Part shown: in pieces, positions 1 through 64,000 of the stretch
How the letters are laid out: each line of letters begins with the position of its first letter
Numbering within the stretch: position 1 is the first letter of the stretch
From: Chrysomallon squamiferum
Taxonomy: Eukaryota > Animalia > Mollusca
DNA length: 64,000 nucleotides
NCBI GenBank assembly: GCA_012295275.1
Contig: CM022670.1
Location: forward strand, 22,320,001-22,384,000
Direction of reading: 5' to 3'
The notes under the pieces: generated by a model
Databases searched by the model: none
Told to the model about the DNA's origin: nothing
What the model saw: the letters and a program-made list of their open reading frames with translations, nothing else
Made by a program: the position numbers and the translations under genes

Positions 1-1393
1 GAATCTTTTGTAAACTAGGTTTCTTATTCCAGACGGTAAACTCATCTTTTGAAAACTAGGTCACGAAAATAAATACCCATGAATTATATGCAGAAATAAC
101 TTTTCATGGAGAATAAACGACTTTTTAAAATACACATAAAATTTGTAGTTATCTTTTCAGATTTTATAATTTGTTTTTAATGGTTATTACTGAGGTGAAA
201 CCTGATGGTGCTAGTCCAGACATTAATTTCAGAGGTGATAGTAATATGCATTTCGTATGTCACTCCCATTGTTTGGGAATATATAATTATAGTGCAAATC
301 CTTGAAGCAGTTTGAGTAACCAAAATGGAATCATAAACCACAAATATTGATATTGATATTTATTCCACATAATACATGAACAAAATAAACAAACATGCTG
401 GTAAATATATTCATTTGTCTTCAGATTTAAAAATAAATAATAATAATAAATTAAAAATAAGATACTCCTCAATTTGCTAAACAAGTTTATTCCTGCGACA
501 CAAAAACACAAACAGGAACAAAAAACATGACACTTATTTATGTTGGCATGACAAGCATGGTCAAGACATTTATTAATTAACATTCTTTTATGCTAAGTCA
601 GTTCTAAGTCTTCTGAATGCAGGTGATGGAACATAGAAATAAAAACCATATACAAAAGAAAACAAAACAGTAAACTAATTGTTTATGTGAAGAAGCAGGA
701 ATTTGACAGTTTTAATATCATGTATCACTTCTTATTTCCAATTTTCAATCAGTTGGTCAAATATGAAATAAAACATTTAACAAAAGAAAAAAAGAATATA
801 ATAATACTAAAAAAAAAAAATCAATGACATATGCTCTACTCTGATGATGAAAAAAGAACAAATTATTTAATTCACATTTTCAGATATCTGCTGGTCCAAT
901 CGTCTTTTAACTGGTGCCTTTTGACAATAATCCAAATAATATTGTAGACTGGAAATTAAAATGCTAACTGAAATATATATAATAAAGAATGTCTGTTACA
1001 TCCATCTAAAGAATTGTCTGCTTATTACATTACAATAGATTAAACAGTATTTAACTGGATAACAATAGAAAAAAAAAAAAAAAAAAGTGGCAAACAGCAA
1101 AAGATTTCAGTCAATTCAACAGATAAATTATTTCAATTAATACATGTTACTCTTTTTCTTCAGATTTTCTAATATATATATATTTTTAATTTTTTTTTTG
1201 GATAACACACCAGATCACATACAAATGGATGCTACCCTCAATCCAAGATCAAACAATTTTTGCATAAGGATGTAGTTTTAAATTGGATTCAGAGGAAGCA
1301 AAACACTAAAGTCCAAACATTGCAATTAACACAGGTTAAAATCCCAATAAATGATTATCAAAGAATTGTCAGATTTTGGGAAAGCTTAATAAG

Positions 1394-2457
<1,064 letters not shown>

Positions 2458-3965
2458 TCAAAGCATAAGCACAATGAAGTGAACTAACAAGTACCATTGT
2501 TTAGAAAAATGAGTCATTTTAACTTTTTAGAATCAAGAAATTAAACAAATGATATTTATTACAATTTAAATAAGAATTTAATTTATTATTCATTAAAGTT
2601 TAATGTGAAAAATGTATCTACTCAAACTCTGAATGAAGATAGAAGTGATATCCATTTATAACACTAGAAGAGCTTGACACTCATTCATTACCTCCAAGAG
2701 GCCTATCCCCAACTGTTTCCAGTCAGAAGTCTACTTGTGAGCCCTAACACTCAGGGTGCTGACTGCTTTGATGCACAAATCATACAATAAATTAATATGT
2801 ACATTTGCATCAATGTGACTAATATGGAAGTAACATCAATGAATAGGATATGCTTTGGTTTCTCTGTGATAATCCTGTTAACTGAAGCTACTCCACTAAT
2901 AATGACTGTATGATCATTTCTTTCTGATTATCATTAACTGCATTTTAGTTACAACTGCACTGTAATGTAATTAATTACACAATTACAAATTACAATTATC
3001 CCCATTCCTTATTGCAAACATGTGTTTGGTATCAAAGCAAGCAGTGAAAAGAATACCTGTTTGATCCCAAATATACATAATCCTGAATAAATTTGAATGT
3101 CAACATTTCTAGTTGTGTGTGAAAATTACCTTTGCAGCTTATGTCAGGTTTTCTGAAATATGGTCATACACCTGTTCACCAGACATTATAAATTGAGGAA
3201 CAAAAATTTCTAGTTTACACTAGATTATCTGAGACAGAAAGTACAAAACTATGAGATTATGTGATTCATCAGTATGTTGTATAAAAGGTGATATACAATG
3301 AGCAGAATTAAATCATCATAATAATGATATTGGACAAAACAATATAACAAATATATATTTTGTGTACAAACTATAAGAATAAAACATAAGGAAGTATTTA
3401 TACAAGTAGGTTTTTTTATTACTTATTTTAAATTTACTTTACTTGTGTATCTTCATTAGGGACTTAGCCACTGTACAATTATTAAACGTTCTGGAATAAC
3501 ACTAACTATTTAGTATTAGTATTACTATTACTGATCCTGTATAATGTATTAGTATTATTATCTGTCTCAGAGTTCGTTACATGTAATTACCACGATTTAT
3601 AAATAAAACTTCTGAAACTGAATAAATAGTTTAAATTTTAAAAATACAAGAGCAACATAAAGTTATATTGGATAATATGAATTCATATTAATATAATCGT
3701 AAATCATGGTTAACGTAAATTCTCACGTTGTGACCGGAATTCCGAATTATTCTGAATTTTCATTCCATTGTTTTCTGCGTCTAATTTTTTAAAATAAAAA
3801 ATACCAGAAAAATCGATACTGATTAAGTAGCTGGGAAAATATTTTTACAGTGTTAATTCTTACGAAAAAAAGTCTAGATATTACATCTACATACCACAAT
3901 AAAGTTGGATCTTTCAGCGTAAACCCCCTGAATTGGACGACACAATACAAGCTCTCTGTCCTTAC

Positions 3966-4037
3966 CAACAAGTGACCCGGATGTAGATCACATGACTTGT
4001 AGTTTTTGTTAATCCTAGCCGAAGAAATGATTATCCG

Positions 4038-4040
<3 letters not shown>
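3966..4040 (-). promoter_or_regulatory. Candidate non-coding first exon / core promoter of ELOC
   Basis: Minus-strand donor TG|GTAAG at 3965, a locally CpG-richer patch, and an ETS-like CCGGATGT. The ATG exon has acceptor AGs just upstream (about 2388 and 2415), so an upstream UTR exon is expected. Confidence 0.45.
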
Positions 4041-4075
<35 letters not shown>

Positions 4076-4118
4076 TGCTCGTTTTTATTAATTTTATATA
4101 ATTTTATTATAATCTATC

Positions 4119-4149
<31 letters not shown>

Positions 4150-4987
4150 AGGGATTCGCTATATCTTGTGGATTATAGGCATTACAGAATTGAAAAATAG
4201 TGTTTTTCATTATTTTAACTATCAAAGGTATTATATTAATTTATTCATATAAATTTTTATAGATGTTATTTCGTAGACCAGTAGAAGTTTATATGTACTA
4301 TAATCACTGCTACCATCAACAGTGTAAACTTTAAAAAAATTCTCCCTTATCTTAACTGTTTGGACAGGGCAGACGATCAAAAAGTAAATTATCTCTGCGG
4401 CCAATTGTGTATTTCAAGAAACCAATGTACAAAATTACAAACAAAATTGTAAATAAAAATGAGAAGATATAACTTTGTGAGTTAAATACAAGTTTCAGTG
4501 TTACTTAACAGTGATCGAGGTTTTGCTTTCAGTTGTATATAAATGCCATCGGCTGTCTCGGTATTGGGTCTTTTCGCCAAGACTACATTTGGAACTTGAG
4601 GAGAGGGTTCACCCTTTTTACTTTGACGGACTTTCCAAGAGCGGTATTTCCAGGTTAAGTTCCACACCATTTTAAAGAGCGAATTCTCCAAATTTTATCG
4701 ACATATAATTTGTTTATCGTGGATACGTTGACTTTAACTTATATTTTTTAAATTAAAATGTTTAACACATCACTACGAAAACCATAATCGTAGTAAGTCA
4801 ACGTTATAGCGTTCATTTTGATAGACACAAATAATAAAAAGATAGATGGGACGTAGAAAAATGGATAATCTTCAAGAAGTGGTTCGTAAATTCAAATAAT
4901 ACATTTTTTTCTTAGAATTTTACTATGATTTGTTTTTCTTCTTATTATTAATATTAGTTGTTTGTTTTTTTCTGTAGCAAAAGAACA

Positions 4988-5044
<57 letters not shown>

Positions 5045-5610
5045 GTTTACATAAAACACCACAGGTCATTTTTGTCCTGTCCTTTTGTTACAACTATACT
5101 GGGAAATACAAAGGTTTATTTATTTATTTAATTTTTTAAATGTCTATTTTTTTATTGATTATTATTTTTTATATAATTTCTGTTAATTTTGTTGACATAA
5201 ATAAAATTAGATAATTTCTTAACATAATTCTTTTAACATTTCTCTAATAAAGTAAATATTTCAACAATAAGTAAATATGAAAATTCAACTATAGTGATAT
5301 ATTCAGATGTTATATCTAGTAAGGGAGTCAGTGTATATTGTGCATTCAATCCAAAGTTTCTTGAATTATATATATATATGTTCCAGCTTGAAAAGAAGCA
5401 ATCGTTCAAAATTCGGATAAAAAAAAAAAAAAAAAAAAAATCATGTTTAAGATTACCGATTATTTTATTCATTCAATCGTTTTTCAGGTATTATTTGTGA
5501 AAACACACCAGGATAAACTTGAGCAAAAAGTATGTTTGGGTTTATAGTCCATGCTGTTATACAGTGAGTTGACATAATAGTTGGTCACTGAAAATAGATT
5601 AAAATATTAA

Positions 5611-5846
5611 AAGTTAACATATCTAAACTTTTATATACCTAAACTTTAAGTTTAACTAAGTTAACATACCTAAACTTATATACCTACCTTTTAAATACCT
5701 AAACTTCAAGTTTAACTAAGTTAACATACCCAAACTTTTATATACCTAAACTTCAAAATTACCTTACATCGTAAACAAGGCAAAGAAATATTGAAACTTC
5801 TTTGCCTTGTTTACGATGTAAGGTTATTTTGAAGTTTAGGTATATA
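5611..5846. repeat. Short tandem repeats (AAGTTAACATACCTAAACTT-like units) ending in a 49-bp inverted repeat with a 10-nt loop
   Basis: Arm 5739-5787 is the reverse complement of 5798-5846 with one mismatch. The upstream units repeat the start of the left arm. Confidence 0.9.
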
Positions 5847-6550
5847 TATACAAAATAAAAAAATAGGCGCCGCTCTTTAGTTTCGGTTACAAGGACGGTC
5901 TTTTAGTAATGCGAAAATGGATTTACCCACTTTCATATGTCCTTTTTATATTTGCTGTTTAATCTCAATCGGAAGTGGTTTCGGGTAGCGGTCATCTCGT
6001 TATGTTTCTCAGAACGTGTTTCGCGAACATCATTCATACACACTATCTTTTACACTCACGGGGTTGGTTCTACGAGCTTTTGTTAATATAAACATCCTAG
6101 ACCGAAAAAAAGTGAGATATCATAGTTTCATTTGTTTATCCAAAATGAAAATGTTGCTACCAGAAATTGATAGAAAACCTTGACGGAAAAACTAAGTAAA
6201 GTCTGATGACTATTTCCGAGCAACAGATCCCTTTCAAAAAGATATCCTCAGAAAGAGAAATATTGCATCTTTTAAAAAAAAACCAGTAGAATTGAAGCTC
6301 AAAGCAACTATTCGACCACCCGCCGTATGTGAGAGAAACGTCACCAGATCGTGTTTTCTTTCGAATCACTCGTTAAATCATAGCCATTATTATAAGAATT
6401 ATTTCCGTAACAACAAATAAACAAAAGAACATCTTGTAAACGTTCACATAAGAATTATCTGCCATAACAACAAATAAAAAAACACTTAGTAAATTATCTG
6501 CGTAAGATCAAAAATATAATAGGCAGCTGAGGCTGATTAAACAAACAAAC

Positions 6551-6590
<40 letters not shown>

Positions 6591-7509
6591 AATAATAATA
6601 ATAATAAATAAATAAATACAAATGATTTAAGAAGATAAAAAAAAAAGAAGATGAATAAAGAAAAATAATGAAAATAATAAATAAAATAAATCGAATCATT
6701 AGAAGTTTTTAAAGAGTTCTTAGTATTTTCAAAGTTTTATATAAGGCCTATTTATGAAATTTAAAAAACCCAACAACAAAAAAAAAAAAAAAAAAAAAAC
6801 TATTTCTACTAACCAAATTTGTAAAAACCCTATTTTTTAACAGTTATTTAATTCATGAATACAAACTCCTGAGATATTAGAAGGATCTTTGAATATTATA
6901 CTAAACATAATCTTTCTGTTAATGTTCTTTAAACTTTATAATGTGTTATAAGACTAATAGTATTTTTCAACATTGAAACACTATCAAATAAAAACATAAT
7001 TTAAAACGTATAATAAAAAATGAGACTATAGTAATATAAATAAAGGAAATGGGGATCAACGAATACATTTCTGAATGAGTTTTAAATTCATGAAATGTGA
7101 ATAATGCTTTAATTATCATTATTATTGTTGTTGTTGTTGTTGTTATTATTATTAAGCTAATTTGATATTTAATCATATTCAGTATCCTGTGCATAACAAT
7201 AGTCATATTTATATATCGTTTATTGCTTGTGATAAAAAGGCAGCAATAAGATATTTGTAAAATATAATTTATAATTGAAATGTATACTGTCATCAGGTTA
7301 TTTGTAAATTAACATCAGATTCACAAATTTTAATTACAGTTTCCATCAGAGGAAATATTTTTTTTTTTTTTTTTTTTTTTTAGTAGTTAAATATCATTAA
7401 ATTTGTATATGTTCCTGATGTGATGATATTTTGAAAACAAATAAAGAAATTTAGTTGTGACAGAACGTAATGCTTCGACAAATTCGAACAATAAAAATGT
7501 AGAAAAAAT

Positions 7510-7600
7510 ACAAATGCGCATGCTTACCGGAACTCCTGGCCAAATAGTCGTAGAAATGTAAACCGGTTCACGGCAAAATATCCATGCGTAAATATCATAC
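7510..7600 (+). promoter_or_regulatory. Candidate ECHDC1 promoter
   Basis: NRF1-like TGCGCATGC next to ETS-like ACCGGAAC in a CpG-richer patch. The ECHDC1 ATG exon begins at a splice acceptor, so an upstream exon is required. Confidence 0.35.
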
Positions 7601-8604
7601 TTAATTATAAATTATTAATAATTATTCTGCATGGCATTATAACTTGAGATTCTCAGTAGCATGTGTATATCGTCACTCTCCAAATCTTGTTAACAACAAC
7701 AACAAAAATTACGCCCATAGTATGATAGTATGATAGTACCACTAGCAATGTTATATAGTTTTCCTATTTTTAAGTTATGCATGTGATTTGATAATCATAA
7801 CGATAGTTTCTTGTATTAAGAAATATATATATTACAATTTAATGTTTTAAAAATAGTGTTTAATAAACTTTTGCCTTGGCAGTATATTTTATATGAGTAG
7901 TATATCTTTTGGTTATGTGTATTTTCATTTCACACACACATAAATAAATTAAAAAACCACAGCAGCACTAGATTAATAATATTGTATTTCATGAATTCGT
8001 AGTTACAGAGCATATAACATCAACGTTCATGCACACATTTATGCACAGGCGTGTATGTTTATATGTAAAGATAAAAACGATAATTCATGAAATAGAACAA
8101 TCAATGATATTTATTTATTTATTTATTGGACTGAATGTTGTTGGGTTTTTTTTCTTCTAGTAATCCTGTATATCGTGATAAATGAAACACTTAGACATTT
8201 TGAAGTTTTTGTTTGAATGTTCATCTTTAATATTGTAAATATTAGACTTGCAAAATAGGAAAATATTAAAATGATACAATATAAAAATTCAAAAAATGAA
8301 TGACAGTCCTTTAAGTTACAAATATCTTTTAAAACTATCTTAAAAATTCTATAGTCATTATTTTATATCATTAGGGGAAAGTTAACAACTTACTTTGTAA
8401 TATAATATGCATTTAAATAACAGTTTTTATTCAAGAATTGTTGATATTAAAATGTATTCACTTAACAAATACCCCAAAATTCAGACAGTGACAGAATTAT
8501 CATTATGTTTTTTTCTTTTTGAAACATGTGAATATATTCAGTGAATGAAGAACTTAGTGTTTATGAAATGGAAAGACGAAATAGCAAATGTTTATTATTT
8601 AACA

Positions 8605-9310
8605 CCATCATCTCTTCATCCAGCCATTGTGTGCTTCTGTTACATATTCCTGCTTTGCACTATCCTTTGAAGGTGGTGCCATTGCTGTAATTGTTAGTTC
8701 ATCCATCCATCATCTGTTGTATTTCTGTCCTAGATAGATGAAGCTTTCATCGTTTTCAATCAGCAAGTTGTCGACATGTAATGGTATGTTGTTTACTAGT
8801 GACACTTTTTTTCTCTGTTTTCTTTAATGACCGTTTTTCATTTTCATCGGCTAGGTCTTGCAAGATTTTCTTGTATTTTGTACATAGGAATACGTCATTA
8901 GCAAAACAAAGGTGACTGATATTTTCTCCAACATATGGTTTCAAAATGTGCTTCAAAAAGTTTAGTGTAAATGGCCTGGGTTATATACTTTTTCTCTGTT
9001 GTATGTACTCTTCTCTTGACTTGGATTTTGCTGCTTTCTTTGTTTAAGAGAACTATCATAAGGTTTTTCTCTATCTTCTATCCATTATTGTTGTAAAGAG
9101 CTTAGTACTGCTTGAGTTTGCATTGAGTTGAACATTTTCTTGTAGTTGGAGAAAACCATGCAGTGGGATGTTACATTCTAATCTCTCCTCCTCTAATTGG
9201 TTTAGGATTGGTCTGACAGTCAGACCTCCTCCTTTATCCAGCTGGTCATCATTAGTATTTTTGTTGATAGTTTCTATGTGTTCTACAGTAATCATGAGTA
9301 GCATGTCTCC
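8605..9310 (-). mobile_element. Degenerate non-LTR retrotransposon fragment (RTE-like reverse transcriptase)
   Basis: Broken minus-strand frames give ENISHLCFANDV (cf. HLRFADD), ILQDLADENEKRSLKKTEKKS (cf. LQELxxESxKxGLKxNxxKTK), FIYLGQ, RWMDEL and xNIPL in the expected order, with stops and frameshifts. Confidence 0.75.
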
Positions 9311-10457
9311 ATTTAAAGCATTTTACTTTATTCATACACATTTTTGAATTATGTCTATTTTTGAAAATTGGTATAATTAAATTATTATATTTATTTCTAT
9401 GTAGAATGCATTATATAACAGACTTTAGTTAAATCCATAATGTAACCATTTCTACATAATTAATTCTATTCCTGCTATTCTTTTCCATTAGAATTGTTTG
9501 CAGAATGGTTGGTTATATTATATATTGTTATATTGATGTGTGATGTTAGAACATTCAGAGAAATTTTGTTGATCATTAGACTTATAATCAGTGATTAGTT
9601 TAATAATTATAACTAGGTTGCATGTTTTTAGTAGTTAAATATCATTAAATTTATTGTTGTATTGTGCATTAATTCATATTCTTAGTTTGGTAGATATTAG
9701 GTATAGTATTTAAAATGTAATGACCTGAAATGAATAGTTTTAAAATATAGGAATAGTGTAAAATTTCAAGAATCATGGTTCCATTAAATCATAAATTGTC
9801 AAAAAATTATAATACTTCTTGTAAAGTATGTAAACAAAACAAGTTGTTACTTCTAAATAGAAAAAACAAATTATTAATTATTACAATAAATCAAGCTTAC
9901 CACTGATAAGTATGTATTTGCATTTAAGTGGAGATAATAGAGCATTCATTTTCAGTTAGAAAATTATTAATCTATTGGCAGTTTAGATCAAATGAATAGG
10001 AGCTTCAACAGATTAATAATTTTCTTCAAACAAGTTGGGTGCTTGACCATTGCATTTTTGAATTAAAAAAAAATATTGGTCATTTTAAAAGATTTCTTCA
10101 GAGATTTTGTATTAACATCTTTTATTTATCTTTACACATTTTATGATCTAGAAATTTGCAAAAGAGGTATGTGGTGACTGAACATGTTATGCGATTTCAC
10201 AGATTTGGAAAAGTATGTATAAAAAATCCAATGGAGCCCAACAATAGGAGTAACCAATTCATTAAACAACATATATAATAATTGTTTATAATGATGTGGA
10301 GTCAAACAAATACACATTAAATTTCCTGGTTTTTTTGCATTATATCCAGAATTTGTTCATATACAACACATTTATTATTCATAAATAACAAAGATCTGTT
10401 AATGTGTAAGCGGACCTATTTATTAAATAATTTTGCATTATTATTATTATTTAGGTG

Positions 10458-11728
10458 ATGCTTATTGCAAGTAATTACAAAATGGTGTTCCTGGTTCAGA
10501 AGTTTGGCACCTTAACATATAATTGTTGGCACCTCAAGAACATCTGTAGATCAGTGTTGAATATTTGTAAAAGAGGAAAGTCTTCAGATTCTTCACAAAC
10601 TGACTTCAGGTTGTATTTAGAGCAATGTGGAGGTGGCTCTGTGGATTTGGAGAAAAATAATGAAACTGGATTAGCAGTTATTACTTTGAACAATCCTGAA
10701 AAGCGAAATGCATTAACAGGTACCCACAGATATTTGAACTATTAATATTTAAACAACTTAATTTAGTAATTAAATCTAATAAATGAAATTAATCTATTTC
10801 CTCTCATAAATAGTTTTAACAAATAAAGAAATTTTTTTTTTTTTTTTTTTTTAAATGTGAAAAAATTCAGTTTACATGATTTTTCCTTTCTTAGACATAA
10901 TAGAGTTTAAATATATTATTTATCACTGGATTATCCCCTTTTACCAATACACTTCAGTTAAATAAAAATAGACATTTAATGAATGCTGCACAGTTAATTA
11001 TTTTGTTGCTGGTGAGTAAGTATATGCAGAATGTTTGATCTTTTGAAGGTAAAATGATGGTAGAGCTGTCAGACAGAATACATGAACTAGAGGAATGGGA
11101 ACAAGGAAAGGGTTTGGTGTTGCGAGGAGCAGCAGGTACTTTCTGTTCTGGTGCTGATCTTAGTCTTGTTCAGCAACTCGATAGTGGAAATGATGGATTC
11201 AAAATGGCAACTTTTATGCAAGATGTTCTGCTTCGCTGTCATCGTCTTCCTTTGATAAGTGTAGCTCTCATTGACGGAAGAGCTCTTGGTGGAGGAGCAG
11301 AAATGTGCTTGCCATGTGATTTCAGAATAATGACTGAGACAGCGAAAATCGGTTTTGTACAAATTAAGTTAAATATTACTCCAGGATTTGGAGCAGCCAC
11401 ATTTCTAACAAAACAACTTGGTCCAACAAAAGCATTAGAAATATTAAGTATGGGACAGATAATTGATGCAATTTCTGCTAAAGAAATGGGCATTGTACAT
11501 CATGTATTATCAAACAGTGGTGATGTTCTGCAACAGACTAAAGAATGGTTGCTAAGTAGACATTGCAAATATGATGCTACCGTAATTAGATCTCTGAAAC
11601 GTACTATTACTAATAGTGAAGTCTGTGATTATGAAGAATCATTAAAATTTGAAAAACAAATTTTTAAAATGATTTGGTTTGCACCTCAACATGTTAAGGC
11701 ATTAAGCCAAAAAATTAAACATGATTAA
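10458..11728 (+). CDS. ECHDC1: Ethylmalonyl-CoA decarboxylase (crotonase superfamily), ~313 aa, exons 10458-10719 and 11049-11728
   Basis: The phase-1 join gives ...TLNNPEKRNALTG|KMMVELSDRIHELEEWEQGKGLVLRGAAGTFCSGADL...GRALGGGAEMCLPCDFRIM...PGFGAATFL. The GGGSVDL, WxxGKGLVxRG and HxxAL C-terminal segments match ECHDC1. The start ATG (10458 vs 10482) is uncertain. Confidence 0.93.
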
Positions 11729-13513
11729 TTTATGTACATATATGACTGAAAAATTAAATTAGTTCCTACTATATAATCAATCCTTTTATTTTTATCAAAT
11801 TTAATGCAGTGTCCTTTTGATGTTACGAATATATATTCTAATAAAAAAAATTAATCTTTGATGCTTTATCTTTAATCTTTATCGCTGCTTGGAAAGTATG
11901 AAAATAAAAATAATTGAAATCATGTCACTGCATATATAGTAATCTGTATTCTGCTAATACCAGGGTTTTTTTTAAAACATTTTATATTTTTTTTAGGATA
12001 AACTGGCCCATCATGTATGTCATAAAACAATAAATTGACAGCACCCAAATATTTCAAAACTATTTTCTTTTGTTGTTACACTTCGTTATTAATAAAAAGT
12101 AGACGGGAAATAAAACTAAATAAAAACCCAATATAGAATTTAAATGCTGTCTATTAATAGAACGTAATATTTATTCAAAACAATTTTAAACAAGTAATAT
12201 TATCTTTTATCTCTAATCTATCGATCTATGTCTGTCTGTCTACCAGTGACATAGTAATGAAAATTACACATACGTGTGTATTTTTCAAATTAATGTTTTC
12301 TTCACGTAACAGAGGAGGTACTGGTCCAGTGAACTAACAGGACTGGAGGCCCTTCTCTCAAAAACCAGATTTATTTTTATCTTTTAATTCATTTCCGTGA
12401 CAAGTCTAGAAGCTCTATTAAAATCTTGTCAATATGCTCTAATGTCAGTTACTAGATCAAATAATTTAAATCTCGTATGACAAGTTTCCATTTTAAAATT
12501 TAGGCGGGAAAAAAGTATTGAAATTATTAGATCTACAATCTCCGAAGGTGATATGATTAACTTTCTGGTATTCTACGAGCTAATCATGACCTAATTTTAA
12601 ACACCGAAATAAAATTATAATCCCAATAATTCACACTGAGATAGAATTTCTGGCACGTAGAAAGAAAATAACCAATAAGAGAAAAGACTGTGATATTGCT
12701 AAAGTTACACTGAAATAAAGGCAGCGAACAATTCCAGCCGCTGTGAAACCAGCGAACGATAACTCCAGTGAATAATTTATCGCACGTCAGTTCTTTCAAA
12801 CAAATAGTTCGCAGTTTCAATAAAAGTTTAAATTTCTAAGGTATGAAACATGCTCACTTTTATTATTAAAAAAATCATACGTTTTTGAAAATGGTAGCAA
12901 AATTAAAATTTCAAATATGTAATTAAATTTATTTTCGAAATATGGTGTTTGTTATGTAACAATTCCCCATCGGACATATTGTTCGGTAGCTCAGTATCTG
13001 CGTTTAACGAAAATCAAATTTATACTATCTGTTTACTATATTCTCAGTCACCATTTCTAATCTTTTTATATCCAGATATATCAGATATATTTACTTCATT
13101 TTTGATAATTTTTGATAATGAGCAAATTTGTCTTATTTTCAGATTCCAGTCGTTACTTTTCGACATTGGTTGTTAAAAGGAGATGGCAGCAGAAGTCTGT
13201 TAAAAATAAGAATCATTTAAAAAATCAAAGCCATTCACATAAGTTTAAAGTTAATCCTATTTCAAACAGTGTAACATAACCTTATGTCTGGCTATTGAAA
13301 ATATATTTAACAACAAAGGTCTTAACTATTAGGGATGCTTCTATAAATTGACTGTACAAACCACTTCAATTCTGACCAACAATTAAATGCTTTTACATAA
13401 ATAACTGTATATCATCTATTCCATAATAATATTATGTCAAAATAAATGGTTTTAAAACAAATTTCTGTGTTATTTTCTTATCATTTTATAATCAAAGTAG
13501 ACCATTCTGAATT

Positions 13514-13835
13514 AATATATTAAGGTGTGCATTATGCATATGCAAAGAGACAAATTCTGATATACTGGGGTAGGAGTTACCTAACTTCTCCTGTTTGGTT
13601 CACACAATGAAACTTCATTGATGGACCTGATTACATTTCGGTGACATGACATAAATTCAAAATTATTGGGTATACAATTTTGAGGGGTTTGTGTTTCAGA
13701 GACCTTTACTTTGTTGTGTTACATCAGTAATCAGGTCCACTGAGGAGTTTTGATCATGGAAACCAAGTTCGTCAGATGATCTAAACTCCATTCCAGTATA
13801 TCAAATACCATGTCTGTTGCAAACCTTATTATATT
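13514..13835. mobile_element. Degenerate fold-back / MITE-like element
   Basis: Nested complementary blocks: TGATATACTGG (13558) / CCAGTATATCA (ends 13803); GGAGTT/AACTCC; TTGGTT/AACCAA; TGGACCTGATTAC / GTAATCAGGTCCA. Confidence 0.7.
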
Positions 13836-14868
13836 ACTACATATCACTAAATGGAAATCAAAATTTTATTACAGAATGGCTCCTTTTTCTCCTATTTTTT
13901 TTTTTTTTAATTTTTTTATTATTATTTATTTACAGAACTGGTATTTATTTACTTTTATTACAAATTGTTAATATTATTTAAGAACACAACTGGAGGCCAG
14001 ACATTAATTGTTGGTGTTAATTATCACATTGATATTTATAATTTAGACAAAATCTTAAGAAGGATGTTGCTTAAATCTGATAAATGCTGTATTTAAATAA
14101 ATTATTGAATACACTGAATAAGATATTTTATTATTTTTATTATTTTCTTTTTTTTTAAAATAATAATGAATACCAAAAAAAAAAGTAGAATTAAATTAGA
14201 TCTAGGTTGACATAACTATGATTTGTACAAATGGCCTTTGAGGTTCAAGGTATTAGAAAAAAGTAATACAAACAGTATTTATTTACTTTTATTACAAAGT
14301 GTCTTGATATTGGTGACAAAATGTATAGCAAAGCCTATATAATTGTAAATAGAAAAAAAAAATGACATGATACAAATATTACATAATTTATTATATTTTC
14401 AACAAATCACAAATTTAACAGTTCATTTAAATTGTAAACCATATTTGAATTTTTCTGCTGATGATCTGAGACAAAACTAATGTTCTTCAGGAAGCAGCAA
14501 AATTTATTTTAAAAAAACACATTCTGAAACAAATGTTTGTCCCTTGTTCTTGCAAAGGTCAGTTAAAAAAAAAACTCCACAACAACAACAAAAAATTTAA
14601 ATTACAAATTATCTTATTTATTTATTTTTAACTATTGAGTTTTTCTTGCACAAATTCTAAATGAAATGCATTGAACTTCCACAGACTTCCAGAGAGAATG
14701 TCTTGTTAAATTTTTACCTTCACTGACAGTAAAATTGTTGGATGTAGAAATGACTATCTACATCATGATACAGAACATCATGGTGGGTGACAGCTATTTA
14801 TTGCCTTTAATAGGATCCATCATGCCAAAAACAAACTAATTATTTGTTTAAGTTATTTCTTTTAAATA

Positions 14869-14918
<50 letters not shown>

Positions 14919-15221
14919 AAAACAATTTGATTGCTTTATTTTGTCTCACTAAAAAAATTTAAAAATTTAAAAAAAATTAAATAAATAAATAAAAAATATA
15001 AAAGATGACATATTGTTTATAAAATAATAATCAAAATTCTTTATTAACTACAAATAGCTTAAAAATTCAGTTCTAGTTATTCAAATCAACTTAATAAATT
15101 TTCAAATAAAATTTAACTACTGGTTATTACACATTTATGTTGGAATTGAAAAGGAAAAACAATAGCAAATACTTGATCATGCAGTTATTGCTAACGACAA
15201 CAAGTCCCATTAACCAACCGA

Positions 15222-15264
15222 TAACTCTTTGACGTAACGGTTTTAACTCTTTGACGTAACGGTT
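15222..15264 (+). promoter_or_regulatory. Exact tandem duplicate of TAACTCTTTGACGTAACGGTT (CRE/ATF-like TGACGTAA), candidate promoter of G-gamma A1
   Basis: Two identical 21-bp copies with period 22, followed by a donor-like CGG|GTAATT at about 15320. It lies 1.1 kb upstream of the A1 coding exon acceptor. Confidence 0.5.
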
Positions 15265-15525
15265 CAAAAAGTTCGCTGGAAATGTTCGCTAGCTTCACTT
15301 TAGCATAAATTACATCCGGGTAATTATTTATATATTTTAAAAGTTATTATTATTAAATTTAATTTAATATGCATATTTATTTATTTGTTCATGACAGATA
15401 AAATCTCAGAAATTATGTAATAATAATTAATAATAATAATAATAATACCGAAAAAAGTGTCTTTTGCAAGTTTTGGTACGCTGAAATCTATCAGTTGAAT
15501 GATGCTGAATTTTCTTTGTTCGAAC

Positions 15526-15579
<54 letters not shown>

Positions 15580-15628
15580 GTAATTTTTTGTTCTTTAATT
15601 ATTACATATCAAACACTAAAGAAGTAAT

Positions 15629-15688
15629 TTCCAAAAATCACTAATTTTTCATATACGTATTGTATATGTAAATAAGTGATTTTTGGAA
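15629..15688. repeat. ~60-nt AT-rich hairpin
   Basis: TTCCAAAAATCACTAATTTTTCATATAC pairs with GTATATGTAAATAAGTGATTTTTGGAA around a 5-nt loop. Confidence 0.75.
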
Positions 15689-16411
15689 GTAAAAGTAGTT
15701 CCAACCAAAAAAGTTATATTTTAGGTCAGTGTTCGAAAATTCAGAAATTCATTTAGTCATCGTACATTGCCATTACGTGCAGTGGTTGCACGATATTATG
15801 GATATATGTATATTATTTATTTATTTATTTATATTATTTGTGTGTGCGTGTGTGTGTGTGTTTTAATTACTATTTATTTATTTATTTGTAGATAAAGATT
15901 AATTTAAAGTCCTTGGAGTGAACACTACACATACAGAAGTATTTTGTTTTAATCGGTTATTATGTGGGGGTTTTCCATTCAGAACATAGAATTTATATTG
16001 AAACAAAGTCATTTTAGACTGAGTAAACTGTTGAAATTTATTTTATTTTTATGTACGAAATAATGTTTTAAAAAGGGGAATATATTGCAATCCATGTATC
16101 CTAATTAACATGATAAATTATTATGAAACAAATAAATAAATGAATACTTGGAAGAAAATAGTTTAATTACAGCAGCAAGTTCAGGACAAAAATGTACAAA
16201 TGTGCATTTCAATTCAGATTTTAAAAATTACTGTTTGATAATTAAACAAATCTACTAAATTTTTATTCCTGAAAGAAAGGCATATTTAGATGAAATCTTT
16301 CACAGTTACATTACTATTAAAAATTGCCTTTTAAAATGTTGTATCAAAGGTTTTGTTTAATAACCTGTTATTTCTTTTTTTTCCCCCCAGGCTTCATCAT
16401 CTGTCTGATCA

Positions 16412-16645
16412 ATGATGCCTTTCTCTTTCATATCATCTAAGGACCCAGATGCAAATATCAAAAGACTAAAGATGCAGATTAAAACACTGAAGGTTCATGC
16501 ATCTATGAAAAGAATGAAATTATCACAAACACTTCCAGAGTTAATTGAGTATTGTGAAAACCATAAACAACATGATCCTCTTGTTGTACGTGACAAAAGT
16601 ATAAAAAATCCTTTTGTTGACCCAGTTAGATGTACAATAATATAA
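16412..16645 (+). CDS. G-protein gamma subunit, copy A1 (Ggamma30A/GNG13-like class), 77 aa, single coding exon
   Basis: GGL domain: LKMQIKTLKVHASMKRMKLSQTL...YCE...DPLV...NPF, with CaaX CTII*. Strong acceptor at 16390. Confidence 0.93.
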   Translation: MMPFSFISSKDPDANIKRLKMQIKTLKVHASMKRMKLSQTLPELIEYCENHKQHDPLVVRDKSIKNPFVDPVRCTII

Positions 16646-17652
16646 TTAGCAATTACTGCTGCTTTAAAAATGTGTTATATGAAAGTTACCTTTAAGATAG
16701 TTACTAACTATTTTTAATAATATTTCAAAAGTACATTTCTCACTCTTATCTTACTCTTTGGGGTTGTTTTTTCTGTATAGGGGAGACCATTGTATTAGGC
16801 ACCAAGGGGCATCAGTACATAGGAAATAAAATATATTTATTTCGGATTAAGCAAACTTTCTGAATTGGTGGGTGACCAGTGATAATGAAGTACTGATTTA
16901 ATGGGACATGATTACATGGTATACACTATGATTTTGACACTACTGACCACTGTGATGACACATGAAAGATAGATATGAACTCTGCCCCAGTGTTTGAGTA
17001 CCCAAGCTTTTTTTCTTTCTTCTAAACATGTTATTCTGATTTACTGATGCAGTTTTATGAGAGAGGCCTGTAAAAATATCAAGCTGAGTCTTTATACATT
17101 TTTAAATGTCTTTTCAGTTTAGTTAAATCAAAAATGCATTTCAGATTGGAAAAAGCATGGCTAAGCCTAGTAACAGATTGTAATAACAGTTACCACTTTT
17201 TAACAACTGTGGTAAAACTGGCAACAAGGTTCTTGCTTGTATTACCTAATTTCAATTACATATTCTCTGTGTTCATCTATTTTACCAAATGTTAAGTAGA
17301 TTTCCAACTAGTGGAAGTTAGAAATTTTTGATGATGTTTGATTCTTAGACTTAATGCCCTGGAGAACTGGTGCCTGACTTATGGACAATAAGGTCTTTTT
17401 GGTTGTGATTAAATACAAATTGTTTATTAGCCCATTAAATTTGCTTGGTTTTATTGCCAACAGTGAGATGATTATTTCAAATATTAATATTTACTTGAAA
17501 ATGTGAAAAATCCAGTGTTATAACCCAGATGCACCTATATGTACTACCTCTTGACATATGAGTGCATGTCAGCCAACAATATTTTGTGCACATAAAAGGA
17601 ATTTGTTTAAAGTTTATAATCATATGCAGATAGTGTAGTAGAGTTTCTTGTT

Positions 17653-17693
<41 letters not shown>

Positions 17694-19919
17694 AAAGCAC
17701 CGCATATTAAGATTAATTTAAAATTTAAAGGGAACTGGTTGAATTATTGTACAATTTAAACATTTCATATATAAACCCTGTGTTCCATTCCTAAGACTAT
17801 TTTTCTGTGATAAGGAAAGAAATGTATTCTAAGATGTTTTGTTTTTATTTTAGTGGTTTACATTTTGTTGTTTTGTGTTGTTTTTTAAAACAATCTATTT
17901 GGCAGAATATTAACTGGAATCATTTGAGCTGTAACATTTTTGATTGCCAGGGAAAAATGTAAATTTGTCTTCATTTCAATGAAATGTTTCATATTTTGAT
18001 ACACATTGTTTTAATTAGAAAACAACATTTAATGCCAGTTCTTATTATTTATGAATAAAAAATTTAAATAATAATCAAAATTTTAGAAAATGAATAAAAA
18101 ATTTACATGTTATGTAAAATGAAGGATTTTCTTTCCCAAGACAGAGGTTTTATTCAAAACAAGATGAACAATTTATGTATTTGAACTTTTACACTCCATT
18201 ACATTTTCTTATACTGTAACAAGTAATGATATATTATAGTTAGAAAATACATATTATTTATCTTAATACAGAACTATTGTGATTCATTTGGATGTTATTA
18301 TTATAGTTATTTTTACCAAATTATTGTTGCTGATGTTACATTATTAAAGGTTTAAATTTTTATTTCTTATGTTTTCACTATTTTGTAATGTTCAGTATTA
18401 AAACTGTAGTCTACTGATGACATAAATAGTCACTTACAAAATGATAAATTAGTTAACATGTCAGCTACAGCGAAACATCTCAAAACTAGATCATCACAAA
18501 ACATGAATTCCCTTACAGTTTCTGAATTCTCAAGAATATAAATATAAAACCTCAATACAATGAACTCCCATCCAAACTGAACATTTTACTTGGTTCTGAC
18601 ACTATTTGGTTTTGGGAAGTTTCAATTTTTATTTAATAATGTTTAGAAAAGATAAAATATATATATATATTTTTTTTTTTTACCCATTTCTAATGCCTGT
18701 TATTTAAACATTTTATAATGTATATTTAGAACAAGCTATTGGAACATACACATATTTTGTATATTGAAGAAATTGTCTAAAAAGAAGCAATGAATATAAT
18801 ATTAATAGGAGCATAGCATATACTATTTACTAAGCTAGTTTTTTCTAAATCTAAAGGTTTTGTGTACCATTAATGCCTTGTTCCTGCTACTTAAGGTACA
18901 ATTACTGTGACAGAAATAAAACTGCCAAACAATTTTGATAAAAATTTATATATATCATGGCCGTAAATACACTGAGGCAAAGATTTTATTAAAAAAAAAA
19001 ATAATAATAATAATAATATATAAATCTCTATTCCGATAGAAACGATATCCACTGAATGACTTCGTTTATGTCTACGGTTACCGTTTGAAGTCTATCGACT
19101 TAGGCGACCCCCAGAAACCTCGCCCAAATGTTTTTAAGTGTTTTTGCCTCATTTCAAAAAGAGCCTAGTTGCGACCATATATATAAAAGAGTGCATATCT
19201 AAAAGTGTTTTACTGGAGAACTGTTTGCCTTACGTACAGTACACAAATAAAATAAAACAAATTAAACAAGTTTCAGGACGAATAAGAAGGTGAACAAAAA
19301 AGAACCACAGTATGAATTACAGTTATAATTATAATAATTCACTGAATGAGTCATTGAATGACATAAAATCTTTAAATCTATTTAGAATCGCTTTTATTTT
19401 TCGTTTTTTCCGCCATGTGAATGTTGGGAATATAATTTTCGTTTCATTGTGTCTAAATTAACCGAATGAAATAATTTATTTTTGAATAAAAAATATGTAA
19501 AATAAGTTTTGGTCAGTGGTCAGCATTTTATACCCGCTGGTCAGCGGTCTGGGCTTTAGACGCTGCCGTAACTGGATTTCCTCCATTTACTACTTCATAG
19601 CTCAGTCAGGCCACACCCATTTTTTCCAGAAAAATTTAAACTATAATCTGTTTCAGAGTTTTATTCAGTTGCAAATACTTATAACTTTAATATAATATTT
19701 ATCTCGCGCATACTTAAATCAGAGCATTTTTATTATAATCTCTTGATATCCATCCTGTATTAATAATACTATTATTATACAAAGTATATACAGAAAGTGG
19801 AAAGCAGTATATTATTATTATTATTATTATTTAATATTGATGTAAGTGCAGGAGGTAAATATATATGATAATCAGATTCGTAGTGAATAATTGTAATAAA
19901 AATTAATATATATACATAC

Positions 19920-19963
<44 letters not shown>

Positions 19964-21935
19964 ATAATCAGAGTATATATATATTCGAAATATTCACATA
20001 CCTTAATCCATTATAACTAATGACAAAAATTCATGATGTAGATTAAGGAACCCATATAATTTTGTTTTTGTTTTAAATGTTATGAACAGATAGCGTTTAA
20101 TTTAACATTATAAGTTATATTTATTTTATTTCTTTTAATGAATTTAATAAATATATTATCTTGAGGTGATGTGTTATTATTTATTTTATTATTACTGGTA
20201 TTCTTGAAGTTTTGTGTGATTTCTCTCCCCACCCCCATTTTTCTTGTTCCTCCTGAAGCTTTATTTAATTTTATTCGTGTTTATTCTTACGCCTGTTAGT
20301 GTAAAATTGAGGAATGCCGAGTTAGTGAAATTGCATTCTCTAGTATTTGCGGTACACGGAGAACAGTCGCAGTCAATGAAAATGTAGTAACAAAACAGTT
20401 TGTCAGTAAATTGATTAAATTAATTAACAGAACTATAAAATCCGTTGTATTATATTTAGAAAGTACAGTGTTGCATTCAAAATTAAAATAACACAGAAAC
20501 GTTGACTTCTGTTTATTGCCCACCACAGAAGTGTACTTATGAAGTTGTTATGTTGGTTATGTCAAATGTCCATGTTTTTTGTAATGTAAAAGTAGTTACC
20601 ACTGTAGTATTTCCATCTTTGTACTGAAGGATGATATATAAATTCGAATTTTTCTTAAGTCAGTTTTGCATTTTAATTTTTAGGATAATAAGTGAATCCG
20701 ACTTCGATTTCCATTGTTGAGCATTCAATTTAAGAGGAAGTTGTTTTGTAGAAGACAGCATCCACCAATCAACATCCGCTTGCTTTGTATCACAGTGCGA
20801 GGTTGGAAAATTTTGCATAGATAAGGCGATTCGGTATGATTTATTGAATTTCATTTTATAAAATAACTTAGCCATGCTTAGCTTACTAAAGGAAAAACAT
20901 ATATAACGATAAATTAAACGTGTACAAATAATCAGAGTATGTTTGATCTAGGGCCGTATACTTGTTCACGTCACAAAATAACCATTCTTAGATTCTTATC
21001 ATTCTACGATTCGCCCATTCACGGCTATCGGCGCTTTTAAAATGTTATAAGGAATTGTATAATTAATATTAGAAAATTGTAGTTTTAAGTAATAAAATAC
21101 TGTGAAGGTATTTGCCATTCTCATTTTTTCATTTCTGAATGTTCTCTGTGAATTTTTAAATTATTATTTGGTTTGTTCCAAATTCACCCATTAATTATGA
21201 TAATTAGTGACAAATCCACAATGTGTCATAGTGGGTCAGTAGAACTTTACATTTTAAAAATTGCCGACTGATAAAGTGGTGAATTTACTATCCATTCGTT
21301 ACTTATTAACTTACATTTTCAATAACATTTAAAGATAATCTGTAGCTCTTCTGTAGAAAATTTCAGGTTTTTATTAAGAGTAATTGGTAAAGTATAAAAA
21401 ATACAATTTGAGAAAATTTACTACCTGTTTTTTTCATAATTATTAACTATGTCGTACTTATGTAGTTTAGTCCATTTTAGTAGATATTTCATAAAATATT
21501 TTGCTACAATTGTTTTGTTTAATGCTGATATAAAAAAAGTCATATAAAACTAAAAAAAGGCTTCTTTTACTTACCAAACTTGTCAATTCAACCATATTTT
21601 CCAAAAATTGATGCAGGCATGGTATTGCCATGATTAAGGTACTTACAAAACATTTCCTTGCAACTAGCCTACTTTTCTGAAAATAGATGAGTGCCACTAC
21701 TGGACTTATTTCGGTTACAGGGAATGTTTTTGGATATACATTGATCATGGCATAGTAAAATATTGAGCAAAATATTTGATAAACAGACCTAAATAGACAT
21801 TTCTTATTTTATTAATAAATAATAAGGTAGGAAAATGATTTTATACATTTGTATTCAAACAAACACACTCATAAACATGTTTTAATTTATCATATTTAAT
21901 TTTTTTTTATCTTTTTCCTATTTCAGACATTCAGT

Positions 21936-24900
21936 ATGGGTAAGTATTTTAAATAATTAATAATTTTTTTTTTTTTCCAACCCTTTTAATTTAGTATAAA
22001 TAATTTATATTTTGAAGATTATTTAAAATGGTAATACTGGCTTTACTACATAGTTGAACTTAAATGATATCGTTAAAGATAACGTTTGTTATATTTGTTA
22101 GAGAAATAGTTCACAGTGGCTAATAATTTATAATAAAAATTCACATGATTACTGACATAATGTAGAGCCATTAGGAATTGATTTTCCATATATTTATCAA
22201 AACAGCTGTAATAGTAAATGACAGGAAAAAATTAACACGTGAAATTTCCTTCACAATGAGTTTTTCAGATTTCATTACTCTTAAGTTGTAGAGTTATTTA
22301 ATTTTAATTTTAATTTTTTTTAAATATATATTTGCTTTTTGTTTTTGTATTTAAATTCAGAACTGACATTGGTTTGAGAATATTTAGTAATTACACTTAA
22401 ATATTTAAGAATTGTTTTAAATGTTTTTTTAAAAATAATTTTTATTTGACATGTACTGAGTAATTAAGTCATCAATTTAATATTTAATTGTTACACTAGT
22501 TATTTGGTGTAAAGATAATATGTAGATTATTTTTTTGTATTTGCACTGATGTGTTTGTGAAATTAAATACTCAGTCAGCATACTCAGATATTTTTATTAT
22601 TTTAATAATTTCTGATATTGAAATTTGAATACTTTAAAAAATCTAAACTTGATTTGGTCAAGCACAAATAATATTTTGTATCAACAGTTATGTACAAATG
22701 TACTGATAATTGAAGTTGTTATTTTAATACCACTGATATCCATGTTTGATCTTCATTGCAATTACATTCACTCCCTAATAAGTTTCATATGTGCAATATG
22801 AGCATATGATGTTGAATATTCTTACACCTGAAAACATTTGTTTATATTATTAGTATTATTAATTTATTATGTAATAGTTATTTTGTTCGATATTTATCAA
22901 GCTTATCTAATAATAGCTGTACTGTGTCAAAATTAATTAATTGCATGTTTATTAAAGTGTATCTGTGGTGATATGAAAAAATTGTCTAAATATATTCTGG
23001 CTACTTCCAAATTAAATTTTATTTGATCCTGCCATTCAGTGCTAGGTGCTGCTATTATAACAAAGAGGATGGACACATTTTCTCTTAAGTTTATTTTCCT
23101 TTGGTGTAAGACAAAATACAGTTACCACTGTACCAGTCTCCCATGTGTGATGTCTTGGCTCCAGTTGTGAAGGAGTTAAACAGCAGCATTAACATTTGTG
23201 TAACAGTATTTTGTTATTGCCATACTTACATCAATAAAGTAATAACATGCAACAATAAACATTATTATCTTATTAGGCAGTTTATTCCTACTGCCACATA
23301 TACACTTTAACATCTAGTGATTGACACAGATATGCTTAGTGACCAATTTTTTTTTAGTATGAATACAGCCAACAGGTCGAAATTTTCAGTTATTGCAGCA
23401 GTACATGATTAAATTTTTGTTTTGTTTCATATCATACCAGAATGTCAGTATGATTTGACAGTGAATATATTTGTTGTACATCATCATGGTAATCTTGATG
23501 CAATCGTTAGCTTGTTTAGAAATCTGTGACAAAAGCATTGTAACTTATAAAGCATGTCTTCTCTGTTAATATTTTGTACTAACCATTAATAATCATTTTG
23601 ATGAGCTTGAAATTTATCTTTTCATATAGGAACACAAGGGAATGCTGGTGAGAGATGGATGTCTATTAAGTAGAATTACACTAGTTCTTTATTAAGTGTA
23701 TAGACCCATTCAGTGCTGGATTGTTTATTTACAGTTTCTTACTTGGCATTAGATAATTTTTAAATTATTTTATTTAATTTTATATTTAATGATACCAGAT
23801 CATTATATTTTAAATGATTCATCAAAATTGGTATCTGAATAGTAAAAAAACAAAAAACAAATAGCAACAAAAAAAACAACAACAATCATATATATCTATA
23901 TATTAATGCTACATCTATTAAAACTGTTTTTATTTTTATTTTTTTAAACAAATCATTTAATTTGAACATAATTTCACAAAGTATGGTATAAGTCATCGCT
24001 GGATGTAATTTATTCTTTTTCATTTAGTATATTTTTTTTCAATCCTTTTTCCATATTTTTTTCCAAATATTTCAGAGGAAAAGAACCAGTACTGAATGGG
24101 TGTCTCTATATTAACTTTAGACTAATATTTCTTTGTGTTTCACTTATAGTTAGAAATCTTTTTTCTGCATAAATATATGAAATGTTGCAGTTGGCACTGT
24201 TTTTTTAACATTTGTGCACAAATTTTAGTAAAGAATAAAACAAAAAAAATTAAATGAAAATTTAATGAAAAGATAAAATAATCAGATTTGTTCAGACTTA
24301 AAATTTAAATAAATCTGCTTTCAGTATCTTTATATATCCATAATTTATTGTTTTTGAAATTCATTAACCAGACGTACGAATGCATCCAAGAGTGCCATGT
24401 TTCACATTGTTTTAAAATTCATTTTTCATTTGTTACTAAACTTCATTATACAAGGCCTCATCAGTATTTATTGCCATAAGTAGTACATGAACACACACTC
24501 ATACACACACCCACAGAAACAAAAAAAACAAACCCAATAACATGATTTTCCATTCCAACAAAATTTGTTCTTTCATTTTAAAATGTGGTGTTTTTAATTT
24601 CCTTGTATCTGGTGTTTGGTGAAATATATGTGTTATCTGTCTTGTATATATATATATACAGTAATACTTTCTTACTTGTATTTTCACTGATCTTCCAATA
24701 CAATTTTTATTCTTATTTCACAATACTTTTTTTTTTTTTTTTTTTCCATAATAGTACTTAGAATTTATAATAATGTTGGGTTAATTTTTTTATATTCAGT
24801 TAGTATCACAAAGGTAAATGTGACCACATATGTATATTTTCAGTTTTTTATTTGGTCTTGATTACTAACAAATATCTATTTATGGAAAAAGAAAAAATTA

Positions 24901-26440
24901 TAAATATTTTTCTTATACGAATTTCTGAATTCTAAACTCATTTTGCAGAAATAAGTAAATTTGGTGTCAGTTTATTTTTGAAAATACCAAGATTAGCATA
25001 TTTATTTTTTTAACATTGTTTTTGTTTCACTTGTCAAAATTTTACATAAATTGAAAAAGCATTTCTACAAATTTAAACTCTAAAACAGTAAAACATGTTC
25101 TCTTGTGGATTTTTGTGACAGCTTTGTTTACTTCTAGATATATCTAGTTTGCAGTTCAGCAGTTTAGAGTATGAGCATGGCTTTGCTATTTATTTAAAAA
25201 AAAAAATTTTAATGTTTTCAAATTGTTTTTGTTTTTTTGAATTAAATTTGACCTATTTTACCTCATCTTTGGTTTAGAAATTTGAACATACATTTTCATT
25301 TATCTTAGTTATTCTCTTTTAATTAATAACTGTTTTGCTTTATTTGTTGATAATCTGTTCTTAAGTCTGGCATTTAATTTATGTTTAATAGCTGTATTTC
25401 TTACTTGTGCATGCATGTCTTAACATTTTCTTTATTACATACTTATAGACTGGAGACTTTAAATGTGTGTCAGTTCACAGAGGAATTCTTGGAATTTTGG
25501 ATAAACAGGACCATCATGAAAACTTGTTTAATTTATTGTTAAAATTATTGTCTAAGTAATAATTATGCTTAAACCAACTTTAAAAACTATAACACTTTGC
25601 CAAAAAACAAAAAAAAAAATATATATATAAAAAAAAATAAATAAATAAATAAATATTAATAATACTTTAAGAAGTTAAAACATCTTGTTCTTAACTACAA
25701 GTACACCACCAAAATCAAATAAATTGTCATTGCACATAAGACTGTTGCACAACTCTCAAGATCTCTGTATCTAATGTTCTGCAAGAAACAAGTCCAGAGT
25801 TTTATAATAACATTTTGGACATTAAAGAATACCAGTGACAGTTTGCTTTTATGCCACTATTAGAATTAATGTATTAAGTTAAGAAATATATAAATGGAGG
25901 AGTTCACTAGTTTAAAAGATAACTGAAAGCACACTAGATACACCATTATAGTGGATGACCAGTGCAATTTTAACACTTGCTCAAGTTGTTATCGTGATTA
26001 CAAGAGTTTCTGGAAAATTAGTGGTGTAGTGCCTGCTTGTTTTTCTTTCCTGCAAAAATATTAATTAAATAATCTATTGCACTTTACTTTTCTTTTAACT
26101 CACTTTGTTTTTGTGATCTATTTCTTTCTGATGCAGAATTTTTTGGTGACAAAATATGAGCAAAACTGAATGATTTAAAAAAATCTGTGATTAAAACTAT
26201 TTTTCTTTCTCTGCAGCTGACATGCGCATGAACAAATTGCAGGAAGGTCTTCAGCAGCAGAGGCGACTGATTGAGCAGCTTCGTTGCGAGGCTCAGATCA
26301 CTCGGATGAGAGTGTCACAAGTCATTGAGGATATAGTCAAATACTGTGAAACCCACAGAGAGGAGGATGTACTTATAATTGGGTTTAACAAGCCCCAGGA
26401 GAATCCTTTCAAGGAGAAGGGTGGATGCACAATATTATAA
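21936..26440 (+). CDS. G-protein gamma subunit, copy B1 (Ggamma1-like): ATG-G at 21936-21939, optional microexon 23630-23647, main exon 26217-26440; 75 or 81 aa
   Basis: LQQQRRLIEQLRCEA...EEDVLIIGF...NPFKEKGGCTIL* resembles insect Ggamma1. tttcag|ACATTCAGTATGG|gtaagt joins in frame to ctgcag|CTGACATG, giving MADMR. The main exon is certain; the upstream exons are inferred from splice signals and paralog conservation. Confidence 0.92.
23630..23647 (+). other. 18-nt phase-1 microexon GAACACAAGGGAATGCTG of G-gamma B1
   Basis: cttttcatatag|...|gtgaga, TACTAAC at 23577-23583, length divisible by 3, no stop codon, identical in paralog B2. Confidence 0.8.
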
Positions 26441-29044
26441 ACATGTTTCGTTTTTCTTTTCAGTTTGTGACTAATTACTTATTTATTTCAAGCTTTCACA
26501 TTCAACCGAAAAATCTCAATTTGAAAAGATTAATACAGCATTATAAAGTAAATTATTGAGTTAGGACATTCACTCTGTTGCATTTTGGAGTATTGTTTCT
26601 GAAGGACAAGATTTAATATATTACCTTTATCAAGAATTCTCATTTTTATATCTTTTTCATTCATATTCTCAATTTAAAAATGCATAGTCTAAATAAACAA
26701 GAGATTGTTTTTCAGAAATTCAGAGAGAAATAATTTTTGTAGTGTCATGTAAACAATATTTTAATTGTGTGTTTTTATATACATATTGTGTTGCTTTGGT
26801 ATTGTTAAATATTTTGTGTTTCCGTCTATTAGACTATAAAGACAAATACACAGTTTGTTCCAGGAAAAGAAATTGAAAAACAAAATTCTCTTTAGGACAG
26901 ATTTATATGTATCTATATATAGGTTTTCTATTAATTTTACACTGTCAGACTCCTGTAATAATGAAATATACAGTACATGGCAAGCTTTCAACAAAACAGA
27001 AAAGGAAAAAAGAAGAAGGGAATCAAATTTTAAATAAAAAAAATGTTTTCTTAATAATTAAATGTATATATAGATGACATCACATTCATACAAAGAAAAA
27101 AGTTCATAATTCATAGTTTGTCCTGAGACAGGAAATGATCTGATTTTTATGATTTTATATTATTGATATTAAGAGTAACTAATTGTATGATGTAACAAAG
27201 TTGGTAACAAAATCATAGCATTATTATAAAATTGTACTAACACTGAAAAAAAGATGAGGAAAGCTTCTGGTCATACTCAAGTCTTGTTGGAAATAAAATT
27301 TTGTAAATCTCTCGCTGTTATCATATTTGCACATGAATATGTTAGGACTATTCTAAATTTGCTTTCAGCATTTCAAAATGAATTTATATAAATTTAAAAT
27401 GCTGGAAGCTTAAGGAATTTGACAGTAATTTATTTGTGAAAATTCAGTTTACATTTGTTTTGGTGGACTTTTTAAGTTTAGTTTTGTAAACAAAGAATCA
27501 AATTTAACATTCCTATGACTTTTACAAACATAAAATTTCTATAAAATAAAAAGTAACTAACTATTTTTGCTACATTTAAATATTTTTTAGAAAACTACAA
27601 ATATTTTAGCTTTTCTTATAAGACACTGTTACAACTTGTACCCAAACAGGTGTTATGTGTATTTGAAGTGCGTTCATTTTTTAAGACTTAAAAAATTCTG
27701 ATCATTTGTAATGCTAATTCTTTTTTTTTTTTTTTTTTGTCTCTCTTGACAAGATATTTCACTTCCTTACAAAGCATTTTTAATTTTTAATTTTTTTTTT
27801 TTTGGCCTTCCTTTCATTATGTGCATTAATACTCGATGATTTGACTGCAGTGAATCAAGTGTTCAGAGTATTTAATTTTTACTGACTAGTTTAATATTTA
27901 CAATGGCTTTAATGTGTCTATATATGTATATTCTTTCTTTAATAAAACATTTTATGTATGGATATTAGCTTTTGTCAGATATATAATAGCCATTTAATTT
28001 ATGGATATCCTGTTTTCATGTTCATATTGGTGTAACATGTATGTCATTGAAAATAAATAATGTGAACTGTGATTGTTTTATTTTATATGAATCTCTTAAA
28101 CAGATTTATTACAACTGGACTGCCTGTTCATTATAATAATCTCTTAAATCTTGATTAAAAAAACATTTATCTTCATAAATATTACAGCTGAAGAAATTTA
28201 AAAAAAATAGTTTGAATGATTAAATGCATCTTTAATGACATATTTATTTTAAAAAATTAATTCTAATTCAGACAAACAAATGAAAAAGCCCTGAAAAACA
28301 AAATATTAGAAACATTACCAAAGTCCACATTCAATGTCTGCTCACCCTTTTTTCATGCATAGATAAATGAAAAGTGTATGCAGGTTAGAAGTGGAACCAT
28401 TACTATCCTCTGGATCAAAACATCAACCCTTATTTCTTTGACTGGGTTACATTTTAAAATGACATCAATTTTCATGTTTTCACTGTTATACCATCAAAAT
28501 ACAAAAAGTACTCGTTTGAAAAAATATCTGGTCAAAGGTTCCTAACCAAAAGGTCCTTGGCCAAAACATCCTATATTCCTGTACATAAATATAATAAATT
28601 TAGCAACAACTAAAGGTACAGATCCATTCATAATTTCTTGTGTTTATTAAAACAGTCTTTACATAACAAAAAGTATTGTGTATACTGTTTGGATATGATT
28701 TATAATTAAACTTGTACCTTCATTTGCTTAAACAACAGGTGCGAAAATGTACTTGCTGGATAGTAGTAATCTCAAGGGGAGTATACAGATCATGAGCACA
28801 AATGACAGCAAAGACACAGAATAGGGTAGTTTTTTTCATGCAGCTTTGTTTCAGAGGCTTATTATTAATTACATTGGTTATTTACATAATACAAATGCAT
28901 GAAATTAAATTTAGCGTTTTGTCTACATTTATAATAAGGGGTTGGGGTTTTATCCTAGCACCTATACCGTATACGTCTGTCGGAATTACTGGGTGGTGTG
29001 ACGTGTTTGACAAACGAAAGTGGAGTTATATAATTCTGTTTTTA

Positions 29045-29082
<38 letters not shown>

Positions 29083-29350
29083 ATAAAATATCGTATAACA
29101 TTTTTTGCTATTATATAACAAGAAGCAAAATACTAATGCTATAAATAGTATAATTATAATAATAGTTAAAAAAAAAAAAAAAAAGAACCCATTACTATTA
29201 ATAATGCAACAGAGTGATCGATACACCGGTATAAATTAAATAATTATAATAAGCCAATTCGACACTAATTACACATGAAGTAATGAAGGTTAAATGAAGT
29301 ACAATTATTGAAATAGAACATAACCAGTAGAGACGTGAAACTGAGGCTTT

Positions 29351-29435
29351 ACTTCCGGTCATTTTTCGCCATCTTTGTAGGTTTGGAGTTGAGGAGTAAA
29401 CCAGGAAATTCTGTTTTATAAGTCTAATATAAGGT
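29351..29435 (+). promoter_or_regulatory. Candidate housekeeping-type promoter / first exon of G-gamma A2
   Basis: ETS/GABP ACTTCCGG (29351) next to YY1-type CGCCATCTT (29368) in a CpG-richer patch. A candidate UTR exon lies at 31403-31474 (catag|...|gtatat). Confidence 0.55.
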
Positions 29436-32387
29436 TATTTTATTTTATGTAGAATTTTTTAAATCATTATTATTATTTTTGCATTATAATTAATATTGTT
29501 TCTCTTGTTTTTTTCCTGCCAGTAGTTTTGTTTTTCTTTTCTGACGCTGTATGTAAACAGAGATGCCTATTACCGTAATAGATATAAACTCGATAGACGG
29601 TTTGATATTACTAAAACTAGCTCGACATAGATCTGGCTGTTTTTCGCCAACGCTGCCAGACATTATTCTGCGCACTACGGGAGTAAATCATCTCGTTTGA
29701 TGATTGTTTGGACAAAAATCGCCAGTCATTTAGTGACCAACACCCAATCTGTCAGACACATAATCATGTGTGAGTTTTTATGTAAACCAATGAAGAGATT
29801 GACTCTTAATCGAGAAACTGCTATAGTATGCAGCATAACAAAATGTCAAATTGCACTGTATTTAAAAATTATTTTTATTTTTGCAGTTCAAAACTACTTT
29901 AACGTTATCTATGAACCCATAACTCCTGAACTGAATATGCCATTGCAATTTTTGCTATTTGAAGTATTTCATATTTATAGAACTTCTCACAGTTACTGTA
30001 AATGGAAAAATGATGTTTGTGCGGCTTTTATTTTTGGAAAAGTATTCAGTTTGTTACTTTCAAATCATTTTCAATTTGAAAACATAAAACATTTTAGTAA
30101 AAATATAATAATAAAAACATACAGATTTCCAAAAAATCTTTGCTGCTCACAAATTTCATTTACAAGATTTTATTTAGTATCTACTAGTCATGGTAGTAGC
30201 ATGGCTGCCTGTGTCATTGTTGGACAAACTGGTTGATTTGACAAGCAAAAATGTAGCAAAATATTGAGTAAAAACATTTGATAACAAGGTGTAGATTTAA
30301 CCGATAAAAATCAGTTATTTAAAAAAAAAAATTGTATTGATTCATTATCATTAGGAAATAATAAGCATTACTCTTTTACTAAAAATAATTTTATATGTTT
30401 AATGTGATGAAGAAAAATATTACCAAAACAAATTTTAATAATAATAATAATAATGACAATAAAATTTAATGCCACTGCAAAATGACTCATTACTGTCCTA
30501 TATAATTCTTTTTACAATCATTTCTGCTACAAAGTTGCTTAAAAGCATTTGATGGTTGGTTTACTCAAGAGCCTGATCTAGTGCAAGAGATGATTACATC
30601 AGACAATTTAGAGCAGTAAATGCAGGTGATTTTTGTCCAGCAGTTAAGAAAAGAGGGGTGCTATGGGTTTTCTGCCCTTAACAGCATGTATTTATGGTGT
30701 GTAAGTGAGCATTTGTCTGTGAACTCAAAATTGATAACCTAAGTGAGTGTTACATCAGACGTTAACTTTGACTTTAAAAGATTCTGATTCGTGTAACTAC
30801 TGCATTGATGAAAACATACCAAGATCTTTGCTGGGCTAGTATAAAATGAAATTTTTTAAAGCTAAATGAAAATTAACTTCAGCCGGAAAATGTTGTTGAA
30901 AGTTTGGTACGTTGCCATTAGATATTAGATACCCCATGTAATATGTGTTACATTACTTTATTAAAACTGAAAAAAATATGAATAGTGTGGACATCAAATG
31001 GTTGGATTTATCAAAAAACATAACAAAAAATAAAAATACATGGCAGGATAGAACATAATTTTGTGCATGATGTTTTTTATATCAGTAGTAAAGATCTTTA
31101 GACATCTGTCTATCTATAATACTATATCTGGATGGAAGATCTCTTAGAATGCTTTTAATTAAAATAACATCTAAGAGTTTTTGTATAATTAGTTGAAAAA
31201 TATACTGGGTCATGTAAAACATCTGAGTAGCTGATACACCTCCATTCCAACAAATAGAAGATTTATTACATGTGATTTTCACTATGACGTTTCACTAATG
31301 ACATGCATGTATTGGTGTTATAGCTAAATTTTAATTTAAATTAAATATTGTGCCAAATATTATGATTTCCTGTTAAGTTGTTAGTTTTGTTTATTTTCAT
31401 AGGTGGTGACAAAGCTAACGGAACAAGGGCAGACACTGCAGTATTGATATCTGCATACTTTTTCTGTTTTCAAGGTATATATATATATATGTGTGTGTGT
31501 GTATATGTAACATATATATAAGTAAAATATTCACAATTCGTGTTTATTACAATGGTGCAAACTTTTATTTTGGACTGGCACTTGAATTTAGTGTTAACAA
31601 AGTTACACTAACCCATATCTTGTTTTCTGTTGTCTGTCTTTGATATAGGTTAATGTTTTACAGCTTTATTTAGACATCCAAATCAAAATTTATAGCCAAA
31701 AATATTTTTAAAATTTAATGTAATAGATCAAAATTTTAATCAGATTTTCACATTTCGTAGTACATATTTTGATTATGAAAACTAATGGACTCCTATTTAA
31801 AATTCATTTAATAAAAATCTTTCTGAATGTAATTTTTAATTTTAATTTTTATTTATTACTAACAACACAAGTGTTTGCTGAAAAACTTTTGTAAATTACA
31901 TACTCTTTCTACAGTATCTTCAGCATGCACCAGAAATCACAAGTGTTTATTTTGAATGCATGTTTGATATGAACAATTACTAGACCATGTGAGTTATAAT
32001 GTTAGTAGACAGTCATGTCAAACTCACGAGTTTGTTTGGAGGTGAATATAAATGGTATGTTAACTATAAAAATAATTAACTGATGAAACAAATATTTGTA
32101 ATGGCATGTAAGCATAATTACTCACCTTCACTTTAAAAGGTAAGAATTGGGATATTTTCTTTAATTACTGAAATGCAAAATTTTTCTATGTCATAAAACT
32201 AACCAGAAGTTTTAGCTCACAGCAATCTAACACATGCATGCTCCATCATAAAAAGCCTTCAAAAAAAAAATTAACTTTCACAATTAATGCAAGACTCAAG
32301 TTTTGCATTACCTTAATGGAAAATGATAATGTAATATAATAATGATACTGTTGTTTTATGCAGGATTTACTGCTTTATTGTTCCATC

Positions 32388-32621
32388 ATGCCATACCCTT
32401 TCACCTCTGCAAGGGATTCTGATGCAAATGCGAAAAAGCTAAAGATGCAGATTCAAACTCTTAGGGTTCATGCATCGATGAAAAGAGAGAATTTATCAAG
32501 AACTCTTCAGGAAATGATTGAATATTGTGAGTCCCACAAGCAACATGACCCTTTGGTCACACGAGACAAAAATTTTGAAAACCCATATAAAGACACCAAA
32601 TTTAAATGTACTATATTATAA
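32388..32621 (+). CDS. G-protein gamma subunit, copy A2 (Ggamma30A/GNG13-like class), 77 aa
   Basis: MPYPFTSARDSDANAKKLKMQIQTLRVHASMKRENLSRTL...DPLV...NPY...CTIL*. About 50/77 residues are identical to A1 by hand alignment. The acceptor at 32363 makes 32388 the likely start. Confidence 0.93.
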   Translation: MPYPFTSARDSDANAKKLKMQIQTLRVHASMKRENLSRTLQEMIEYCESHKQHDPLVTRDKNFENPYKDTKFKCTIL

Positions 32622-35600
32622 CAAGCAGTCATTGCAGTTTATATATATTGTAAAGTGTGCCATTACTAGTGTTACCTTAATGAGGTTCACAAACTCAACA
32701 AACTGTTAAATGAATGTTTTAGTCATAAATACTGTAGTATAGCCACTGGAAAGTGATGAGTTTTCCCACCCATATATATTTTTATTTTTTATTTTTTTTT
32801 AAAATAAAAAAGTTTTGATTTTGGAACCAACAAGGTTTCTTTCATTACAGTTAAGTTTTATTTTCTTTACTCTGCTCCAGATTCTTGATGTATGCAGATG
32901 TGCATACAAATTACACTCCTCGCAGAAACTTCATTTTTCATGTGTACATGAGTGTGTCAGTTATTACAGTCTTAAAAAAGATCTGTGTTTTAAAGATATG
33001 GAGTTTTATACATACCTTTTATGTATGGTTATTTTATGTGTAAGCAAGTAATCATATTGAGTATACCTTGAATGTATATCTACATTTGACATAACTGTAC
33101 ACAACATTCATTTACGCAGTTCATTTATAAATTGGCATCTTTATAATCTTTGTTCTGTAACTGCAAAATTCAGATTTAAAAAACATTATTAACAATGATG
33201 TTGTAAACTGTTGATAATGGAGGTGCTAAATAAACCAATTTATTTTGAATTGAATTCCATTAGGTTATCACAAGTTGTATAATACTTTATTAAAAAAAAA
33301 ATAATTGTGGACTTCAGTAAGGTACACTGGAATGTACATATAATTATATGGTTGGCTAATACGTCAGGGGTAATATTCAAATGTTTTGAATGGTCAGCAG
33401 AGAAAAGTTCTGAAACAGCAGGTGAATTAATGCTTTGAGGATTGGCTCTTTAACTTGGATTCATATTATATTTACAAAAACATTTGCTAGTGTTTTTTTC
33501 TTTTTATACAATAATTCATCAGTTACACAGAAGCATTCTGTTTGTTAATCCCTGATACATTCAGCTGACAATACATGGTCAAAGTTCACATATTGATGTA
33601 TGTGTATAAAATTAAATATTTACATAGTTTAACATAGCCATGTTTAAAATAAATAAGTAAAAATATAAGGATGGGAGGAAGAATACAATACATCTAAATG
33701 TTTGTATATGCAACAATCTACATATCACCTTATTTCACTTCTGTGATTATATACAAGTAAGTTCATTATAGGATTTAAAAAGTTATTTGTATAATTCTTT
33801 AAAAAGCATTAAACCTCTTGATGACAGTGTCATAATCACAAACAGAATGATTATAAAATTGTTAAATAATCTTGAAAGACTTTTGAATTTATTTTTAAAA
33901 ACTTTAAATACATTTTTATATTGATTTAAAATTCACAAATGATAATCTTTATAAAAAATATAAAATATCTATAATGTTTCACAATTTTTATACTAATATT
34001 AATACAAAAAAATAAATATCAGTAGTACTGATGAAATATTATTTTAATATAGGCAGGCCTAATGTGTTTTTATCTTAATACATAGCAATCAATATGGAAT
34101 AAATAGCACAAAAAAACAACTTTTAAAACTTAGAAAGGTAACCTTCAAACTGATATTTAATTTGTAATTTTGGTAACACAAAAACGTAAATATGTTTTGT
34201 TTATTTTACTATAATTATTATTTTTTTTATAAAATAGAGATCAATCAGTGCTAATAGTTAAGAAGAGTAAAAAAGTGTAATGGAACTATGAAAGAGACCA
34301 CTTTCTTTGCATCTTAAAGAAAATGCAAGAAGAGAAAAAAGATATCAAAAATTTATTTAAAATGTATTTTTATAAGAAGTAAAATATAACAGAAATTCAA
34401 ATAAAATCTTGCTGGGTTCATGATTTAATAATATTTTTGTTTTTCTTTAAATATGTCTGTAAAAAAAAATATACATGTTTATCAGTTTATGTTTACAAAT
34501 TAACTTTTAATGGCAACATTTTCTTTATTGTGTGTGCATTATTATTATTTTTTTATGATTGGAATGCGCTGGCATAGAAATCTTTGAACCACATTCTTTT
34601 TGTGTATATGTGTGTTGTGTTTTTAATTTTGTGCATTTTATCAATTTTAATGGCATTTTTTTTTTCTTTTTTGTCCCCAACATTTTATGTGTTTCTTTTC
34701 TTCTTTTTTTCTTACTGGTTATTTTGAAAGTAATTTTCATTTTAGTCTGCACAAAAAAAACATTAGACTTCTAGCCTACTATTTCATTATAGTCTGCATA
34801 AAAAAGACATTGGATTTCTAGTCTACTATTTCATTTTACTAAATAAAGAAAACTTTAAAATAATTGGAATTTTTATGACTAACTCAATGAATTTTTAAAA
34901 AAGAGTAATTAATAGTAATTGATTAATTTTATAGCAACTGTCGTAATATTCAGAGAAAAATTAGCCATGTTAATTCTGCAGTTTCACCATAATTTCAGTT
35001 GGCTTTATGATTAAACTGCATTGGCTGTATTGAAGTTGTTTAAGAAATTCATATTTATTGTGACTTCTCTCACAGTTAAAGTTCGGTAGCTGACATAACA
35101 TAAAACCTCCCAGTACTTGACTTGTCTGTAAACATGACACGTTTCTCAGAACGTACGAGGCCCAGCCTGTGCCTGTTACAGGAATTTGTAATTCATTAAT
35201 GTAATACAACAGTAAATTTATATCTGTGAAAAACTTTTATTAACAGGAAAAACATGCAGTATCTTACATAACAATTATGAATTACAAAATAATTCATAAC
35301 TGAATACATTCTCACAGAGTAAAATGAAAGTCTAACAACAAAATTTCCAAATCGCATAACATAGCTGGTCTTTTTAGCTTAAATCTGATTGGTGAATTAT
35401 TGCCATGGAAACCGTAATATTCCAAGACCAGGTTAGTCTTGTGAACACACTATGTTTTTAATAAAAGTACATTACAGGCAGGGGAAGATTTGGCATGGAG
35501 AAACAAACTTCAAAACCATCTTGATGTTAAAACTACAACCAAGTGTGCTTTTTGAACAATGTTTTTTTAAAAAAATTAATCATAAGATAAACATTAAATG

Positions 35601-38600
35601 AACTTTCATGATCATCATTGGTCTTTCTACACAAATTAGGCTTTTCACCTTTATGAAAAGTAGGTACTGTTGTGTGTTGAAGCTCTGACAAGAAGAGTCT
35701 TGCAGCTGGTTCAAATTGAGAAATAGACTTAAAATAATGGGCATAATGTTCCTGGTATGGTCTGTGGTACCTTAAGTTGCCCAAACATCTTAGAATGTTA
35801 AACATCTCATCTACTAAAACATGCAGGACTTCATAAGTTGCAGCCACAAATTCCTATGGAAGTTTTTGGAGCATATCCTGTATTTTTACTGATTTAATTT
35901 TTTAATTTTTTAATTTAAAATTTTTTTTCTTGCATTGACCTTTTCTCTTCTCATTCACAAGGACAGGATAATTACACATTTCTTTGGAGACATTCTGAAA
36001 ATGAAGATAAAAAGTTAGCAATCATATCTAAAACTATTTTTCATGGAAAATTTTAATCAGAAAATATCGGCCTTTATTAATCTGTGTTAGCTACAATCTG
36101 ATTTGTATTGTATCACTGATTGATTCAAATGTTATGTCAGTTACCATCTAATGCCAATTTTTGATAAATCCTCCCCCCCACCAAAAAAAAAGATTCTAAG
36201 TGTTGCCTTGTCTTAAGAATATAAAAAAATTAATAACTTTTACAGTTTGTCATAGAGCAATTTGAAGACAAAGTAAAACCTTTTCTTATGATACTAAAAC
36301 AGTTTGTTCTACAAAGAAAATGCAGGTCATTATATGACTAGCTACCATCCATAAATAAATGAGAAAGAAAAACAAAATTATTGCAGTGAAAAAAATAAAA
36401 ATGAAAAAAGGTCTTCAAGTTACATATTTCAGGGAAATAATGCTATTTACATTTTTATTTTATCTTCAACAGACTTTTGGTATCTTTAATGAAAGGAACT
36501 GTTATTATTTGTAGTATTTTATTTTATTTTTTTTTTTTTTTTATTATTTTTTTTTTATTTATTTATAGATTTTTTTTTTGATTTAACAAAATACATTTTT
36601 AAAAGTTTTGAATAATGTATTAGGCATTGCCAACTCCATGCATTACACCTTCAAAATATCTTAATGATCAGAGATTAGAGTCACGTTTCAAATAAGTAGA
36701 GATACTGTTTAATAACACCATTAGCTTGTCTAATGGAAAGAATAAATATTTTATTTAATGATCCAAACACATTTTTTAAATTTATTTTTATTTTACTTAT
36801 TTTTTTTATGTTTAATGTATGTATTATAATCCATGACTAAGTAGTTCATATTAATTTTGAAAGAAAACCTATATATAGCTGTTTGTACATTTTTGTGTTG
36901 TCATTGCATGTTCATTGTAAATGTTTTTAGCAAAGATCAAACCATTCCATTAAACTAGTGATAACGAGTCTAGGTTAGAATGTATTTTTGTGGAAGCTAA
37001 TACTTTTGATATGAATAAAATCAAAGTTTTGGCATTATAAATAATTTAATAAAAGGAACAAAGAAATTTTGTCTGTAGGATATTGATTTTGATTTTCTTT
37101 TTCAACTGACTTTTTTTTCTTTAATATATTATTTTTAATTATTACTGGTATTATCATTATTTTTATTTATTTATTTATTTATTTATTTATTATTATTATT
37201 ATTGTTGTTTTTTTATTTTATTTTTTTATTTTTTTTAGTTAATTTTTATTTTTTTAAGTTAATGTATTTTAAAGGTAATGGTTTTTCCTTTCTCCTTTTG
37301 GTTATCACATCTGTCTGGTTGTTATTTTTATGTTTATGCTAAAAATTAAATAATGCACGTGAATGTTTGTTGTCTTGATGTTCGATATTATTTGTCATGT
37401 ATATTTTAAATTATTGTTATTATTTTTTTTTTTTTTTTTTCTCTGATTGGTAGTCCTAGTGCATGTGAAAATTATGTTCTTAGTAATCTTTGCTTGAGTA
37501 ACGGCAATAAACCTTTTAATTTTATATTTTGAGTTTTGTTTTTGTTGTGTGCATGTTTTTGTTTAGATTATTAAACTAACTATGTCAGCAGCGAAGGAAA
37601 GGAAATGTTTTCTTCAAAGCTTTATGTTTCAGATAATGAACATAAAAAAAATCACACAAAAACTCACACAGTGTGACTACTCAAACTTGACAGGAATTTG
37701 ATAAATCACACAAATCATTTGATTTAGAGAGTTCAGTTTTGAGAAGTTTTACTTGGATGTAATTTTTAATTTTTATTTATCTTTTTAATTATTATTATTA
37801 TTGTTGTTTAATCTATTAATAAAGATCGGCCATTAATAATATGAAGCAGTAATTACAGCAGGTTTGTGAAGTGAGACACATCTACCATATTACTTCCTTT
37901 GCTAAAAGAAAAATCTCAGTATCACTTTGGGGATGCAAACTGTGAAAAAACTAATTTCACAGATTTAGTTAATAAATTTGAATAAATTCTGAAATAAATG
38001 TAAGAAAACCAAATGTTTGTGCTTTGTATAAAAAATGGCTTTAAAAACATCCTCAAATTTTACAGCTTATCAAACTGCTGGATATGTGTATAAAATAATA
38101 TGTGGTATCTTGTTAAAAAAAAGTATTTTAATATTTTAAAAATAATATATGGTATCTGGTAAAAAAGTATTTTAATATTTTTCTGTTATGCAGCAGAAAG
38201 ATTACTGTGCAAAAGCTTTATTTTTCAGAGCTGCATGTTATTTTACAGGTATGGTTTAATATTTTAACAATTCACATTAATAATTTATGTAGCTCATTAC
38301 AGTTAATGTACTTGTGGTAAAATAAACAGACTGTGCATTTTGCAATCATTTTTGTAAAACAATTCGTTTGTAATGATCCATTTTTTGTTCATAATAAACT
38401 GATGGTAAAATAATAAGATACATAGAGGCTGACATTTTTTTTTTTGCCTTGAGTTTTAAATGTAAACAAAATTTCTGTTGGGCATTATCCAGCAATTTAT
38501 CTGATGGATTTTTATTGATTTTTATTTTATTTTTACTGTTTTTGTTTACTATATTTCTATGCACAAAATGACTTAGTGATCAAAAAATAAATCTTAGGCT

Positions 38601-40801
38601 CTCTCCCCAATGTTGGTGAAATAGCTATTTTATTAGTAAAAGCTGGTAATTGGAAACAAAATAAATTCCAAGCATGAAAGATACATTATAAATTCCATTT
38701 TTTCATGTAATATTAGGTTAAAAAAAAGAAAAAAGAAAGAAACATTGTAAAACCTAAAAATTAATAATGAATACCATAAATGTTTTTCTCCAGTGGATCA
38801 TGGGTAATTCCCAATTTTCCATGCCTCAACTATAAAGCTAACTTCATCATCATACTAATTCTGTATCTATCCCACAATGATGGTGAATAATTTGAATTAA
38901 AATAAAATGAGCACATGAGAGGACTGTGTTTTATTTTGCTGTTACAGCTGTAAAGGTACATGTACATCATAAAAAAAAAGAAAAAAAAGAATGTATTTAT
39001 TAAAGTTTATGGTACACCTTAAAGGTGAAGAGGAACTACTTAAATAACTTCTAATGAATGTGACTTATAAAAAAAAAATACATTGTTTTTAATAAGCTAT
39101 TCAGATGAACTGATAATGTATTTCAAAGTGGTAAAATCATAATTATATGTTTGGAAAGTTCCCTATTTTTGCAAAGTATGTTAATTTTATTTCAGATGGA
39201 TGATGACAAATGTGAAATAATTATTTAATTTAAATGAAGCTGTAATGTTTAATGCTAACAATAGATCAAATTATTTTCCTCAGATTTAGATTAATAAATA
39301 ATTAAGTGGTATGTTATGCCTTACATGCTGTGTACTCCTTACTCACAGTAAATGTCAGTGAATAATAATATCTCCAGAGTGTAATAACTAAGTGATTTTC
39401 AAGCTTTTACGTTATTATTTCAGTTAATTAAATCCTTTTAATTTTTCAGTTTTTAGTTTTGATGATATGAACAGAACACACACACACACACATATCATCA
39501 AGGATTAATTTTATTAAGAAAGTTGTAAAACTGCATCCTGAAGCAGACAGTCTGAAAAGGTCTTGTTAAGAATTTAAAAAAAAAAAAAAATGCAAATATT
39601 TCCAATAACTGCAACAGCAGTAATTCTGACAGTATAAAAACTATGGATGGTCTATTCTGAGAATGTGCACTATTAAACACAAAAACAACTTCATTTCATC
39701 CTGATTTCTAAATTTTAAAAAAATAAGACAATAAAAGTACCCAAAGATTCCTTGACTGCCAATAAAAAAATAGAACAGAATTAGTAAGAATTAATTTATT
39801 ATCCAGATTTAATGCTCCATGTTATCAGAAATTATTTTCAAGATTAACTTTTTGGAATCTCAGTTTTTTAAATGAATGTTTTATTATTATTCTGCTGCAG
39901 GTCGAGTTGATTTGGAAGGAACTTTTCAGGTTCTCAAGTGACCTCTTTGTTTTTGTTTTTAAAAACAACACATAACAATGTAAGTATTGAGTTCTAAAAT
40001 ATGTTGATTATGCATTAATATGGTCCCAACTAGAAGTTATATTTCTATTAACATATTTAAAAATATATATATATTAAAAAAATAATAATAATAAAAATAA
40101 ACAAATTAATCATAAACAAAAAAAAAAAAAAAAAAATATATATATATAATACAAAAAAAAAAAAAAAAAAAAAAAAATTAAATAAATAATAATATAAGAA
40201 AACCATAACTGAAATAACAAAAATGAATTAATGAGGGAGATAAATGATACTCCAGAATGTGGATAGCTTCAGAAGATTATTATGACAAAATAATGTAAAC
40301 TTAAATAAAAACATATCTGTTCAGTTCTTACTTATCTTAAATACTACTTTATGCTTTAAATAACACATTATTTCAACATAATTAATATTATAAAATTATT
40401 TTATTTTATTTATATATTCAAAAAATAGTAATAATAAATAAATAAATAAATAAATAAAAAAAAAACAATTAATTTGAAATAAATTTTCCCTCTGTTTATT
40501 TTAACAGAACATTTAAGCTGTATTATTATTTTAAAACTATATAATTTTTTATTTTAACAAGCTTTCCCTTCTCTTTGTTTTAACAAAACATTTAAGCTGT
40601 ATTATTATTTTTAAAATATTTAATTTTTTTTAATGTAATTTTACACCTATTAATAATATTTATTTATCCTTTTTTTTTATGCAATTTTTTTATTTTAACA
40701 TAATTTCACACCTATTAAAAATAGTTATTTATCTTTTTATCTTTTCTTTTTTGCTATATTTGTTTCACATGTGACATTTAATTTTTACAGATTTCAGCAA
40801 A

Positions 40802-43800
40802 ATGGGTGAGTTTTATAAAAAGTGTAATTTTGTTTTTCTTGTTACTTCCTAGCATAGTCCATCCTGTGTATGTTTTTCACTTCATTATATTAACAACAAC
40901 TGCACTAAATTTTTGAACAAATTACTGCTAATTGTACTACTAACAAACTCGAAAGCAACAGTAATAACAACAACAATGAAATAAATAAATAAGGTCTGAA
41001 AACATGTTTGATTATAATATTAGTGTACAGTTATCTCCATAAATTATGTTAATATGACTTTTTTTACCATGGTTTTAAGCTGGATGACCTTTTTCTAAAT
41101 AATAAATTTTAATTAATTTTAATAGAATTTCTGTATTGTAATATAATGTTATTAAAATCAAAATGAATTAGATTGTGTGTAATATATTATGATGAAATAA
41201 AATATGATATCATTTCAAGATCAGTCTGTGAGCCAGACTCACTATAGCTTGTTGAAAAAATAAACATTAAAATTATTTGTTTTCCATTAACAGTATACAT
41301 AACTGTGAAATAAATATTAAGCTTTAAAATGTATTTTGAACTGGATAGTGACAGGCATTTTGCTTTTAGTTATGTGAAAACATCATAGCTATGATAAAAA
41401 AATTAAAAAAAAAAAAAAAAAAAAATTATAAATAATGATAATAATAATAATATTACTACTACTACTACTACTACTACTAACAACACATAACCAATAAATA
41501 CTTAAAATAGGAATTTAAAAAAAAAAAAATCCTTTTGTCATTGCAACAGTTAACAGATGTTCAAGTAATGGCCAGTTGTATATAAATGATTTTTAAAAAC
41601 CTGTATTTTATGCATGCTGGAATGTAATTAATTATGTTCAACATCATGGTAATCTTGATGCAGTCGTCAGCTTGAATAGAAGTCGGTGACAAGCATTGTG
41701 CTCTATTTGTTACAAATACAACATCTGTGTTCAAACCATTAAACTGGGCATGAACACTTTAAATATTAACTGAATAACAATTCAATTTTTAACTTCAGAA
41801 GCATGTTTTCTCTGTAAATATTTTGTACTAACCATTAATAACCATTTTGATGAGCTTGAAATTTATCTTTTCATATAGGAACACAAGGGAATGCTGGTGA
41901 GAGATGGATGTCTATTAAGTAGAATTACACTAGTTCTTTATTAAGTGTATATACCCATTCAGTGCTGGATTGTTTTCAAACTGCCTATCTTGTTGCAGTA
42001 AATAGTAGTGAAAAGTCATGAAAAATCTCGAACATTTATTATTTTGTAAAATAAAATATAATAAAATTTTAAAATCTGTAGCCCTCTGCCCCAGAATGAT
42101 CCCTCAAATTAAAAACAAAGAGAGAAATTCAGTAATATGAACAAAATAGGCCTGTTGGTATATTTCTGGGTTTCAAAAAAAAAAAAAAAAATTAAAACAA
42201 CATTTAAGTAAAAATAAAAATTCATAATTAACTGGTCCCTGTAGTTGTAGTTTTTTTGAAATTTTCTTCATTTTGAATTTGCTGAAACAAAATTTACCTA
42301 TTTCTTTCTTCTAATTTTTAAAATTTTAAAATTATAATTTAAATTACATCTATGAATGTATATTTTGAAGTAACTTTCATGCCTTACATCTTTTTTGTTT
42401 CAAATTTATCTGTTTGTCTCTCTATCTTTCTGTCTATCTACCGATCTAATTGTCTGTCTTTCTGTCTATCTGTCCATATTGAAAATTGTATGACTTTAAA
42501 AAATAAAAAATGTTGGTTATGAAAAATATCTGGCATAGATTAACCAGCACTGAATGGGTGTCTCTATATTAATTTTAGACTAATATTTCTTTGTGTCTCA
42601 CATATAGTTAGAAATCTTCTTTCTGCATAGATATATGAATTGTTACACCTTTTTAAGCAAACAAAACTGTGCACATGACTTGACTTGGACAAAATGTCTT
42701 TTTTATACCGTTTAAATCACAACCTCTAAAGTGTGTAATAACTTTTTAACTGCTTAATAAATAGCAAAAAAGAAAACTTTTTATGTTTATCATGTCAGAC
42801 TAGTTAAATATTTTTAAAGAATAAAAAGAAAACTTACCAGTGTTATTTCAAGCAATTATTTCAATGCAATACGAATGCATCAAAGAATGCCATGATTACA
42901 CACTTATAAAAAAATTTATTTTTCATTCTTCATTGAATATCAGTATGTAATGACTTAAAGAAAGATTCTTTAGTATTCCCAAACAGTTCAAAATTAGTAA
43001 AATTGCATTTAACATTTTTAATTTATATTTTTATTTTTATTTTTTTTTTAAATTTTAGTTTAAACTTTCCATTCTGTTCCTTTCATTTTGCTTTCATGTT
43101 AAAATCAGGATAATCATGAAAAATACACATTTAAAATTTATGGAACAGGTTCATTAAATTTATGTATGTTGTCATACATTGTGTGTGTGTCATGAAATAA
43201 TAATATTTCTAAGTCCACAACACATTCATATTATAGGGGTAATTACAGAATACTGATAAATGAGGAGAAACAGCAGCAATATTTTGCATTTTAACAAGCA
43301 GCATAAAGCAGTTTTGGGTTAACTGGTTTCACAGAGCTTTGTATGATAATTTCAATTTGTTTGGTATTATGTTGTATGAATTCTTGTGGACCTAATTTAT
43401 TGATATTGACATGTATGAGCATGGCTTTGTTACTTAACACTCACAGTTCTGCTTTCTTTCTTTTCTCTATTTTATGTCTTTAATATGTCTCTGATGAGTT
43501 GTGTAAATAATATATTGTGTGTGTGTGTGTGTGTACATATGTATCTGTGTGTATATATATGTATGTATGTGTGTGTGTGCACATTATTGACCTTTATTAT
43601 CACCAGCAGCATGACAAAAAACATCTCTTCTTCACAACAGTTGACAAACATCTTGATTTGTCTTACTCTATTTAATAATTATAAACATTTGAAACATCAC
43701 ATTTCACTCTAGTCCCTTTTTTCTGAAAAACACTAAATTATTAAGCATCTTGTTTCAAAAACACACCAAGGAAAGCACAAATTCACCAAAATTAGAGAAA

Positions 43801-44146
43801 TGTAGTATACAGTTATTGCTCGAGCATCTGTACATTCAACCTCATCTATAGCTACTGAAAGAAATTACCAGATTCCTTTTTTTTTTTTTTTTTTTTTTTT
43901 TTCTTTTTTTTTTTTTTTTCAGCTGACATGCGCATGAACAAATTGCAGGAAGGTCTTCAACAGCAGAGACGACTGATTGAGCAGCTTCGTTGCGAGGCTC
44001 AGATCACTCGGATGAGAGTGTCACAAGTCATTGAGGATATAGTCAAATACTGTGACACCCATAGAGAGGAGGATGTACTTATAACTGGCTTTAACAAGCC
44101 CCAGGAGAATCCTTTCAAGGAGAAGGGTGGATGCACAATATTATAA
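40802..44146 (+). CDS. G-protein gamma subunit, copy B2 (Ggamma1-like): ATG-G at 40802-40805, optional microexon 41879-41896, main exon 43923-44146
   Basis: The main exon differs from B1 at 2 residues. tacag|ATTTCAGCAAAATGG|gtgagt joins in frame to the poly-T acceptor cag|CTGACATG. A candidate UTR exon lies at 39901-39979. Confidence 0.92.
41879..41896 (+). other. 18-nt phase-1 microexon of G-gamma B2
   Basis: Same sequence and splice sites as 23630-23647; TACTAAC at 41826-41832. Confidence 0.8.
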
Positions 44147-44447
44147 GTTTCAGCATTTGTTGTTAGCTTAGAGTCATCTGCAGAAGACTTTTGACTGACT
44201 ATTTATTTCTGTGTACAATGCTTTTTCACATGAATAAAATTTTAAGAAAAAGTGTATTATCATAAAATATTTCATTTTGGAAACCTGACTGAAAATATTT
44301 ATTTGTTTTATTAGTTACATTTCTGAATGAGAATTAAAAACAACATTGCTCCAAGTGAACGAATTTAGGCAGTGATTCTCAAACGTGAATTTTTTTTTAT
44401 AACTGGCATCTGATGACGACAACAAATAAATAAATAAAAAGATAAAG

Positions 44448-44478
<31 letters not shown>

Positions 44479-46360
44479 TTAAAAAAATTTCAATCAAATG
44501 TAATTGAAGTAATTTAAGATTTGTTTAATGTGTTTCATCTTAGAATCTCTTCATATACTAAGAACTAAAATGTGTTGTATAAAAGCATTTATGAACATTG
44601 TAATACTTAACTTTTATCTTTTTCTTTATAAATCACTTATTTTATGTACATGTAAACAATTTCCCATTTAAAAGTAAAGCTTGTTTAAAAATAACTACCA
44701 TATTGAAGTTACATAAAAAAAGAAAGATTTCATATTTGACAATTTTAACAATATCATGCACATGTTACATAAATAAAATTTGAAAATATGGAAATGTTAA
44801 CAACAGATGTTTGTTTCAATGAAGGCTATTTCAACATGTAACAACCAAATCAAATATTAATGTCAAACAATTTATGTGAATGAACAATTAATGGCATACC
44901 AGTATAAAGAAAATTTCAGCTTTTTGAATGTCATACAATTATTTCATTTTATCATTTATATCGTGTAATAAAAACTTCAGTTTTCAAGTTAAAAAAATAT
45001 TCGGTTTTTTTAAATATATTTTAATTTTATATGAAAAAAATGTCATGCCTTTGGTATCTAAAAAAATAATTTTAAAAACCCAGTATTTTATGGGAAGATC
45101 ATTTTTTGTTCATTGATCTGTAGCTGTTTTATTTATTATTATTAGACTTTTTGTGATATACACGGGTGAACTGAAATTTAACAGGTAGCAAGTTTTGAGA
45201 CAAATTCATTTTATTTGTACAAATCAGCAGTGGTTTTTATTGTCTGATTTTTTGTACTTACATCATTTTCATCTAATACACCATTAATAATCTTTCCTTT
45301 GAATACTACATGTTCACTTTTTAGATTAATTTTATGTAGTATAAATGTGTAGTTTAATTAAAATAATCTGAATGTGAATGTTGTTTTGTTTCCTTATATC
45401 CACACAACATAATGGCCCTCTAATGGAGAATGATCATATATCACACTAAAGCTTAACAATTACTACAATATATCTTTATTATTTCTACGAAGCTAGTTTG
45501 AGTGTAAATTGTTGTTGTTGCCTGAAGAAACTCTCAATAAAGAATAGTTTTAAAATGGAAAAATGAAGATGATTTTGGAGATGGACAAGTGTTAATGATC
45601 AAAAGAGCAAAGCACATATATCACAAACAGTTCTTTGAACATTTTAAAATTGTTATTGTTATTGTTATTATGATTTTTTTGTTATTATTATTTTTATTTA
45701 TTTGTGATATACATAATTCATTAATCTTCTAATCTAAATATTTTTATATTAAACCCACATAACCAACTGCTGTGCATTTATTTCTGTTGCAGAGTTGTTA
45801 TAAATATGATTTAGAACCACGATTTATTCAGTTTCACGAAGATAAAAAAATAAATATATATATTGCATTGAATAAAAAATCCAATAGAACAAAGGCATAC
45901 ATTTTCAGAAATAATGCACTAGAAACAAATGTTATCATTATCATAAACCATGAATTCAAGACTGTAACCTTTAACTGAACCAGGTATCAGTATGTATCTG
46001 TTATTTAAATTCATAGTGGCAAATTCAGGTGGTGATAACTGATAAGTGTTTAAATACATAATAGCTAAGCTATATGAAAAAAGTGTCAGACTGACCTAAA
46101 CACAGTGCAGAAAAATGTTACTAAAGTTATTCATAGTACTTAATTAAAATGCATTGATTATTTGGTGTCATTGGCTATTAAATATCAAATATATGGTATT
46201 CTGACACTTCTAAATTGGAAAAAAATTGATTTTTCTTTTTTTTTGTTTTTTTTTGCTACAGAAATAAACACATTTAATGGAGTTTTTGATAAGGTATCAC
46301 AGGATGCTGGGTGAAACTCAAATAGTAGATACCACTTCTTGAATAGTTTCTAATAATGTG

Positions 46361-47090
46361 CATTAAACCATACTGTCAAATATACTGAGCCTAAGTGTGT
46401 GTGTGTGTTCATTAAACCATACTGTCAAATATACCGAGCCTAAGTGTGTGTGTGTGTTCATTAAACCATACTGTCAAATATACTGAGCCTAAGTGTGTGT
46501 GTGTGTTCATTAAACCATACTGTCAAATATACGGAGCCTAAGTGTGTGTGTGTGTTCATTAAACCATACTGTCAAATATACGGAGCCTAAGTGTGTGTGT
46601 GTGTGTGTTCATTAAACCATACTGTCAAATATTAAACCATACTGTCAAATATAGCCCTAAGTGTGTGTGTGTGTTCATTAAACCATACTGTCAAATATAT
46701 TGAGCCTAAGTGTGTGTGTGTACATTAAACCATACTGTCAAATATATTGAGTGTTCATTAAACCATACTGTGTGTGTGTGTGTGTACATTAAACCATACT
46801 GTCAAATATATTGAGCCTAAGTGTGTGTGTGTGTGTTCATTAAACCATACTGTCAAATATATTGAGCCTAAGTGTGTGTGTGTACATTAAACCATACTGT
46901 CAAATATATTGAGCCTAAGTGTGTGTGTGTGTGTACATTAAACCATACTGTCAAATATATTGAGCCTAAGTGTGTGTGTATGTATGTACATTAAACCATA
47001 CTGTCAAATGTACTGAGCCTAAGTGTGTGTGCTTGCATATACATTAAACCATACCTTCAATTGTACTGAGCCTAAGTCTGTGTGTGTGTT
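46361..47090. repeat. Minisatellite, ~15-16 units of ~47-53 bp: CATTAAACCATACTGTCAAATATA(C/T)TGAGCCTAAG + (TG)n
   Basis: Directly visible tandem units with a constant core and a variable TG tract; a few truncated units lie in the middle. Confidence 0.97.
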
Positions 47091-48267
47091 TAATGATGGA
47101 AATGGGTAATAACTGCATTCCCTTCTCTTTAGTTTCCAGAGTTCATCCAATTTATGAACTAATATGGTGACATTTATTAGCTTCCCTTTGACTAGTGTCT
47201 TGGAATAAAAATTAACTTGTATGCTTTCTGGATCATTCTCCCTGAAGTGGACAAATTGGGAAATTTTATGTGTTTTCAATACACATAAAGTGCAATGTGC
47301 CCATTTTTGTTAGGCATTACAGTATTGATTGTCAAAGTAAAATTATATTTCTGTTGTTTAATGTTGCACAAGACATTATCCAAATAAAATTGCTAGGAAT
47401 ACAAGCATATTATTTATTTAATATTTTTGTCATAAAATAAATGATTAAAAAAAAATAAAAAAACACTTTGTTTCTTAATCATAACTCTTTCTGTACACTT
47501 GGTTGAATTAACAAAGAACAATCAAGAAAATGCCACCATTTTTAATACTGAAAAATAATTTACATGTAATTAATTTAATAAATAAACTTGTTAAATCACA
47601 GTATCTTTTTATTATCTTCAAAATTACAAATTATGAGAAAACTGTTAAATGAAGTTCACAACTGGGAGCTGGAGGGACATGACACACTCACACATACAAT
47701 TGCCTTGTTTTTAATGTCGAAAAAATAATTTAACTTAATAATAATAATGATAATAATAATAATAATAATAATAATATTGGCGTTTCCTGATGACCTTTTG
47801 GTATTAAACATTCTCCCCTTCCATACCTTAATACTGTTACAATAACAGTAACAATAATATTATTAAAAAATAAATAAAATGATAAATATAGGCAATGCAA
47901 GTAACTACATTACACTGTATGCATGCGTACGTACTTACATACATACGTACATTCATAATATATGGGTTTTGTTTAAGTTTTTTTTTCTTGGACAATGAAA
48001 ATAAGCATATAAGATCGAGTATCTCGTGACTTAAGGCCGGCGCCTTATTAAGAAAATAAATAAATAATAAAGAGCAGAACACTTGAAAAGAGCCATATTT
48101 TCCAACGAAAGGGATGAAAATTCAGAGGATTATTTTATATATGTATGTATAGATAATAAAATGGACATTTTTTCAACGTTCTGCGCGATAGCATCATGTT
48201 TTTTTTATCTCCAGCCATTAAGATAAATAACTCAAAACTGCATGAGACATATTGCATTTCTGTCAAG

Positions 48268-48432
48268 CAATATGGCGTCATTCTTATCGTATGGTTAAGT
48301 TACGTTTAGACAATGAAAGAGGAAACCAGTTGTCCCCGGCGATATTTGTTTCGTTTTTTTTTTTTTTGATCACCAACAAATTCTTTTAAGTGCTACTTTC
48401 CAGAGACAAAGTAGTATCATATATACTTTGGA
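48268..48432 (+). mobile_element. Degenerate interspersed (SINE-like) repeat fragment
   Basis: The motif order TATGGCGTCA...TATGGTTAAG...GAGGAAACC...TCTTTT...CAGAGACA...GTAGTA resembles, from memory, an abundant gastropod repeat. Related stubs occur near 8570, 36735, 37590 and 56400. Not verified by a search. Confidence 0.35.
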
Positions 48433-48975
48433 AAACTAAGAAACGCCTAGAGACCAACTGCAATTAGGCAGATCGATCATGCAATGTTTTGTCTGCAGAA
48501 CCTCAGTATACTGAATTCGGTTAACTATATTACTGAAAGAGGAGCATCTGTTAATAATACCTTAAACACAGTGAAGACATTTTTTTTTTTTAGTTGATTT
48601 CATTTACCATTTCTGTGTCAGGGATTCGCTGTTATTAAAGCCATTTGATTTGTTCCTAGGAAAGTGATTTTATGAGTATCTTATATAGTGAGTAATTAGT
48701 GAGTTCCGTACGGTATGTATGATCGTATCACATCATTTGTTCCACCCCCGTTACGCTTATTTGCATGGTCTACAGGTTTTACCACTCTGTATCAAAAGCA
48801 GGTCCTCAGAATATATGGAGACTAAAATGAATTTATAAACACTAAACGCAAGTATATTTTTAAACATAAGAATTTATTATATTTTGAAAAATATAAAAAA
48901 AAAAAAAAAAAAACAATAAAATATTTTTTTACAAATCAGTCATACTAATAGTTTTCTTTCTGGCATCAGTTAAGT

Positions 48976-49647
48976 CTATCCAATAACCTTGGGTGCACCG
49001 GCAGCGTACCTTCGTCCTGAAATTGATAGGTAAAGAGTCAGACGAACAGAAATACAGACTTACAAACATCCTAATGTCCAGATATATAGGAAAAACGTCT
49101 GAACGGAAAATAAAGTCAATTTACAAAAAAAAAAACAGATATATGGATAGGCAGGCTGACGGACTACTGGCAAATCGAATAAATAGTATTTGTTTAGATA
49201 ATCTGAAAGGACTGATGAATAAAGAGAGACAAGAACAAAGATAGAGAAATTTATATATGGATATGAAGGTAAATAAAGAGAAAGAATAAAAGACTGAGGC
49301 AGACAGAAATAGATAGATTAAATTTAAAGCAGATTAACGCAAACTATGTTAATTAATAAAATAGACTCACCGTAATCGAAGAAGTCATCAGACATAGCCA
49401 TAAGTCCAAGTCCGGCCATTCCTCCCATGCCCATCATACCCATACCCATTCCGTAACCCATGCCCATACCATAACCCATTCCTCCGTAGCCGTAACCTCC
49501 GTAACCGTAACCTCCGTAACCTCCGTACATGCAACCTCCGAACATGCAAGGTCTGCGCATCATAGGCATCATAGGAGGCATCATGAGAGTTTGAGAGATC
49601 TGGACCATTGTGACAAGAAGTGTGAGGGCGAAGACTAATTTGAGCAT
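48976..49647 (-). CDS. Secreted Gly/Met/Tyr-rich protein, paralog 1, 105 aa, coding exons 49647-49371 and 49016-48976
   Basis: Signal peptide MLKLVFALTLLVTMVQISQT, GGY/GM repeats, then G|gtgagt to tttcag|GA giving ...SDDFFDYGRRYAAGAPKVIG*. A UTR exon ends at 49970 and a TATA box lies at about 50040-50045. The structure is mirrored in paralog 2. Confidence 0.9.
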
Positions 49648-50029
49648 GATGATGTCTGTGAAGAATAGTATAAAAAAAAAAAATAATAATAAAACAGATG
49701 AATCAATGTATGAAGACTCATGGTATATTAATATTAAAAGTTTAATATAATCGAAGTTTATCAAGGGCTACTTTTGTTTTGACAAATGGCCGTGTTATTG
49801 CAGTTTTCTATATATCGTCAGAATCCATACTTCATTATTCCAAATTAAGATTATTAAATTTTATCAGATAAGAATAAACGCAAAATAATAATAATAATAA
49901 GAAGAAGAAGAACAACAACAACAACAACAAACCTCTACATTCTAAATTAAAATAAACATAAAAGCGTACCTTTCTTTGTTGTTTTGGAGTTACTAAGAAG
50001 CTGTGAGTTGGTTTGATTTGGAACTGTTT

Positions 50030-50120
50030 CTCCGGCCTCTTTATACCCTAACTTCTAGATTCGCTGATAAATGAGTTGTCTGTTGAAATGTCGTTCATTT
50101 GTCAAATAAACTAGATTACT
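50030..50120 (-). promoter_or_regulatory. TATA promoter of Gly/Met-rich paralog 1
   Basis: Minus-strand TAGGGTATAAAG. Upstream blocks (TTCTAGA, AATGA, ATGTCGTTC, TAAACT on +) are shared with 54820-54900. Confidence 0.7.
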
Positions 50121-52055
50121 GCATGTCATGTTATGTAAGAAAACAGGCTGCGTACATGTTCAACTGTGGCGTCACAACAACGAATTTACGTCCTAGTCTC
50201 TGAATGCAGTACATTTAGTCTGTAAATTCCTGTGATGTAATGCAATTCATGTTTGACGATGTAATCTTTGTTTTACAAATTTGTCTGTCCTATAAAGATG
50301 GTATGCATGATTTCTGGATACATACACATATCCAAATATATTAATGCATATTATACATAAACACACATACACACAAGTACATACTGACACGTAGACAGAT
50401 ACATTCATACGTGCATACATGCATACTTCATTCATACAAAATACGACAACAAAACAGTAATGATAATGACTAAACGACTATTAATTTTTGTGTATATGTA
50501 ATTTAAAAAAAAAATAATAATAATCACAGTAGCTAAATAATCGTATATATCTAAATATCTCTTAATTGTTAAAGTATTAGAGATTTCTTAGATATATACA
50601 TTTTGACAAGTTCTTTAGCTCACTTAGTTTCTTTCTTTATCATATATGCATTTCTTTGTATAATAACAAGGATATTAAAACTTTGAAAGGGCATTAAGAA
50701 ATATATTTATATATTAGCAAATACTTATATTCGTCTTAAGTTCGTTTATGTATTAAAATGGTATGTAGGTGAATGCCAATAACGTTTCAAGAACTACACT
50801 TAAGTTTTATTTCTTGTAGACGTGCATATCGCTATAATGCTGGAGAGGCAAGATTTATTAGAATCAAAACTTATTAAACAATTTCTGTTTGCATACATTA
50901 CGAATGTATTAAATTTACTACAACTGTTTGCACTTTCGAAATACGGCGGGTATTCATCTCTTTTTCTAAATGTTGATAATTCCATTTGTTTTGTGAAAGC
51001 CAATTTAAATACGAGTATATACAAAAAATTAAACATTGTTAATTTCTAAATATTCTTAGTAATCCTAATTATAAATGATTCCATTATTAATACAGTGTTT
51101 CAGTATAATCCTCTGTGGTCTGGGCTGTTTCCACGAAAGAAAGCATGCCGATATCAGAGAAGCAGTCTTGGATTTAAAGTCGTAAAGTCCTATGCCAGTG
51201 TTTCTTAGTGTTATTCACCTTCAAGTTTTATCACAAATTATCATTCTCTCTGTCGTTCCATTCACCCAATAATAATTTAATTCACTTTTCAATCTTGTTT
51301 TAAGATACACTAACATGAGCTATGAATAGCTGATCAAATACTCTTTTGTGAATATTAACATTAAATAAAGATTAAAATGAAATTATTATTATTAGTTTTT
51401 TTTTCATGAATTTTAATTAATTATATATTTAATTTTTGATCTGCGTAACTTCATAATCAGTGATCATATGTGCAATGTCTCGGTCCTGTTCAAGGCTTAC
51501 GTGGGTCGGGATCTGATCAAGACAAGATGGCTGCTTACACACTTTAGTATTTTTGTCGTGTTTCTTTCTTTTTCACTCTTCATCTCCACCTTCTACTCCT
51601 ACTCTTTCTTGTAAGTAATTTTATTCGCCATTAACATCCGTTTTCATTCTTAGATGGAACATAGAGGCATATACTAATCTTCTAGAAAATTCTTTTATTA
51701 TAATTTGATGGACGTATATTATGCATACTTTCAAGTTATATTTTAATTGTTTAATCTTAATTAATACAACAAAACAATACTGTTTAAGATACAAAATGAT
51801 AATTTGGAAGTATACAGAATTTCTATAGATCTTTTCTACTCTATATTAACATTTTAAGCTTTTTCTTTCTTTCTTTCTTTTTATTTGCACATTTTAGAAA
51901 ATTCATAAATTAAAATTGGTATAATTAAGAAAAGGTATTTTAATGTTCCTTTAACGGACTGTTTATAGCAAATATATTTAAAACAAAACAAACAACCAAA
52001 ACATATTCAAACTGTTTATTTACCATTAATACTCTACACACACGATTGGTTTTTC

Positions 52056-52094
52056 ATAATAATAATAATAATAGTAATAGTAATAATAATAGTA

Positions 52095-52147
<53 letters not shown>

Positions 52148-52239
52148 TAATAATAACAATAAGTCAATAGTAATAAAATAAAATAAAATAATAATATAAT
52201 AAATAAATAAATAAAATAAAAATAAATAATAAACAAATA

Positions 52240-52272
<33 letters not shown>

Positions 52273-52325
52273 TAATTAATTAATTAATTAATTAATTAAA
52301 TTGATATAAAATAAAATAAAATAAA
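52056..52325. repeat. (AAT)n/(AAAT)n/(AATT)n low-complexity tract
   Basis: Direct inspection. Confidence 0.9.
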
Positions 52326-52807
52326 ACCCGGAACATGTGAAACTTGGGGTTTATTATTAATTACATCATTAGTGTTTGATTGCTGATTTAGATATTAAAA
52401 GACCATTTTTAAAACGGTTGTCATTTTAAAAATAACATATAAATTGTTCTTATTTAAGAGCCATATTGTTTTGATATATAACTTACGTAGGCGAAAACTA
52501 AACTAATACGCATTGATCTACTGTTCTCGAGAGTTTTAAAAATAAAACAGTTAATTTCATTTAGTTTCTGTATTATTTAGCATTGCAGGATAAATGAAAT
52601 AACTGGGTTCTCTGCCAAACACACGCTCACTTTCGTTTTTGGTAATATCTTATAATGACAACGAATGAACTGGCCGGTGTAAAATGACTGAATATTTCAA
52701 ATATATGATGACTTATTCGATTGAATTAAAGACAACATTCACTTATATTCCAGCAAAACACATAAACAGAACATTATATGTTTTGGTTTTGTTACTTGTA
52801 ACATAAT

Positions 52808-52900
52808 TGTATGTATGTATGTATGTATGTATGTATGTATGTATGTATGTATGTATGTATGTATGTATGTATGTGTGTATGTATGTATGCATGTATGTAT
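52808..52900. repeat. (TATG)n microsatellite
   Basis: Direct inspection; it explains the MYVC-repeat ORFs. Confidence 0.95.
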
Positions 52901-53078
52901 GTATCTTTCACATTTGTAAGAGTATATATATATGTATGTGTATGTATGTCAGTAGGGATATGTATGAGTGTGTGTGTTTATGTGTGTGTGTGTATTCGTG
53001 TGTAAACATATAGAGAGCGACAGAAAGAAAGAGAGTGATCCTTGTGCACGCATTTATAATTTATAAGATAAATAAACA

Positions 53079-53124
<46 letters not shown>

Positions 53125-53139
53125 AAGTAAATAACTAAC

Positions 53140-53170
<31 letters not shown>

Positions 53171-53655
53171 AAGTAATAAATTAATTAACTTAATTTAATT
53201 TGCATGATAAACAAATAAGACTGTAGACCACTGTCCAGGACGAGGATCCCTTCATCTGAAAAGTTTCGATGTCCGAAGTGATGATATTTTACAACTTTTG
53301 GATTGTTTTGTACGCTCAAACTTGTTAAAAAAAAAAAAATGTTATATTTAAAAAAAAAAAAAAAAAAAAAACAACAACCAAAAACACACACACATACAAT
53401 ACTGATGGAATCCCAACCTCGTTCTTAAATGCAAGGTACTTGTTTGATTCAAAGTATATCAGCCCAGTATAATAATGATATGAGACTATTTTGCCTTTAA
53501 GCTTATTTATTAAAAATGTAAACAAAATTAACTGATCAACACATTTCTTTTTAAATAAACAATTTATTACATTTAAAAAATCACCAAAAGATTTTTTTTC
53601 AAAACAGTCAATATATAAATATATATTTTTTTTTTCTTTCTAACATCAATAACTT

Positions 53656-54337
53656 CTATCCAACAATTTTGGGTGCACCGCTGGCTAGTCTTCTTCCTGA
53701 AATTGATAAAATATATAGGTAAATAGACGAAGAGACACACAAAGGCACGGACATGCTAAGAGATCACTAGAGAGAAAGACTGAAAAAAAAAAAAAAAAAG
53801 AAAAGTTTACAGATGGATGTAGGTAGAACGACAGATTGGCAAATTAAATAAATTGTATTTGATTTGATAATCAAAAAAAAAAAAGGGTTGATGATTAAAA
53901 AGAGAGACAAGAAAAAAGATAGAGAAATTTATATATAAATACGAAGGATTAGAAAGAGAAAGAGTAAGAATCTGAGGTAGAAACAGAGAGATTAAATTCA
54001 AAAGCAGATTAACGCAAACTATGTTAATTAATAAAATAGACTCACCGTAATCGAATAAGTCATCAGACATCGCCAAAAGTCCAAGTCCGGCCATTCCTCC
54101 CATGCCCATCATACCCATGCCCATTCCGTAACCCCCCATGCCCATGCCCATGCCCATTCTTCCGTAGCCGTAACCTCCGTAACCTCCGTATCCTCCAAAT
54201 CCTCCGTATCCTCCGTACATGCAACGTCCGTACATACAAGGTCTGCGCATCATCGGCATCATTGGCATTCCGTAGCCAGCTTGCGAGATCTGGACCATTG
54301 TGACTAGAAGTGCGAGGGCGAAGACTAGTTTGAGCAT
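53656..54337 (-). CDS. Secreted Gly/Met/Tyr-rich protein, paralog 2, 110 aa, coding exons 54337-54046 and 53696-53656
   Basis: Signal peptide MLKLVFALALLVTMVQISQA and GGY/GM repeats. The spliced C-terminus is ...SDDLFDYGRRLASGAPKIVG*. A UTR exon ends at 54760 (CAA|gtaagt). Confidence 0.9.
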
Positions 54338-54490
54338 GATGATGTCTGTGAAGAATAACAAGACAATAAATAACGTGGCAAAACTTTTAATGCGACCTAT
54401 GCTGCTTTGCAGTCAGAGATTACTCTTGGAATTAATAGTCAGTAAATTCGATCTATTTTGTTAATCTGAAATAAAACAAATTTCTCTTTT

Positions 54491-54553
<63 letters not shown>

Positions 54554-54814
54554 TTTCTTTTTATTTATTTATTATTATAATTATTATTCAGGAATGACAA
54601 AATATTAAATAATTATAAAGTCGAAATAAACGAATTAACAAGAACAATTATGTACACAGCAGTATTATGCATAACGTTTAAATTACTATGAAATATTATT
54701 TCGTATTTACTGTATTTCAAGAGATCACTTTAGTAAAATATAAAAGCAAAGTCACTTACTTGAGAGAGTTGTTGAGAACTGAAGTCAGTTTGATTCTGTT
54801 CTCTGTCGTCCAAA

Positions 54815-54905
54815 CCGTGTCTTTATATACCCTATTTTCTAGACATTCTAACTAATGATGTGTCCATCCAGATGTCGTTCCCTTGACATGTAAACTGATG
54901 TACAA
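54815..54905 (-). promoter_or_regulatory. TATA promoter of Gly/Met-rich paralog 2
   Basis: Minus-strand TAGGGTATATAAAG at about 54821-54835, alignable with the paralog 1 promoter. Confidence 0.7.
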
Positions 54906-55400
54906 CAAAGACATTACGAAATAAAACAAAGAACAGTCAGACATTTGATAAATGCGATAGAGAAGAAGCAGTTACATCACATTCATTAGGTAATATTTCA
55001 TTTTCAGAGGCTTTAAAACACAAGACAGATATTCAAAAATAAAAAGTCTGTTTACTCTCCGATCTCCCCCAAAAATAACCGAAACGAACCAAACAAACAA
55101 AAACAACAAAATAATAATATTAAATAAATAAATAAATAAAAGATAAATATATAAAAAAAAAAAGAGAAAAACTGTAAGAAAAACAATACATCGCAAAAAC
55201 AGTCATACTAAATTTCCTTTGAGCTTTTTGCATTTTGTTTTTAAATCAAAAACGTGATTATCTAAGTTATCATTGTTATGTTGTATGTTATTCACTCTCT
55301 CTAGCGCACATATACACTGTCATAAAAACACATACATTCTCACAAACACACTCACATATATACACTAGCACATACAAAAGCAGCACACACGCACACATAA

Positions 55401-55486
55401 TATTATGAAGGCCCTTTTTTTGAGGTCCCTGGTTCAGCGGCACCATTTGCACAAAAAAGATTCTTGGTAAATCCAAATATGGAAAT
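55401..55486 (+). repeat. ~85-bp dispersed repeat, copy 1
   Basis: TATTATGAAGGCCC...GGTCCCTGGTTCAGCGGCACCATTTGCACAAAAAAG.TTCTTGGT..TCCA.ATATGGAAA recurs at 56091-56175. Confidence 0.9.
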
Positions 55487-55650
<164 letters not shown>

Positions 55651-56090
55651 TCACAAAGCCGGATTAAGATCCTTAGAGGTCCTAAGCACAAAAACAATTT
55701 GTATGAAACTCAAATATAAACAACAATAAATCCTAAAATAAAATTTATTTTTCGAAAGGAAACAAAACTTATAGTGAGCTGGAAAATAATGTTTATTTTT
55801 GTGTATTTCCACTATATTTATATTTGCTAAGTTTTCTCCTGTTTTTTTAAATGCTTAAGTGTTTGGTCAAATTCTCCAGACATATTTAGTTATTATTTTA
55901 ATATATATCATTAACTCCTCATAATATTTATTATTATTATTTTTGTTATTGCAGTGTGTATGTATGTGTTTGTATATATGTGTGTATGGTGTATGTGTGT
56001 ATATATGTATGTGTGTGTGTGTATGTATGTATGTGTATGTATATATGTATGTATGTATATGTATATATATATATTTGCATTTATTATGGA

Positions 56091-56175
56091 TATTATGAAG
56101 GCCCCTGTTTGTGGTCCCTGGTTCAGCGGCACCATTTGCACAAAAAAGGTTCTTGGTTATTCCAGATATGGAAAA
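56091..56175 (+). repeat. ~85-bp dispersed repeat, copy 2
   Basis: Direct-orientation copy of 55401-55486. Confidence 0.9.
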
Positions 56176-56309
56176 CTTCTGTGGTGCCCCTTTCTCTTGA
56201 TGCGATAAAAGCGTGTTTATTTTGCTAAAAATATGGGTAAAACACCAATAACAAATAAATAATTATTATAAAAGTGTTGGGAGATTGAAGGAATGAGTAA
56301 TCATGTCTA

Positions 56310-56349
<40 letters not shown>

Positions 56350-56749
56350 TTTTTTTTTTTTTTTTTTTTTATTGTATATAAAATCTATTGGTATAAAAGA
56401 TGAGGAAACTCTGCCATCATTCCATCGTTTAGCGCTGGTCCTAAAGGATATTTTATGTTTATGATTGAACATATATGTATGTATTTAAACTATAATAAAC
56501 TACGATTTACCATAAATCACAACTGATTCACTATAAGTGCACGAGGCCGCCACTAGAAGTAGCGCTCTTGCGTTCTTGAAAGTGTAAGTTAACTCGAAGA
56601 ATCAGTTCTAAAAGTACATGTCTTGTTTATGCCATAATTCTAAATATAGCAACACGGGACCTTCCCATTCAGTCTCGGAACTATTTCCGATTGAGGTCGA
56701 CGAAACAAGAAGCCCACACTATAACGTCTCCTGCAGATACATATTAGAA

Positions 56750-61886
<5,137 letters not shown>

Positions 61887-62445
61887 TTTGGTCTTTCTTT
61901 ACTTATATCAAAATGATGTGACATTTAATATTATTTAGCGTTTGACTCATACATTTATATATAAGCAGCACAATTTTTAATTCCAGACTATACATGCTCA
62001 CAGTTTTCTGTGTTTTAAGGACTTCAAAATAGTTATGATAGTTGCTATTATTTTTAAATTTTGTTCAGTTTTGTTTCTTATAATTTGGTATTTTTCTAAA
62101 TCGAAACAGACTTCAGACTATAATGTAAGTGTGTTTTATAAAACTATTCTGTTGTTTGATTAGTATTAAAAATCTATTCAGGTTTGCAAAATGATTACAT
62201 TTTACAAGTATGCTTCCTTATGTGATATATTACAGTAATTCCATTTGCAACAAACAATCTTATATTTGATACTAAAACCACATTAATTTAAATAGGAAAC
62301 TCATTTAGAAATTTAAAAACTATGCAGAACAAATAGTTTTAAACTGTAAGATTAAAATATGCTGAACATTTATATAAGTTTTCATTTTATGATTATTATT
62401 ATAATTTTTCTTCTTCTTCTTCTTCTTCTTCTTCTTATTATTATT

Positions 62446-62550
62446 ATGATTATTATGATGATTATGATTATGATTAGATTATGATTATGATTATGATTAT
62501 GATTATGATTATGATTATGATTATTATTATGATTATTATTATTATTATTA
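62446..62550. repeat. (ATGATT)n/(ATT)n microsatellite
   Basis: Direct inspection. Confidence 0.9.
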
Positions 62551-64000
62551 GCAACGAACATTGAAAAAAAAAAGGGCCTAACTTGTTACTCTGTTCTGAC
62601 AAAGGCAGCGAGATTTCTTTTTATAGGAGGTACCTTTTTTCATTCTCTATAAATTTTGGATTCCATATATTTTATACCAAAACGTTAGTTAGTGTGGAAT
62701 AATACTTGTACACTTTCTTCTTATGATTTATATATTAAGCAGAGTTTATTGTTTGAACATTGGCAACTACAGTTAGCATTTGCTTCAGTGTTCTTTGCAA
62801 TGCTTGTGTGTACAGCGATTTGCATGGTTCATGGATATTTTCCATGGCGATAGGTGTACATTTTGATGAAGTGGAGTAACACCATGCTTTAAGTTTTATT
62901 GTGGCAATAGTGGAATAAAAGACCCTTACGATGTATTACGCCAATTTGTCGTTTGCAGTTTAATGGATCATTTCTTACAATTGCGATAGGAAGGACGCTC
63001 ATTATGCGGTTTTAACAAGTCCCCGTATCATGCAGTCGTTACAGTTTAGGTTTGATAGTGTGATACAGTCACATTAAAACAAATAAGATGTAATCCATAT
63101 CATTTAAATAGAATTGCTAATATTTCAAGTATTTCTTTTTCTTCTTAACTGGACGATCAGCGAACATAAAAAAAAAATCGCAAAATTGAAATAAATCGAG
63201 AATTAATGAATTGTAATACTACAAACTGAGAATTATCATCAGTTTCATTAGCAAATCAGCTTTCAAATCATGCGCATAGAAATCGATCACTTGTCTAAAA
63301 TTATCGACCGTTTTGACCATTATAAACTCTTCAGAATTTTAAAATGATCCTCCTTTATCTAATCCAGTAAATTAAAACCGTGACTACATATTAGTCTGTT
63401 GTTTATTTTTACGAAGAGTAAATCGTTAAATTGGCAGATATTTTTTATTTTAACCTCTCGTCTACATCAGTTTTCCAATGTTTTTAAAAACATTCTTTTC
63501 TCTTCTTCTTTTTTAGATATATATATATATATATATATGACAGGAAACATTATGATTATTTCGTTCCACTCAAAATCAAAATACATCTATCGACATATCA
63601 CTGGTATTTTGTAACCCTTAACCTTCACTTGCTGTTCTGTATTTTAATATTCGTTCCTCACGGCTGTGTTAAATCTGTCCCTACCTCAAATTGTTATTTA
63701 GTTTTGAGTATACTTGTTTCTCCAGAGCAACGATTTAAAGCATTCAAAAAGTTCAATGTGGTATTACAAACAATACTTTTTAACCACAACTAGACTGTTG
63801 TCTTGTTTGATAGTAGTTAATTTATTTAGTTATACAGTTCGTTTTTAATAACATCTCGTTTTCAAAGCAGCATTGTTATACATTCTTACTTAGATATAGT
63901 AAGTTTATTATTACATTTACTGTTGTTGTTATTATGAATATTATTACGTCTGCTGTTGTTGTTATCACTATCATTGTCATTGTTATTATTATTATTATTA

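What the first reader, a model, noticed from the sequence alone, without database searches (positions are those of the whole stretch)
21927..26440. Hidden 18-nt microexon that could switch a G-protein gamma subunit from Ala2 to a myristoylatable Gly2 (dual-lipid G-gamma)
Seen: the start codon sits in a 13-nt micro-exon ending ATG-G, so the next exon sets residue 2. Skipping 23630-23647 gives ATG G|CT = MADMR. Including it gives ATG G|GA ACA CAA GGG AAT GCT G|CT = MGTQGNAADMR. The microexon, its splice sites and a TACTAAC are identical in paralog B2 (41879-41896), although most of the intron is unalignable. Established: G-T-Q-G-N-A fits the PROSITE N-myristoylation pattern G-{EDRKHPFYW}-x2-[STAGCN]-{P}; Met-Ala N-termini are usually NatA-acetylated; CTIL is a geranylgeranylation CaaX; canonical G-gammas are lipidated at the C-terminus, not N-myristoylated. 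Inference: splicing may toggle a second membrane anchor on G-beta-gamma. Asn at position 6 is weaker than Ser and the pattern is permissive. I know of no description of this but cannot search.
Basis: partly seen in the sequence, partly recalled or inferred. Interest (0 to 1): 0.9.

Follow-up and report, generated by a model that had tools for sequence, protein, structure and literature searches.

The report
RNA-masked microexon in snail G-gamma
A snail G-protein gamma gene, present here in two copies, has an 18-base optional exon that changes the protein's front end; conserved intron segments are predicted to fold over this exon and likely control its use, while the proposed second lipid anchor is unlikely.

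Summary
An 18-nt AG/GT exon (23630-23647; paralog 41879-41896) turns MADMR into MGTQGNAADMR. RefSeq proteins of the snail Gigantopelta aegis hold exactly these two N-termini (X1 81 aa, X2 75 aa), so the cassette is very likely real, though I got no junction reads.

The myristoylation switch is weak. Asn6 occurs in 1 of 58 sites of a mouse myristoylome (with Lys7, absent here). About 15% of Gly-start peptides pass the PROSITE pattern. Only 1 of 204 subfamily proteins starts Met-Gly, although octopus and clams also have alternative N-termini.

New: the four intron islands shared by the paralogs pair with one another. One helix loops out the exon, one lies downstream (best duplex of each intron); both beat 1000 of 1000 shuffles in both copies. 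A third, weaker arm is antisense to the microexon itself (2 and 40 of 1000). The likely mechanism is a structure-gated, default-skipped microexon that lengthens the G-gamma N-terminal tail. No compensatory double change was seen with only two copies. Verdict: new variant of a known kind, interest 0.42.

The parts
21927..21939 (+). Copy A: 13-nt exon carrying the start codon (ATG 21936-21938) plus one G; phase-1 donor
   Evidence: A at -3, G at +4
23484..23516 (+). Copy A: 5' arm of outer helix H1 (loops out the microexon)
   Evidence: pair probability 0.92/0.77; 0 of 1000 shuffles
23577..23583 (+). Copy A: TACTAAC, branch-point-like, branch A about 48 nt before the exon
   Evidence: role inferred
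23630..23647 (+). Copy A: 18-nt cassette microexon; inclusion gives MGTQGNAADMR; also 5' arm of helix H2
23698..23720 (+). Copy A: 5' arm of inner helix H3
   Evidence: best of 703 windows, -32.6 kcal/mol; P 0.98
24085..24112 (+). Copy A: 3' arm of inner helix H3
24115..24141 (+). Copy A: element antisense to the microexon and its 5' splice site (3' arm of H2); holds ACTAAT at 24121
   Evidence: P 0.88; rank 1 of 416 windows; 2 of 1000 shuffles
24366..24399 (+). Copy A: 3' arm of outer helix H1
26217..26443 (+). Copy A: last coding exon, GGL domain, ends CTIL-stop
   Evidence: PF00631, E 3e-19
40793..40805 (+). Copy B: start-codon exon (ATG 40802-40804 plus G); 5' boundary uncertain
41643..41676 (+). 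Copy B: 5' arm of H1
   Evidence: P 0.90/0.81; 0 of 1000
41879..41896 (+). Copy B: identical 18-nt microexon
41951..41968 (+). Copy B: 5' arm of H3
   Evidence: best of 509 windows, -34.2; P 0.99
42544..42597 (+). Copy B: 3' arm of H3 (42544-42561) followed by the element antisense to the microexon (42566-42597)
   Evidence: P 0.99, 0.82; rank 1 of 300; 40 of 1000 shuffles
42860..42896 (+). Copy B: 3' arm of H1
43923..44149 (+). Copy B: last coding exon, GGL domain, ends CTIL-stop
   Evidence: PF00631, E 9e-20

Best explanation
This is an 18-nt frame-preserving exon in two tandem snail G-gamma-1 genes that is likely alternatively spliced, and conserved intron segments are predicted to fold into three nested long-range helices that would loop it out and mask it, so that it is likely skipped by default. 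Shown: exon anatomy, the two protein products, the four conserved islands and their complementarity. Predicted: H1 loops out the exon; H2 pairs the exon with an element 470-670 nt downstream; H3 lies next to it. Inferred: inclusion happens when the exon is recognised before the antisense element is transcribed, or when an RNA-binding protein opens H2 (an ACUAAU motif, STAR/QKI-type by recall, sits in its 3' arm). Inferred: the product adds six residues to the G-gamma N-terminal tail ahead of the GGL domain and swaps an Ala for a Gly N-terminus, tuning tail-dependent signalling or stability, most likely without efficient myristoylation. The C-terminal CTIL prenyl signal is common to both forms.
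For: Both N-termini in RefSeq G. aegis: XP_041357292.1/294.1 (81 aa) and XP_041357295.1 (75 aa). H3 is the best duplex of each intron (1 of 703 windows in A, 1 of 509 in B) and H1 ranks third in both. H1 and H3 beat all 1000 dinucleotide shuffles in both copies. All three helices form in whole-region ensembles of both copies, P 0.77-0.99. The microexon's best partner in each intron is the same conserved element (rank 1 of 416 and 1 of 300). A/B differences: 6 of 145 paired against 27 of 243 other positions, Fisher p 0.023 (exon and splice core left out). Opening exon plus donor costs 14.9 against 9.5 kcal/mol (A) and 14.5 against 11.0 (B) once the element is present. Spacers between islands differ in length between copies. 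Looped-out human exons are less included (PMC8052449, section 10 read). Octopus, Ruditapes and Dreissena RefSeq isoforms also vary at this N-terminus. G-gamma N-tails affect signalling in yeast (PMC10393545, abstract).
Against: No junction read or contig was obtained, so skipping by default is not measured; RefSeq lists two accessions for the inclusion form and one for the skip form. Only two copies were compared: no double-sided compensatory change, and one change (24139) breaks an H2 pair in B (partners read by hand). H2 is rich in G-U pairs and marginal in B (40 of 1000 shuffles; runner-up window only 0.2 kcal/mol weaker). In the model the donor is not less accessible with the element (unpaired 0.29 against 0.20 in A; 0.31 against 0.24 in B), and H2 forms without H3. 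Pairing of the 3' splice site was not significant (270 and 398 of 1000). The last exons are 95.5% identical with 1 of 24 four-fold sites changed, so gene conversion may inflate the identity of the islands. AlphaFold draws residues 4-10 as low-confidence helix rather than coil.
Confidence: 0.5

Rival explanations
1. One reading: inclusion makes an NMT substrate, giving a G-gamma with myristate and geranylgeranyl.
For: Gly2 only on inclusion, PROSITE-type pattern met, strong start context. Thr3 with non-Ser6 occurs in 2 of 58 mouse sites and Asn6 in 1 of 58. A splice form without the consensus can be myristoylated: HK1S (PMC4736023, passages). The peptide is identical in both copies and in G. 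aegis.
Against: No Ser/Thr6 (Ser in 37 of 58), no Lys7 (PMC7048800 passages on aa7); no site with Thr3 plus Asn6 among the 58. About 15% of Gly-start peptides pass the pattern. Gly2 in 1 of 204 subfamily proteins and 1 of 278 complete-looking G-gammas of up to 90 aa (many are automatic gene calls that would miss microexons). The similar octopus stretch GAQPTAAEFK has its Gly at position 4.
Confidence: 0.2
2. The helices are real but activate: H3 is an RNA bridge that brings the ACUAAU element next to the exon, and H2 does not form in cells.
For: H3 is the strongest and best-kept helix; ACTAA[CT] lies at 24121 and 42579 just past its 3' arm; bridges with RBFOX2 and QKI sites are described (PMC8052449 passages); H2 is marginal in B.
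Against: The same segment is the best partner of the exon in both introns; H1 encloses the exon, a geometry linked to skipping.
Confidence: 0.17
3. Translation starts mostly at the ancestral MNK ATG, so the microexon is 5'-UTR variation or makes only a minor form.
For: 120 of 202 subfamily proteins start at the MNK/MSK core; six likely gastropod transcript contigs (L001-L006) have in-frame stops and no ATG upstream.
Against: Here the exon-1 ATG has A-3/G+4 in both copies, the MNK ATG has C-3; the exon keeps frame without stops; Haliotis keeps MADMR, and clams and octopus keep acidic-x-basic residues before MNK.
Confidence: 0.08
4. The conserved islands are gene-conversion tracts and their complementarity is incidental.
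For: Coding exons are unexpectedly alike for copies with unalignable introns.
Against: Four separate islands with spacers of unequal length coincide with the arms of the top duplexes; changes are fewer at paired positions.
Confidence: 0.05

Closest known systems
Gigantopelta aegis G-gamma-1-like isoforms X1/X2 (XP_041357292.1, XP_041357295.1)
   Same: Same two N-termini; 99% identical core.
   Different: The window has two tandem copies, each one residue from the RefSeq protein. I saw protein records only, not exon coordinates or read support.
Pairs of conserved complementary regions: exon loop-outs and RNA bridges (PMC8052449; section 10 and passages read), ATE1 R1-R5 (PMC7797038; abstract)
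   Same: Conserved intronic arms that pair over hundreds of bases around a regulated exon.
   Different: Here the target is an 18-nt exon in a mollusc and one arm is antisense to the exon itself; the catalogue cited excludes exonic sequence and is human. No functional test here.
Isoform-specific N-myristoylation, e.g. sperm HK1S (PMC4736023, passages)
   Same: An alternative N-terminus that begins with Gly and lacks Ser6.
   Different: HK1S replaces an N-terminal domain through its own promoter, has Gln3 and a conserved MG; here a cassette behind a shared ATG supplies Gly2, position 3 is Thr, and Gly2 is not shared by other molluscs seen.
Dual-lipid G-gammas of plants (AGG2; PMC3508898 passages) and yeast Ste18 (recalled)
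   Same: G-gamma with a prenyl signal and a proposed second lipid.
   Different: Their second lipid is S-acylation beside the CaaX, at the C-terminus and not under splicing control.
G-gamma N-terminal tails as regulators (PMC10393545, abstract)
   Same: The microexon alters the region ahead of the GGL domain (domain starts at residue 11 of the last-exon peptide).
   Different: Regulation described there is by tail structure in yeast, not by a microexon.

Membership tests
G-protein gamma subunit | GGL domain (PF00631) | tested here: met
   E 3e-19 and 9e-20, above the curated cut-off; matches solved G-gamma-2 chains
G-protein gamma subunit | C-terminal CaaX | tested here: met
   CTIL-stop in both copies; Leu = geranylgeranyl is established knowledge
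G-protein gamma subunit | Dimer with G-beta | not tested
Cassette microexon | Very short, AG/GT-flanked, frame-preserving | tested here: met
   18 nt
Cassette microexon | Both included and skipped forms exist | tested here: inconclusive
   both proteins annotated in G. aegis; no junction seen in this organism's RNA contigs
SRRM3/4-type neural microexon | UGC close upstream of the 3' splice site (recalled) | tested here: not met
   no TGC in the 20 nt before the exon in either copy
N-myristoylated proteins | Gly2 after Met removal | tested here: met
   inclusion form only
N-myristoylated proteins | Ser/Thr6, or Asn/Gln3 or Lys7 when it is absent | tested here: not met
   Thr3, Asn6, Ala7; compared with 58 mouse sites and PMC7048800 passages
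N-myristoylated proteins | Gly2 conserved in orthologues | tested here: inconclusive
   kept in G. aegis only; 1 of 204 subfamily proteins, but most records cannot show microexon forms
N-myristoylated proteins | Myristate incorporation | not testable with these tools
   needs a bench assay
Conserved long-range complementary regions | Conserved intronic arms with strong complementarity | tested here: met
Conserved long-range complementary regions | Compensatory substitutions | tested here: inconclusive
   two sequences only; two one-sided changes keep a pair, one breaks a pair, none double-sided
Conserved long-range complementary regions | Effect on splicing | not testable with these tools
   needs minigenes or antisense oligonucleotides

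The most novel reading that the evidence does not exclude
An RNA 'lid' antisense to an 18-nt exon, held in nested long-range helices, gates a splice switch that gives G-gamma a myristoylated N-terminus besides its C-terminal geranylgeranyl: a G-beta-gamma anchored at both ends, made on demand. The switch may be old in molluscs (octopus GAQPTAAEFK aligns with GTQGNAADMR).
Probability: 0.13. Interest if true: 0.8.

Novelty: new variant of a known kind. Interest (0 to 1): 0.42.

Why it matters
It gives a compact, testable case of a microexon enclosed and apparently covered by conserved long-range RNA helices in a mollusc, outside the fly and human genes where such control is mostly described, and without the usual neural-microexon motif. 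It also shows that molluscan G-gamma-1 varies its N-terminal tail by splicing. If the Gly form proved myristoylated, it would be a G-gamma lipidated at both ends, which my searches did not find in print.

Tried and rejected
No whole genome is held, so no further paralogues or orthologous introns could be read. Junction evidence: the lay over the whole gene gave no result; the lay on the last exon covered it in 1 of 4 runs (X3, 3 contigs; X1, X2, X5 none). The contigs start at 26247, so no 5' junction is shown; both the A-type and the B-type sequence behind the stop codon appear, which shows both copies in one sample but not transcription. The repeat finder was swamped by A/T runs. Rfam: 0 matches at E 0.1 in 21900-26500. 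Branch-point and 3'-splice-site masking, first guessed, was not supported. Four clam genomic loci (L007, L008, L009, L052; 1.0-2.7 kb upstream) held no candidate microexon or ATGG/GT exon; they are probably too short. The 52 metagenome loci included no close relative of the window. AlphaFold monomer: pTM 0.42, residues 1-10 pLDDT 62, little information. PMC8689648 part 2 said nothing on peptide positions. Literature searches that found no description of this exon or of a myristoylated G-gamma: (listings only; most subscription papers are not searched). No earlier findings. Assembly artefact rejected: the neighbouring G-gamma pair is only 72% identical.

Full report
1. Observation. The three exons and both reading outcomes are as described, in both copies. 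Skipping gives MADMRMNK...CTIL, inclusion MGTQGNAADMRMNK...CTIL. A scan of each intron for stop-free AG-(3n)-GTRAG exons of 3-30 nt gave 2 candidates in A and 3 in B; the 18-nt exon and its nested 9-nt form are the only ones in both. The last exons are GGL domains. The closest protein is from the vent snail Gigantopelta aegis, 99% identical; the window is likely a related snail (inferred; no genome held).

2. Is the exon used? RefSeq holds G. aegis isoform X1 (81 aa, XP_041357292.1 and 294.1) and X2 (75 aa, XP_041357295.1), which differ by exactly GTQGNA. That such models usually rest on RNA-seq is recalled; I saw neither exon coordinates nor reads. My own RNA test did not reach the junction: 1 of 4 runs covered the last exon, from 26247 on. 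The exon-1 ATG has A-3/G+4 in both copies while the ancestral MNK ATG has C-3, so initiation upstream is likely.

3. Relatives. Of 202 subfamily proteins held, 120 start at MNK/MSK. Alternative N-termini before the same core are annotated in Octopus bimaculoides (MTSGAQPTAAEFK, MKQIEEFK), Ruditapes (MNEMEAAKEAR, MSMEAR) and Dreissena (MDANAKEAR, MSMEAR); unnamed records give MEFK and MEAR. Clam genomic loci place an acceptor 8 nt before the MNK ATG, in the same phase. So N-terminal variation is widespread in molluscs, and the octopus stretch aligns with the snail one, but its exon structure is unknown. Met-Gly occurs in 1 of 204 subfamily proteins and 1 of 278 complete-looking G-gammas of up to 90 aa, in each case the G. 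aegis X1 itself. Many records are automatic gene calls and would miss microexon forms.

4. Myristoylation. In the mouse table of PMC10696250 (supplement mmc3, all 58 rows, counted by hand) position 6 is Ser in 37 and Asn in 1 (with Lys7). Of 21 non-Ser sites, 15 have Asn or Gln at position 3 and 2 have Thr (both Ala6). In the first of four parts of the HeLa table one more Asn6 site appears, with Asn3 and Lys7. PMC7048800 (passages) gives Lys7 a role in binding. The snail peptide has Thr3, Asn6, Ala7, Ala8. Gly2 needs only ATG-G plus a G as first exon base (inference). For the other side: HK1S is myristoylated although predictors said no (PMC4736023, passages). I put efficient myristoylation at about 0.2.

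5. The copies share four colinear intron islands of 67, 189, 106 and 58 nt with spacers of unequal length. They pair with one another. H3 (23698-23720 with 24085-24112; 41946-41969 with 42543-42569) is the best duplex among 703 and 509 windows; H1 (about 23484-23511 with 24372-24400) ranks third in both and encloses the exon. Neither is reached by any of 1000 shuffles in either copy. H2 pairs the microexon and donor with 24115-24141 (B 42566-42597): 2 and 40 of 1000 shuffles, rank 1 of 416 and 1 of 300 windows. In whole-region ensembles all three form with P 0.77-0.99; the 981-nt region has z -2.5 (0 of 20 shuffles). Differences between copies: 6 of 145 paired and 27 of 243 other positions, p 0.023, exon and splice core left out. 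Two changes keep a pair on one side, one breaks an H2 pair, none is double-sided.

6. Mechanism. With the downstream element present, the exon's unpaired probability falls from 0.30 to 0.06 (A) and 0.35 to 0.14 (B), and opening exon plus donor costs 5.4 and 3.5 kcal/mol more. Against a simple picture: the donor is no less accessible, H2 does not need H3, and 3'-splice-site pairing is not significant. Most likely the exon is skipped once the RNA folds, and included when it is recognised within the 470-670 nt before the element appears or when a protein opens H2; ACTAAT lies in that arm (STAR/QKI label recalled). These steps are inferred. Looped-out human exons are less included (PMC8052449, section 10), and elongation-dependent folding sets exon choice in ATE1 (PMC7797038, abstract). 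The protein effect is likely a longer tail ahead of the GGL domain; tails influence G-beta-gamma signalling in yeast (PMC10393545, abstract). AlphaFold adds little.

7. Caveats. Only two copies of the intron were available. Their last exons differ at 1 of 24 four-fold sites, so gene conversion may raise identity, though it would not explain why the islands coincide with helix arms. Energy models over 1 kb of A/U-rich RNA are uncertain. The direction of the effect is not measured.

8. Novelty. Both protein forms are already in a database; long-range helices around cassette exons, isoform-specific myristoylation and dual-lipid G-gammas (C-terminal S-acylation; PMC3508898, passages) are each known. 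Searches (listings and abstracts) showed no description of this exon, of a microexon covered by a distal antisense element, or of an N-myristoylated G-gamma; the library lacks most subscription papers. Rfam has no match. Verdict: new variant of a known kind; interest 0.42; boldest reading 0.13 likely, 0.8 if true.

Noticed in passing
window 23639-23647 and 41888-41896: An internal AAG acceptor could give a 9-nt form, MGNAADMR: fails the PROSITE pattern but has Asn3, the commonest position-3 residue among non-Ser6 sites. No evidence of use.
   Followed up: partly
window 23032-23043: Copy A only: a second exact 12-mer of the H3 5' arm, upstream of the exon, could compete for the same 3' arm (-24 kcal/mol, second-best duplex of the intron). 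No counterpart in B.
   Followed up: partly
window 16415-16645 and 32388-32621: A second G-gamma type (PF00631; ends CTII and CTIL), 72% identical between copies, precedes each G-gamma-1: a tandem duplication of a two-gene unit. Fused gene models in Biomphalaria, Bulinus and Elysia (P0044, P0030, P0026) suggest the same order there.
   Followed up: partly
window 26197-26440 against 43903-44146: 95.5% identity ending at the stop codon, with 1 of 24 four-fold sites changed, while introns and the neighbouring gene pair are far apart: gene conversion or strong synonymous constraint.
   Followed up: no
window 23551-23556 and 41800-41805: A GCATG (Rbfox-like by recall) is kept in both copies about 75 nt upstream of the microexon.
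   Followed up: no
window 49324-49767 (-) and 53807-54412 (-): Two paralogous Gly/Met/Tyr-rich ORFs with a signal-peptide-like start, no Pfam match; they look like secreted shell or scale matrix proteins.
   Followed up: no
window 2146-2457 (-), 10455-11728 (+), 59825-60773 (+): Neighbours: Skp1/POZ exon (Elongin C-like by recall), enoyl-CoA hydratase family gene, and glyoxalase-like exons by sight (the one piece scanned had no Pfam match).
   Followed up: partly
window 46357-47090: Tandem array of roughly 50-nt units (self-comparison).
   Followed up: no
P0174, P0057 (octopus cluster): If the stretch GAQPTAA is a cassette that can follow the exon giving MEFK, cephalopods could make a Gly2/Thr6 form, a better NMT motif. 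No such record among the 7 cluster members.
   Followed up: partly

Follow-up and report, generated by a model that had tools for sequence, protein, structure and literature searches.

The window analysed here, a stretch of 64,000 nucleotides from Chrysomallon squamiferum, consists of AT-rich DNA (GC 22-33%) and carries two G-gamma gene pairs in tandem, A1-B1 and A2-B2, which form a tandem-duplicated two-gene unit with exons at 16409-16645, 26217-26440, 32388-32621 and 43923-44146. In Elysia, gene models join A and B into one (P0026), and a metagenome locus (L010) has two G-gamma matches, which suggests an older origin of the tandem layout. Further frames read like Elongin C (2146-2457, -), an enoyl-CoA hydratase-family protein (10455-11728, +) and a glyoxalase-domain protein (59959-60773, +), and two paralogous genes at 48907-49767 and 53575-54412 (-) encode small proteins that are rich in Gly, Met and Tyr and begin with a stretch resembling a signal peptide, possibly structural secreted proteins. 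A foldback-like hairpin of 49 bp with 98% complementarity and a loop of 10 nt occupies 5739-5846 and has partial tandem copies at 5611-5764, and the window also contains a tandem repeat array at 46356-47090 with a period of roughly 50 nt.

On the forward strand, B1 comprises a start exon of 13 nt (21927-21939) that is flanked by AG and GT and ends one base after the start codon (phase 1), a frame-preserving microexon of 18 nt (23630-23647, phase 1-1) and a G-gamma-1-like last coding exon running to the stop codon (26217-26440). The joined model of B2 has a start exon at 40791-40805 that likewise ends with the start codon plus one base, a microexon at 41879-41896 identical in its letters to that of B1, and the last coding exon at 43923-44146; a second candidate start-codon exon of B2 (AG, ATGG, GT) at 38794-38803 has a weaker donor than the one at 40791-40805. 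At the protein level, B shares 99% identity with the G-gamma-1-like protein of Gigantopelta aegis, for which RefSeq holds the isoforms X1 (81 aa) and X2 (75 aa), their difference being exactly the 18-nt microexon. Joining the start-codon exon, the 18-nt exon and the last exon reproduced X1 with one residue different, and skipping the 18-nt exon reproduced X2, again with one residue different, so that the microexon is real in a close relative, where it is alternative by annotation.

The microexon peptide was present in only one of the 234 compared proteins, the G. aegis copy being unchanged, and a search with the N-terminal 40 residues gave 12 matches and no additional carrier. Both members (2/2) of the Haliotis clusters have the 75-aa form only, and none of the 12 G-gamma loci from a metagenome scan contained the microexon or the intronic islands described below. 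Contigs of four out of five runs, from two studies, were compared with 20000-23880, and none of the listed joints connected the microexon to the start-codon exon; as lengths of 13 and 18 nt lie below the reach of the method, this result has no bearing on inclusion. One RNA-library contig (runs X1 and X3) matches from 23566 on and differs before it, and perhaps stems from a different intron whose branch-point region is similar. N-terminal isoform pairs of G-gamma-1 were found in Ruditapes (P0049/P0156), Dreissena (P0153/P0154) and Octopus (P0173/P0174), indicating that the N-terminal end of G-gamma-1 has been varied repeatedly in molluscs. These pairs were rejected as instances of the microexon because they differ from residue 1 and resemble alternative first exons, and a Solemya pair resembling a 4-residue insert was rejected as well, a GTG start call being more likely.

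In the intron downstream of the B1 microexon, positions 23704-23719 and 24086-24101 form a 16-bp complementarity with one G-U pair, and 41953-41968 pair with 42544-42559 in B2, both as the original prediction had it. The arms of this duplex, here termed H3, each occur exactly twice in the window. The lone difference between the paralogs, T/C at 24090, was said to preserve pairing and does so by turning G-U into G-C; it is the sole change in 32 arm positions and, as a single pair-preserving change (n=1) between paralogs, does not amount to covariation. The loops are indeed unequal and unalignable (366 nt in B1 and 575 nt in B2, with no collinear BLAST match between them). The proposed extension of the pairing to about 30 bp, on the other hand, shrinks to about 23-24 pairs by simple extension, and the conserved block described as ~70 nt exists but, counted together with the arm, is 106 nt long (24084-24189; identity 92%), its conservation being limited to these two paralogs.

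The window holds 216 stems with 16 bp or more, at most one G-U pair and arms within 1 kb, and those with an arm GC of at least 0.4 are both H3 duplexes and seven (TG)n microsatellite stems; 30 dinucleotide shuffles yielded no stem of this class (at least 16 bp, arm GC at least 0.4). Among about 21,170 background windows, overlapping and taken from both strands, none was as good as H3 in either paralog (z -9.0 and -9.7), and the 16-bp complementarity is far above chance. Of the roughly 21,170 windows, the best background match is a near-copy of the H3 5' arm at 23031-23044, found in B1 only and 600 nt upstream of the microexon; its pairing energy with the H3 3' arm is -24.2 kcal/mol, and it may either compete for this arm or have arisen by chance. 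The H3 5' arm can also pair with the start-codon exons, at about -19 kcal/mol in B2, but this was rejected as lying within background. That the arms are termini of a high-copy MITE or foldback transposon was not supported either, given the low copy number, two per arm in the window and two by read depth, and interiors that do not align between the paralogs. Read depth in run X5 was 129.5 on the block common to the paralogs and 132.5 in the 5'-arm bin, against 53.3 and 57.7 on copy-specific contigs, a ratio that indicates two copies, both existing as DNA in this run, with the depth covering the 5' arm side and the run possibly related to the assembly and so no independent source. Rfam gave no match at gathering score in the window.

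BLAST between the paralogs returned five intronic islands (23475-23541, 23538-23726, 24084-24189, 24375-24430 and 25169-25192), and in full-region as well as two-sequence folds four of the five are arms of nested long-range helices, H1, H2 and H3, in both paralogs. Islands as short as 27 nt, separated by hundreds of unalignable bases, coincide with the helix arms in nested order. The element had been described as one duplex; H3 is present, but two further predicted helices were overlooked, and the reported match would be the innermost of the three. The outermost, H1, comprises 21 pairs in both paralogs and has its arms in the two introns flanking the microexon, at 23485-23507 upstream and 24376-24399 downstream in B1 and at 41643-41667 and 42871-42896 in B2. 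It thus has complementary arms in both flanking introns, as expected of a loop-out, and is predicted to loop the microexon out. In the two-sequence fold of B1 it reached P 0.98, and no background window equalled it in either paralog (0 of 21,168 in B1). The differences between the paralogs within H1 are confined to a bulge that shifts and to two positions that are mismatched.

The 5' strand of H2 consists of position 23629, the microexon and the donor GT (23629-23649; 41878-41898 in B2), and its 3' arm, at 24121-24141 (42579-42599 in B2), begins with ACTAAT. In B1, 20 of the 21 positions pair, five of them as G-U and with one C.A mismatch, and the helix spans the whole microexon plus the GU donor; in B2, where one extra pair is broken (A-U to A.C), 19 of 21 remain. 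ACTAAT (24121-24126) pairs with the last four microexon bases and the GU. No background window equalled H2 in B1, the best being only 0.2 kcal/mol weaker, while 26 of 21,168 windows equalled it in B2.

Additional pairings were found around these helices. A local hairpin at 23677-23700, identical in B2, occupies the interval between donor and H3 (P 0.84), and a 9-nt complement of the acceptor tract (23620-23628) lies at 24174-24182, a weak pairing rivalled by a local hairpin (P 0.48 in B1; 0.64 for 8 pairs in B2). The fifth island contains 17 nt (25169-25185) identical to 43413-43429, with a GCATG about 1.52 kb past the microexon in both paralogs; the pairing scan found no partner for it common to both. 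The H1 5' arm includes a donor-like ATGGTAAT (23485-23494) and the H3 3' arm a CAG..ATGG-GT arrangement resembling the start-codon exons (24086-24105), each pairing with U1 weakly, at about -5 kcal/mol; the helices may hide cryptic donors.

How much weight the likeness of the two paralogs can bear depends on their history. At fourfold sites, the coding exons of B1 and B2 differ at 1 of 23 positions, against 9 of 16 in the neighbouring A paralogs, which, with introns that do not align, suggests gene conversion between B1 and B2, acting on B only. With conversion probable, the identity of B1 and B2 is not independent evidence; conversion can raise identity in the 176-nt island, which has 4 differences, an effect hardly to be expected in the short islands of H1. 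Differences number 3 in 115 positions of the helix cores and 14 in 223 of the remaining islands, not significantly rarer in the cores (Fisher p 0.11), and no two-sided, compensatory pair change was found in H1, H2 or H3 between B1 and B2. One could therefore see in these elements functionless leftovers of a transposon or inverted duplication, kept alike by conversion, a view that would also accommodate the single record of the peptide among the compared proteins, to which the 12 N-terminal matches added none. We consider it very improbable, as short, distant islands coincide with nested helix arms, the arms are two-copy by depth, and G. aegis has the same peptide.

Folding of the full region gave probabilities (B1/B2) of 0.89/0.90 for H1, 0.93/0.84 for H2 and 0.98/1.00 for H3. 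The mean unpaired probability of the microexon fell from 0.31/0.39 without the distal arms to 0.06/0.14 with them. When H3 was blocked in the model, P(H2) dropped to 0.73 in B1 and 0.54 in B2, so that H3 behaves in the model as a zipper for H2; in stepwise folds H3 forms first, and H2 follows once its strand is made. The inner region of B2 folded with a z of -3.47, none of 20 shuffles being equally stable. The joined islands folded at -102.8 in sense against -77.0 in antisense, and at -107.8 against -86.6, a sense-strand advantage that is only suggestive because of G-U bias. Donor accessibility was 0.29/0.31 with H2 and 0.23/0.26 without it, and since it is thus not lowered by H2, the model backs masking of the exon body and not of the donor specifically. 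Blocking ACUAAU made H2 collapse in B2 (P 0.08), whereas the B1 exon stayed paired (unpaired probability 0.07).

A GCATG, which we take to be an RBFOX-type core, lies at 23552-23556, 78 nt upstream of the microexon and at the same place in B2. Targets of eMIC (Srrm234) carry a UGC shortly upstream of the acceptor. The microexon shares with them a very short, frame-preserving exon (18 nt, phase 1-1), yet no TGC occurs in the 60 nt upstream of the acceptor in either paralog, so that it is unlike a typical eMIC target; the UGC feature itself was not found in the accessible part of bioRxiv 10.1101/584003. TACTAAC at 23577-23583 is the likely branch point of the microexon as well as a QKI/SF1 core, with UAAY half-sites downstream. 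According to the accessible portions of the respective sources, the QKI site is bipartite, with a core and a UAAY half-site (PMC2697983), and QKI and SF1 compete at ACUAA branch points in mammals (PMC13004596).

That the duplex controls inclusion, as the original prediction proposed, is plausible for an exon annotated as alternative in G. aegis, but its picture of a bridge with a QKI site is incomplete. The QKI/STAR-type ACTAAT named beyond the distal arm does exist in both paralogs, 19 nt past the H3 3' arm, and is preceded at 9 nt by a UAAY half-site; it is, however, predicted to pair with the exon end and the donor. Forming the end of the 21-nt H2 strand (P 0.93/0.84), the site would be masked in the folded state, and the prediction makes the block an antisense mask instead of a free protein site brought in by a bridge. 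A QKI-type site may still act here, though it would more probably compete with the mask than serve as an enhancer delivered by a bridge. By the 50-nt cut-off for bridges in the accessible part of PMC8052449, ACTAAT is close enough to its mate arm with 19 nt; the H3 5' arm begins 56 nt after the microexon, slightly beyond that limit, and in the model the site is not available when the bridge is formed.

An RNA bridge, in which H3 brings the QKI/STAR site to the donor and promotes inclusion while H2 is incidental or a minor conformer, thus appears rather unlikely to us. It can draw on the proximity of ACTAAT and its half-site to the H3 3' arm, on paralog changes that preserve UAAY (at 24115, and at 23593 beside the upstream ACTAAC), on H2 being the weakest of the three helices, and on RALGAPA1, whose nested helices carry RBFOX2 and QKI sites to the exon (PMC8052449, accessible part). 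Besides the predicted pairing of the motif in H2, however, 15 further conserved exon-complementary bases and H1 would be left unexplained, and TAAY is so common here (20 per kb) that half-sites carry little weight.

The composition of the distal block allows for another role, that of a second acceptor for a poison or terminal exon, with H3 bringing the donor beside it and H2 silencing both. ACTAAT would then serve as branch point, followed by a pyrimidine tract (76% and 71% pyrimidines in the paralogs) and a TAG at 24147-24149 (AG 24148-24149), the first AG 24 nt past the would-be branch A; reading in gene phase stops at the eighth codon in both paralogs, with TAA in B1 and TAG in B2, and the effective intron would measure about 104 nt once H3 has closed. 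Yet the complement of a purine-rich exon is necessarily pyrimidine-rich, the same layout recurs at 5 of the other 51 + strand ACTAAY sites, and no good donor follows (U1 pairing weak, -1.3 kcal/mol). We regard this role as unlikely.

H2 might also be an ADAR substrate of the paralytic type, an ECS plus DCS that delays splicing, with exon As or position 24125 (an A opposite C) being edited. Recoding is generally low in non-coleoid molluscs. An intronic strand complementary to the exon and donor GU, as expected of ECS/DCS elements, is present with the 20 and 19 pairs given above, and the one C.A mismatch, involving A 24125 inside ACUAAU, is kept in both paralogs, B2 having a second A.C. A-to-I sites are moreover enriched in conserved complementary regions (PMC8052449, in the part accessible). 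Against editing, three RNA-library contigs, unspliced, of depth 2.5-3.8, possibly DNA, with rare variants dropped and covering the 5' strands, contained no other letter over the exon or the H3 5' arm. Taken together, we judge this distinctly unlikely. The bridge, the second acceptor and ADAR editing can each coexist with masking and looping-out of the microexon.

The latter remains the reading that we prefer, and we see an even chance that the three nested helices cover and loop out the 18-nt exon, which would likely be skipped until the fold is outrun or opened by a protein. The sequence itself shows the arms, how they nest, that they persist as islands within unalignable introns and that the exon matches an isoform difference annotated in a close relative; the course of events would be as follows. 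H3 would be the first to close, at a distance from the donor of about 440 nt in B1 and 650 nt in B2, and would help H2 to zip the distal pyrimidine-rich strand onto microexon and donor, whereupon H1 would join both flanking introns. The default would be skipping via masking and loop-out, a direction of effect that we infer; loop-outs and blocked splice sites are described as associated with lower inclusion (PMC8052449 and PMC10790352, accessible parts). Inclusion could come about if the microexon is recognised before the distal strand is transcribed, or if a STAR/QKI-type protein at UAAY-ACUAAU unzips the weak donor end of H2, and tissue control may be added by QKI/SF1 competition at TACTAAC and by RBFOX-type sites.

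At the protein level, inclusion turns the MA start into an MG start, MGTQGNA, the sole MG start among the 234 compared proteins. The G-gamma N-terminus is far from the prenylated end, and N-myristoylation prefers Ser/Thr at position 6, which the inclusion form lacks. The MGTQGNA start fits the relaxed, loose PROSITE N-myristoylation pattern as quoted in the accessible part of PMC1885993. We treat an N-myristoylated inclusion form, suggested by these residues, as a lead only; a literature search returned nothing on a G-gamma N-terminus switching to a myristoylation-type start, which would be new for this subunit, if true. It would be a long shot to suppose that a STAR protein, or ADAR at the conserved A.C inside ACUAAU, sets a three-helix lock whose opening to inclusion yields a G-gamma that is both prenylated and N-myristoylated.

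Microexon control is usually ascribed to proteins, and a structure-gated case in a mollusc would, if true, be compact and easily tested, its significance being limited by a basis in folding models and in one non-model lineage. In the literature, with subscription papers mostly out of reach, we found no description of this locus or of such a structure in gastropods. The mode of action would be that of known long-range splicing structures, namely loop-out, blocked exon, ECS/DCS and paralog-conserved elements, and the new part would be the full antisense cover of a microexon within a loop-out.

Among these systems, as far as the accessible parts of the sources describe them, the loop-outs and bridges of ENAH, RALGAPA1 and GPR126 (PMC8052449, PMC10790352) likewise have nested long-range intronic helices beside a cassette exon, with one pair flanking the exon and RBFOX/QKI-type motifs at or near the arms. 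Unlike in those cases, the exon is here itself a helix arm, with all 18 bases and the donor GU covered, and the conservation is between paralogs only and the structures are predictions only. QKI/SF1 control at ACUAA branch points (PMC13004596, accessible part) is mammalian, and the feature shared with it is the TACTAAC motif, at the level of sequence only. The ECS/DCS of Drosophila paralytic (PMC4299485, accessible part) resembles the present locus in its multi-helix structure and in an intronic strand complementary to exon and donor, whereas the snail locus has an optional microexon and, in addition, an outer loop-out helix, and no editing was seen there in shallow contigs of the 5' strands. 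A parallel in approach is provided by ISRE1/ISRE2 of SCN-alpha, complementary intronic elements that also emerged from paralog comparison and whose structure promotes skipping and works with Rbfox (bioRxiv 10.1101/2025.08.16.670673, accessible part). In SCN-alpha, these ancient elements form short, diffuse helices with compensatory changes at mutually exclusive duplicate exons (same source), while the snail microexon would be masked directly, by long helices, and has its peptide on record in one related species.

Follow-up and report, generated by a model that had tools for sequence, protein, structure and literature searches.

A 64,000-nt window from the genome of Chrysomallon squamiferum, the scaly-foot snail, carries two tandem minus-strand paralogues, here called copies A and B. 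Each has a predicted phase-1 GT-AG intron whose removal would join a DY-G-R-R site to a 10-residue tail ending in Gly, an arrangement confirmed at the level of the DNA. The encoded proteins are small, rich in Gly, Met and Tyr, and predicted to be secreted and disordered. We tentatively regard them as structural matrix material in an organic covering, and suggest that they may be trimmed at Gly-Arg-Arg; by analogy, the pair is best read as matrix proteins akin to shematrin, KRMP or abductin, a likeness of kind and not of homology family.

Gene architecture of the tandem pair

The TATA box of copy A (50040–50045; all features are on the minus strand) was read from the sequence and aligns with the promoter block of copy B. 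No ATG occurs in the 90 nt counted from this motif. A predicted non-coding exon 1 follows (49970–50015, 5' end approximate), with a putative donor AAG/GTACGC at 49969, and then an intron in the 5' UTR (49656–49969) whose acceptor, TTCTTCACAG, is common to both copies and lies 8 nt upstream of the ATG in each. Exon 2 (49371–49655) has its ATG at 49647, and its coding part (49647–49371) specifies a signal peptide and a Met/Pro head containing RRP as well as two Cys, then GGY repeats, GM repeats, a hydrophobic stretch, an acidic SDDFFDY and the first base of a split Gly codon. Beyond intron 2 (49017–49370; phase 1, GT-AG, 354 nt, GTGAGT...TTTCAG), the coding part of exon 3 (48976–49016) supplies (G)RR, YAAGAPKVI, a final G and the stop, with an AATAAA 97 nt past the stop (48873–48878). 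The predicted splice would yield a protein of 105 aa.

Copy B repeats this plan. Its sequence has a TATA box at 54822–54829, a predicted non-coding exon 1 at 54760–54800 (5' end approximate) with a putative donor CAA/GTAAGT at 54759, and a 5' UTR intron at 54346–54759. Exon 2 (54046–54345, ATG at 54337, coding part 54337–54046) has the same modules as copy A and ends in SDDLFDY plus the first Gly base. Intron 2 (53697–54045) is again phase 1 and GT-AG, with 349 nt, and the coding part of exon 3 (53656–53696) gives (G)RR, LASGAPKIV, G and the stop. An AATAAA lies 87 nt past the stop (53563–53568) and a second at 53506–53511. The protein predicted from this splice has 110 aa.

The junctions predicted from the DNA, 49371 to 49016 and 54046 to 53696, together with the coordinates and translations, agree with an earlier sequence-only reading of this locus, which had also correctly described the Gly codon as split by the intron and the Arg codons as different between the copies (CGA AGG vs AGA AGA) while the residues are kept. 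The Gly split is G/GA. The TATA box, non-coding exon 1 and acceptor near the ATG are additions to that reading in both copies. Pyrimidine-rich YAG sites within 1.5 kb number nine in copy A and seven in copy B, and the last-exon acceptor chosen here is the sole candidate that gives equivalent peptides in the two. Because exon 2 is 93% identical and the first 43 intron bases are 100% identical, the copies are not independent witnesses. Across three gap-free blocks of exon 2, they differ by 8 synonymous changes over 39 sites vs 5 nonsynonymous changes over 156 sites; synonymous change per site exceeds replacement change. Contigs from four sequencing runs (48700–50400) contained no joint across either copy A intron, and these contigs, DNA-like or of unknown kind, are uninformative on splicing. 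Contig cover from organism B was dropped as a sign of exon 3 conservation; depth bins and loose ends assign the cover to a microsatellite-like stretch of intron, roughly 35 nt long.

The pair matches a published scaly-foot snail model, CsqKR_Scaf65_31.24 (PMC7142155, Supplementary Data 3 and source data), which that paper places on chr6 as one gene and classes as 'novel' and low-complexity. Its two 93-aa repeat units are the consensus of both exon-2 proteins, save for the place of one gap, but the model fuses copies A and B into one protein. Two genes are indicated instead, because each copy has a TATA box, first exon, signal peptide, stop and poly(A) signal of its own. The model's printed end agrees with the splice of intron 2 and not with intron retention. 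In the passages and tables of PMC7142155 covered here, no function is given for it and processing goes unmentioned; of 13 supplementary files, none but the novel-gene and repeat tables carry the ID, which is therefore missing from the lists of genes enriched in mantle, scale, gill or oesophageal gland. The file on gene differences between iron-rich and iron-poor vent fields also lacks it. A motif search of the covered part of the 2025 proteome tables, which use different IDs from the gene model, gave no match to the pair. Both proteins would easily be missed by trypsin proteomics, because their bodies carry only 2–4 basic residues. In the literature open without subscription, no description of the pair was found beyond the supplementary rows. 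The family, which the sequence-only reading had not recognised, is indeed unnamed, but the locus was already part of the published annotation.

Predicted proteins and searches for homologues

Hydropathy and an AlphaFold helix at residues 2–20 predict a signal peptide of 20 residues in both copies, in support of the secretion proposed earlier. With that signal length assumed, the bodies have 72 (A) and 77 (B) residues and the tails 9, as first estimated. The bodies consist of 33–36% Gly, 23–26% Met and 12–13% Tyr, with two Cys, and their side-chain net charge is -1 (A) and +1 (B). Each precursor lacks Trp and has two Lys. AlphaFold models mostly coil apart from the signal helix, at low confidence (mean pLDDT 51, two-sequence alignment).

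Neither exon-2 protein matched a Pfam family. A profile search gave 14 matches at E 0.2–9 among 7973 scored candidates, and the two inspected were matches to GGY composition; across 1.84 billion representatives, an index-free search produced a single match, a 730-aa repeat protein aligned over the GGY stretch only. The N-terminal 42 residues produced no candidate in the homologue search, none of the 584 pattern matches in JGI metagenomes was confirmed, and the ESM Atlas held no usable match for copy B. A single match among PDB sequences (E 0.13) was disregarded. An exact look-up in the protein collection found none of the nine window proteins. None of these searches uncovered sequence homology to a named matrix family. 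Low complexity weakens such blanks, and they do not prove that the gene is absent from relatives.

Resemblance to molluscan matrix proteins

Precedents for secreted matrix proteins of the Gly/Met or Gly/Tyr type in molluscs include Lottia GMP, abductin, shematrins, KRMPs and the Gly-rich genes of Cepaea, which are co-expressed with a peroxidase. Shematrins and KRMPs of Pinctada, as described in PMC3896809, are small and secreted and carry GGY-type repeats as well as a basic motif at the C-terminus, features that the snail pair shares, secretion being predicted. The snail proteins differ from that description in ending GAPK(V/I)(I/V)G without a terminal RKKKY or RRKY, and from KRMPs in having no Lys/Trp head; they are also far richer in Met, and homology is undetectable. 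Abductin of the scallop hinge and Lottia GMP (B3A0R1), in the accounts available, resemble the pair in being secreted, Gly/Met-rich and disordered, with two Cys near the N-terminus, and abductin has a similar length of about 110–120 aa. However, the snail proteins lack the GGFGGMGGGX repeat of abductin and have 33–36% Gly vs 58%, their Tyr content is far above that of either protein, and their near-neutral bodies contrast with the pI of 11.2 of GMP. A GRR-tail arrangement is not described for abductin or Lottia GMP in those accounts.

Met could serve another end. MxM and MxxM spacing in the bodies resembles Met-rich Cu(I) sites, sulfur-bearing residues reach 26–29 per 100, and the animal lives at vents; the proteins might accordingly be secreted to scavenge Cu(I)/Ag(I), oxidants or sulfur from the vent fluid and bear no load. 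We consider this quite unlikely, given that shallow-water molluscs also have Met-rich matrix proteins, and that the gene model is neither scale-enriched nor in the file comparing iron-rich and iron-poor vent fields.

Strength of the Gly-Arg-Arg signal

If the splice is as predicted, a Gly-dibasic site lies downstream of the signal peptide in both copies. Its earlier identification as a convertase/carboxypeptidase/amidation signal is formally correct, and the snail mantle expresses the machinery, but the signal is statistically weak. A Gly-dibasic site with a terminal Gly, a combination chosen post hoc, turns up in 2.2% of composition shuffles for copy A and in 5.1% for copy B, and open-frame neutral simulations at the observed divergence keep the site in 24% and the site with the terminal Gly in 12%. 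The amidation signal thus exceeds chance only modestly. Nor is a 'splice-created' site special, since G/G splice sites at phase-1 junctions usually produce Gly. Convertases favour RR less than KR, and a following Leu is also less favoured; the dibasic pair here is RR, and Leu follows it in copy B.

These frequencies lend some weight to an uncleaved structural protein, in which GRR(Y/L) is a short basic C-terminal patch like the RRKY and RKKKY of KRMPs and shematrins, proteins that pair such motifs with Gly/Tyr repeats, and neither cutting nor amidation takes place. Possible as this is, we regard it as doubtful: the basic pair stands 10 residues short of the end, Tyr follows RR in copy A only, both Arg codons have changed synonymously yet 4 of the 10 next residues differ, and amidating enzymes occur in the snail's hard-part tissues.

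The tail itself appears to be the least constrained part of the gene, with pN/pS of about 0.53 vs 0.11–0.23 in the exon-2 blocks (A vs B, small counts), which argues against bioactivity of the amidated nonapeptide that had been proposed. A neuropeptide precursor whose active product is this amidated nonapeptide or the FDY-amide end is very improbable. The signal peptide, dibasic site and terminal Gly used formally in mollusc peptidomics are all present, but the peptide is single-copy and falls where the gene is least conserved, and low-complexity repeat makes up most of the precursor. The scallop LASGLVamide family consists of repeated peptides ending A-N/S-G-L-V/I-amide; the snail pair has a single tail with another C-terminus, and its LASG is at the wrong end and missing in copy A. 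Sulfation of Tyr in the precursor is likewise doubtful: two Arg are found no more than 5 residues away, and Arg near Tyr counts against this modification.

Without the basic 13-residue end, the computed pI falls from 8.6 to 4.4 in copy A and from 9.3 to 8.0 in copy B (free-acid ends). Charge bears on a further alternative: amidated Gly-rich peptides of a mucosal surface that act in defence or symbiont control like myticalins or acanthoscurrins, the latter being the analogy towards which the sequence-only reading leaned. Amidated Gly-rich antimicrobial peptides are known, and the Mytilus myticalins share three exons with a UTR-only exon 1 (predicted here from the DNA), a phase-1 second intron, tandem genes, and a signal, core, predicted Gly-dibasic amidation site and extension. 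Myticalin cores, however, have pI >11 and >10% Arg, whereas the snail cores are neither cationic nor Pro/Arg-rich; the myticalin extension is anionic and 35–75 aa long vs a basic snail tail of 9–10 aa, and the dibasic site is in exon 2 there and in exon 3 here. Acanthoscurrins, ctenidins and serrulin are also Gly-rich, 4–10 kDa and C-terminally amidated (predicted only for the snail pair), but these are cationic haemocyte peptides, and the acanthoscurrin analogy breaks down on the charge of the Met-rich, near-neutral snail bodies with their acidic-aromatic end. As the gene model is also not on the gill-enriched list, we judge a defence role unlikely.

Processing machinery and proposed maturation

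In the supplements to PMC7142155, a neuroendocrine convertase is enriched 8.9-fold in the mantle, PAL1 is enriched 2.2-fold in mantle and also 2.2-fold in scale epithelium, and three of the four compositionally similar novel genes looked up are mantle-enriched by 17–70-fold. The supplement to PMC11871041 lists PHM, highest in mantle, in three of five shell proteome samples, and tyrosinases on the same list. The tie between the gene pair and this machinery is circumstantial, because the gene model is absent from the enriched lists for mantle, scale, gill and oesophageal gland, and mantle nerve cells could be the source of the convertase signal.

For the trimmed matrix protein that we favour, signal peptidase would first remove about 20 residues. 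A convertase would then cut after the RR of the tail site, sparing the internal RR since Pro comes next; a carboxypeptidase would take off RR, and PHM and PAL would leave a Tyr-amide end. Loss of the basic 13-residue end would lower the pI and may favour assembly, and Tyr and the two Cys could be cross-linked via tyrosinase, peroxidase or disulfides. The nonapeptide would most likely be a discarded pro-tail. Candidate sites of expression are glands of the foot or operculum, or an unsampled stage.

A speculative and rather unlikely extension is that the organic armour is partly built from structural proteins matured by the prohormone line of neuroendocrine convertase, carboxypeptidase, PHM and PAL, with removal of the basic amidated tail as a charge switch for assembly of a sulfur-rich, Tyr-amide-capped matrix. 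The pair would then be the first predicted substrates of the amidating enzymes in mantle and shell.

At a minimum, the fused scaly-foot snail model is corrected to two short proteins with predicted secretion. Should trimming and amidation prove untrue, these would be ordinary lineage-specific glycine-rich secreted proteins, a kind abundant in molluscs. If true, trimming and amidation would account for an amidating enzyme in the shell proteome and a mantle-enriched neuroendocrine convertase, and C-terminal amidation would join the maturation routes of molluscan matrix proteins.

Gene structure of the two copies

Copies A and B are two similar minus-strand genes, 4.7 kb apart, predicted to encode secreted proteins rich in glycine, methionine and tyrosine. 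As read from the DNA, copy A would join 49647-49371 to 49016-48976 across a 354-nt intron, giving a 105-aa protein, and copy B 54337-54046 to 53696-53656 across a 349-nt intron, giving a 110-aa protein; both introns are phase 1 with GT-AG borders. Both spliced proteins end in DY-G-R-R followed by 10 tail residues, the last of them glycine. At a phase-1 junction, glycine is the expected residue. Pyrimidine-rich acceptor candidates within 1.5 kb number nine in A and seven in B, and only the chosen ones yield equivalent peptides in both copies. Upstream, both copies carry a common TATA block, then a donor ~60-70 nt downstream of it and an identical acceptor 8 nt 5' of the ATG, so that each is a complete three-exon gene. 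An AATAAA poly(A) signal lies 87-97 nt past both stop codons, and exon G+C is 49-56% versus 27.5% for the window. We regard A and B as real genes. A sequencing-run contig (X7) departs from copy A at 49616; its loose letters past that point, if adjacent, encode in frame a different hydrophobic signal-peptide end, and the contig may hint at a further gene with the same first 11 codons, absent from the window.

The consensus of the two exon-2 proteins, with ties broken alphabetically, reproduces, bar the placing of one gap, the repeat unit printed for CsqKR_Scaf65_31.24, a published gene model of this snail (PMC7142155 supplements), indicating that the model comes from the same locus and merges B with A. 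The last residues of the printed unit are -GI; with copy A spliced, and so running on into Gly-Arg, the tie-breaking rule also yields -GI, but with the intron retained it yields -GE. This end is compatible with the predicted junction, short of proof because seven other AG sites within 1.5 kb are also compatible and the site was picked by a gene predictor. The sequence-only reading, which had proposed these junctions and noted that the unspliced frames run on into low-complexity intron sequence, holds on the latter point and, as a DNA-based prediction, on the former. No relatives were found in Pfam, by profile search, in an index-free search of 1.84 billion representatives, with the N-terminal region as query, or in JGI metagenomes, the Atlas or PDB, low complexity limiting each search. 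A and B are an unnamed, lineage-restricted pair, already annotated as one fused model.

Divergence and the processing signal

In exon 2 the copies share 93% identity, and nothing separates them over the first 43 bases of the intron; in exon 3 they differ at 11 of 41 positions. The closeness of the 5' parts may reflect gene conversion or recent duplication of that region. When 11 random substitutions were simulated with the frame kept, the Gly-dibasic site survived in 24% of trials, together with the terminal Gly in 12%, and at least 9 of 13 residues were unchanged in about 7%. Shuffled post-signal residues contained both features in 2.2% (A) and 5.1% (B) of cases, or 0.5-1% with the site confined to the last 20 residues, a condition set after the site was seen. 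On small counts, pN/pS is ~0.53 in exon 3 versus 0.11-0.23 in three gap-free exon-2 blocks. Together, these results support a coding role well and make cleavage at the Gly-Arg-Arg (GRR) site plausible, if unproven, and the tail looks the least constrained part. A matrix protein left uncleaved would sit easily with such modest figures; we consider it rather unlikely.

Protein properties and known systems

With the signal peptide set at 20 residues (hydropathy and a predicted helix at 2-20), the bodies preceding GRR are 72 aa and 7.6 kDa (A) and 77 aa and 8.05 kDa (B). They contain 33-36% Gly, 23-26% Met, 12-13% Tyr and two Cys; scavenging of metal or oxidant by such a body is a doubtful alternative. 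The internal RR has Pro directly after it. The predicted structure is mostly coil (pLDDT <50 in 59 of 97 residues), weak evidence of disorder from a two-sequence alignment. Computed pI falls from 8.6 to 4.4 (A) and from 9.3 to 8.0 (B) on loss of GRR and tail, and amidation would lift the trimmed values somewhat.

A defence peptide is unlikely: myticalins share the gene plan and Gly-dibasic site but differ in charge and extension, their amidation being likewise only predicted (PMC12294457, PMC5577615), and acanthoscurrins are described as cationic (PMC6784228), whereas side-chain net charge of the bodies is -1 (A) and +1 (B). A and B would work in a similar way to shematrins and KRMPs (PMC3896809), abductin (PMC9999432) and Lottia GMP (PMC4094399), but they lack the signatures of these proteins. 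Further comparison literature is PMC7894901, PMC4944945, PMC5996578 and PMC12380485.

Genomic neighbourhood

An ECHDC1-like (ethylmalonyl-CoA decarboxylase) gene of the enoyl-CoA hydratase family lies on the plus strand at 10458-11728, its last 224 codons in one ORF, and is closest to the Gigantopelta aegis enzyme (68% identity). Four single-ORF, plus-strand G-protein gamma (GGL) genes (16412-16645, 26222-26440, 32358-32621, 43928-44146) are of two types in alternating order, and the 95% identity of 26197-26440 and 43903-44146 suggests tandem segmental duplication. A minus-strand exon at 2146-2385 matches Skp1/POZ, elongin-C-like by eye, and plus-strand exons at 59959-61886 belong to a glyoxalase-domain gene, which by eye we take to be GLOD5-like, a possible synteny anchor. 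A minisatellite occupies 46357-47090 (~14 copies of 49-51-nt units with a variable TG tract), and short non-coding blocks are duplicated at 85-96% identity (55400-55485/56090-56174; 23475-24189/41635-42647).

Mantle enzymes and proposed role

Among 13 supplementary files, the novel-gene and repeat tables are the only ones to contain the fused model's ID. It is thus missing from the lists of genes enriched in mantle, scale epithelium, gill and oesophageal gland and from the list of those that differ between vent fields, the lists covered here. Four novel genes of similar composition were chosen from the repeat table: three show 17-70-fold mantle enrichment, and the fourth appears on none of the lists. 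Separately, novel Gly/Tyr/Met-rich genes clustered at Scaf135_4 on chr8 are strongly enriched in mantle, by up to 135-fold (PMC7142155 supplements).

The same supplements list a neuroendocrine convertase as mantle-enriched 8.9-fold and the amidating enzyme PAL1 as mantle-enriched 2.2-fold and also enriched in scale epithelium. In PMC11871041, the amidating enzyme PHM appears in the shell proteome (three of five samples), on the same list as tyrosinases, with its highest level in mantle (313 versus 56-107). The prohormone-style processing proposed by the sequence-only reading gains credibility from these mantle enzymes, its sequence support staying modest; it is a testable possibility. A neuropeptide role is very improbable.

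The data directly show the anatomy of the genes, the composition of their products, selection on exon 2 and the presence of the enzymes in the mantle of this species; tissue, secretion, splicing and the later steps of cleavage, amidation and cross-linking are inferences. A matrix role, cleaved or uncleaved, is probable. Tentatively, we favour secreted matrix proteins in which predicted removal of intron 2 would create GRR and the tail; cleavage at GRR would release a probably amidated body, cross-linked through Tyr and Cys, with the tail serving as a solubility or sorting pro-piece.
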